Under the pieces are notes generated by a model. It was given only the letters and a program-made list of their open reading frames with translations, searched no databases and was not told where the DNA came from. A stretch of 11,064 nucleotides of DNA, from IMG/VR virus record IMGVR_UViG_648276661_000004, positions 1 through 11,064 of that record; one strand, written 5' to 3'. The stretch comes from a virus (taxonomy: Duplodnaviria > Heunggongvirae > Uroviricota > Caudoviricetes). A program made the translations under genes and the position numbers. This document shows, one piece after another, positions 1 through 11,064 of this stretch. The stretch's first letter is position 1. The number at the start of each line of letters is the position of its first letter.

Positions 1-690
1 GTGCGCCAAAGATGCGGTGAGGTCTTTCGTTATGCAATCATAACTGGCCGAGCTGAATACAATCCAGCACCTGATTTAGCTATCGCTCTGGCCGTTCCTA
101 AGCAAAAACACCACCCATTTTTATCTGCCGAAGAGTTGCCTTATTTTATTCGAGATCTGGAAGCGTATACCGGCAGCATCATCACAAAAAATGCAACAAA
201 GATAGTTATGCTTACCGGTGTACGAACCCAAGAGATGCGCTTTGCTACATGGGATGAGGTTGATCTTGAAAAAGGTATATGGGAAATCCCAGCAGAAAGA
301 ATGAAAATGCGCAGAACCCATCTTGTGCCATTATCAACGCAGGTAACAGAATTATTCAAGCAACTGAAACCTATCACGGGACATTACCCTTACATTTTTA
401 TTGGCAGAAATAACCGCAGTAAACCGATCTCGAAAGAAAGCGTTTCACAAGTAATTGAGCTGCTTGGTTATAAAGGACGGGCTACTGGTCATGGATTTCG
501 GCATTCTATGTCGACCATACTTCATGAGCAAGGATTTGATAGTGCCTGGATTGAAATGCAATTAGCTCATGTTGACAAAAATAATATTCGAGGTACCTAT
601 AATCATGCTCAGTATATAGAAAAAAGAAGATATATGTTGCAGTGGTATGCTGACAGAATACTTCCCCCTTTATCCAAAACTCCATTATAA
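1..690 (+). CDS. int: Tyrosine recombinase / P4-type integrase, C-terminal 229 aa (5' end truncated by window start)
   Basis: ORF runs from the window edge to TAA at 688-690. C-terminal catalytic region motifs HGFRHSMSTILHEQG and RGTYNHAQYIEKRRYM (conserved Tyr region) are typical of P4-family integrases. It converges on the cargo cassette. Confidence 0.9.
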   Translation: MRQRCGEVFRYAIITGRAEYNPAPDLAIALAVPKQKHHPFLSAEELPYFIRDLEAYTGSIITKNATKIVMLTGVRTQEMRFATWDEVDLEKGIWEIPAERMKMRRTHLVPLSTQVTELFKQLKPITGHYPYIFIGRNNRSKPISKESVSQVIELLGYKGRATGHGFRHSMSTILHEQGFDSAWIEMQLAHVDKNNIRGTYNHAQYIEKRRYMLQWYADRILPPLSKTPL

Positions 691-698
691 AATACAGA

Positions 699-725
699 CT
701 GGCAGCCTAAAAATAAGGCTGCCAG
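699..725. terminator. Convergent-gene hairpin (9-bp perfect stem CTGGCAGCC / GGCTGCCAG, 9-nt loop) between int and the cargo operon
   Basis: Perfect inverted repeat read directly. On the minus-strand RNA the hairpin is followed by a U-rich run (UCUGUAUUUUAU); on the plus strand the downstream tract is weaker. It lies between the stops of two convergent genes. Confidence 0.45.
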
Positions 726-736
726 TGATTACAAAG

Positions 737-1270
737 TTACAATCTCCTATTGAGATCATGTTTGTTTTTTTTATTTTTTAGTTCAATTATAAAATTAACA
801 TTAGATGCAATCACAATATAGAGAGCTATAAGCTGTAAATAGCTCAACATTAGCAAAAAAAATATACCAATTGCAACAAAAAAACTTGGAATATGAATAA
901 ACAGCCAAGATTTAATGATGAACGGCTTTAAAACAACTCCTATTAAAAGAAGAGATAACACTATTGCGGATAGTACCACAACACCAACAATGATCTTGAC
1001 TCGCTCACTATCCTCATCTGAAAAAATAGCATCCACTTTTGATGGCTGCGTAATCCTCAATATTGCATTAGGGTATAGATATGCTATCCATATTCCCATA
1101 ATAGTAAAAACCATTACAGAAACATTCTGTAAAATAGAAATTAATGGGTCTAAATCCTGACTTTTAATATCAGAGCGATATGCAAAACTGGCCCAAACAA
1201 TAGCAGCTAATGGAATGATGTGAAGATATTTGAGACGCTCTCGAGTTTTATCTTTCATATACATCACCAA
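737..1270 (-). CDS. Hypothetical multipass membrane protein (4-5 predicted TM helices, basic C-terminal tail), second gene of the cargo cassette
   Basis: 177-aa ORF with hydrophobic segments YLHIIPLAAIVWASFAY, VSVMVFTIMGIWIAYLY, IIVGVVVLSAIVLSLLLIGVVL and WLFIHIPSFFVAIGIFFLLMLSYLQLIALYIVIA, ending KNKKNKHDLNRRL. The maximal ORF begins with TTG at 1270 directly abutting the upstream stop (1271-1273); the true start is more likely ATG at 1264 or ATG at 1258 (GGTGA 5 nt upstream). AT-rich codon usage differs from the backbone. Confidence 0.7.
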   Translation of the reverse strand: MVMYMKDKTRERLKYLHIIPLAAIVWASFAYRSDIKSQDLDPLISILQNVSVMVFTIMGIWIAYLYPNAILRITQPSKVDAIFSDEDSERVKIIVGVVVLSAIVLSLLLIGVVLKPFIIKSWLFIHIPSFFVAIGIFFLLMLSYLQLIALYIVIASNVNFIIELKNKKNKHDLNRRL

Positions 1271-2431
1271 TCAAGAATTCGCCTGTTCTTCGGAGTTCGG
1301 AGAACTTGTTGTAAAGGCAGCTAGTAGATTATCTCTAGTTAAGTGCAAAGCATTCAGAATTCTACTAGTCGTATAAAACCCTGAATCATCATACTGACCT
1401 ACATCACTAACTAATAATGTATTCCTTACAACGAACTCGTTTAACCAACATGTTCCCCCTACACCTTCTTTTCTAAAACCTAAGTTGGCCCAATCACCAG
1501 CACTAACATTATATTCTTCATTGTACGTTTCAAAAATAGAACGCAACTCTTCTCCTGTAGGAGAGGCTTCTATGGTTAATTCAATCTTTCTAGTATCTCT
1601 TGTTACCTCGCTAGAAATGAATGGAAGACCTCTAAAATACCTTGTCCAGCCAGCATCTGGCTGAACTGATGCGCTAATGACATCCCGTTTGACGAAGTGC
1701 GTTATCTGGTTAGCAATTCTATCCAAGTCGGCTTCATTTGTTAATTTTGTATATTGTTCACTATATATCCTAAGCCACAAATTGTCACCCGAAGCAGAAA
1801 TAAAAGATATACTTAAATAATTTCCATTTTTACCTTCCTTCATTTCTCGACGTTTTGGCCTAATATTACTATGTAGTGTCATGAAATCACGAAGATATTT
1901 ATTCATCAGTTCTGTATCTGAAATTGAACTATGGAATTTTATTGATGCAAAAATATTTAAAGAGGGAACAAACCAATAATAAGCGGGCTCACCCCATATA
2001 ACATTTTCACCATCTAACTCTTCATCAGCACTGTACAAACGATCATCACTTAAGGCAGAGTCAGAGCGAATACCATAAACTCCATTCCCATTTCCAATTG
2101 CTCGCCATAAAATTACAACATAATCGCCTGTGCTCTCGTTACGCTCAATTCCCTTCAAGTAAACTTTTTTCCTTGAAGAATACCCGGGAGTATTGTCATC
2201 CCAAAGTAATGTATCTGCCAATGAAGTCCTACTTGAGAACCAAGTATGTAAGGACTCCAGCATATCGGCCATCATCAACGGCTCATAATATGAATCACCT
2301 CTCTTATGGAATCCTAATTGTTTATATTTGAAAAAAGTGACCAGTCCTTCGCTCATTTGCGCACCATTAGTTGAAGTTGAATGCTTCGATTTTAGAGAAA
2401 ATCTAACCAGAAGAAGATGTGTGATGAACAT
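1271..2431 (-). CDS. Hypothetical soluble protein (386 aa), first gene of the cargo cassette; no family recognised
   Basis: Long ORF with ATG at 2429-2431 preceded by AAGGA 9 nt upstream; an alternative start is ATG at 2354-2356 (M26). No canonical Walker A/P-loop seen. Contains a Gly-rich stretch IGNGNGVYGIRSD and an acidic cluster SDDRLYSADEELDGEN. The stop TGA sits directly against the start region of the downstream membrane-protein gene, suggesting translational coupling. Confidence 0.75.
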   Translation of the reverse strand: MFITHLLLVRFSLKSKHSTSTNGAQMSEGLVTFFKYKQLGFHKRGDSYYEPLMMADMLESLHTWFSSRTSLADTLLWDDNTPGYSSRKKVYLKGIERNESTGDYVVILWRAIGNGNGVYGIRSDSALSDDRLYSADEELDGENVIWGEPAYYWFVPSLNIFASIKFHSSISDTELMNKYLRDFMTLHSNIRPKRREMKEGKNGNYLSISFISASGDNLWLRIYSEQYTKLTNEADLDRIANQITHFVKRDVISASVQPDAGWTRYFRGLPFISSEVTRDTRKIELTIEASPTGEELRSIFETYNEEYNVSAGDWANLGFRKEGVGGTCWLNEFVVRNTLLVSDVGQYDDSGFYTTSRILNALHLTRDNLLAAFTTSSPNSEEQANS

Positions 2432-2469
2432 TTAATCATGTCCTTAAATTAATGCAACCTTCGTGCGCA

Positions 2470-2488
2470 GTGCTTTCCCCGCCTCGCC
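2470..2488. other. cos site core: 19-nt P2/P4-type cohesive-end sequence (reverse complement reads GGCGAGGCGGGGAAAGCAC)
   Basis: Plus strand 2470-2488 is GTGCTTTCCCCGCCTCGCC, the reverse complement of the P2/P4 cohesive end as I recall it. It lies between psu and the cargo cassette, where cos sits in P4. The 19-mer is recalled from memory, not searched. Confidence 0.65.
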
Positions 2489-2588
2489 CGCCCGCTTTGC
2501 GGGGCAGTTTTAATGCAGTTGCACTGACACACTCAGACCGCGCCGGGAATGGCGCAGTCTGCAGAAAATGAGGCAGGAAAACGCATGC

Positions 2589-2622
2589 AAAGCCATGCAC
2601 CTTATCGATGCATGGCTTTTTT
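2589..2622. terminator. Intrinsic terminator hairpin downstream of psu (stem AAAGCCATGCA / TGCATGGCTTT, 9-nt loop, T-run on plus strand, A-run on the other side)
   Basis: Perfect 9-11 bp inverted repeat followed by TTTTTT on the plus strand and flanked by an A-tract, so it can act in both directions. It sits 30 bp beyond the psu stop (2653-2655) and probably ends the late sid-delta-psu transcript. The plus-strand orientation is the stronger intrinsic terminator. Confidence 0.5.
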
Positions 2623-2652
2623 CAGTAAAAACAGGCGGATTTTCGGGGAATT

Positions 2653-3225
2653 TTACACAGACTGACGTGATGCCAGTTGCGCACTTTTACGCGAAAAAAT
2701 CATGTTCTGCGCAGGGGTGAATTTTTCACGGCTGTCATCCACCGAAGCCGCGTCAGGCCTGAATCCGATGGTCGTTAAAATGTCGCTATCCTGTGCGGAA
2801 TAATTAATTTTTTCACCCTTTGCAAGCCAGGACAGAAGGGCTTCACGCAGGGCATCTGTGGCACGCTGTATGGCACAGTTTCGGGCAATGGCCGTCAGCT
2901 CACTGTAGCCCATCAGCTCCGGTGCCAGTGCCGCCGCCAGTGCTGTGCCGTGCTGCTGCATAAAATCATTCAGCCGGTCGCGGATGCTGATGTGCTGAAC
3001 GGCTTCATGCGAACGAATATAACGACCGGCGGCCTGATTCACCTGCCATTTTCTGACTTCGATAATATTGCGTAATTCGTCCAGGCGACTGACGTTTCTG
3101 CCTTCCCCGGACAGAAGCCGCAGATATTCCTGTTCGGCCGCAGACAGCTCATTTTTGCGTTGCAGCCATGCTGCTTTGTTATTCTGACAGGTGTCAAAGG
3201 CCTGCTGTAAGGCTGTGCTTTCCAT
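2653..3225 (-). CDS. psu: Polarity suppression protein Psu (190 aa)
   Basis: 190-aa ORF at the last position of the sid-delta-psu late operon. The length equals P4 Psu and the N-terminus MESTALQQAFDTCQ is consistent with my recollection of Psu. Confidence 0.85.
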   Translation of the reverse strand: MESTALQQAFDTCQNNKAAWLQRKNELSAAEQEYLRLLSGEGRNVSRLDELRNIIEVRKWQVNQAAGRYIRSHEAVQHISIRDRLNDFMQQHGTALAAALAPELMGYSELTAIARNCAIQRATDALREALLSWLAKGEKINYSAQDSDILTTIGFRPDAASVDDSREKFTPAQNMIFSRKSAQLASRQSV

Positions 3226-3298
3226 CGTTATCTCTTTCTCATCATGCTGAAGAATAAAAATACGGTGTGCGGCGACGGCCGGTGTTAACCGGCAGCCC

Positions 3299-3799
3299 TC
3301 ATTCCAGACGCAGCGAATATGATTGTGTTTTTAAGCGTACTGGCGGCAGTTCCTGTTTTTCATGCAGGCTTTCTGCCAGTTCGTCCGGCGTGACCGGGCG
3401 GACAATAAAACGGTTGATGGTCTGAAGCGTTTTAAACACCAGACCACATCCCGGATCCGTGCACACATAAAAACGCTCGGTGACTTCCTGAGACAGACGC
3501 CGCGATGTTCTTGACAGTGCAAGGCCTTTACATCTCCGACAACAATATCCGGTAACAAGCATTCTTTTCGGGCGTTTCATACTGCCGGAGGCTGACGTCA
3601 GTGAATCGCGGTATCTCTGTTTGCCTGAAATGTATTCCATTCCTGAATCTTTACAGTCAGAGAAAAAGCTTTCACTCGCTTCAAATGTCGCAGAGCAATA
3701 AATATTCCGGCACTGTGCAATCATTATCTTGGTGCCATCGTCCATGAAATGTGCGCGACGGGTGTGAGCAACATGTCCACACGACGGGCAGTAAATCAT
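3299..3799 (-). CDS. delta: Delta late-gene transcriptional activator (Ogr/Delta zinc-finger family, tandem-domain form, 166 aa)
   Basis: Two Ogr-like Cys motifs: CPSCGH...CRNIYC at the N-terminus and CCRRCKG...CTDPGCG in the second half. The 166-aa length equals P4 Delta. Its ATG overlaps the sid stop in an ATGA arrangement (3796-3799). Confidence 0.9.
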   Translation of the reverse strand: MIYCPSCGHVAHTRRAHFMDDGTKIMIAQCRNIYCSATFEASESFFSDCKDSGMEYISGKQRYRDSLTSASGSMKRPKRMLVTGYCCRRCKGLALSRTSRRLSQEVTERFYVCTDPGCGLVFKTLQTINRFIVRPVTPDELAESLHEKQELPPVRLKTQSYSLRLE

Positions 3800-4530
3800 G
3801 ACAGCAGCCCTCTGGCCTTAAGCTCTGCTGCCTGCTGGTCTATTTTGTCCTGCCACACCTTGCGCTGTGCCGGTGTGCCTGCCACCTCATAATCCATGTG
3901 CGGGAGTGTTGCCGCTGACAGTCCGGTCAGCCGGAGAACCGGCTCGCCGGTGAGGCTGATTTGCATCTGTTTAATTTTCTGTTCCAGCGATGATTTCACC
4001 TGCTGCATGACAGCTTTATCGGGTGCGACGTAGCCCTGATGGCCGGTGGTGTTGGCGAGCGGATTTTCCTGTACCAGGATACTCAGATGCATTGCCCGGA
4101 CAAGCGCCTCACAGGTTTCATTCAGGGCGTGTTCCAGCTCATGCTCTGCATACAGACTCAGAAGGTGATGATGTGCCTTCCGGTAGGCGGTGGCCGTGCT
4201 GTCACACGCCCCTTTCAGGCGTTCACGTTCGAAATTCAGCACCACGGCCAGATTGTCATATTCCTGTACCAGCTCCCGGCGTGCCACGCGCTCAATGCGG
4301 CGCTGTTTCAGCTCGTCGCTCAGGACACCACCGGCTGCACGAAAGGCCGTGCGCCAGTCGTCAGCGTCGTTTCCGTCGGTCTGCGCCAGCACATTTTTTT
4401 CCTGCTCTGCCCGTTCAATGGCCGTGATGGTCTCATCCATCAGGCGGGCGTTCTCAAGGTGGGCGGCTCTGGCCTTTTCCAGTTGTGCCAGTGCGGGTTG
4501 CAGATATTCAGGGATAGTGTGGTCAGACAT
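3796..4530 (-). CDS. sid: Capsid size determination protein Sid (external scaffold), 244 aa
   Basis: Start chosen at ATG 4528-4530 with GAGGAG 7 nt upstream, giving 244 aa, the length of P4 Sid. The ORF track starts 6 codons earlier at a GTG. Coiled-coil-like, charged composition. First gene of the late operon, 4-nt overlap with delta. Confidence 0.85.
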   Translation of the reverse strand: MSDHTIPEYLQPALAQLEKARAAHLENARLMDETITAIERAEQEKNVLAQTDGNDADDWRTAFRAAGGVLSDELKQRRIERVARRELVQEYDNLAVVLNFERERLKGACDSTATAYRKAHHHLLSLYAEHELEHALNETCEALVRAMHLSILVQENPLANTTGHQGYVAPDKAVMQQVKSSLEQKIKQMQISLTGEPVLRLTGLSAATLPHMDYEVAGTPAQRKVWQDKIDQQAAELKARGLLS

Positions 4531-4564
4531 TTTCCGGCTCCTCGTCACTTCAGGTTAAGAAAAT

Positions 4565-4620
4565 TGTGACGTACACCGGACAACAACACGACGTATTGCA
4601 GATGTGCCAGCCCTGACACA
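4565..4620 (-). promoter_or_regulatory. Psid-like late promoter region with two Ogr/Delta-type TGT-N12-ACA dyads (4565-4582 and 4603-4620)
   Basis: Two exact TGT-N12-ACA elements spaced 38 bp centre to centre. With a minus-strand transcription start near 4556 they would be centred near -18 and -55, the arrangement I recall for P4 late promoters. The sid SD and ATG follow at 4545-4528. Confidence 0.6.
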
Positions 4621-4699
4621 GGAGACTCATCCTCACACCGGCAAGCCAGGAAAAGGTCGCAGGAAAAACCGGCTTACTGTTTGTTTTTTTATATTTTAC

Positions 4700-4803
4700 T
4701 GTTCACCTCTGTTCACCTTAATAAAAAAGATAAGTAATACAGTAAGTTAAAGGGTGAACAATCGCAGTAATGACTGTTCACCGTCTGTTCACCACTGTTC
4801 ACC
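4700..4803. repeat. Cluster of TGTTCACC octamer iterons (alpha-protein binding type; ori-like)
   Basis: TGTTCACC at 4700-4707, 4710-4717, 4775-4782, 4786-4793 and 4796-4803, plus the inverted copy GGTGAACA at 4753-4760. The same octamer recurs in the crr-like repeats about 4.8 kb away, as expected for P4 ori/crr. Confidence 0.6.
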
Positions 4804-4907
4804 CGCTCATGGACTTTTTGTGCTGTTTACTACTGTTTGTTTTTATTAATTCGCCGGGAATGAATAAGAAGAAACGATTTGTATTTCACTATAAAAATTA
4901 CAAATTG

Positions 4908-4937
4908 CTTTAAGTGGCTTTAAATGACTTTAAGTGG
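4908..4937 (+). repeat. Three tandem 10-bp units CTTTAAGTGG / CTTTAAATGA / CTTTAAGTGG upstream of vis
   Basis: Direct tandem repeat read from the sequence, in the Psid/PLL control region. Function unknown; a candidate protein-binding array. Confidence 0.4.
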
Positions 4938-4962
4938 GAATGAACAAAAAACACACAACCAT

Positions 4963-4980
4963 TGTAAGGCTGCCGGAACA
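4963..4980 (+). promoter_or_regulatory. TGT-N12-ACA dyad, candidate Delta site of a PLL-like late promoter driving vis
   Basis: Exact TGT-N12-ACA (TGTAAGGCTGCCGGAACA). If centred at -55, transcription would start near 5026, about 57 nt upstream of the vis ATG at 5083. Confidence 0.45.
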
Positions 4981-5082
4981 AATCCCCCCTGTTGCGTCTG
5001 CTGAAAATATTCACAAAATAAAGCGCTACCCGAAGCCGGACGGACTTATCCGGTGCTGTATGGACATTAACGAGGTAGCCCG

Positions 5083-5349
5083 ATGCAAGCTGTTTTTTCT
5101 TCCCCGTCTCCTGCCCCTGTGACGCCACTGATGCCGCTGCCGGACATCACGCAGGAGCGTTTTTTACGTCTGCCGGAAGTGATGCACCTGTGCGGCCTGT
5201 CACGCTCGACCATCTACGAACTCATCCGTAAGGGGGAATTTCCGCCGCAGGTGAGTCTTGGCGGTAAAAATGTGGCCTGGCTGCACTCTGAAGTCACTGC
5301 ATGGATGGCCGGGCGCATCGCCGGACGCAAACGGGGGTACGACGCATGA
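5083..5349 (+). CDS. vis: Vis / AlpA-family DNA-binding regulator-excisionase (88 aa)
   Basis: Helix-turn-helix core [19 protein letters not shown] characteristic of the AlpA/Vis family. ATG at 5083 has GAGG 7 nt upstream. The 88-aa length and the position between the late promoter region and the immunity region match P4 vis. Confidence 0.8.
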
Positions 5350-5384
5350 TGATGCCTGTTCTGCAAAAACTCCCTTTTTCTGGC

Positions 5385-5414
5385 TTGCCTTTTTCCGGCA
5401 TTTGCGGATATAGT
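5385..5414 (+). promoter_or_regulatory. Sigma70-like promoter (TTGCCT - 18 bp - TATAGT), candidate PLE-type promoter for the immunity/early operon
   Basis: -35 TTGCCT at 5385-5390 and -10 TATAGT at 5409-5414 with an 18-bp spacer. It sits 36 bp after the vis stop and about 30 bp upstream of seqA. Confidence 0.5.
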
Positions 5415-5443
5415 TTTTCCGCTGCCGCAAAATCGGCAGCCGG

Positions 5444-5474
5444 GCGTGAGAACCCGAGCAATCTAACGGCGACA
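5444..5474 (+). promoter_or_regulatory. seqA-like antisense target (blocks GTGAGAA ... TCTAACGG complementary to the seqB-like segment at 5641-5663)
   Basis: GCGTGAGAACCCGAGCAATCTAACGGCGACA shares the two blocks GTGAGAA and (T)CTAACGG with seqC (5687-5730). Both blocks are complementary to CCGTTAGA...ATTCTCAC at 5641-5663. Confidence 0.45.
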
Positions 5475-5477
5475 TAT

Positions 5478-5499
5478 GACGCGCCATGCGTCTTTTTTT
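5478..5499 (+). terminator. Hairpin GACGC-GCCAT-GCGTC followed by TTTTTTT: candidate immunity (premature-termination) terminator just after seqA
   Basis: 5-bp GC-rich stem, 5-nt loop and a T7 run on the plus strand inside the operon leader. This fits the termination-based immunity mechanism of P4/P1-type antisense systems. Confidence 0.45.
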
Positions 5500-5589
5500 G
5501 TGTCGCAATCAACGCCACAGAGCGCCAGATTATGGTGTGGCGTGTGGTTTGCCGTGCAGGTATGATCCTGTTTGCAATCGCATGTTATG

Positions 5590-5670
5590 CCACTGAGTCA
5601 ATGGTAGCTCAGGCGGGGCAGCCTCCGGGCTGGCCGGTATCCGTTAGAGCCGGTATTCTCACCCCCGTCT
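5590..5670 (+). ncRNA. Candidate CI-like (C4-family) antisense immunity RNA containing the seqB-like segment; ends are approximate
   Basis: 5641-5663 (CCGTTAGAGCCGGTATTCTCACC) is complementary in two blocks to both seqA and seqC. It lies between the two targets as in P4. The exact 5' and 3' ends cannot be set from sequence alone. Confidence 0.3.
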
Positions 5671-5686
5671 GGGCTATCGCCATCGA

Positions 5687-5730
5687 GCGTGAGAACTCCG
5701 GCGATAGCGTAACCTGCTATCTAACGGAGG
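5687..5730 (+). promoter_or_regulatory. seqC-like antisense target overlapping the ribosome-binding site of the kil/icd-like gene
   Basis: GCGTGAGAACTCCGGCGATAGCGTAACCTGCTATCTAACGGAGG: the GTGAGAA block lies in the loop of a hairpin (GCTATCGCC 5672-5680 pairing with GGCGATAGC 5700-5708), and the CTAACGG block is fused to the GGAGG SD (5726-5730) of the downstream gene. Confidence 0.45.
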
Positions 5731-5738
5731 CTGCCATC

Positions 5739-5936
5739 ATGGCTACAACCCTTACCCCCTCACACCCTGAATTTGTCTTTGTGTTTGCGGCTGTCCGTCG
5801 CGCAGACCGTCATCCCCGTATCTGCATGCTTCGCACCGTCGCCGGTGATGAACGCAGCGCCCGCCGTTCCCTTGTCCGTGACTATGTGCTCTCCCTTGCT
5901 GCCCGTCTGCCGGTGGTGGAGGTGTCCCGTGCGTAA
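5739..5936 (+). CDS. kil: Kil / Icd-like host cell-division inhibitor (65 aa), first translated gene after the immunity RNA
   Basis: ATG at 5739 with GGAGG 8 nt upstream. The 65-aa product starts [26 protein letters not shown]. Position immediately downstream of seqC is as for P4 kil and P1 icd. The upstream part of the 211-aa track ORF (5301-5738) is regulatory and RNA sequence, not coding. Confidence 0.7.
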
Positions 5937-6216
5937 TAAAAAAGCCCCTCAGACCGTCTCAGCGCGTCATGACGCCCGTGAACACCTCAGCATTGAGGCT
6001 TACCATAAGCTCAACCGCGCCAGCGCCGTATCCCAGTTTGTTGGGGGTGATTTGATTCACCGTGAACTCTCCGGCCTGCATCAGCTCTACATTCCGCATA
6101 TTTTCAGCTACCTGAATGAAGATATTGATTTTGTGCTGAATGAGCTGAAAGCCAAAGGCCTGTGCCGCGATTTTCTCGCCCAGCAGAAAGACCGGGGAGA
6201 CAGGACGCATGTTTGA
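5929..6216 (+). CDS. Hypothetical protein (95 aa), GTG start overlapping the kil stop; corresponds by position to the eta/epsilon region of P4
   Basis: The frame has no in-frame ATG at all, so the start is non-ATG; GTG at 5929 overlaps the kil stop codon (GTGCGTAATAA). The stop overlaps the next gene start by 8 nt. Composition matches the backbone. Confidence 0.55.
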
Positions 6217-6664
6217 TTTTCCCCAGCCCGGTGAGATTTACCGTTCTGCCGGTTTTCCCGATGTGGCCGTGGTCGGCATTCTGGAAGACGGTATTCCGTG
6301 GGAAATGCCGTACCGCTGCCCGGACATTGTCTGGAATCCGTACCGCCGTAAATTCAGTATCCTTGTGCGTATCCTCGCCGACGGGCGCACCACAGACATC
6401 CCGCTGGGGCGTTTTCTGCGGGAATTTACCTGTGACCGTCCTGACCTGTTTAAACGCAGCCCCGTAAACCGGCATGCGGTACTGAAAGAAATGGCCGGAG
6501 ACCCGGAATTACAGAAATGGCGGGAGAAATATCTGGATATTTACCCACAGGACCCTGTTCCGGTCAGCCGGGCGGCACCGGTGGCGCGGGAATGGAGGGA
6601 AATTCCCCGCACGGAGTCTGACCCGGAAATCACCCCGGATAACAGTTACCGCAATTATCTGTAA
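6209..6664 (+). CDS. Hypothetical protein, 151 aa (P4 orf151-like by length and position)
   Basis: ATG at 6209 with GGGAGA 8 nt upstream; overlaps the previous ORF stop, suggesting translational coupling. The 151-aa length and position two genes upstream of alpha match my recollection of P4 orf151. Confidence 0.8.
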   Translation: MFDFPQPGEIYRSAGFPDVAVVGILEDGIPWEMPYRCPDIVWNPYRRKFSILVRILADGRTTDIPLGRFLREFTCDRPDLFKRSPVNRHAVLKEMAGDPELQKWREKYLDIYPQDPVPVSRAAPVAREWREIPRTESDPEITPDNSYRNYL

Positions 6665-6737
6665 TTAAAAAACGACACCCGAAAAATTAAATGTGCGTAT
6701 TCGCGCAGGGATACGCACGTCTTCAGGAGACGCAGAT

Positions 6738-6803
6738 ATGCCTTATCAGTTAATGCAACCGGCACGGAATGCAGTCATCTGTCACAGGGAGGAAAACAAA
6801 TGA
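6738..6803 (+). CDS. Candidate 21-codon upstream ORF ([21 protein letters not shown]) translationally coupled to the 106-aa ORF
   Basis: ATG at 6738 with AGGAG 8 nt upstream. Its stop TGA (6801-6803) overlaps the ATG (6800-6802) of the next gene. Not on the ORF track because it is too short. Confidence 0.25.
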
Positions 6804-7120
6804 AAACACCCTTACCGCCCGTCTTACGCGCTGCCCTTTACCGTCGCGCTGTCGCCTGTGCCTGGCTGACCGTGTGCGAACGTCAGCACCGCTACCCGCA
6901 TCTCACCCTTGAATCACTGGAGGCGGCCATCGCCGCTGAGCTGGAAGGCTTTTATCTGCGCCAGCACGGTGAGGAAAAAGGGCGTCAGATAGCCTGTGCC
7001 CTGCTGGAAGATTTAATGGAATCCGGCCCCCTGAAGGCCGCGCCGTCGCTGTCCTTTCTCGGGCTGGTTGTGATGGATGAACTCTGTGCCCGTCACATAA
7101 AAGCGCCGGTACTGCACTGA
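6800..7120 (+). CDS. Hypothetical protein, 106 aa (P4 orf106-like by length and position)
   Basis: ATG at 6800 with GGGAGG 7 nt upstream. Lies immediately upstream of alpha; 106 aa. Confidence 0.8.
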
Positions 7121-7134
7121 AGGAGAACAACACC

Positions 7135-9468
7135 ATGAAAATGAACGTAACCGCCACCGTCAGCCATGCGCTCGGCCACTGGCCGCGTATTCTCCCGGCG
7201 CTGGGGATTCAGGTGCTGAAAAACCGTCATCAGCCCTGTCCGGTCTGTGGCGGGAGTGACCGCTTCCGTTTTGATGACAGGGAGGGGCGCGGCACCTGGT
7301 ACTGCAATCAGTGTGGTGCCGGTGACGGCCTGAAACTGGTTGAAAAGGTGTTTGGTGTCTCCCCGTCCGACGCGGCCACAAAGGTGGCTGCCGTGACCGG
7401 CAGCCTGCCCCCGGCTGACCCGGCAGTGACGGCTGCCGCCGTTGCTGAAACAGACGCTGCCCGGAAGAACGCTGCCGCACTGGCACAAACCCTGATGGCA
7501 AAAACCCGTCCCGGAACCGGTAACGCCTACCTGACCCGCAAGGGCTTTCCCGGCCGGGAATGCCGGATGCTGACCGGCACACACAGAGCCGGTGGCGTGA
7601 GCTGGCGCGCCGGTGACCTTGTGGTGCCACTGTATGACGACAGCGGCGAACTGGTTAACCTTCAGTTAATCAGTGCTGACGGCCGTAAGCGCACCCTGAA
7701 AGGCGGACAGGTCAGGGGCACCTGTCACATCCTTGAAGGACAGAATCAGGCCGGAAAACGTCTGTGGATAGCGGAGGGATACGCGACCGCACTTACCGTG
7801 CATCACCTGACCGGTGAAACGGTGATGGTGGCGCTTTCTTCCGTGAATCTCCTTTCTCTGGCCAGCCTTGCCCGGCAGAAGCATCCGGCCTGTCAGATTG
7901 TCCTTGCCGCAGACCGTGACCTCAGCGGTGACGGCCAGAAAAAAGCCGCCGCAGCCGCAGATGCGTGTGAAGGTGTTGTTGCCCTGCCGCCGGTCTTCGG
8001 TGACTGGAATGATGCCTTCACGCAGTACGGCGGGGAAGCCACCCGTAAGGCCATTTATGATGCCATCCGGCCACCGGCTGAAAGCCCGTTCGACACCATG
8101 AGCGAAGCAGAGTTTTCCGCCATGAGTACCAGCGAAAAGGCCATGCGTATCTATGAGCATTACGGCGAGGCGCTCGCGGTCGATGCCAACGGCCAGCTTC
8201 TGTCCCGCTATGAAAATGGTGTCTGGAAGGTGCTGCCGCCACAGGACTTTGCCCGGGATGTGGCCGGGCTGTTTCAGCGTCTGCGCGCGCCGTTCTCCTC
8301 CGGGAAGGTGGCCTCCGTGGTGGACACCCTGAAGCTGATTATTCCGCAGCAGGAAGCCCCCTCCCGCCGCCTGATTGGCTTTCGTAACGGCGTGCTCGAC
8401 ACGCAGAACGGCACGTTCCACCCGCACAGTCCGTCACACTGGATGCGTACCCTGTGCGATGTGGATTTCACCCCGCCGGTGGAAGGGGAAACGCTGGAAA
8501 CCCACGCTCCCGCGTTCTGGCGCTGGCTTGACCGTGCCGCCGGTGGTCGTGCGGAAAAACGCGACGTGATTCTGGCCGCACTGTTTATGGTGCTGGCAAA
8601 CCGCTACGACTGGCAGCTCTTTCTGGAGGTGACCGGTCCCGGCGGCAGCGGCAAAAGTATCATGGCCGAAATCGCCACCCTGCTGGCCGGGGAGGATAAC
8701 GCCACGTCGGCCACCATCGAGACGCTGGAATCCCCGCGTGAACGTGCCGCGTTAACTGGCTTCTCACTGATACGCCTGCCGGACCAGGAAAAATGGAGCG
8801 GCGACGGTGCCGGACTCAAGGCCATCACTGGCGGCGATGCGGTGTCCGTTGACCCGAAATACCGGGATGCGTACTCCACGCACATCCCGGCGGTGATTCT
8901 GGCCGTGAACAATAACCCGATGCGCTTCACCGACCGCAGCGGCGGTGTGTCACGCCGGCGGGTGATTATTCACTTCCCGGAACAGATAGCCCCGCAGGAG
9001 CGCGACCCGCAGCTTAAGGACAAAATCACCCGCGAGCTGGCGGTCATCGTGCGTCACCTGATGCAGAAATTCAGCGACCCGATGCTCGCCCGGTCACTGC
9101 TTCAGTCCCAGCAGAACTCAGACGAGGCACTGAACATCAAACGGGATGCCGACCCGACGTTTGATTTTATCGGCTATCTGGAAACCCTGCCGCAGACCAG
9201 CGGCATGTATATGGGGAACGCCAGTATCATCCCGCGTAATTACCGTAAATACCTCTATCACGCCTATCTGGCCTACATGGAGGCAAACGGCTACCGGAAT
9301 GTACTCAGTCTGAAAATGTTCGGGCTGGGGCTGCCGGTGATGCTGAAGGAATACGGACTGAATTACGAGAAGCGCCATACCAAACAGGGGATACAGACCA
9401 ACCTGACGCTGAAAGAGGAAAGCTACGGCGACTGGCTGCCAAAATGTGACGACCCTGCGACAACCTGA
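7135..9468 (+). CDS. alpha: Alpha replication protein: primase-helicase with C-terminal origin-binding domain (777 aa)
   Basis: N-terminal zinc motif CPVCGGSD...YCNQCG (primase type), a Toprim-like region, Walker A GPGGSGKS, and a 777-aa length equal to P4 alpha. AGGAG 9 nt upstream of the ATG. TGTTCACC iteron clusters on both sides are its expected binding sites. Confidence 0.95.
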   Translation: MKMNVTATVSHALGHWPRILPALGIQVLKNRHQPCPVCGGSDRFRFDDREGRGTWYCNQCGAGDGLKLVEKVFGVSPSDAATKVAAVTGSLPPADPAVTAAAVAETDAARKNAAALAQTLMAKTRPGTGNAYLTRKGFPGRECRMLTGTHRAGGVSWRAGDLVVPLYDDSGELVNLQLISADGRKRTLKGGQVRGTCHILEGQNQAGKRLWIAEGYATALTVHHLTGETVMVALSSVNLLSLASLARQKHPACQIVLAADRDLSGDGQKKAAAAADACEGVVALPPVFGDWNDAFTQYGGEATRKAIYDAIRPPAESPFDTMSEAEFSAMSTSEKAMRIYEHYGEALAVDANGQLLSRYENGVWKVLPPQDFARDVAGLFQRLRAPFSSGKVASVVDTLKLIIPQQEAPSRRLIGFRNGVLDTQNGTFHPHSPSHWMRTLCDVDFTPPVEGETLETHAPAFWRWLDRAAGGRAEKRDVILAALFMVLANRYDWQLFLEVTGPGGSGKSIMAEIATLLAGEDNATSATIETLESPRERAALTGFSLIRLPDQEKWSGDGAGLKAITGGDAVSVDPKYRDAYSTHIPAVILAVNNNPMRFTDRSGGVSRRRVIIHFPEQIAPQERDPQLKDKITRELAVIVRHLMQKFSDPMLARSLLQSQQNSDEALNIKRDADPTFDFIGYLETLPQTSGMYMGNASIIPRNYRKYLYHAYLAYMEANGYRNVLSLKMFGLGLPVMLKEYGLNYEKRHTKQGIQTNLTLKEESYGDWLPKCDDPATT

Positions 9469-9484
9469 CCCTCATGGCTCATCT

Positions 9485-9510
9485 GACCGGCATCTGCCGG
9501 TCTTTTTTTT
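9485..9510 (+). terminator. Rho-independent terminator of alpha (stem GACCGG / CCGGTC, 6-nt loop, T8 run)
   Basis: Perfect 6-bp stem GACCGG-CATCTG-CCGGTC followed by TTTTTTTT, 17 nt after the alpha stop codon. Confidence 0.7.
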
Positions 9511-9527
9511 ATCCCTGAATTCCCCGC

Positions 9528-9830
9528 AGGTGAACAATCCACTGCTCATCATTCACCGTGTATTCACCCGTTATCACACTGAAATTAAAAGAGAAAAACG
9601 AAAAGTGAACAGTGTGAACAATCAAATCAAAAAAAACTTTTTTCGCCCTGTGTGATTTCAGTGCGGAGGATTAATCCCCTGCACAAGTCACACCGGCAGA
9701 ATGCCGGAGGTGAAGAATCGAATGTTCACCCTTCACCCATTATTCACCACCTATCACTCTGAAATAAAAGGAGAAAAAAGAAAGGTGAACAGTGTGAACA
9801 GTTCTTTCGAAAAAAAATTTTTTTCCTGAG
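9528..9830. repeat. crr-like cis replication region: two ~120-bp direct repeats with 180-bp period, each carrying TGTTCACC/GGTGAACA-type iterons
   Basis: Copy A (about 9528-9646) and copy B (about 9708-9827) align along their length, for example CATTCACCGTGTATTCACCCGTTATCACACTGAAATTAAAAGAGAAAAACGAAAAGTGAACAGTGTGAACA against CCTTCACCCATTATTCACCACCTATCACTCTGAAATAAAAGGAGAAAAAAGAAAGGTGAACAGTGTGAACA. Each ends in an A-run/T-run. This matches the recalled P4 crr organisation of two 120-bp repeats separated by about 60 bp. Confidence 0.65.
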
Positions 9831-10026
9831 TTAACGTGCGTGAAGATACGTGTAAAAATTAATCGATAGATATTATATGTATAAGGATGTGTATAAATGA
9901 ATTATAATAGAAAAATATAAACGATTTGAATCAAATGGTTATATGGCAATTTTGACTCCTGTGATCTTCCGCCAAAATGCCTCTCCTGAACTCTCCCGAC
10001 GTCAACAACACTCCTTCGGAGGCGAC

Positions 10027-11064
10027 ATGTCAGACAAAGACTTAACCCAGCCCCCAGCAGGCGAGTTTATTATGTTTGCCAGCGGTGACGGAAGAGTGCG
10101 TGTTGAATGTCGCTTTGAGTCAGACACAATCTGGTTATCCCAGGCGGCAATGGCTGAACTGTACGATAAAGATGTTCGCACTATTAACGAACATTTAATC
10201 AATATATTTTCCGAAGGTGAACTTGTTCAAAACTCAACCATCCGGAAATTCCGGATAGTTCGCCAGGAAGGAAAACGTCAGGTTTCCAGAGAGATAGACC
10301 ATTACAACCTCGAAGCCATTCTCGCTGTCGGCTATCGCGTTCGCTCGCCTCGAGGCACGCAATTCCGCCAGTGGGCAACGCAGACGCTTCAGGAATACCT
10401 GATCAAAGGTTTTGTGATGGACGATGAGCGGCTGAAGAATCCGCCTGTCGGTTCATCGGTTGTGCCCGACTATTTTGATGAGATGCTTGAACGCATCCGC
10501 GATATTCGCGCCAGCGAGCGTCGGGTATATTTGCGGGTGCGGGAGATCTTTGCTTTAGCTGCCGACTATCAGCCATCGCTTAAAGAAACCACGCAATTTT
10601 TTCAAACCATCCAGAATAAACTGCATTTTGCCTGTACCGGGCATACCGCTGCGGAACTCATCCACAAACGAGCAGATGCCAGCCAGCCGCACATGGGCTT
10701 GACCAGTTATAAAGGTGAAGAGGTACGTAAGGGCGACGTGACGGTGGCAAAAAATTATCTCACCCAGGATGAGGTCAGCGAACTTAATCGCGTGGTTAAT
10801 ATGTGGCTGGACTTTGCCGAGGATCAGGCCCGTCGTCGTCAGCAAGTCTTTTTGCGCGACTGGCAGGATAAGCTGGATCAGTTCCTGCAATTTAACGACC
10901 GAGAGGTTCTACAGGGCGCTGGTAAAATCAGCAAGAAAATGGCCGATGAAAAAGCGCAGGCGGAGTATGTTCAGTTTGCCGAACAACAACGGCGCTTAAA
11001 AGAAGCCGAAGGCGAGAAGGATATCGCTGGTTTGCTACAGTGGAATAAAGAGTCGAAAAAGTAG
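10027..11064 (+). CDS. RhuM-family protein (virulence protein RhuM-like), about 345 aa
   Basis: Conserved RhuM-type N-terminal region (RVECRFESDTIWLSQAAMAELYDKDVRTINEHL ... AVGYRVRSPRGTQFRQWATQTLQEYLIKGFVMDDERLK). Start chosen at ATG 10027 with GGAGG 4 nt upstream; the track ORF begins earlier at 9943 without an SD. Stop TAG is at the window end. Confidence 0.8.
   Translation: MSDKDLTQPPAGEFIMFASGDGRVRVECRFESDTIWLSQAAMAELYDKDVRTINEHLINIFSEGELVQNSTIRKFRIVRQEGKRQVSREIDHYNLEAILAVGYRVRSPRGTQFRQWATQTLQEYLIKGFVMDDERLKNPPVGSSVVPDYFDEMLERIRDIRASERRVYLRVREIFALAADYQPSLKETTQFFQTIQNKLHFACTGHTAAELIHKRADASQPHMGLTSYKGEEVRKGDVTVAKNYLTQDEVSELNRVVNMWLDFAEDQARRRQQVFLRDWQDKLDQFLQFNDREVLQGAGKISKKMADEKAQAEYVQFAEQQRRLKEAEGEKDIAGLLQWNKESKK

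Follow-up and report, generated by a model that had tools for sequence, protein, structure and literature searches.

P4-like satellites carry a variable defence hotspot between int and psu, beside cos (Rousset et al. 2022, PMC9122126; Moura de Sousa and Rocha 2021/2022, PMC8628076; Moura de Sousa et al. 2026, PMC13586616). In the reference element P4, this slot holds the three genes of gop-beta-cII, of which cII lies on the strand opposite to gop and beta; a phenotype of this region against lambda and P1 has been validated (PMC9122126). The three hotspot papers treat int as a flank of the variable region; base composition is unmentioned in them, the term 'GC content' being absent from their text. 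Rousset et al. also listed a system #4, with 169 occurrences, which they cloned from E. coli IAI75 as pFR81 under the label 'RexA + 4TM'; pFR81 was among the systems without detected activity against eight coliphages (PMC9122126), and Table 2 of Domainator equates system #4 with PDC-M18. A further point of comparison is RexA-RexB of phage lambda, in which a soluble gene is followed by a small membrane-protein gene; RdgC, IML3, and CHL4 are the relatives reported for RexA by Adams et al. 2024.

The stretch of DNA analysed here, a window of 11,064 nt, is a P4-like satellite integrated at the tRNA-Sec gene (selC) of E. coli and is 100% identical to strain Combat2C1 (NZ_CP019243), a locus also found in Table S1A of Rousset et al. 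2022 (PMC9122126). The element consists, in order, of int, a hairpin, two minus-strand cargo genes, cos, the P4 backbone, and attR. The window begins 497 nt inside the integrase gene, and its positions 1-690 on the plus strand hold the 3' part of int with the C-terminal 229 codons of a selC-type tyrosine integrase (Pfam Phage_integrase, 7.7e-27); in the PGAP annotation of NZ_CP019243, the full gene occupies L001 8503-9690, equivalent to window -497 to 690. The backbone (2489-9823) is 97.5% identical to positions 4291-11624 of P4 (X51522), the match reaching the very end of the P4 record. It contains psu (2653-3225, minus strand; Pfam Psu, 1.8e-88), delta (3299-3799, minus strand; Pfam Ogr_Delta), and sid (3796-4548, minus strand), followed by the immunity/ori region, a cnr-like gene (6800-7120, plus strand), and alpha (7135-9468, plus strand), and finally the crr repeats (9524-9823), in line with the P4 annotation. 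The presence of the P4 core genes psu, delta, sid, and alpha beside the integrase, supported by Pfam, P4 identity, and PGAP, confirms that the cargo occupies the int-psu hotspot. At its far end, the satellite is bounded by attR (9945-9983), which repeats the 3' end of tRNA-Sec and forms a direct repeat with L001 8311-8349, with an attL-attR spacing of 10,634 nt.

Two observations concern the far end of the element. The crr region is a direct repeat of 120 nt with copies at 9524-9643 and 9704-9823 that are 79% identical and spaced by 180 nt, and it matches the crr annotation of P4. An open reading frame at 9943-11064 in the program-made list overlaps attR and was considered as a second integrase; we rejected this, as the frame corresponds to a RhuM-family gene outside the satellite, with its PGAP start at window 10027. 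This gene, in the area of window 9945-11064, lies between attR and a third att-like copy ~1.2 kb further on (L001 20176-20203) and appears to be a small remnant of its own, arranged in tandem at selC.

The two cargo genes are both on the minus strand. Gene A (1271-2356) encodes a soluble protein of 361 aa and gene B (737-1258) a membrane protein of 173 aa (PHROG 37654) that is strongly hydrophobic, has about four hydrophobic helices according to hydropathy, and is lysine rich at its end. The genes abut, the stop of gene A being at 1271-1273 and the start of gene B at 1258, and as neighbours they match both PDC-M18 profiles of PADLOC over nearly their full length (PDC-M18A, 2.3e-34; PDC-M18B, 3.4e-16), PDC-M18 being the only system PADLOC returned. 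The reading frame of gene B is open to 1270 with a TTG start and that of gene A to 2431; the homologues and PGAP start gene A at MSEGL (2356), and the table of Rousset et al. gives a longer frame of 386 aa (MFITHLL...), beginning 25 codons upstream of this conserved start (PMC9122126). The printed start of the pFR81 insert and both full printed protein sequences are identical to the window, and gene B is the '4TM' entry of their Table S2B. The cassette is the same as system #4/PDC-M18, without any difference, and is already catalogued as a defence system with candidate status only.

Searches with sequence profiles of Pfam, NCBIfam, and the PDB gave no usable name for either gene. Pfam contained no match for gene A at E ≤ 0.01 and no Rex family among the gene B matches listed at E ≤ 10; the sole NCBIfam match of gene B, VirB4_plasma (E 0.006), was discarded as noise, with 14 bits against a cutoff of 590. 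RexA was not found in the PDB profile search with the cassette proteins, the cassette was not a member of any Rex profile of Pfam or PADLOC, and an hhalign comparison of the family alignments with the single sequences of lambda RexA and RexB gave probabilities below 1%. An AlphaFold2 model of gene A built from 43 homologues reached a mean pLDDT of 79, with values above 84 for residues 1-200 except for 111-120 (76). Foldseek gave no significant match for this model in the PDB, and the structure search of BFVD returned only four uncharacterised siphovirus proteins. A RexA/RdgC-type fold is tentatively proposed for gene A, and it would give the RexA-like label a structural basis.

A hairpin (698-726) separates int from the convergent cargo genes, with an 11-bp stem of which 7 pairs are G-C, a tail CTGTATTTTA on the minus strand, and a free energy of -21.3/-22.6 kcal/mol (z -5.8/-5.9). 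The hairpin named by the original prediction (699-725) is thus genuine, and it looks like a putative terminator of the minus-strand cargo operon. At the other end of the operon, positions 2357-2464 form a cassette-specific leader on the minus strand that is unrelated to other P4-like elements in an alignment of six junctions. A scan of the interval from cos to gene A yielded no sigma-70 promoter of consensus type; for this reason, we regard this region as the presumed promoter region only.

The base composition of the window was the starting point of the original prediction, which described a sharp AT-rich island between the hairpin and cos. The lines counted by hand were borne out (31.7% G+C at 1741-1800 and 60.0% at 7201-7260, within alpha), and the whole region 699-2490 has 36.3% G+C in comparison with 55.2% in the P4-homologous backbone (2489-9823) and 60.8% in alpha. 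At third codon positions, both cargo genes have 27-30% G+C vs. 55-71% in psu, sid, and alpha. Maximum-likelihood segmentation placed the strongest changepoint of the window at 2453, 17 nt from cos (log-likelihood gain 111). It gave no step at 699 and kept 1-2453 as a single segment of 37.1% G+C, the best split of which, at 549, gained only 6.1. With 9 kb of chromosomal context, the left step fell at 344 (gain 47), and with the segmentation restricted to the region from int to cos, it fell at 550, 140 nt before the int stop (gain 11.6). The G+C content of int is 43.4% for 1-399 and 38.1% for 400-690, the latter being close to that of the cargo, and the lowest values of the window, 29-30%, are at 601-1000. 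The AT-rich block is real, and its step at the cos side is far beyond chance; the int-side edge was misplaced by the original prediction, as the profile changes inside int and not at the hairpin.

Low G+C alone is no marker of foreign DNA here because AT-rich stretches also occur in the P4-identical backbone: 4549-5082 (41% G+C), the P4 ori/immunity intergenic region, lies wholly and 9501-9953 (35%), the crr repeats/att region, mostly inside the 97.5%-identical stretch, which extends up to 9823, and ori and crr of P4 have 41-42% G+C. The pattern of the hotspot, on the other hand, recurs in related elements. In reference P4, gop-beta-cII, whose genes are unrelated to those of the window, has 35.9% G+C, int 46.2%, and the backbone 55.4%, and the AT-rich block reaches 113 nt into the 3' end of int. 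Across P4 and four other E. coli P4-like elements with unrelated cargo, the G+C content is 30-37% in the cargo, 39-47% in int, and 53-59% in the backbone, and the int-side composition step is located 79-363 nt inside int in all five elements examined. The shared composition identifies the compositional island as a family trait of the P4 hotspot.

The right edge of the variable region is sharply defined. The 19-nt cohesive-end sequence (2470-2488) exactly matches the 19-nt terminus of the P4 record and, with a conserved GCGCA-type motif on the cargo side, makes up the cos feature at 2465-2488. Homology to other P4-like elements begins at ~2465 and in a few at 2458-2464, such that variable sequence starts 5-7 nt from cos. 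We aligned the junctions of six elements: the window, P4, and four E. coli elements with AAA-ATPase, NACHT, reverse transcriptase, or EcoO109I restriction-modification cargo. The cos 19-mer and a GCGCGCA-type motif were common to all, and the sequences beyond were unrelated. From ~2445-2465 rightwards, the four elements with other cargo share 97-98% backbone identity with the window; in int and cargo, they are unrelated to it or reach at most 78% identity. Among 5,426 complete E. coli genomes, the psu side was matched in 2,265 and the cargo in only 30. Judged from these alignments, the cos region is the right-hand pivot of exchange.

On the left, the int allele and the cargo co-occur in 30 E. 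coli genomes at ≥99.9% identity, and none of the 5,426 complete genomes combines the same int allele with a different cargo, the nearest int alleles being at most 85% identical. For this reason, we mapped the left junction on two divergent P4-like elements from outside E. coli that carry the same cassette, an uncultured Cedecea element and an IMG/VR contig (L021). In the comparison with the Cedecea element, the high-identity block covers window 353-2521, with 92% identity inside the block, 80% elsewhere in int, and 58% towards psu; with the IMG/VR contig, it covers 419-2497, with 94%, 85%, and 69%, respectively. In both cases, the shared block extends just past cos (2497-2521). Third-codon identity between the E. 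coli and Cedecea int is 48-59% up to window 399 and 94% for 400-640, and this jump at ~400 argues for a recombination junction rather than constraint at the protein level. The integrase gene as a whole is mosaic and falls into three parts. Compared with JML285, another selC element of E. coli, it shows 93-98% identity over the first ~200 nt and ~65-85% over the rest; the middle part reaches only 69-87% with either compared element, and the last ~290 nt match the Cedecea element at 92-97%. In the Cedecea int homologue (L007 10850-9663), an ATG start is seemingly missing and codon 7 is a stop codon, which may reflect a pseudogene or an error of assembly.

Composition (step at 344 or 550) and sequence identity (step at 353-419) point to the same conclusion, and we place the start of the block inside int. 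The swapped block includes the last ~270-350 nt of int, and the hairpin is internal to it; the changepoints and identity breakpoints together delimit a unit at 344-2465 that consists of the int 3' end, the hairpin, and the two cargo genes and ends beside cos. Horizontal and modular exchange, as originally proposed, holds well: backbones with 97-98% identity carry unrelated cargo and integrases, and the same cassette is conserved at 92-94% where the psu side has only 58-69% identity. Of the two proposed swap points, the alignments retain the right one at or beside cos and move the left one from the hairpin into int. These comparisons show that the block is exchanged between satellites as a unit delimited by cos and a point inside int.

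Homologues of the cassette are widespread. The A-B pair is found with 83% identity in another P4-like hotspot in Enterobacter sp. CFBP8995, in an element where neither psu nor sid is called in the interval from the Ogr/Delta gene to the cargo; the element may represent a reduced P4-like variant. In Yersinia, the homologues adjoin HicAB toxin-antitoxin genes. In Salmonella enterica, a 57%-identical cassette (L019/L020) is part of a defence island with HipA, Mrr_cat, A and B, a TIR protein, and a type I restriction-modification system with two HsdM genes. Further homologues are present in Aeromonas, Vibrio, Photobacterium, Shewanella, Pseudoalteromonas, Colwellia, and other marine Gammaproteobacteria. 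Gene B, the small polytopic membrane partner, is directly downstream of gene A in seven of seven other full loci. Enterobacterales or P4-like contigs account for all of the closest relatives (78-97% identity), and the marine homologues have at most 63% identity. In every host measured, from Photobacterium to Enterobacter and including hosts of 45-60% G+C, gene A has 35-43% and gene B 30-33% G+C; relative to its local flanks, the cassette is 2-7 points lower in the marine hosts and ~20 points lower in the Enterobacter and E. coli satellites.

We interpret the AT-rich block as the variable cargo locus, or defence hotspot, of P4-like satellites, filled here with a two-gene operon for a putatively RexA-like and a membrane protein and swapped as a unit, and assign this reading a probability of about 0.85. 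The narrower version of the original prediction, in which the cassette comprises the two cargo genes only, is bounded by the hairpin and cos, and leaves int in the backbone, appears very unlikely. In its favour are the hairpin, which is genuine and located precisely at the boundary of int and cargo, and the G+C minimum at 601-1000; against it, there is no changepoint at 699 and int is already depleted in G+C from position 400, the identity to distant elements with the same cargo extends to ~353-419 in int with a synonymous identity of 94%, and int is outside the conserved backbone, P4 and other elements having unrelated integrases. That the low G+C is a by-product of protein composition, gene B encoding a membrane protein with many I, L, F, and K residues, we consider practically excluded: the hydrophobicity and lysine-rich end of gene B and its second-codon-position G+C of 27% would fit, but the soluble gene A is equally AT rich, and the gap at third codon positions refutes the idea that the low G+C is a side effect of the encoded proteins. 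It is also improbable that the low G+C records a recent import from one particular low-G+C lineage (for example, Vibrionaceae or Alteromonadales) that has yet to ameliorate. Such an origin would agree with the family being most diverse in marine Gammaproteobacteria and with the small difference of the genes from their flanks in those hosts, but the nearest relatives are enterobacterial or in P4-like contigs, unrelated cargos in other P4 hotspots are equally AT rich, and even in hosts of 45-60% G+C, gene A stays at 35-42% and gene B at 30-33%. A mobile cargo pool that is AT rich in general accounts better for the uniformly low G+C of the homologues than a dated import from a single donor does. 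As every P4 hotspot examined has 30-37% G+C whatever its cargo and the cassette homologues have 30-43% across hosts, low G+C looks like a general property of the mobile cargo pool and gives no pointer to a specific donor; the 'different gene pool' of the original prediction survives in this general sense only.

A separate question is whom the cassette serves. It could act for the satellite itself, as a RexA-like modulator of the switch between lysogeny and lytic growth or as a membrane toxin or addiction module, and not against phages. The lack of a defence phenotype against the eight phages is compatible with this, as are the HicAB genes next to the Yersinia homologues and the action of lambda RexA on the bistable switch independently of RexB that is described in PMC11077077. 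We nevertheless consider it unlikely: the cassette sits in a slot that holds validated defence systems in other P4-like elements (PMC9122126), the company of restriction-modification, TIR, Mrr, and HipA genes in Salmonella is suggestive, though only that, of defence, and the cassette is present outside satellites in marine genomes without P4 genes and is therefore independent of P4 biology.

Within the reading of the block as an exchangeable defence locus, its turnover would be due to homologous recombination through two crossovers, the first at the conserved cos and the second in the conserved 3' catalytic-domain part of int. The crossover inside int would explain why both the AT-rich composition and the high identity begin ~300 nt before the int stop. 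The cargo operon is transcribed away from cos and ends at the hairpin facing int. The protein of gene A may be a RexA-like sensor of phage DNA or of a DNA-protein intermediate, which would then open or activate the membrane partner encoded by gene B, leading to collapse of the membrane potential and abortive infection. The order of the two genes mirrors that of lambda RexA-RexB, but the systems differ in having no detectable sequence homology and in length, genes A and B being 82 and 29 residues longer, respectively, and the cassette is not beside a cI-type repressor. That the cassette works like RexAB is an analogy that we hold tentatively, at somewhat below even odds, because of the negative published phage test and the missing sequence homology.

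Compared with the published descriptions of the P4 hotspot, the locus shows no essential difference: it has the same position, conserved flanks, a junction adjacent to cos, and a fast turnover of content on a near-identical backbone, the one departure being that the swapped block takes in the last 270-350 nt of int. As earlier work has described the hotspot, its association with cos, and how quickly its content is replaced, and the cassette has been catalogued and tested, our results are mostly confirmation. They add an explicit composition pattern, the placement of the int-side junction inside int, and tentative structural grounds for the RexA-like label. A junction inside int hints at homologous recombination as a route for swaps and at the origin of the mosaic structure of P4 integrases, and the putative RexA/RdgC-type fold provides a concrete hypothesis for a phenotype of PDC-M18 on phages outside the eight tested. 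It is conceivable, though we would not bet on it, that cargo swaps use crossovers in the catalytic part of int and at cos, not at the hairpin, such that cassettes carry their own integrase C terminus and leave mosaic integrases behind, and, separately, that PDC-M18 is a working Rex-type abortive-infection system whose trigger phage lies outside the tested eight. If crossovers inside int were general, the turnover of defence systems in P4-like satellites would be coupled to the evolution of their integrases.

Follow-up and report, generated by a model that had tools for sequence, protein, structure and literature searches.

Late promoters of phage P2 carry conserved inverted repeats at about −55 that are bound by the activator Ogr, and contact with the alpha subunit of RNA polymerase is needed for activation (PMC3152322). 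The consensus of these promoters is TGT-N12-ACA (PMC3931495), and both the binding of the activator and activator-dependent transcription via the alpha C-terminal domain are known for P2 and for P4 (PMC3152322). In satellite phage P4, promoters of this type are Psid, upstream of the sid-delta-psu operon, and the late leftward promoter PLL, upstream of vis (ORF88). At P4 Psid, Delta reportedly footprints both −55 and −18, in work that is said to go back to Julien and Calendar in 1995 and to Reiter et al. in 1998. A second helper protein acts on the same region, as P2 Cox activates PLL from an upstream binding region and recognizes boxes with the consensus TTAAAG/CNCA (PMC3936717).

Here, we compare these systems with an 11,064-nt stretch of DNA (the window) in which three exact TGT-N12-ACA dyads lie between divergent sid and vis genes. 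We consider it very probable, judging from the sequence, that the dyads are Ogr/Delta activator sites of two divergent late promoters in a P4-type satellite prophage. The initial annotation had described the region as a divergent, delta-activated control region of the Psid/PLL type, a description that agrees with the identity to P4, with the −55 geometry measured from predicted starts, and with the presence of a gene of the Ogr_Delta family.

A P4-like prophage adjacent to tRNA-Sec

The window matches a segment of the Escherichia coli Combat2C1 chromosome exactly (NZ_CP019243.1, 2930338-2941401), and in that chromosome a P4-like prophage adjoins tRNA-Sec (selC) between yicJ and yicL. From cos to crr, positions 2489-9823 of the window are collinear with P4 (NC_001609, 11624-4291) at 97.5% identity; identity is 98.2% across 3200-5400. 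In the part that spans sid, ori, and vis, a position in P4 equals 14113 minus the position in the window. The core set of genes is present in the order of P4, namely psu-delta-sid, ori, vis, CI RNA immunity, the alpha primase-helicase, and crr. Collinearity, together with the encoded two-finger Ogr_Delta, Psu, Sid, and Vis/AlpA proteins, justifies reading the element relative to P4, as had been done in the initial annotation.

The late operon is on the minus strand. Its first gene, sid (3796-4530, −), encodes a capsid size-determining scaffold of 244 aa that is 97.5% identical to P4 Sid. It is followed by delta (3299-3799, −), whose 166-aa product is a fusion of two zinc-finger domains of the Ogr type (Pfam PF04606 Ogr_Delta, E = 6.8e-22, in two matched stretches). 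Delta has two CxxC...CxxxxC motifs and each half of the protein aligns to a single-domain Delta of 81 aa. The element itself (3299-3799) therefore encodes a zinc-finger activator, a cognate member of the Ogr/Delta family. The last gene of the sid-delta-psu operon, psu (2653-3225, −; Pfam Psu, E = 1.8e-88), has roles in polarity suppression and capsid decoration.

On the plus strand, the first gene downstream of PLL is vis, or ORF88 (5083-5349, +), which encodes an AlpA-family excisionase and regulator (Pfam Phage_AlpA, E = 7e-21). Vis is known to act at both PLL and Psid. Beyond vis, three RNA elements score above their Rfam gathering scores, the a1b1 target (5408-5460, +), isrK (5421-5498, +), and the C4/CI antisense RNA (5597-5684, +; 74.5 bits). 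The alpha primase-helicase gene, recognized from the P4 gene set and Pfam, occupies 7135-9468. Overlapping the region that holds the CI RNA gene is an open reading frame (ORF) of 211 aa (5301-5936, +), in which Pfam recognizes a domain of the Ash family (E = 5.6e-27) and which RefSeq labels as an Icd-like cell division inhibitor.

Other genes lie toward the two ends of the window. The window opens inside a tyrosine integrase gene (1-690, +) that is unrelated to the int region of P4. Between the integrase gene and psu, at the int-psu defence hotspot where P4 carries gop/beta/cII, are two ORFs (737-1270, − and 1271-2431, −) that have no Pfam hit and that match a pair of candidate defence genes in PADLOC, the first PDC-M18B (E = 3e-16) and the second PDC-M18A (E = 2e-34). 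Similarity to P4 stops at 9823, and downstream of alpha and crr is an ORF of the RhuM family (9943-11064, +; Pfam, E = 6e-118; PADLOC PDC-S05, E = 3e-173) that runs past the end of the window. The RhuM ORF is likely cargo of a minor hotspot between the primase gene and att.

Psid and its two dyads

An exact pattern scan recovered all three dyads that the initial annotation had placed near sid and vis, at 4565-4582 (TGTGACGTACACCGGACA), 4603-4620 (TGTGCCAGCCCTGACACA), and 4963-4980 (TGTAAGGCTGCCGGAACA). The first two are associated with sid. Read in sid sense, the distal dyad, corresponding to "site I" of P4 (4603-4620, −), is TGTGTCAGGGCTGGCACA and the proximal dyad, corresponding to "site II" (4565-4582, −), is TGTCCGGTGTACGTCACA. 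Their start-to-start spacing is 38 bp, or ∼3.6 helical turns. The ATG of sid is at 4530 (−) and is preceded by the Shine-Dalgarno sequence GGAG (4541-4538, −); X02534 marks a potential Shine-Dalgarno sequence at the equivalent place. Upstream of both, the nearer dyad ends at a distance of 35 nt from the ATG. Positions are thus as had been claimed, with two dyads 38 bp apart on the minus strand, upstream of the Shine-Dalgarno sequence and start codon of sid.

The sole plausible −10 hexamer on the sid strand is CACAAT (4568-4563, −), a candidate read from the sequence that is overlapped by the downstream arm of the proximal dyad. On the basis of this hexamer and the geometry of P2 promoters PP and PO, transcription is predicted to start at an A at 4556 (−), 7 nt after the −10 and leaving a leader of 26 nt to the ATG of sid. 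When the start is set there, the distal dyad is centred at −55.5 and the proximal dyad at −17.5, matching the spacing of −55 and −18 that had been proposed for them. CACAAT and its counterpart at PLL, CAAAAT, each match the −10 consensus at four of six bases, with A2 and T6 included. A consensus scan of both strands of 4400-5200 identified no sigma-70 −35/−10 pair, as expected for activator-dependent promoters.

Few bases differ from P4 over the whole of 4500-5100, and exact dyads are present at the homologous places in P4 (9493-9510, 9531-9548, and 9133). Alignment to P4 Psid, a comparison that the initial annotation had suggested, shows both sid-side dyads to be identical; the −10, leader, Shine-Dalgarno sequence, and ATG are likewise the same base for base (NC_001609/X51522). 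Between the dyads a single base differs, 4594, which is an A in sid sense in the window and a G in P4 and most relatives, and one more substitution, at 4636, lies beyond the distal dyad on its upstream side. Late-promoter features are not annotated in X51522, NC_001609, or X02534. The last of these records has a "consensus −10" at the equivalent of 4612-4618, a sequence-based guess from 1984 that we rejected as incompatible with the late promoter model because its position falls inside the −55 dyad.

PLL and the intervening origin

The dyad that faces vis (4963-4980, +) has a candidate promoter context downstream of it. A −10 hexamer, CAAAAT, can be read at 5014-5019 (+), and the start predicted from it, at ∼5026-5027, puts the centre of the dyad at approximately −54.5 to −55.5. 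The initial annotation had likewise described the third dyad as facing vis. By the coordinate relation given above, the starts predicted for Psid and PLL correspond to 9557 and ∼9087 in P4. Relative to P4 PLL, the TGT and ACA arms are kept and there are three substitutions in the N12 spacer (AAGGCTGCCGGA in the window, AAGACAGCCTGA in P4). The block GAAAATATTCACAAAATA around the −10 is conserved across most of the two main clades of related elements described below. A search near −18 of PLL for another exact dyad gave none, only candidates with one mismatch and spacers of 11 to 13 bp.

The entire interval between sid and vis is annotated as ori in P4. Type-1 repeats of the P4 origin (TGTTCACC) lie between the two divergent late promoters (4698-4803), and three type-2 repeats of 10 bp (4908-4937) lie just upstream of the PLL dyad. 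Inside the type-2 repeats and ∼30 nt upstream of the PLL dyad are two exact P2 Cox boxes on the minus strand (4915-4923 and 4925-4933).

Two other features of the PLL region vary among elements. The predicted leader of vis includes a hairpin-capable segment (GCCGGACGGACTTATCCGGTGC; 5029-5056, +) that is conserved in both clades and has a different loop-side sequence in the second clade (CCGGACGGACACGACCGG). In addition, the dinucleotide at 5001-5002 (+) is polymorphic (CT, CC, and CA types, each in at least nine haplotypes) within an otherwise invariant stretch; it is at approximately −25 of the predicted PLL start, where a second site of the −18 type would fall.

Geometry relative to P2 late promoters

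We used the RefSeq record of P2, with its annotated late starts and activator binding sites, as a yardstick. Dyad-like elements in P2 are centred at −55.5 from the annotated starts of PP and PO, −57.5 from that of PF, and −57 from that of PV. None of these four promoters has an exact TGT-N12-ACA. The arms in PP, PO, and PF match at five of six bases and the spacer in PV is 11 bp long (TGTCTGGTAGTTCTACA). Exactness therefore does not define a functional site, since every P2 late-promoter site is inexact, and counting exact matches both overcalls and undercalls sites.

Measured from the starts predicted in the window, Psid and PLL share the geometry of the P2 family. As in the window, each of PP, PO, PV, and PF has a partial inverted repeat at −55.5 to −57.5, a weak −10 of the form nAnnnT, and no −35, and they respond to the same family of activators (PMC3152322, PMC3931495). 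They differ in that P2 sites are imperfect and single, with PP and PO sharing one dyad, whereas sites in the window are perfect and number two at Psid. P4-type sites are perfect versions of a consensus that P2 approximates. In sum, sequence features expected of Ogr/Delta-class late promoters were found at the locus, with a dyad at about −55 of the predicted starts, a −10 that lacks a −35, a gene for a cognate activator, and selection on the arms as opposed to the spacer.

Conservation of dyads across related elements

Selection on the arms was evaluated in ∼125 loci of related elements, drawn from E. coli genomes and from viral contigs. The loci form two main clades. In the P4 clade, Sid is 95-98% identical to that of the window, and in the second clade, identity is ∼64%. 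A scan of genome contigs with Sid yielded only one near-identical locus, and a profile scan of viral contigs yielded no further clade.

The 150 nt upstream of sid are represented by 53 distinct haplotypes across both clades. Among these, all six arm columns of the distal Psid dyad are invariant and eight of its 12 spacer positions are variable. Six invariant arm columns are uncommon in this region, being present in 3 of 123 sliding 18-mers upstream of sid, the distal dyad among them. The conserved −55 core extends beyond the arms to TGTGyCA-N4-TGsCACA, and in the window only 4603-4620 matches this longer core without mismatch. The −10 is CA(C/G)AAT in all haplotypes, with CAGAAT in the second clade. 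A similar pattern is evident at PLL, where the arms of the dyad are intact in 51 of 52 haplotypes of the P4 clade and polymorphism is at the centre of the spacer, at 4969-4972 and 4975. Outer half-sites that are kept around a centre that is free to vary are the trace that would be expected of a dimer-type DNA-binding protein.

At PLL, elements of the second clade have a different arrangement. Alignment of sequences upstream of vis shows a palindrome of 17 bp whose spacer is 11 bp long (TGTGGTGAAGCACTACA; L005:2380-2400 and others), as is that of P2 PV. A dyad is not obvious upstream of vis in one subgroup of the second clade (L085, L090, L096, L101, L109, L121, and L129).

The proximal dyad and the two-domain Delta

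The proximal dyad has a narrower distribution. It is exact and identical to that of P4 in every locus of the P4 clade (∼78 loci). The 46 loci of the second clade all have TGT-N12-AGA at this position, since CAGAAT takes the place of CACAAT as their −10. In both clades the two Psid elements are spaced 38 bp apart. An exact site II is therefore a property of the P4 clade and is not family-wide.

Structure of Delta follows the same division. In the P4 clade, Delta is a two-domain protein of 166 aa, and in the second clade it has 80-86 aa and one zinc finger. Tandem Delta occurs with an exact second site in 71 loci and single-domain Delta occurs with TGT-N12-AGA in 46 loci. The initial annotation had proposed that the two-site promoter matches the tandem-domain Delta, and the proposal stands as a correlation at the level of clades, one that is phylogenetically confounded because the comparison rests on two main clades. 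It fails in a recombinant, L067 (IMGVR_UViG_3300029126_000139, 1-3732). This element has a P4-type sid (96% identity) and exact dyads at both Psid sites and at PLL, but its Delta is a single-domain protein of 81 aa that is 77% identical to Delta of L005 in the second clade. Presumably, two fused Ogr-like domains also fit the two half-sites of one dyad more naturally than they fit two dyads.

It is possible, though we hold it doubtful, that the exact −18 site II was added within one lineage, the P4 clade, where it co-evolved with the fused Delta and acts as a brake on, or fine-tunes, the operon of the activator. Were this so, satellites with single-domain Delta would do without site II, having TGT-N12-AGA instead, and would tolerate 11 rather than 12 bp at PLL. 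Fusion of the domains might then have fixed the spacing of half-sites and allowed for a second, autoregulatory site.

We find it quite unlikely that the proximal dyad is an accident in which an invariant TGT happens to lie 12 nt upstream of an ACA-containing −10, with only the −55 dyad being of consequence to Psid. The ACA arm is part of CACAAT, and because of this overlap, part of the conservation of the proximal dyad could stem from the promoter itself. Consistent with an accidental origin, the change to CAGAAT that is seen throughout the second clade (46 loci) breaks the dyad and keeps the −10, the spacer of the proximal dyad is mostly different between clades, and P2 late promoters have no second site. 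On the other hand, the proximal dyad is exact throughout the ∼78 loci of the P4 clade, although divergence within the clade is too low for this to be proof of selection, and the inter-dyad spacing of 38 bp is retained even in the second clade. Furthermore, Delta is said to leave a footprint on a second site in P4 Psid centred at −18. We continue to treat the proximal dyad as a putative activator site.

Frequency of the motif and other uses of the region

The initial annotation had called for a scan of the window with the expectation that the three dyads would be its sole exact copies. When both strands of the whole window were scanned for exact TGT-N12-ACA, there were six copies, the additional three being at 6660-6677, 9445-9462, and 10968-10985, roughly the number that chance would produce. 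By chance, ∼2.5 copies (2.4-2.5) are expected. Among 200 shuffled sequences, 8 had at least six copies, and among 5000 shuffled so as to preserve dinucleotides, 4.2% did. The number of bare TGT-N12-ACA motifs exceeds chance only weakly, the motif is low in information, and its count alone is weak evidence, given that six copies compared with ∼2.5 expected are reached in ∼4% of shuffles. Clustering of dyads between sid and vis is a stronger signal than the bare count. When the 552 nt between sid and vis were shuffled on their own, three copies arose in 0.1% of cases, and when the whole window was shuffled, three copies fell within some span of 552 nt in 1.6%.

The three additional dyads were considered as further promoters and rejected, as the context of a promoter is absent from each. 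The match at 6660-6677 exists because a single base differs from P4; P4 has ACC at that location and hence lacks a counterpart. The dyad at 9445 falls within the last codons of alpha, and the dyad at 10968 is internal to the RhuM-family ORF.

These numbers allow for the argument that every dyad is a chance match and that the region owes its conservation to being the P4 replication origin. Six copies against 2.5 expected is a modest excess (p ∼ 0.04), three of the copies clearly lack a function, and the interval that holds the others is annotated as ori. However, such an origin for the dyads is very improbable. Clustering of three copies within 552 nt is rarely produced by shuffling (0.1%), arm columns are invariant across clades while spacers diverge, and dyads are on the correct strand and at −55 from −10-like hexamers, as they are in P2. 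Moreover, the repeats of the origin that are bound by alpha, type-1 (TGTTCACC; 4698-4803) and type-2 (4908-4937), are different sequences.

Similarly, we give hardly any credence to the idea that a different regulator, whether from the element (Vis, for example) or from its helper (for example P2 Cox), uses the dyads as operators: Cox does act at PLL and Psid (PMC3936717) and has boxes ∼30 nt from the PLL dyad, but its consensus, TTAAAG/CNCA, is unlike TGT-N12-ACA and maps to the type-2 repeats, and the same class of dyad is at −55 of late promoters in P2 that are not under the control of Vis. Vis, Cox, and alpha do not fit as proteins that bind the dyads because they have other repeats nearby. 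Binding by Ogr/Delta activators is the interpretation that we carry forward.

Predicted regulation of the late promoters

If the dyads are bound by Ogr/Delta activators, Psid would function as an activator-dependent sigma-70 promoter that has a weak −10, CACAAT, and no usable −35. Delta of the element, or Ogr of a P2-type helper, is predicted to bind at 4603-4620 and to recruit RNA polymerase through the alpha subunit, which would lead to transcription of sid-delta-psu. As Psid would drive expression of delta itself, Delta is predicted to be under positive feedback.

On the other side of the origin, the dyad at 4963-4980 may have the corresponding −55 role for PLL (+). PLL would be the promoter from which vis is read, followed by the immunity and replication genes, and the Cox boxes just upstream probably serve PLL in addition to the dyad.

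The proximal dyad (4565-4582), which is the lower-order site II of P4, is expected to have a different role. It overlaps the spacer and −10 of Psid and is thus located where polymerase must bind, which suggests that it is a modulator. Binding there would most likely limit Psid when Delta is at high levels, and the site would be unneeded for activation.

Comparison with known systems

The dyads are the already described Delta/Ogr sites of P4 Psid and PLL. Nothing departs from the described P4 system, and for this reason the locus is known biology that was correctly recognized. Its importance is mainly one of annotation. The prophage keeps an intact late control region that is identical to that of P4 and should therefore still respond to a P2-type helper. 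The comparisons add refinements to the known system, including an extended −55 core, an exact −18 site that is confined to the clade with tandem Delta, a natural recombinant in L067, and PLL dyads with an 11-bp spacer in the second clade. These are by-products of possible interest for the regulation between satellites and helpers.

Among described systems, P4 Psid is the closest. It is the same locus in a near-identical element and has the same sid-delta-psu operon downstream. The two elements differ in integrase and in cargo, and the one in the window is a prophage integrated at tRNA-Sec. P4 PLL is in the same place upstream of vis/ORF88, with identical dyad arms, −10 region, and leader, and likewise has the Cox-box/type-2 repeats upstream. 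Satellites whose Delta has one domain (such as those in E. coli F95 and CUPS05; phiR73-like) are also comparable, as they have the same order of psu-delta-sid, ori, and vis and an exact −55 dyad. They differ from the window and P4 in having a one-finger Delta, TGT-N12-AGA in place of an exact site II, and at PLL either a palindrome with an 11-bp spacer or none.

What the first reader, a model, noticed from the sequence alone, without database searches (positions are those of the whole stretch)
4700..4803. ori-like iteron cluster and crr-like 120-bp repeats share the TGTTCACC octamer, about 4.8 kb apart, flanking alpha
TGTTCACC or its complement occurs six times in 4700-4803 and repeatedly inside both ~120-bp direct repeats at 9528-9830, and almost nowhere else that I noticed. 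This is the arrangement expected for binding sites of the alpha C-terminal domain at ori1 and crr in P4-type replicons. The second cluster lies directly downstream of the alpha terminator.
Basis: partly seen in the sequence, partly recalled or inferred. Interest (0 to 1): 0.4.

Follow-up and report, generated by a model that had tools for sequence, protein, structure and literature searches.

The report
P4 satellite replication origin and crr

Summary
Observation confirmed and interpretation supported, but nothing new.

**Octamer.** TGTTCACC occurs 9 times in the window against 0.30 expected, and 0 of 200 shuffles reach 9. Six copies lie in 4700-4803 and three in 9524-9823; there are none elsewhere.

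**Identity.** Window 2489-9823 is 97.5% identical to phage P4.
- The six-site cluster coincides base for base with P4's annotated 'ori type 1 repeats'; 4660-4805 is 100% identical.
- The two 120-nt repeats (9524-9643 and 9704-9823, 95/120 identical, 60 bp apart) are P4's annotated 'crr 120bp direct repeats'.
- The binding protein is encoded between them. Alpha is 769/776 identical to P4 alpha, and its origin-binding domain (residues 671-770, PDB 1KA8) is identical. Cnr is 100% identical.

**Context.** The element is a ~10.6-kb satellite integrated at tRNA-Sec. P4 homology runs from cos to the last base of crr.

**Relatives.** In 80 relatives (58-100% alpha identity) the site layouts of ori (++-+++) and of the crr unit (-+++--) are conserved. 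Iteron variants change together at both sites.

**Small additions.**
- A sixth conserved site per crr unit is not annotated in P4's record.
- ori and the crr units share a converging pair of sites 43 bp apart.
- crr unit A has lost one site relative to P4.

Interest is low.

The parts
4700..4803 (.). ori (ori1) iteron cluster. Six type I iterons TGTTCACC at 4700+, 4710+, 4753-, 4775+, 4786+ and 4796+, with spacings 10/43/22/11/10.
   Evidence: Coincides with the six 'ori type 1 repeat' features of P4 X51522. Window 4660-4805 is 100% identical to P4. The layout ++-+++ is conserved in relatives down to 58% alpha identity.
4718..4752 (.). 35-bp A+T-rich spacer (83% A+T, against about 50% A+T for the whole window) between iterons 2 and 3. 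Presumed unwinding region.
   Evidence: composition. Its length and much of its sequence are conserved across relatives. The unwinding role is inferred.
4908..4937 (-). Three tandem 10-bp 'ori type 2 repeats' (CTTTAAGTGG / CTTTAAATGA / CTTTAAGTGG as read on the + strand).
   Evidence: Annotated in the P4 record at L001 2420-2449 and identical in the window. Function not addressed here.
6800..7120 (+). cnr (ORF106), the copy-number regulator that acts on alpha.
   Evidence: 106/106 identical to P4 ORF106. Pfam DUF5375, E = 2.9e-63. The regulator role comes from my own knowledge of the P4 literature.
7135..9468 (+). alpha gene, encoding the primase / SF3 helicase / origin-binding initiator (777 aa).
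   Evidence: 769/776 identical to P4 alpha. Pfam: Zn_Ribbon_Prim, Toprim, D5_N, DUF5906 and Pox_D5.
9145..9444 (+). Coding region for alpha residues 671-770, the winged-helix origin-binding domain that recognises the iterons.
   Evidence: Aligns identically over all 100 residues to PDB 1KA8 chain A, E = 1e-63. [quoted passage not shown] 2002), as cited in PMC2777425.
9485..9510 (+). alpha transcription terminator: a 7-bp G+C-rich stem followed by T8.
   Evidence: Annotated 'talpha' in the P4 record.
9524..9643 (.). crr unit A (first 120-nt direct repeat). Sites: 9529- GGTGAACA; 9543+ TGCTCATC (core lost relative to P4); 9550+ CATTCACC; 9561+ TATTCACC; 9604- AGTGAACA; 9613- TGTGAACA. An A8CT6 tract lies at the 3' end.
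   Evidence: Corresponds to 'crr 120bp direct repeat' of P4. It differs from the P4 unit at 6 positions, 4 of them inside sites.
9644..9703 (.). 60-bp spacer between the two crr units. Contains a palindrome at 9661-9684 and a hairpin CCGGCAGAATGCCGG at 9693-9707, which runs 4 bp past 9703 into unit B.
   Evidence: I5. Part of P4's crr feature. No role shown.
9704..9823 (.). crr unit B (second 120-nt direct repeat). Sites: 9709- GGTGAAGA; 9723+ TGTTCACC; 9730+ CCTTCACC; 9741+ TATTCACC; 9784- GGTGAACA; 9793- TGTGAACA. An A8T7 tract lies at the 3' end.
   Evidence: One substitution relative to the P4 unit, outside the sites. P4 homology ends at 9823.
2470..2488 (-). cos 19-nt cohesive-end sequence. 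This is the left limit of the P4-homologous block and is given only as a context marker.
   Evidence: Exact match to GGCGAGGCGGGGAAAGCAC, with 0 expected by chance. The query 19-mer came from my own memory of P2/P4 cos. Window 2465-2537 also matches P2-family phage DNA, with listed hits at 87-92% identity.
9945..9983 (+). attR, a repeat of the 3' end of tRNA-Sec. This is the right end of the satellite, about 120 bp after crr, and is given only as a context marker.
   Evidence: A 39-nt direct repeat, 85% identical, of L003 5311-5349, which overlaps the annotated tRNA-Sec. Start-to-start spacing is 10,634 bp.

Best explanation
The two clusters are the two halves of the bipartite replication origin of a P4-type satellite prophage.

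**Anatomy.**
- ori (4700-4803) has six 8-bp type I iterons around a 35-bp A+T-rich stretch.
- crr (9524-9823) has two 120-nt units, each with five or six iteron-like sites in both orientations.
- Between them lies alpha, which encodes a single polypeptide with primase, SF3 helicase and a C-terminal winged-helix origin-binding domain.

**Proposed mechanism.**
1. After excision and circularisation, alpha binds the iterons at both sites through that domain.
2. The two alpha-DNA complexes interact across the 4.8 kb between them, looping the DNA.
3. The helicase is loaded at the A+T-rich DNA of ori.
4. Alpha primes its own leading strands, and replication proceeds without the host initiator.
5. Cnr, encoded just upstream of alpha, restrains alpha to limit copy number.

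**Shown here.**
- The sequence identity of every component to P4.
- Non-random clustering of the octamer.
- Conservation of site number, orientation and spacing at both sites across the family.
- Coupled change of the iteron sequence at the two sites.

**Taken from established P4 knowledge or inferred.**
- Physical binding of alpha to the iterons.
- Looping between ori and crr.
- The cis requirement for crr.
- DnaA independence.
- The role of Cnr.
For: **Octamer enrichment.** 9 exact copies against 0.30 expected, confined to the two sites.

**Match to P4.**
- Window 2489-9823 is 97.5% identical to P4.
- The ori region is 100% identical to P4; crr was aligned.
- Alpha is 769/776 identical, and residues 671-770 are identical to PDB 1KA8.
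- Cnr is 106/106 identical.

**Family evidence (80 loci).**
- ori layout ++-+++ with spacings 10/43/21-22/11/10 is kept while the flanks diverge.
- crr unit layout -+++-- with spacings 14/7/11/43/9 is kept.
- GTGAACA is the top 7-mer shared between the ori zone and the crr zone in most loci with at least 79% alpha identity.
- Position 8 of the iteron (C or T) co-varies between ori and crr: Spearman 0.87, 2x2 table 12/1/0/7, p = 1e-4.
- Position 2 (G or C) does the same in the Pantoea group, rho = 0.56.

**Absence of host initiator sites.** There are no DnaA boxes in or next to either site.

**Literature.**
- A preprint states that crr is essential for replication and, with cos, flanks the non-essential block (10.64898/2026.03.30.715334).
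- Alpha's domain order and winged-helix DNA-binding domain are described in PMC2777425.
Against: - Nothing contradicts the assignment.
- No binding or replication experiment exists for this particular element.
- crr unit A has lost the core of one site (TGTTCACC to TGCTCATC) and weakened another relative to P4, so that unit may bind alpha less well.
- The co-variation statistics are not corrected for shared ancestry. They rest on perhaps 2-3 independent switches.
- The looping step and the reason crr is needed remain mechanistically unresolved even for P4 itself (own knowledge).
- The primary P4 papers could not be read in the library.
Confidence: 0.93

Rival explanations
1. The sites are intact in sequence, but this copy is a domesticated or defective prophage that no longer replicates. 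On this reading ori and crr are relics rather than working sites.
For: - crr unit A carries 6 substitutions relative to P4, 4 of them inside sites, and one site has lost its core.
- The element sits in the chromosome, and its integration module differs from P4's.
Against: - The alpha, cnr, psu, delta, sid and alpA/ORF88 reading frames are all intact.
- ori is 100% identical to P4, and the cos 19-mer is exact.
- crr unit B keeps all of P4's sites.
- Many relatives carry only one crr unit, so one unit appears to be enough.
- The att repeats are present, 10.63 kb apart, a packageable size.
Confidence: 0.1
2. crr acts mainly as a negative, copy-number-limiting titration or 'handcuffing' site for alpha. 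This would resemble the extra iteron clusters of P1, R6K or Vibrio chromosome 2, rather than a positive cis element.
For: - Remote iteron clusters that bind the same initiator often act negatively in iteron plasmids (established knowledge).
- A dedicated negative regulator, Cnr, sits in the same operon.
Against: [quoted passage not shown]
- A P4 engineering preprint treats crr as essential for DNA replication.
- At least one crr unit is retained next to alpha, or a few kb downstream of it, in most relatives.
- The two roles are not mutually exclusive.
Confidence: 0.08
3. Each crr unit is itself an origin-like helicase-loading site, so the element has several initiation sites rather than one origin plus an enhancer.
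For: - ori and every crr unit share a converging iteron pair exactly 43 bp apart across A+T-rich DNA, and each has about six sites.
- P4 is reported to have a second origin that also needs crr (own knowledge: Tocchetti et al. 1999, not readable here).
Against: - The P4 record places the origin at the ori cluster only.
- The crr spacer has less A+T than the ori spacer and a different sequence (read directly from the sequence).
- No initiation at crr has been reported, as far as I know.
Confidence: 0.07
4. The octamers are operators for transcriptional control. Examples would be control of the divergent late promoters around ori or of read-through past the alpha terminator, with the resemblance between the two sites being incidental to replication.
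For: - ori lies in the intergenic region between the leftward sid operon and the rightward ORF88/alpA operon.
- crr follows a terminator.
Against: - No sigma-70-like promoter was found in 4540-5100.
- The protein whose DNA-binding domain matches these sites is a primase-helicase, not a regulator.
- The annotation and literature assign the sites to replication.
Confidence: 0.03
5. The clustering is due to chance or composition.
For: None.
Against: - 0 of 200 shuffles reach 9 exact matches or 27 one-mismatch matches.
- The 120-nt repeat identity is 95, against a null maximum of 56.
- The sites are conserved in register across genera.
Confidence: 0.005

Closest known systems
Bacteriophage P4 ori (ori1) and crr, with alpha and Cnr (GenBank X51522 / X05623)
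   Same: - Six TGTTCACC iterons at identical positions, and an identical 35-bp A+T-rich spacer.
- Identical type 2 repeats.
- Two 120-nt crr units 60 bp apart, directly after the alpha terminator.
- Alpha 99% identical, with an identical origin-binding domain.
- Cnr 100% identical.
   Different: - crr unit A has 6 substitutions. Site 2 changes from TGTTCACC to TGCTCATC, and site 5 from GGTGAACA to AGTGAACA.
- crr unit B has one substitution.
- There are a few changes just right of the last ori iteron.
- The DNA after crr (attP/int in P4) and left of cos (gop/beta/cII in P4) is replaced by a selC-type integration module and other cargo.
Origins of other SF3-helicase initiators (SV40 large T antigen, papillomavirus E1). 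Own knowledge.
   Same: - The initiator is itself the replicative helicase and carries a separate origin-binding domain.
- Short recognition sites in opposed orientation flank an A+T-rich stretch, as in the '+ [43 bp] -' module seen here.
   Different: - P4 needs a second, distant cis site (crr).
- Alpha also carries a DnaG-type primase.
- The sites are 8 bp long and about six per cluster.
- There is no sequence relationship between the sites.
Iteron plasmids with remote iteron clusters (R6K gamma ori with pi protein; P1 incA; Vibrio chromosome 2). Own knowledge plus abstracts listed.
   Same: One initiator binds repeated short sites at two separated loci on the same replicon, and DNA looping between them is the proposed coupling.
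   Different: - Those initiators are RepA/pi/RctB-type proteins, not a primase-helicase.
- Their iterons are 17-22 bp, mostly tandem and direct.
- DnaA boxes are usual there and absent here.
Archaeal plasmid pRN1 ORF904 replicon (PMC2777425, PMC4234260)
   Same: - The same order of activities in one polypeptide: primase, SF3 helicase, C-terminal winged-helix DNA-binding domain.
- An essential cis region downstream of the replication gene (abstract of PMC4234260).
   Different: - The primase is of the prim/pol type rather than DnaG/Toprim.
- No iteron clusters comparable to ori/crr are described.
- The host is an archaeon.

Membership tests
P4 bipartite origin (ori1 + crr, alpha-dependent replicon) | A cluster of six type I iterons TGTTCACC, five in one orientation and one inverted, around a ~35-bp A+T-rich stretch, all within about 105-125 bp. 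| tested here: met
   The six sites span 4700-4803 with an 83% A+T spacer. The region is 100% identical to P4's annotated ori repeats.
P4 bipartite origin (ori1 + crr, alpha-dependent replicon) | crr: two 120-bp direct repeats separated by 60 bp, each with type I iterons in both orientations, immediately downstream of the alpha terminator. | tested here: met
   Repeats at 9524-9643 and 9704-9823, 95/120 identical. They align to P4's two annotated crr repeats. The terminator is at 9485-9510.
P4 bipartite origin (ori1 + crr, alpha-dependent replicon) | An alpha protein (primase plus SF3 helicase) with a C-terminal origin-binding winged-helix domain, encoded on the same element. | tested here: met
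   769/776 identical to P4 alpha. Residues 671-770 are identical to PDB 1KA8.
P4 bipartite origin (ori1 + crr, alpha-dependent replicon) | The cnr gene (ORF106) immediately upstream of alpha. | tested here: met
   106/106 identical to P4 ORF106. DUF5375, E = 2.9e-63.
P4 bipartite origin (ori1 + crr, alpha-dependent replicon) | The same iteron sequence is used at both sites, as expected if one protein reads both. | tested here: met
   Within the window. Across relatives, variants at positions 8 and 2 change together at ori and crr. These tests are not corrected for phylogeny.
P4 bipartite origin (ori1 + crr, alpha-dependent replicon) | Alpha physically binds the iterons, and both sites are required in cis for replication. 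| not testable with these tools
   This rests on the P4 annotation ('cis required region'), and on my own knowledge of Ziegelin et al. 1993 and Flensburg & Calendar 1987, which the library does not hold.
P4 bipartite origin (ori1 + crr, alpha-dependent replicon) | The second origin, ori2, inside the alpha gene (oriII replicon). | not tested
   The coordinates of the 36-bp ori2 are not in the GenBank records, and the paper is not held. The P4 alpha/crr record X05623 aligns to window 6782-9823 at 97.7% identity, so ori2 is probably retained.
P4-like satellite (seven-component definition of Moura de Sousa & Rocha 2021, PMC8628076) | [quoted passage not shown] | tested here: met
   The definition is quoted. 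The P4 record and RefSeq annotation under the match list all seven. alpA and alpha are confirmed by Pfam. The integrase is only partly inside the window (1-690).
Classical iteron plasmid replicon (RepA/pi-type initiator) | A Rep initiator of the RepA/pi family, tandem direct iterons of 17-22 bp, and DnaA boxes at the origin. | tested here: not met
   The initiator is a primase-helicase with no Rep family hit. The sites are 8 bp and of mixed orientation. There is no DnaA box at either site.

The most novel reading that the evidence does not exclude
ori and each crr unit may be built on one common, conserved module: a converging pair of iterons exactly 43 bp apart across A+T-rich DNA, with about six sites in all. 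That would make crr units origin-like alpha-assembly sites related to ori.

In addition, the iteron 'word' has switched at both sites together with a few residues of alpha's winged-helix domain.
- Iteron changes: position 8 (C or T) and position 2 (G or C).
- Alpha residues in P4 numbering: N718 to H/R, K727 to T, L731 to K/R, K750 to N.
- The pattern holds in two mutually distant lineages, L060 and L083.

This would amount to a natural recognition code that sorts P4-like satellites into replication-specificity (incompatibility) groups. As far as I could check, neither point is in the P4 annotation or in the papers I could read.
Probability: 0.3. Interest if true: 0.35.

Novelty: already known. 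Interest (0 to 1): 0.1.

Why it matters
**For annotation.** The result settles that this stretch of an E. coli chromosome is a complete P4-type replication module.
- ori, the CI RNA region, cnr, alpha and crr are all present.
- The conserved block of the satellite runs from cos to the last base of crr. Everything outside that block (integrase, att site, candidate defence genes) is swapped cargo.
- ori and crr could therefore serve as non-coding landmarks for delimiting P4-like satellites. At present these are delimited only by protein genes (PMC8628076).

**For biology.** Nothing here changes what is known. The family-wide conservation of site geometry, and the coupled change of the iteron word at the two sites, only add comparative support to the accepted model that one protein reads both.

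Tried and rejected
- **Primary P4 replication papers and a review.** I tried Tocchetti 1999 by DOI, Ziegelin 1993 as PMC413647, the Lindqvist 1993 review under a PMC id given from memory (PMC372931), and a guessed PMC id (PMC104256). None is held. Statements on binding, looping and the sufficiency of one crr unit therefore rest on the GenBank annotation, on secondary citations and on my own knowledge.
- **Full-text searches for ori1/crr/iteron.** These mostly returned Vibrio and unrelated papers.
- **Structure of alpha 671-777.** A single-sequence AlphaFold2 model, meant to place the specificity-linked residues, had mean pLDDT 42.6. I discarded it and did no fold search.
- **Exact-octamer counting in relatives.** This under-detects sites because many lineages use variant words. 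I replaced it with TTCAC-core analysis.
- **A crr directly after alpha in the most distant relatives.** In the 58-61% group, about half the loci gave no hit to the crr unit within 4 kb downstream of alpha. Whether they lack crr or carry one too diverged to detect is open.
- **DnaA-box scan.** Matches are at chance level and none lies at either site.
- **Promoter scan around ori.** Nothing was found. The 'terminator' it reported at 4753-4782 is simply the inverted iteron pair 3/4.
- **tRNA scan of the window.** Empty. The tRNA-Sec target lies just outside the window.

Full report

Yes. TGTTCACC or its complement occurs 9 times in the 11,064-base window, where dinucleotide-preserving shuffles give 0.30 on average and never more than 3.
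- Six copies lie at 4700, 4710, 4753 (minus strand), 4775, 4786 and 4796.
- Three lie at 9529(-), 9723(+) and 9784(-).
- There are none elsewhere.

Allowing one mismatch gives 27 matches against 8.5 expected. The excess lies entirely in the same two regions.

The two direct repeats are 9524-9643 and 9704-9823. They align without gaps at 95 of 120 positions, with starts 180 bp apart. The best 120-nt self-match in 200 shuffles of 9480-9840 was 56.

- Exact copies: one in the first unit and two in the second.
- TTCAC cores: five and six.

A hairpin plus T8 at 9485-9510 follows the alpha stop codon (9468), and the first repeat starts 14 bp later.

**2. What is it?**

Window 2489-9823 is 97.5% identical to bacteriophage P4. 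The P4 record X51522 annotates these features, at positions that map onto the window by a constant offset:
- six 'ori type 1 repeat' features inside 'origin of DNA replication';
- three 'ori type 2 repeat' features;
- the alpha gene and its terminator;

Sequence comparison with P4:
- Window 4660-4805 is 100% identical, covering all six iterons and the spacer. The type 2 repeats at 4908-4937 are also identical.
- crr unit B differs from P4's at one position, outside the sites.
- crr unit A differs at six positions, four of them inside sites. One change destroys the core of site 2 (TGTTCACC to TGCTCATC). Another turns GGTGAACA into AGTGAACA.

**3. The protein that reads the sites is present and unchanged.**

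- The 777-aa ORF at 7135-9468 is 769/776 identical to P4 alpha.
- Its Pfam domains are a primase zinc ribbon, Toprim, D5_N, an SF3-helicase region and Pox_D5.
- Residues 671-770 are identical to the 100-residue chain of PDB 1KA8. [quoted passage not shown] - ORF106/Cnr, just upstream, is 106/106 identical to P4's.

**4. Context.**

At least 80% of the window is found in 42 complete E. coli genomes, and the 15 listed hits are 100% identical.

In strain Combat2C1 the element lies next to tRNA-Sec. The 3' end of the tRNA is repeated at window 9945-9983, 10,634 bp away, so the satellite is about 10.6 kb long and ends about 120 bp after crr.

The 19-nt cos sequence is exact at 2470-2488. P4 homology therefore runs from cos to the last base of crr and stops there.

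The P4 block between crr and cos (attP, int, cII, beta, gop) is described as non-essential for lytic growth and as flanked by cos and crr. Here it is replaced by:
- a selC-type integrase;
- two genes matching the PADLOC candidate defence pair PDC-M18A/B.

Between ori and alpha, Rfam finds the C4/CI immunity RNA, isrK and the a1b1 targets. The element thus looks complete.

**5. Evidence from relatives.**

Eighty loci encoding alpha homologues (58-100% identity) were fetched from genomes of many enterobacterial genera.

*ori.*
- A cluster of about six TTCAC-core sites lies 1.6-2.6 kb upstream of alpha in nearly all loci.
- After alignment, the layout is kept in register while the flanks diverge: two direct sites, a ~35-bp A+T-rich spacer, one inverted site, then three direct sites.
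- The commonest spacing patterns are 10/43/22/11/10 and 10/43/21/11/10.

*crr.*
- crr-like 120-nt units are found downstream of alpha in most loci.
- There are two in the P4 clade, often one elsewhere, and some are displaced by 0.7-3 kb of inserted DNA.
- Aligned units show a conserved layout -+++-- with spacings 14/7/11/43/9, plus an A/T tract at the 3' end.

*Two points I did not find in the annotation.*
- Each unit has a sixth conserved site (CCTTCACC at 9730-9737, CATTCACC at 9550-9557), whereas the P4 record lists five.
- ori and the crr unit share a converging pair of sites exactly 43 bp apart across the A+T-rich stretch.

*Coupled change.*
- Loci whose ori uses TGTTCACT rather than TGTTCACC use the same variant in crr. 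Spearman is 0.87 and the 2x2 table is 12/1/0/7, p = 1e-4.
- The Pantoea group has C instead of G at position 2 at both sites.
- These statistics ignore shared ancestry, and the number of independent switches is perhaps two or three.
- Alpha's C-terminal domain falls into two types that track the position-8 variant: N718/K727/L731/K750 against H or R/T/K or R/N. The pattern also holds in two mutually distant lineages, L060 and L083, which are 53% identical to each other.

**6. How it most likely works.**

Alpha binds the 8-bp sites at ori and crr through its C-terminal winged-helix domain. The two nucleoprotein complexes interact, looping out the 4.8 kb between them. The helicase opens the A+T-rich DNA of ori. 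Alpha then primes synthesis, independently of DnaA. Cnr limits the process.

What is shown here:
- the identity of all parts to P4;
- the statistical reality of the clusters;
- the conserved geometry across the family;
- the coupled evolution of the two sites;
- the absence of DnaA boxes at either site.

Binding, looping, the cis requirement and the role of Cnr come from the P4 annotation, secondary sources and my own knowledge of the P4 literature, which the library does not hold.

**7. Rivals.**

- A relic in a defective prophage is possible but unsupported. All genes, cos, att and ori are intact, and one good crr unit remains.
- A mainly negative 'handcuffing' role for crr conflicts with its annotation as cis-required.
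- crr units as extra origins is suggested by the shared 43-bp module but has no direct support.
- A transcriptional role has no support.
- Chance is excluded.

**8. Comparison and verdict.**

All sequence-testable defining features of the P4 ori/crr system are met. The features of classical RepA-type iteron plasmids are not.

The finding is correct and already known. Its value is in annotation. The small comparative observations are modest additions, not a new kind of system: the sixth site, the shared 43-bp module, the variable number of units, and the coupled change of iteron and DNA-binding domain.

Noticed in passing
window 737-1270 (-) and 1271-2431 (-): Two genes between the integrase and cos have no Pfam hit and are 'hypothetical' in RefSeq. 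They match the PADLOC candidate defence pair PDC-M18B (E = 3e-16) and PDC-M18A (E = 2e-34). They occupy the place of P4's gop/beta/cII, the variable cargo position of P4-like satellites.
   Followed up: partly
window 9945-11064; L003 15945-15983 and 17176-17203: The RhuM-family gene (10027-11064) matches PADLOC PDC-S05 at E = 3e-173. It lies outside the satellite, between the satellite's attR and a further partial repeat of the tRNA-Sec 3' end. It therefore looks like a separate small islet stacked at the same tRNA-Sec site.
   Followed up: partly
window 9824 and 2470-2488: Homology to P4 ends exactly at the last base of crr unit B and, on the other side, at cos. The integrase and att module is of a different (selC) type. 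The recombination joints of this mosaic thus coincide with the edges of the replication and packaging cis sites.
   Followed up: partly
window 9730-9737 and 9550-9557: A sixth TTCAC-core site in each crr unit (CCTTCACC / CATTCACC) overlaps the end of the preceding iteron. Its core is over 90% conserved across 65 aligned units, but it is not annotated in the P4 GenBank record, which lists five sites per unit.
   Followed up: partly
window 4710-4760, 9561-9611 and 9741-9791: ori and both crr units contain a converging pair of sites whose starts are exactly 43 bp apart across an A+T-rich stretch. This distance is nearly invariant in relatives at both loci, although the spacer sequences differ.
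   Followed up: partly
window 9543-9550 and 9604-9611: Relative to P4, crr unit A has lost the core of site 2 (TGTTCACC to TGCTCATC) and changed site 5 (GGTGAACA to AGTGAACA), while unit B is untouched. Four of the six substitutions in unit A fall inside sites.
   Followed up: no
window 9629-9643 and 9808-9823: An A7-8 / T5-7 tract closes every crr unit and is over 90% conserved across relatives. It is not an iteron, and its role (bend, unwinding or protein site) is unknown.
   Followed up: no
window 5408-5684: Rfam finds three RNAs between ori and alpha: C4 antisense RNA (5597-5684, 74.5 bits), isrK (5421-5498, 72 bits) and the c4-a1b1 target (5408-5460). Together they make up the P4 immunity RNA system.
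   Followed up: no
loci L012, L029, L030, L034, L037, L042, L058 (downstream of alpha): In some relatives the crr unit(s) lie 0.7-3 kb downstream of alpha instead of directly after it, or an extra pair of units lies further downstream. This implies DNA inserted between alpha and crr, or tandem elements.
   Followed up: no
loci L004, L005, L006, L040: Short contigs with alpha 98-100% identical to the window are filed under MAGs named Clostridiales, Ferruginibacter, 'bacterium' and Ruminococcus. These are most likely E. coli-derived contigs mis-binned into those MAGs.
   Followed up: no
window 9693-9707 versus 9485-9502: A hairpin CCGGCAGAATGCCGG directly precedes and overlaps the start of crr unit B. 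This echoes the alpha terminator hairpin GACCGGCATCTGCCGGTC, which precedes unit A (read).
   Followed up: no

Follow-up and report, generated by a model that had tools for sequence, protein, structure and literature searches.

A P4-type immunity region and its variable recognition blocks in a satellite prophage of Escherichia coli

Antisense-RNA immunity in P4 and other prophages

The immunity region of phage P4, as worked out in the Deho/Ghisotti laboratory, comprises a CI RNA, the sequences seqA, seqB and seqC, the terminator t1, and the kil gene nested in eta; the CI RNA acts in trans, and t1, t4, timm, RNase P and PNPase all have roles in the system. In P4 and in P1, the 5′ end of an RNA of the CI type is produced by RNase P and the 3′ end by exonucleases. 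Phages P1 and P7 have a c4 antisense RNA, with a1/b1 and a2/b2 targets and icd-ant, that was reportedly described by Citron & Schuster in 1990, and an anti-immunity RNA of the N15 group is said to have been reported by Ravin et al. in 1999. The retronphage phiR73, a P4-like element with an immunity specificity of its own, reportedly as found by Sabbattini et al. in 1996, is integrated at selC and is heteroimmune to P4, its specificity being determined by the sequences of CI and of the targets.

In P4, the CI RNA is a processed RNA factor (PMC4825925), and its pairing, through premature termination and a translational block, gives superinfection immunity (PMC4825925, PMC3632133, PMC10111431). 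A target needed for establishing this immunity appears to be seqA, according to the P4 genetics summarised in PMC3632133, and the literature on eta is summarised in PMC10111431. In Salmonella Gifsy-1, IsrK is followed downstream by a processed RNA that is CI-like (PMC4825925).

The window, that is, the whole stretch of 11,064 nucleotides analysed here, is a P4-type satellite prophage at the tRNA-Sec site of E. coli, in which the P4 gene set is present in P4 order (int, psu, delta, sid, ORF88, eta/kil, epsilon, orf151, orf106, alpha), as judged from the RefSeq annotation of an identical prophage in E. coli strain F11, the P4 annotation and Pfam. The region described below is considered to be the immunity region of this prophage, most likely with a P4-like mode of action (probability about 0.9). 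The genes concerned are the following.

5083–5349, + strand: ORF88, a vis/AlpA-type regulator (Pfam Phage_AlpA, 7.3e-21; orthologue of P4 ORF88)
5346–5936, + strand: eta, 196 codons, spanning the promoter-like site, leader RNA, CI RNA and kil
5739–5936, + strand: kil, 65 codons, in frame with eta and nested inside it
5929–9468, + strand: the putatively controlled operon of epsilon, orf151, orf106 and alpha (Pfam Derepression, DUF5375 and primase-helicase)
5929–6216, + strand: epsilon
6209–6664, + strand: orf151
6800–7120, + strand: orf106
7135–9468, + strand: alpha primase-helicase

Alignment to the P4 immunity region, one of the checks proposed in a first-pass annotation made from the sequence alone, identifies an orthologue with 95.6% identity over 1.3 kb. 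Both elements have the order promoter, leader, terminator, CI, second target, kil, epsilon, orf151, orf106 and alpha, the operon part of which also matches the RefSeq annotation, and they agree in the a block, in all scaffold helices, in the 65-codon kil and in the 196-codon eta; they differ in the tRNA-Sec site, in the cargo genes, and in the spacer between terminator and CI RNA, which is 9 nt shorter here.

Like phiR73, the prophage is found at tRNA-Sec and differs from P4 in a recognition block, whereas phiR73 is a retronphage and no retron was seen in the window. The P1/P7 c4 system shares with it the RNA family, as assigned by covariance model, the two-block logic and a second target at the ribosome-binding site of an Icd-like gene, and the P1-like phages D6, RCS47 and JL22 align to 5598–5778 with 72–74% identity; P1 c4, however, controls an antirepressor in a plasmid prophage, whereas replication genes of a satellite are concerned here, and the eta read-through frame is a P4-type feature, unlike P1. 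The N15 group likewise has a small processed RNA controlling downstream genes, and the N15-like phiKO2 and PY54 align to the CI part with 77% identity (phiKO2 also to the leader), but the element of that group is a linear plasmid prophage, in which the RNA controls an antirepressor locus.

Leader, CI RNA and the two target sites

The RNA features of the region are listed here from the promoter-like site to the kil ribosome-binding site.

5385–5414, + strand: promoter-like site (−35 TTGCCT, 18-nt spacer, −10 TATAGT; 9 of 12 consensus positions match)
5421–5499, + strand: leader RNA (seqA region in P4; IsrK-like in Rfam), from the Rfam isrK and c4-a1b1 models
5421–5440, + strand: leader hairpin 1
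5441–5456, + strand: leader hairpin 2 (4-bp stem, 5441–5444/5453–5456), block a1 GTGAGAA (5446–5452) in its loop
5462–5469, + strand: block b1 TCTAACGG, single-stranded
5478–5499, + strand: intrinsic terminator (P4's t1) from the terminator scan, stem 5478–5492 (6 pairs, 3-nt loop) and T7 at 5493–5499
5500–5596, + strand: variable spacer from terminator to CI RNA, about 45 nt shorter in a distant clade
5597–5684, + strand: CI RNA (Rfam C4 family), from the C4 model, the fold and the relatives
5602–5618/5663–5679, + strand: CI closing stem, 17 bp
5619–5632, + strand: CI hairpin 1
5633–5654, + strand: CI hairpin 2, whose 12-nt loop (5638–5649) carries block b′ UCCGUUAGA (5640–5648)
5655–5662, + strand: CI single-stranded junction with block a′ UUCUCAC (5656–5662)
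5673–5708, + strand: hairpin presenting the second a target, 9-bp stem 5673–5681/5700–5708
5720–5730, + strand: block b2 TCTAACGGA (5720–5728) and the kil Shine-Dalgarno GGAGG (5726–5730)

In the whole window, GTGAGAA occurs on the + strand only at 5446 and 5689 and CTAACGG only at 5463 and 5721, which are the two target sites to which the first-pass annotation had assigned these blocks; the internal segment that it had taken for their two-block complement is formed by CCGTTAG at 5641 and TTCTCAC at 5656, the latter having one further, unrelated copy at 8761. Both blocks of the RNA gene are complementary to one site upstream and one downstream of it, in the same order. The gapped pattern GTGAGAA-N(5-30)-CTAACGG has three matches in the window (5446–5469 and 5689–5727 on the + strand, 5641–5662 on the − strand), and none of 200 dinucleotide-preserving shuffles contained one (mean 0.00). 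Generic 7-mer triplets of the type X...rc(X)...X number 46 in the window versus 2.9 in shuffles, a count inflated by overlapping stem words.

Three Rfam covariance models, lying in the order expected, score above their gathering thresholds: isrK (RF01394) with 72.0 bits against 50 at 5421–5498, c4-a1b1 (RF03163) with 49.5 bits against 46.7 at 5408–5460, and C4 (RF01695) with 74.5 bits against 45 (E = 1.8e-13) over its full length, 1–87, at 5597–5684. The search with the C4 family that had been proposed as a check was thus positive, and these families, together with the orthology to P4, bear out the architecture of P4 CI and P1 C4 that had been recognised by eye. The isrK model begins at 5421, 7 nt downstream of the promoter-like site, whose position matches that of the constitutive PLE of P4 and whose −10 is kept as TATAGT or TACAGT among relatives. 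The hairpin and T7 terminator anticipated after the first target are found at 5478–5499, where the stem coincides with the terminator stem of the isrK model. The minimum-energy fold of the leader equals the Rfam consensus; its helices are 98.7–100% paired in 91 sequences, with compensatory pairs present, and the terminator is 98.7% paired in relatives. The leader alone folds no better than shuffles (z = −1.37), and its helices are supported by covariation. The first block of the first target also lies in a hairpin loop, closed by the 4-bp stem. A candidate antiterminator, in which GGCGUG (5443–5448) would pair with CGCGCC (5481–5486) and be disrupted by CI, was rejected, GGCG being missing, by eye, in some a types such as UUUGCAG.

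The CI RNA folds with −48.1 kcal/mol (z = −4.76), the minimum-energy structure containing both hairpins within the closing stem and leaving the a′ junction unpaired, with a few extra pairs inside the b′ loop; an invariant CC follows the stem at 5680–5681. Across the 91 sequences, the helices are 99.9–100% paired, and the scaffold is invariant, only the loop and the junction being hypervariable. In the unprocessed segment 5597–5745, by comparison, the minimum-energy fold (−74.7 kcal/mol, z = −4.70) joins CI to the second target intramolecularly, a′ to a2 and b′ to b2, as would be expected if CI acted only in cis, folding back on its own downstream target, so that the kil ribosome-binding site would be hidden and neither a diffusible RNA nor superinfection immunity would result. 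This explanation is very improbable, since conservation and covariation mark out the CI stem and its two hairpins as a tRNA-like domain of their own, followed by the invariant CC, which is sensible only for an excised RNA; the upstream target covaries too; evolution of the blocks is 10.7 times faster than that of the backbone, as expected from discrimination between elements in trans; and the CI RNA of P4 is a processed factor (PMC4825925). The tRNA-like domain is more probably excised as a stable CI RNA of about 80 nt, as in a P4-like mode of action, and its action may be divided between cis and trans.

At the second target, the predicted 9-bp hairpin with the first block in its loop is present; block a2 GTGAGAA (5689–5695) sits in an 18-nt loop, the structure has −17.2 kcal/mol (z = −3.47), and the stem is 99.3% paired over the 91 relatives, with three pairs changed on both sides, the switches being from U-A to C-G and from G-C to A-U in a ratio of about 46:45. 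Since its 5′ arm and the base of the CI stem consist of the same nucleotides, the two structures are mutually exclusive. The first-pass annotation had described this target as fused to the kil ribosome-binding site; the overlap stands, CTAACGG (5721–5727) sharing 2 nt with GGAGG and the extended 9-nt duplex of b2 sharing 3 nt, whereas the kil start had to be corrected, its ATG occupying 5739–5741 and not 5740. In 89 of the 91 relatives, the GGA of the Shine-Dalgarno sequence forms the end of the b2 9-mer, which lies 9–10 nt upstream of the ATG.

The product of kil is a Kil homologue with an Icd-like domain, encoded by 64–66 codons in 109 of the 111 relatives measured, and kil is the first gene translatable on transcripts of the internal promoter. 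The longer frame, eta, can be translated only from transcripts of an upstream promoter, and its ATG (5346–5348) overlaps the TGA of ORF88 (5347–5349) in an ATGA. This frame has no stops, versus seven in each other frame, and is kept open in 0.6% of shuffled sequences; it is open in 108 of 112 non-redundant relatives, and in the alignment every 1-nt deletion is accompanied by a 2-nt deletion restoring the frame. Eta matches Pfam Phage_ASH at amino acids 22–143 and the NCBIfam Icd-like model (NF033153) at amino acids 143–190, which correspond to amino acids 12–59 of Kil.

Covariation of the blocks and probable mode of action

Pairing is under selection at both target sites. Hypervariability of both blocks is evident in a covariation set of 91 non-redundant relatives, which has 6 a types and 12 b cores in 32 combinations; changes in the CI RNA are matched at both targets, with 99.5–100% of the cells paired and most pairs changed on both sides. 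Complementarity lost in relatives without compensation had been named as evidence that would speak against the module; the opposite was observed, with massive compensatory change at all three sites. In the 91 leaders, the seqA:CI duplexes are 99.5% paired and 12 of 15 pairs are changed on both sides, with a covariation score of 0.775 versus at most 0.164 for slid controls, and pairing of a′ with a2 reaches 100%, 6 of their 7 pairs having changed on both sides, with a score of 0.661. For b′:b2, pairing was counted by the best local match beside the Shine-Dalgarno sequence, the MAFFT columns being shifted by one in one clade; the duplex is entirely Watson-Crick in 58 relatives, contains G·U as its only deviation in 16, has one mismatch in 16 (at the terminal pair in 11) and is degenerate in 1. 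A fit of at least 7 nt to both targets is seen in 87.5% of cognate and 3.5% of non-cognate b pairs, the corresponding values for a in the same matching test being 100% and 0%. The exceptions are L110 and L122, with a non-cognate first target, and L082, with a degenerate second target.

Duplexes deviating by G·U only are also found for b1:b′, in 27 leaders; because such G·U-compatible substitutions are tolerated, pairing takes place at the RNA rather than the DNA level. This bears on the proposal that the repeats are not RNA signals at all, being instead peptide motifs of Eta or DNA operators of a protein repressor, for which it may be argued that both GTGAGAA copies encode Arg-Glu-Asn in the eta frame, that the whole region is an open, conserved frame matching Phage_ASH, and that old P4 records annotate a 137-aa 'cI' repressor there. 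The proposal is hardly credible: DNA operators would not tolerate the G·U-type (G:T) changes of these 27 b1:b′ and 16 b′:b2 duplexes, a peptide repeat leaves unexplained why a reverse-complement copy changes in step with two direct copies, and the structure-scoring covariance models are all above threshold.

Work on P4, P1 and N15, from which promoter activity, processing, termination and immunity itself are inferred, suggests the following course of events. A constitutive promoter (about 5385–5414) would initiate transcription near 5421, and read-through past the first terminator would produce the tRNA-like domain of about 80 nt (5602–5682), to be cut out as a stable CI RNA whose hairpin-loop block b′ and neighbouring single-stranded block a′ would be exposed to their partners a1/b1 (5446–5469) and a2/b2 (5689–5728). 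Pairing at the first site would promote a stop at the terminator at 5478–5499, so that CI would limit its own synthesis; pairing at the second site would cover the start of the kil ribosome-binding site and leave kil untranslated, and the untranslated RNA would be terminated, turning off the replication genes epsilon and alpha. A superinfecting element with the same specificity would be silenced likewise. Transcripts from the upstream promoter would escape this control, ribosomes that finish ORF88 restarting at the overlapping eta start and then translating through the whole leader.

The role of the first site may also be seen differently, given the similarity of the leader, with 72 bits in the isrK model, to IsrK of the IsrK/STnc1160 locus of Salmonella Gifsy-1. 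The site might be mainly a trans regulator, an IsrK-like RNA of about 78 nt (5421–5499) that pairs either with free CI or with the CI-like part of a longer transcript and so opens the downstream ribosome-binding site or soaks up CI, opposing immunity. We regard this as rather unlikely, though compatible with the P4-like mode of action. In Gifsy-1, to which the description of trans activation and Hfq binding is confined, the IsrK small RNA binds the long transcript, whereby translation of the following ORF is activated, and P4 seqA is called a structural homologue by the authors (PMC4825925); transposon screens in S. Typhi showed the IsrK-like sequences found in P4-like prophages to be required (PMC3632133); and every terminated leader carries a perfect CI binding site. 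The genetics of P4, on the other hand, indicate that seqA is a target for establishing immunity (PMC3632133), and L110 and L122, with their non-cognate seqA, point to a role that is inessential for persistence, the first site being dispensable in some elements. The contexts also differ, the short RNA of Gifsy-1 activating orf45-anrP translation (PMC4825925), whereas the downstream gene here is kil and the operon has replication functions.

Predicted immunity specificity and distribution of the module

With regard to specificity, the b block reads CTAACGG/CCGTTAG here and TCACAGG/CCTGTGA in P4, four of seven positions differing at all three sites; 12 of the 37 leader substitutions relative to P4 are thus four mutually compensating changes at each of three b sites. 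Co-immunity with P4 corresponds to identical a and b blocks, and here the a block is the same and the b block differs, so that the prophage is predicted to be not fully co-immune with P4 and to have an immunity specificity other than P4's. The leader of L110, which has the b1 of the present element, shows three mismatches in eight positions against a P4-type b′.

At the population level, it may tentatively be proposed, as a possibility somewhat less probable than its negation, that P4-like satellites carry a two-part RNA immunity barcode of at least 6 a types and 12 b cores, diversifying about ten times faster than the flanking sequence and reassorting despite the interleaved sites by a dedicated route for coordinated triple-site change and driven by competition between co-resident satellites; no earlier description of such a picture was found in a limited literature search. 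Since the six sites alternate along the region (a1 b1 ... b′ a′ ... a2 b2), no single crossover swaps one block type at all three places; candidate routes include a switch of template between an inverted and a direct copy, and short-patch conversion acting repeatedly. If the barcode proposal is correct, L110 and L122 would be intermediates, or variants in which CI synthesis is no longer self-limited.

The system is of a kind already known, a classic antisense-RNA switch with all its parts already in Rfam, to which the catalogue of reassorting specificity blocks and of natural recombinants is a modest addition. In current annotation, RefSeq labels the stretch only as 'Icd-like protein', with no RNA gene, the P4 reference record still carries the 137-aa 'cI repressor', and Pfam Phage_ASH is largely built on RNA-constrained sequence. 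The specificity blocks may predict mutual exclusion among P4-like satellites. A related module is present in 2,821 of 5,426 complete E. coli genomes (about half), and the cargo genes of this prophage match the PADLOC candidates PDC-M18A/B; since the module is common in E. coli and the satellites carry anti-phage cargo, a table of immunity types could help to predict their coexistence and spread. The order of an isrK-like followed by a C4-like element was kept in 20 of 20 diverse loci tested, from many Enterobacterales genera.

Elements of the immunity module

The claim that two target sites share two blocks, with a single internal segment complementary to both, is confirmed: the copies of GTGAGAA at 5446 and of CTAACGG at 5463 form the upstream target in the leader (a1/b1), those at 5689 and 5721 form the downstream target ahead of kil (a2/b2), and the complements of the two blocks, CCGTTAG at 5641 (b') and TTCTCAC at 5656 (a'), lie in the CI RNA, a small RNA of the C4 family. 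The gapped two-block pattern has three matches in the window, two on the plus and one on the minus strand, and none in 200 dinucleotide-preserving shuffles. The terminator noticed after the first target is likewise present, as a 6-pair stem (5478-5492) followed by seven T (5493-5499), as is the 9-bp hairpin (5673-5681 / 5700-5708; -17.2 kcal/mol, z = -3.47) carrying GTGAGAA in its loop. The covariance-model search that the first-pass annotation had proposed returned a C4 antisense RNA above the curated Rfam threshold, and the alignment to the P4 immunity region matched 5000-6300 to P4 7804-9113 at 95.6% identity. The system, that of P4 immunity, is already known and belongs to the Rfam C4 clan; published work identifies seqA and the CI RNA of P4 with the IsrK-like and C4-like RNAs of P4-type prophages (PMC3632133; PMC4825925).

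Features of the module and its coding layer (window coordinates; A2 is the alignment of 91 non-redundant leaders)
5346-5936 (also L001 2030-2446): annotation gap
TTGCCT, 18 nt, TATAGT, ending at 5414: promoter-like site directly 5' of the isrK match
5408-5460: c4-a1b1, the a1/b1 target motif (Rfam 49.5 bits, threshold 46.7)
5421-5498: isrK (Rfam 72 bits, threshold 50)
5597-5684: C4 antisense RNA (Rfam 74.5 bits, threshold 45)
5446-5469, 5640-5662, 5689-5728: block sites (A2 columns 97-120, 301-322, 349-397)
5655 and about 5683: paired deletions in relatives (A2 columns 315 and 343-346)
5726-5730: kil Shine-Dalgarno GGAGG

The second target had also been described as fused to the kil ribosome-binding site; the overlap stands, the extended downstream duplex TCTAACGGA (5720-5728) covering the first three bases of the Shine-Dalgarno sequence; as a small correction, the ATG of kil is at 5739-5741. 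The promoter-like site lies at the place expected for the constitutive promoter internal to eta (PMC10111431).

Pairing, covariation and fold among relatives

A total of 139 loci was gathered with an Eta/Kil protein probe: IMG/VR supplied 80, and the other 59 came from contigs representing Enterobacterales by one genome per species; because the probe was a protein, the sampling is independent of the RNA. An isrK-like element followed by a C4-like element was found in 20/20 diverse loci scanned with Rfam, and among relatives the CI scaffold is almost invariant, the loop and junction being hypervariable. Among the 91 leaders of A2, a':a2 pairs perfectly without exception and a1:a' does so in 90; for b1:b', 61 leaders are fully Watson-Crick and 27 depart by G·U only, and for b':b2 the Watson-Crick and G·U-only leaders number 58 and 16, with a further 16 carrying one mismatch, at the terminal pair in 11 of them. 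At the upstream site 99.5% of pairs are formed, 12 of 15 have changed on both sides and the covariation score is 0.775 (at most 0.164 in slid controls); for a':a2 the values are 100%, 6 of 7 and 0.661. Matches to both targets of at least 7 nt are made by 87.5% of cognate and 3.5% of non-cognate b loops, and by 100% and 0%, respectively, of a loops. Complementarity is thus not lost among relatives without compensation; firmly the opposite is found, the targets covarying with the CI RNA, and this pairing and covariation firmly favour, and support, the antisense-immunity interpretation. The tolerance of G·U pairs points to RNA-RNA pairing and not to DNA sites or peptide repeats; readings of the repeats as Eta peptide repeats or DNA operators fail, given the reverse-complement covariation together with the G·U pattern.

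The CI domain alone folds at -48.1 kcal/mol (z = -4.76) and exposes b' in the 12-nt loop of its second hairpin (5638-5649), a' lying in the single-stranded junction (5655-5662). On the target side, a1 and a2 occupy hairpin loops that meet the CI junction, and b1 and b2 are single-stranded and meet the b' loop, so that in each duplex a loop pairs with a single strand. A purely cis mechanism, in which the CI segment pairs with the target on its own transcript, is suggested by the minimum-free-energy fold of 5597-5745, but the tRNA-like CI domain is conserved and folds separately, and the specificity blocks diversify 10.7 times faster than the backbone, both of which argue against a purely cis mechanism. 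The leader RNA may in addition act in trans as an activator or CI sponge, by analogy with IsrK of Gifsy-1, which does act in trans (PMC4825925); such a role would be compatible with antisense immunity.

In relatives, the two leader hairpins, the terminator, and the 17-bp CI stem with its two hairpins are 98.7-100% paired, with compensatory pairs. For the 9-bp hairpin presenting a2 the figure is 99.3%, two positions showing full U-A to C-G and G-C to A-U switches, and on this comparative evidence the hairpin is real. The base of the CI stem (5673-5679; stem 5602-5618 / 5663-5679) shares its nucleotides with the 5' arm of this hairpin (5673-5681), and substitutions in the arm are absorbed in the CI stem by wobble (U·G to U-A, G·U to G-C). 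Since the switches are Watson-Crick in the hairpin and wobble-absorbed in the stem, the two mutually exclusive conformations both appear to be under selection, and a switch between them could link CI excision to a2 exposure.

The eta/kil coding layer and a proposed mechanism

The eta frame (5346-5936) runs through the promoter, leader, CI RNA and kil without a stop, whereas the other two frames have seven each; shuffled sequence keeps it open 0.6% of the time. Its ATG overlaps the ORF88 stop (ATGA, 5346-5349), and kil lies inside it, in frame. Of 112 non-redundant relatives, 108 keep this frame open, and in 109 of the 111 measured kil has 64-66 codons. In about 10 relatives the a' junction has lost 1 nt, and in every one of them a 2-nt deletion about 28 nt downstream restores the eta frame. 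This coding layer agrees with the published arrangement, in which only an upstream late promoter allows Eta to be translated, Eta is coupled to the AlpA homologue, and its translation prevents termination (PMC10111431). In RefSeq the eta frame appears as 'host cell division inhibitor Icd-like protein', and no RNA gene is annotated there; the P4 reference record still places a CDS for a 137-aa 'cI transcriptional repressor' over the RNA gene, and Pfam Phage_ASH covers Eta residues 22-143, that is, the RNA-constrained stretch 5409-5774.

From knowledge of P4, P1 and N15, and with the parts, their folds and the orthology to P4 established here, the internal promoter would transcribe constitutively and RNase P would excise CI, followed by 3' trimming. 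Acting on targets at both of which selection for pairing is demonstrated, CI would enhance termination at the intrinsic terminator past the first target, and at the second, which overlaps the kil ribosome-binding site, kil translation would be blocked, with subsequent termination ahead of epsilon and alpha. Translation of eta from the upstream promoter, through a read-through frame whose conservation is documented here, would provide escape from this control. Such CI-enhanced termination at the first terminator is the autoregulation that Briani et al. in 2000 reportedly attributed to t1.

Specificity blocks and the prophage

Between 5421 and 5741 the window differs from P4 by 37 substitutions; 12 of them fall in the b sites, four apiece in b1, b' and b2, and compensate exactly. 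The b block is TCACAGG / CCTGTGA in P4 and CTAACGG / CCGTTAG in the window, whereas the two do not differ in the a block or in any scaffold helix; the window copy is thus an orthologue of P4, specifically an allele whose b block differs, and partial or full heteroimmunity between the two is predicted by analogy. Heteroimmunity was reportedly described for P4 and phiR73 by Sabbattini et al. in 1996, and for P1 and P7, it is said, by Citron and Schuster in 1990. Phage phiR73, like the present prophage, integrates at selC.

The value added here is comparative, and comprises a strong data set on covariation at three sites, evidence that specificity blocks reassort, natural recombinants in which the first target is foreign, and the dual constraint on the CI stem base. 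Six a types and 17 b' 9-mers, reducing to 12 cores, occur in 32 a/b combinations, despite the interleaving of the six sites (a1 b1 ... b' a' ... a2 b2), by which one crossover is unable to exchange a block type at all three places. In the recombinant relatives L110 and L122 (both 1262-1609), the upstream target mismatches the locus's own CI RNA and the downstream target matches; a1 and b1 are both foreign in L110, and in L122 b1 is of P4 type, with CI and b2 of another type, so that in both the first terminator should no longer receive CI-enhanced termination. The relative with the backbone closest to the window (L082:1253-1600, 2.2% divergence) combines a unique b' loop with a one-mismatch b1 and a b2 broken by a 2-nt deletion, and may be immunity-defective or decaying. 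The GTGAGAA plus CTAACGG specificity is found on two backbones, with the window spacer (5500-5596) and with a P4-type spacer carrying a 9-nt insertion (L088, L091), which, from sequence comparison, is consistent with recombination inside the spacer.

The window, 11,064 nt long, is identical to a prophage carried by many genomes of uropathogenic E. coli, F11, BH100 and MS 200-1 among them. In F11 the prophage adjoins tRNA-Sec, between yicJ and yicL, and encodes an integrase, two hypothetical genes, psu, delta, sid, an AlpA-type regulator, the 'Icd-like' gene, epsilon, orf151, DUF5375, a 777-aa primase-helicase and a RhuM-family gene; gene set and order are those of satellite phage P4. In strain FDAARGOS_1256 (NZ_CP069451.1), an IS66-family insertion splits an otherwise identical prophage into two pieces. 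The interval between integrase and psu is a variable hotspot of P4-like satellites, and here holds two adjacent cargo genes (737-1270 and 1271-2431, both on the minus strand) in which no Pfam domain was found and which match the PADLOC candidate defence pair PDC-M18B (3.4e-16) and PDC-M18A (2.3e-34). The RhuM-family gene, 3' of alpha (9943-11064, plus strand) and truncated at the end of the window, has matches to Pfam Virulence_RhuM (5.6e-118) and to PADLOC candidate PDC-S05 (3.4e-173). Among 5,426 complete E. coli genomes, 2,821 have matches to 5380-5760, in up to five places per genome, and copies at 99% identity or above are confined to 38 records; 1,211 of the places are plasmid-borne, and those sampled match the CI part only, bear the annotation 'ash family protein' and may belong to plasmid prophages of P1-like or N15-like type.

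Follow-up and report, generated by a model that had tools for sequence, protein, structure and literature searches.

Layout of the locus

The window, by which we mean the whole 11,064-nucleotide stretch of DNA analysed here, is 98.6% identical to phage P4 (X51522 / NC_001609) over positions 6200-7200 and is, judged by its sequence and gene order, a P4-type satellite prophage. As in the P4 prophage, a partial int gene is followed by cargo genes and then by the minus-strand genes psu, delta and sid; after sid come orf88 (vis/alpA), the immunity RNAs, an Ash-family ORF (5301-5936), epsilon (5929-6216), orf151 (6209-6664), cnr (6800-7120) and alpha (7135-9468), the last three on the plus strand. 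The orf151 product belongs to phrog_10748, a family of unknown function, and is 98% identical to P4 ORF151. The cnr product (DUF5375) matches Pfam PF17345 with an E value of 3e-63 and corresponds to P4 ORF106, which we take to be Cnr, the copy-number regulator acting on alpha; Terzano and colleagues are said to have described this role in 1994. Alpha, the primase-helicase, is the last gene of the operon according to the ORF list and the P4 annotation.

The -10 hexamer of PLE, TATAGT, lies at 5409-5414 on the plus strand; the record X02534 marks it as 'consensus -10' at 2367-2372, and the sequence matches the window. From this position, transcription would start near 5421, where the Rfam match to isrK also begins. 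At the other end of the operon, t-alpha (9485-9510, plus strand) is a canonical intrinsic terminator consisting of a 7-bp GC stem and T8, called by a terminator scan (9485-9502) and annotated as a terminator in X51522. Its end lies approximately 4,090 nt from the PLE start.

The immunity region contains the P4 immunity RNA set, with Rfam matches to C4/CI RNA (5597-5684), isrK (5421-5498) and c4-a1b1 (5408-5460); in old GenBank records, the same stretch (5408-5684) continues to be annotated as a 137-aa 'cI gene product'. Downstream of t-alpha, the GTGAACA / TGTTCAC-type repeats at 9529-9620 are the P4 crr type-1 repeats (X51522). Just past alpha, t-alpha and crr lies a RhuM-family gene (9943-11064, plus strand, open at the window end; PF13310, E = 6e-118; PADLOC PDC-S05, E = 3e-173) that is not part of the canonical P4 gene set. 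The two minus-strand cargo genes at 737-2431, located between int and psu in a known P4 defence hotspot, have no Pfam domain; in PADLOC they correspond to a candidate defence pair, with matches to PDC-M18A (386 aa, E = 2e-34) for one and PDC-M18B (177 aa, membrane-like, E = 3e-16) for the other. Among P4-type sequences, four-fold-site polymorphism is 0.46 at the N-terminus of alpha (7135-7500) versus about 0.2 in epsilon, orf151 and cnr, a pattern suggestive of mosaic exchange in the part encoding the N-terminus of the primase.

The orf151-cnr junction

The junction between orf151 and cnr contains the features that a sequence-only reading had listed. A perfect inverted repeat at 6693-6718 is formed by GTGCGTAT (6693-6700), a 10-nt loop and ATACGCAC (6711-6718), and the tail of this hairpin reads GTCTTCAGGAG, with no T-run. 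It is followed by the Shine-Dalgarno (SD) sequence AGGAG (6725-6729, plus strand), which stands 8 nt before the ATG at 6738. This ATG opens a 21-codon ORF (6738-6803, plus strand), the TGA of which (6801-6803) overlaps the ATG of cnr (6800-6802). As that reading had also pointed out, cnr has an SD of its own, GGGAGG (6787-6792, plus strand); it lies in the 3' end of the small ORF, 7 nt before the cnr ATG, and is annotated as a ribosome-binding site in X05623. A GGAG-type SD is kept at this position in nearly all relatives.

No single one of these features is statistically remarkable on its own. The inverted repeat is the sole one within 6600-6900; the window as a whole contains perfect 8-bp inverted repeats with 3-12-nt loops at five distinct sites, compared to 1.9 +/- 1.7 in shuffles. 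The arrangement AGGAG-N5-10-ATG occurs four times, with 1.5 +/- 1.3 expected by chance, and the probability of finding 20 stop-free codons in frame with ATGA is about 1/3 x 0.39 = 0.13. What places the hairpin above chance is the 12-bp pairing of the sense-strand RNA, together with its conservation across relatives. The other perfect inverted repeats of at least 8 bp are located at 699-725, 1114-1132, 2591-2617 and 7386-7405. The first of them directly follows the int stop (690) and the third lies between the cargo genes and psu; these two may be terminators.

A predicted stem-loop of the epsilon-orf151 module

In the sense RNA, positions 6691-6702 can pair with 6709-6720 to form a stem-loop (6691-6720, plus strand) of 12 bp, two of them G.U, with a 6-nt loop; the perfect DNA core comprises 6693-6700 and 6711-6718. 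The predicted sense-strand fold has an energy of -17.5 kcal/mol (z = -4.07), and none of 200 shuffles was as stable. The antisense strand forms the 8-bp core only (z = -2.35). The hairpin is not new: X02534 (Lin, 1984) lists an 'imp. region of dyad symmetry' whose coordinates, 3656-3690, correspond to window 6689-6723, and the sequence-only reading had overlooked this record.

The hairpin follows orf151 and occurs only together with it, in all loci where orf151 is at least 64% identical. The A-rich spacer that separates the hairpin from the orf151 stop (6665-6690, plus strand) is conserved where orf151 itself is only 64-74% identical, and the entire block of spacer, hairpin and SD is more conserved than orf151. 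Conservation within sets collected with the hairpin as bait is circular and was not used. In a set baited with orf151 instead, the stems are exact in 78 of 80 loci; of the two exceptions, one has a C-to-T change and remains paired as G.U, the other a 1-nt deletion. Among P4-type sequences, 1 of 30 hairpin sites is polymorphic, compared to 37 of 180 four-fold sites (p = 0.02). Two baits from the orf151 3' end, CCATTAYCTGTAATTAA and AAATTATCTGTAATTAA, which were used to find diverged hairpins, yielded almost exclusively chance matches, with only L397 and L470 being real.

A comparison of 12 distinct variants for covariation found no pair with a double compensatory change, and the shuffle control was not exceeded. 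In four stem pairs, a one-sided change keeps the pairing (U.G to C-G or U-A, C-G to U.G, and G-C to G.U), and in the most diverged clade (L056, L061 and L470) four pairs break, the right arm being altered without compensation. Because of these uncompensated changes, the RNA structure is not proven and a role at the DNA level is possible. On thermodynamic and conservation grounds, and without covariation, the hairpin appears to be a conserved sense-strand RNA stem-loop belonging to the epsilon-orf151 module.

At the DNA level, the inverted repeat could be an operator that binds a dimeric protein and thereby controls an internal cnr-alpha promoter. A perfect 8-bp palindrome with strong sequence conservation and no covariation would suit such a site, the A-rich spacer contains weak TTAAAA-N16-TTAAAT hexamers, and X02534 marks a further 'consensus -10' at window 6660-6665, at the orf151 stop. 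A promoter scan of 6100-7300, however, found no sigma-70-like promoter on either strand, and matches to the half-site number 7 in the element when 7.8 are expected. The G.U-extended, asymmetric pairing is seen on the sense RNA only, and natural variants (T.G to C-G or T-A, and C-G to T.G) keep RNA pairing, not DNA symmetry. We know of no internal promoter for P4 cnr-alpha, and we consider an operator improbable.

The small ORF as a probable remnant of gene X

To place the small ORF in its family context, we collected 80 genomic loci across Enterobacterales via Cnr homologues, 78 of which were usable. About 70 of these 78 contain an ORF of 73-90 aa, here called gene X, with a TGA that overlaps the cnr ATG; its product ends, for example, in ...LTSVIYLMTAQLDGVVERCNQQWLTGEGNV before the stop. 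Gene X matches phrog_10110, a family of unknown function, with an E value of 8e-47, and searches of Pfam and NCBIfam returned no family for it. The common order in relatives is an Ash-like gene, gene X, cnr and alpha, linked by stop/start overlaps; epsilon, orf151 and the hairpin form an additional module found in only a subset of them. A published survey reported a 75-aa protein between epsilon and alpha in 61% of P4-like elements and its absence from P4 (de Sousa & Rocha 2021, PMC8628076).

The family alignment indicates that the 86-aa gene X product is the 75-aa form with a poorly conserved N-terminal extension. In an AlphaFold model (mean pLDDT 73), residues 1-12 are disordered, the extension has pLDDT values below 50, and two long helices span residues 19-41 and 51-80. 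These two helices make up the conserved core, DLECLEHLRNVGQ ... LTSVIYLMTAQLDGVVERCNQRW, and gene X is thus predicted to encode a helical-hairpin protein. A search of the model against PDB folds gave no match below E = 1.

Six loci (L039, L041, L047, L049, L052 and L060) connect this gene to the junction. In each of them, orf151 (65-74% identical) is followed by the A-rich spacer, the hairpin, AGGAG-N8-ATG(CCT), a gene X of 86-90 aa, and ATGA leading into cnr. Aligned to these loci, the P4/window sequence matches up to and including ATG-CCT, then shows a gap of approximately 195 nt, and matches once more in the last 5-6 codons. The 21-codon ORF is very probably an in-frame deletion remnant of gene X from which about 65 codons are missing. 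The loss of these ~195 nt in the P4 lineage would have removed the whole folded core and left the AGGAG-N8-ATG-CCT start region, about 14 unalignable codons and the final 5 codons, which would double as the SD and start region of cnr. Because the retained part corresponds to the disordered extension in both the model and the alignment, the P4 stub would not produce any folded gene X protein.

The ATGA at the end of the small ORF is, as far as can be read from these alignments, the ancestral gene X-cnr junction. The sequence-only reading had overlooked both this ancestry and the fact that the ORF is a relic of a widespread gene. One caveat to the remnant origin is that the ATGA end would be kept for the sake of cnr regardless. 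When the 42-nt body of the remnant was compared with the 5' regions of full-length gene X copies, none of 33 comparisons was significant (best p = 0.05), so its homology rests on position, flanks and intermediate forms. We also considered whether the body is a duplicated orf151 3' end, with which it shares three short repeat blocks; this origin was rejected, as the local alignment is at chance (p = 0.16; relatives similar).

Taken as a whole, the junction is likely explained by a decayed gene X and by a hairpin that is an RNA element of the epsilon-orf151 module.

Repeated decay of gene X

With the hairpin as bait, viral and metagenome collections provided 217 loci with sufficient flank. The 21-codon remnant at P4-type spacing is present in 173 of these, and a full-length gene X follows the hairpin in 34. 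In three loci, the gene X start is fused directly to cnr (L058, and L112 and L237 with MPVQLTPALRVALYRRA...). Two loci have a different, 24-codon remnant (MPYKQNNDAINHNNPCSLTGEVNI) in which more of the 3' end is kept and the junction is another one. Single loci show a 52-codon remnant that arose by in-frame deletion between CCAGCTCG repeats (L174), an IS1-like insertion (L182), a premature stop, and a 5-nt deletion by which the remnant is fused in frame to cnr (L084, identical to P0001, 125 aa). In L182 (metagenome contig JGI20225J20221_1000029), the IS1-like element sits about 5 codons into gene X, so that cnr is cut off from the hairpin and the start region. One locus of the genome set (L025) carries a 1-nt frameshift in gene X. 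The idea that the remnant::cnr fusion of P0001 is a common allele was dropped: it occurs just once among about 260 junctions. At codons 2-4 of cnr, four metagenome or viral contigs (L094, L365, L268 and L222) show graded A-to-C runs, ATGAAAACACCC becoming ATGAAACCCCCC, ATGAACCCCCCC or ATGCCCCCCCCC, which are probably sequencing or assembly artefacts.

The P4-type region is found in 979 of 5,426 complete E. coli genomes (~18%), always on the chromosome, and the gene X core in 85 complete E. coli genomes. Given this distribution of remnant versus intact forms (~979 vs 85 genomes), gene X is, by genome comparison, dispensable in E. coli, and the series of decayed forms indicates that it is repeatedly lost. 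The PGAP annotation places nothing in the 135-nt gap between orf151 and cnr, and the small ORF is annotated nowhere in the records that we checked.

Possible translation of the remnant and coupling to cnr

The sequence-only reading had proposed that the small ORF could be a translated micro-protein. The ORF has a good SD and ATG, and it is intact in 171 of 173 P4-type loci. Variants with a broken frame are tolerated. Across these 173 loci, we counted one synonymous versus about nine non-synonymous substitution types, in addition to one ATG-to-ATA and one TGA-to-TGC change. The peptide is very unlikely to be active itself because the substitutions are almost all non-synonymous; the N/S and E/K polymorphisms, which are common, go together with variation in the cnr SD. 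The 24-codon remnant of the closest sister lineage encodes an unrelated peptide, the source of the P4 peptide is a disordered, non-conserved extension of gene X, the three direct fusions to cnr lack the peptide altogether, and it has no annotation anywhere. The proposal is therefore disfavoured: judged by its substitution pattern and its origin by deletion, the remnant almost certainly lacks any function as a peptide.

Translation of the remnant is a separate matter. In this family, the SD-ATG pair at 6725/6738 that the sequence-only reading had pointed out appears to be a genuine start: it precedes full-length gene X in 34 loci and initiates cnr itself, intact and conserved, in the three fusions. 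Given this use of one initiation region by gene X or cnr in relatives, we lean towards the remnant being still translated. At most, it would ferry ribosomes over 62 nt to the cnr start.

Such ferrying could have been turned to use, and a coupling or leader role had been the other proposal of the sequence-only reading. In a coupling leader exapted from the remnant, the short ORF would be kept open by selection and pass ribosomes to the cnr ATGA for termination-reinitiation; it would also keep the 135-nt gap translated and thereby spare cnr-alpha from Rho-dependent polarity. This agrees with the remnant origin and differs in giving the ORF a current function. Stop/start overlaps of the ATGA kind with termination-reinitiation are known from translationally coupled gene pairs in many phage and bacterial operons, and the neighbouring genes of this operon are chained by ATGA overlaps (Ash-like gene to gene X to cnr). 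The 21-, 24- and 52-codon remnants are all open and in frame to ATGA, albeit in small numbers, both fusion types continue in frame into cnr, and an open frame would arise by chance with a probability of about 0.13 (P4 type) or about 0.11 (24-codon type). About 260 P4-type junctions contain no frameshift except the one that fuses the remnant in frame to cnr.

Polymorphism was compared in 72 sequences obtained without the hairpin bait, with the four-fold sites of epsilon, orf151 and cnr as reference. In the remnant body (6738-6785), 3 of 48 sites are polymorphic, versus 37 of 180 four-fold sites (p = 0.019), despite the non-synonymous nature of the changes. This low polymorphism is contrary to pure neutral decay; it may also reflect that the body has no homologous stretch to import from diverged relatives. 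The few changes in the body are all non-synonymous or start-loss, and the body cannot be aligned to the sister remnant.

Several observations argue against a coupling function. The conserved SD of cnr lies 7 nt from its ATG, and no predicted structure sequesters it. Natural disruptions are found in the form of a start loss and a stop loss among P4-type loci, the frameshift in L025, the premature stop and the IS insertion. The frame of the 52-codon remnant is mechanistic, not selected, because its deletion took place between in-frame CCAGCTCG repeats, and the P4-type and 24-codon classes may not represent separate events. We consider a coupling leader doubtful. A leader-peptide attenuator finds no counterpart here either: the only significant structure lies upstream of the ORF, and there is no terminator between 6738 and cnr.

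Possible roles of the stem-loop in the transcript

The sequence-only reading had favoured a processing or protein-binding site over a terminator. The second half of this claim stands: since the hairpin lacks a U-tract, it is not a canonical terminator, and a terminator scan that detects t-alpha made no call at the hairpin, where the tail reads GTCTTCAGG. The hairpin is conserved as well, which makes a processing- or binding-type role reasonable. Only C4, isrK and c4-a1b1 reach the Rfam gathering threshold in the window, all of them elsewhere, and the hairpin has no family match.

Early P4 transcripts from PLE are reportedly 4.1 and 1.3 kb long, a figure attributed to Deho and colleagues in 1988; a full-text literature search returned no source for these sizes. 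The 3' edge of the hairpin (6720) lies 1,300 nt from the inferred PLE start, which may point to an mRNA 3'-end or processing element; if these transcript sizes hold, the short transcript would end at the hairpin. Intercistronic stem-loops are known to define or protect RNA ends and to set differential expression, as do the REP sequences in malEFG and the hairpins of the puf and pap operons. The stem-loop may form or protect the 3' end of a short epsilon-orf151 transcript. Alternatively, cleavage in the A-rich spacer would place it at the 5' end of a cnr-alpha message. Either end would set the expression ratio between the two operon halves. We hold this assignment as an RNA-end or processing element tentatively.

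The same distance from PLE, and the position of a stable stem right after a stop codon, would also suit a leaky intrinsic terminator, with partial Rho-independent termination after orf151. We think this quite unlikely: neither the window nor any relative has a U-tract, the tail being GUC(U/C)UCAGGAG, the SD of the next gene begins 5 nt past the stem, and the scan without a call at this position is the one that finds t-alpha. A target for the CI (C4-type) antisense RNA was likewise rejected, as the predicted duplexes at 6640-6850 are less stable than is average for the operon (z +0.5 to +3.4). Rho-dependent termination in this operon has been assigned to t-imm (X51522 8365-8209), located approximately 1 kb upstream of the hairpin (PMC3177188).

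Implications and comparison with known systems

The remnant reading explains an ORF that is present, unannotated, in ~18% of complete E. coli genomes. It also refines the published statement that P4 lacks the 75-aa gene, since a decayed stub of that gene would be present with its start signals intact. For gene X, repeated loss and dispensability narrow the possible roles. The conserved stem-loop, in turn, is flagged at a plausible transcript boundary, directly before cnr and alpha, the replication control genes of a model satellite. The two elements might act together, with the remnant serving as a leader whose translation passes ribosomes on to cnr and protects the gap from Rho, and the stem-loop as a processing or 3'-end site. 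This combination is rather unlikely. If true, the P4 left operon would yield two messages, an epsilon-orf151 one that is abundant and a cnr-alpha one kept within tight limits, and the pair of elements would constitute a post-transcriptional control point for satellite replication. We regard the junction as a common case of gene decay that may have left something useful behind, and not as a new kind of system.

The small ORF resembles gene X/phrog_10110 in its position directly upstream of cnr, with a TGA that overlaps the cnr ATG, and in beginning at AGGAG-N8-ATG, 6 nt after the conserved hairpin, as in orf151-bearing elements. Unlike the members of that family, it has no conserved core (DLECLEHLRNVG ... 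ERCNQRW) and is a relic, not a member. It shares with coupled ATGA pairs the overlap of an upstream stop with the cnr start, a strong upstream SD and neighbours that are chained alike; it differs from them in that cnr has its own SD and the upstream partner is a decayed gene. The hairpin is comparable to the REP, puf and pap hairpins as a stable, conserved stem-loop that lacks a U-tract, lies between blocks of cistrons and is preceded by an A/U-rich single-stranded stretch. In contrast to those, it is not a REP sequence, has no Rfam match and is specific to the orf151 module. Finally, it is neither t-imm, which lies ~1 kb upstream, nor t-alpha, which follows alpha; with these two P4 signals, the hairpin shares the operon, in which they shape the left-operon transcripts.

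Follow-up and report, generated by a model that had tools for sequence, protein, structure and literature searches.

The satellite at selC and its relatives

The satellite P4 (X51522) has the gene order int ... psu-delta-sid ... alpha-crr-att and is targeted to leuX. Its cargo hotspot lies inside the element between psu and int, next to cos (PMC9122126), where P4 itself carries gop, beta and cII. In the annotated attP of P4 the short, gene-free, AT-rich interval from crr to the core (193 nt) contains a pair of arm repeats (GGGGGCA) spaced by 12 nt, and a second pair together with an inverted copy is found at the start of int. PAI I-536, a 77-kb pathogenicity island without satellite genes, is targeted to the 3' end of selC and also carries pairs of arm repeats spaced by 12 nt, with the motif GGGGGTAC. 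E. coli O157:H7 carries at selC, next to the LEE, a P4-family cryptic prophage known as 933L. With respect to RhuM, the family was named from the Salmonella SPI-3 island, rhuM is called a virulence gene in the Salmonella literature, and the SPI-3 gene is reported to be linked to selC, as is the rhuM described below. Prophages of the P4 family at selC, islands at this tRNA gene and genes of the RhuM family have all been known and annotated before, and the arrangement analysed here is an ordinary one.

The stretch of DNA analysed (the window; 11,064 nt, 50.4% GC, features on the plus strand unless stated otherwise) represents a P4-like satellite prophage of 10.6 kb in the 3' end of selC (tRNA-Sec) of a B2-type E. 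coli. The P4 core gene set is present (int, psu, delta, sid, an alpA/vis-like HTH gene, epsilon and the alpha primase), and the gene order is that of P4. Psu, Ogr_Delta, Phage_integrase and primase domains were found by Pfam, and ORFs of the window are equal in size and order to P4 sid, orf88, epsilon, orf151 and orf106. From 9440 to 11064 the sequence occurs at 100% identity in E. coli F11 and, among the matches listed, in about 20 other strains. The order in F11 is yicJ, selC, int, two ORFs, psu, delta, sid and further satellite genes through alpha and crr, followed by rhuM, a 369-bp hypothetical gene and yicL.

The first feature of the window is the C-terminal part (229 codons, 1-690) of a tyrosine integrase gene (PF00589, E 7.7e-27). 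The start of this gene is 160 nt after selC and 497 nt to the left of the window, and some 680 nt separate attL and selC from the window's left edge; the full gene corresponds to positions 6064-7251 of the F11 locus (L002), adjoining tRNA-Sec. Identity of the encoded protein is only 38% with P4 Int but 69% with the selC integrase of PAI I-536. The last satellite gene encodes the alpha primase-helicase (7135-9468), which in contrast matches P4 alpha at 99% identity along 776 amino acids. It is followed by a terminator consisting of a stem-loop and a T run (9485-9510), detected by a terminator scan at the position of the annotated P4 t-alpha, and by crr (9524-9823), for which both a repeat search and homology to P4 identified two 120-nt direct repeats (9524-9643 and 9704-9823) spaced by 180 nt. 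The two repeats are 79% identical to each other and 91% identical to the annotated P4 crr, which bears out the earlier description of crr-like repeats at this place.

The interval between int and psu, which corresponds to the P4 cargo hotspot (737-2431), is occupied by two genes other than rhuM. These minus-strand ORFs (737-1270 and 1271-2431) matched PDC-M18, a PADLOC candidate two-gene system (E 3.4e-16 for the B component and 2.3e-34 for the A component), and also PHROGs of unknown function; neither had a Pfam match. The cargo differs from the gop, beta and cII genes of P4, and cos would lie between it and psu. Upstream of the alpha operon, at 5408-5684, Rfam models detected the C4 antisense RNA, its a1/b1 targets and isrK (the P4 immunity RNA). 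No Rfam family was matched within 9400-11064, and no tRNA was found in the window by ARAGORN. The intact genes and the polymorphic presence of the element suggest that this copy would be able to move.

The right attachment site and the AT-rich arm

The right boundary of the satellite lies at the 23-nt core GACTCCTGTGATCTTCCGCCAAA (attR, 9954-9976), an exact repeat of the displaced tRNA-Sec 3' end. It comprises the final 21 nt of selC and 2 further nt, has its exact twin at selC, 10,634 bp upstream, occurs once in the window, and was found in shuffled sequence zero times even when 3 mismatches were allowed. Alignment of attB, attL and attR gave the expected recombinant pattern flanking the core. 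A repeat of this kind is what a tyrosine recombinase that targets tRNA genes leaves behind on integration, with attL in selC and attR at 9954-9976. The core differs from that of P4 in sequence as well as in its length of 23 nt. On this reading the satellite was inserted by its integrase at the 3' end of selC and the 23-bp core was doubled, such that the left copy completes selC and the right copy forms attR. Excision would be predicted to yield an attP reading spacer, core and CTTCATCC, and a restored attB reading selC, core and ATGCCTCT.

The original prediction had offered a satellite boundary in the AT-rich segment behind crr as one of two alternatives, arguing that an element comparable to P4 (about 11.6 kb) leaves little room for a 1.1-kb gene between crr and att. 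The length argument was correct (10,634 bp for this satellite versus 11,624 bp for P4), and the placement was essentially right, with the core beginning 9 nt beyond the limit of 9945 that had been set. It had further been expected that the search for a tRNA and a direct repeat would settle the boundary. The search did return the core repeat at 9954-9976, but its answer was ambiguous, as a degenerate copy is also present about 110 nt past rhuM.

The segment between crr and the core was confirmed to be very AT-rich, as had been noted (23.5% GC in 9831-9945), and extends over 130 nt at 25.4% GC when taken from 9824 to 9953. Similarity to P4, and to P4-like elements that use different att sites, does not extend past the end of crr (about 9823-9828). 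The spacer and core are kept together in 461 genomes, and the spacer is absent from those P4-like elements whose match ends at crr. We interpret the spacer, which is conserved with the core, as an arm specific to satellites that integrate at selC, namely the P arm of the former attP. Since homology ends at crr, and since Int is 38% but alpha 99% identical to P4, the integrase gene and the att arms would together be a swapped module with the spacer as its P arm. In layout, the resemblance to P4 is retained, with crr and core separated by a short AT-rich stretch that is free of genes (130 nt here, 193 nt in P4).

Two copies of TGTATAA had been reported in this segment, and the window contains exactly two, at 9878 and 9890. 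The pair by itself is not above chance, with 1.5 copies expected and 2 reached in 89 of 200 shuffled sequences. The longer motif ATGTGTATAR, with up to one mismatch allowed, matched seven times in the 33.6-kb chromosomal locus, and six of the seven matches fall inside the two att arms. In the right arm there is one pair spaced by 12 nt (9875-9896). In the left arm a second pair with this spacing follows the attL core at a distance of 110 nt, one inverted copy covers the int ATG, and a further copy lies just within int. The spacer pair, ATATGTATAA at 9875-9884 and ATGTGTATAA at 9887-9896, is listed as candidate arm-type integrase sites on account of this spacing and clustering. Judged from position, repetition and the P4-like layout, the TGTATAA pair most likely represents arm-type integrase binding sites. 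The P4 attP has the same arrangement of two pairs and an inverted copy, while the arm motif differs (TGTGTATA here, GGGGGCA in P4).

A candidate IHF-consensus site, AATCAAATGGTTA (9929-9941), matches WATCAANNNNTTR exactly and is located 13 nt before the core. The consensus occurs twice in the window against 0.47 occurrences expected, and an IHF-like site stands at the equivalent place in the arm before the degenerate second att. We infer that 9929-9941 serves in IHF-type bending. The spacer would then be the P arm of attP with a putative pair of integrase arm sites and an IHF-type site, and the site sequences would differ from those of P4 because the integrase is different. With respect to promoters, neither the spacer nor the empty site contained a plus-strand sigma-70-like promoter for rhuM. 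A minus-strand sigma-70-like match (9930-9901, TTCAAA-18-TATAAT, 10 of 12 positions) is directed toward crr, at a frequency expected by chance in so AT-rich a stretch.

The equivalent region of the O157:H7 element shares the tRNA, the proteins of the alpha operon and a crr-spacer-core end that is 96.8% identical, and differs in a core with a 1-nt deletion. In its attR (L006, 6295-6345) one T has been lost, and the adjoining bases AAACTTCCTCTTCTGA mix attL-type and attB-type flanks. This sequence suggests that the O157:H7 copy is no longer able to excise cleanly.

rhuM and the history of the selC locus

Between the core and rhuM lies the native sequence found downstream of selC (9977-10026), which serves as the rhuM leader and is joined to selC in empty-site genomes. 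It includes GGAGG at 10018-10022, its first 15-35 nt are retained in K-12 and O157:H7, and the P' arm of PAI I-536 starts with a homologous sequence. The gene itself (10027-11064) is intact, lies outside the satellite and, as described earlier, encodes a RhuM-family protein of about 345 amino acids ending exactly at the window edge, where the TAG stop is the last codon. The start at 10027 is that of RefSeq (345 aa, WP_001280586.1), and alignments with homologues and with the PADLOC profile likewise begin at the first residue of this form. The longest ORF (9943-11064) would give 373 amino acids from its first ATG. Because this ATG lies inside the satellite arm and the frame reads through the attR core, the 373-aa form was rejected as an artefact of ORF calling; an ORF caller would be misled by the start at 9943.

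To compare occupied and empty sites, as had been proposed for related genomes, a virtual empty site consisting of selC joined to the window from 9975 onward was searched against 5,426 complete E. coli genomes. In 789 of these selC is joined straight to rhuM without a large insertion between them, and many matches were 100% identical in one piece. In ATCC 11775, for example, the site is empty and reads selC, 52 nt, rhuM, a hypothetical gene and yicL, and its RhuM has the same accession as that of F11; the accession is thus the same in satellite-occupied and empty genomes. Conversely, the right end of the satellite (crr repeat 2, spacer and core) is present in 461 genomes, of which only 53 are contiguous from crr to rhuM. 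In MSB1_1D the same satellite end is continued by a 162-nt fragment of rhuM, setC and yicL, and in O157:H7 it runs into 35 nt of rhuM leader and then into ISEc8 and the LEE. As selC is joined to rhuM without the satellite in 789 genomes, and as the satellite end is elsewhere followed by other DNA, rhuM is flanking DNA and does not belong to the satellite, either as cargo or as a second cargo site. The suggestion of a second cargo site, which the original prediction had set beside that of a boundary in the spacer, is therefore refuted for this satellite. Starting 50 nt past the core, rhuM is older DNA that normally lies directly behind selC.

A repeat related to selC does exist beyond the gene. 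About 110 nt after the rhuM stop there is a degenerate core, GACTCCTGTGAT----CGCCAAAATGCCTCT, with a 4-nt deletion, followed by a decayed fragment of a second rhuM; the region corresponds to L002 17700-18040 of the F11 locus, 75-415 nt past the window end. Were this repeat the attR, rhuM would be internal cargo at a second site, and the DNA before the repeat is in fact an AT-rich arm that has an IHF-like site and some resemblance to the spacer of the window. We consider this highly improbable, given the 789 genomes with selC and rhuM but no satellite and the roughly 400 genomes in which the same satellite end has no rhuM behind it. The distal core also carries the deletion, its arm sites are of the type GGGGGTAC and not TGTGTATA, and it is common to the end of PAI I-536, whose integrase differs. 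Furthermore, the known P4 hotspot between psu and int (PMC9122126) is filled here by two other genes, and rhuM, lying beyond attR, is not located where P4 cargo is found. The internal-cargo model was rejected on the finding that selC is joined directly to the flank past the distal repeat in none of the 5,426 genomes. A 25-nt similarity between the 3' end of alpha and DNA after the distal att was judged to be due to chance, with about five 12-mer seeds expected in 13 kb.

About 95 nt before the distal core, and the core itself, are common to the right end of PAI I-536, such that the right-end arm and degenerate core of the island are the sequence just after rhuM. The distal arm holds a 12-nt-spaced pair, TTTGGGGGTAC and TGGGGTTAC, of the GGGGGTAC type, together with the IHF-like site. 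The attL arm of PAI I-536 has a repeat pair of this kind too, and its first part is homologous to the rhuM leader. By these likenesses the distal repeat is evidently the attR of an older island of the PAI I-536 type. PAI I-536 otherwise resembles the satellite in its selC target and its integrase, and differs in size, gene content and arm motif; strain 536 is without rhuM.

The most economical reading is that rhuM lies in an old, reduced islet bracketed by att remnants of the PAI I type, and that the satellite arrived later at a regenerated selC. The origin of rhuM as a reduced island is a reconstruction. It competes with the view that the yicJ-selC-yicL interval contained rhuM ancestrally, as an ordinary chromosomal gene, and that the degenerate att is an unrelated scar, to which we give perhaps one chance in a few. 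Consistent with an ancestral gene, rhuM or its remnants are found behind selC in B2 strains, in K-12 and, as leader only, in O157:H7, a 94%-identical rhuM occupies the same yicJ-selC locus in Klebsiella aerogenes, an 83%-identical copy is present in Salmonella, and no clean presence/absence difference for the rhuM islet was found in any genome searched. These observations have to be set against the arrangement of the flanks, with a selC core and a leader homologous to the P' arm of PAI I-536 in front of rhuM, and a P arm and core of the PAI I-536 type behind it. The second, decayed rhuM fragment after the distal core suggests repeated arrivals, and strain 536, whose island reaches the same distal att, has no rhuM. 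Under the islet reading, which we prefer, the locus would be a tandem accretion at one tRNA hotspot, made up of the satellite, a decayed rhuM islet and the scar of an older island.

In K-12 the same rhuM survives in decayed form as the pseudogene yicT (L004, 1400-1530), which follows selC directly and precedes setC; in MSB1_1D the equivalent fragment is labelled a rhuM pseudogene by RefSeq. In K. aerogenes a DUF6680 gene and a gene for a SymE-type toxin stand between selC and rhuM (L007, 5105-5769). On the strength of these two genes, the position next to selC collects small toxin-like or defence-like genes in other genera too.

We regard the explanation as a whole as very probably correct, that is, a satellite at selC with the spacer as its P arm and attR at 9954-9976, rhuM as a pre-existing flank, and tandem accretion. 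Within it the repeats, empty sites, alternative flanks and family memberships were directly observed.

The RhuM family and its possible role

The protein is a full-length, high-scoring member of its family. It matches PF13310 (E 5.6e-118) with 393 bits, against a gathering cut-off of 33.7, over profile positions 1-250 of 252, and PADLOC PDC-S05 (PDLC04852) with an E value of 2.8e-173 over residues 1-343; at the DNA level, a match of 83% identity was found in Salmonella. The family comprises 29,152 clusters at 50% identity (E <= 0.001). It was not found in PHROGs or NCBIfam, and a sequence search gave no relative with a solved structure. An AlphaFold model built from 50 diverse RhuM members had a pLDDT of 90, and the protein is predicted to consist of an N-domain resembling DNA-binding domains and an all-alpha domain without a solved relative. 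Residues R161, E164, N197 and K242 are invariant. Relatives carry Bro-N or Cro/CI HTH extensions. While many relatives lie in type I restriction-modification (R-M) operons or are fused to DOC, Bro-N or HTH domains, the rhuM described here stands alone. A relationship to DinD was rejected (BLASTP E 0.23, hhalign probability 0.08), DinD having only the Bro-N domain.

Earlier work connects the family with toxins and phage defence. One comparative study suggested that RhuM domains serve as toxins in R-M/PrrC loci and modify proteins, and noted their frequent fusion to DOC (PMC3710099); enrichment of the family beside type I R-M genes has also been described (PMC9881135). For a RhuM-domain gene of the PDC-S05 family that came from a cold-seep metagenome, a drop of about 1000-fold in the plating of T7 and T5 is reported (bioRxiv 10.1101/2024.09.26.614923). 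The statement in the original prediction that RhuM function is unknown is consequently slightly out of date, given that the family is the PADLOC candidate PDC-S05 and that phage protection has been reported for one distant member. For the E. coli rhuM of this locus a defence role is conceivable, at somewhat less than even odds. We infer that RhuM acts as a single-gene anti-phage protein, with DNA bound by the N-domain and the effect exerted through the conserved all-alpha domain.

A different view would make RhuM a protein-modifying toxin of the Fic/DOC kind, or a virulence effector, instead of a DNA-binding defence protein. One Salmonella record annotates a homologue as a Fic-family toxin, RhuM domains are often fused to DOC and have been proposed to modify proteins, and the family name comes from a Salmonella island. 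The RhuM protein had no Fic/DOC match in Pfam, however, its best structural matches are DNA-binding domains, and the fusion partners that we saw are Bro-N and Cro/CI HTH domains. A Fic/DOC relationship was not supported, with neither the Fic domain or motif nor the fold found, and we consider this alternative as a whole to be rather unlikely.

Returning to RhuM as a defence protein, its modelled architecture may combine a DNA sensor resembling KilA-N/winged-helix domains with an all-alpha effector, which may constitute a mechanistically new single-gene defence. The satellite ends 50 nt upstream of rhuM, where the native selC upstream sequence has been swapped for the AT-rich arm, and satellite and gene may form one defence island. 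That replacement of selC by the satellite arm places rhuM under satellite-dependent control and, separately, that RhuM is a new single-gene defence, is a speculative proposal that we think improbable.

For annotation, these results fix the right end of the satellite at window position 9976. The 373-aa ORF is to be rejected, and annotations of the satellite should list rhuM neither among its cargo nor as a second hotspot. As the locus contains att scars of several generations, repeat-finding alone can mislead. The rhuM gene is mildly interesting as a member of an abundant candidate defence family of about 29,000 clusters, and the locus as a whole illustrates the pile-up of elements at selC.
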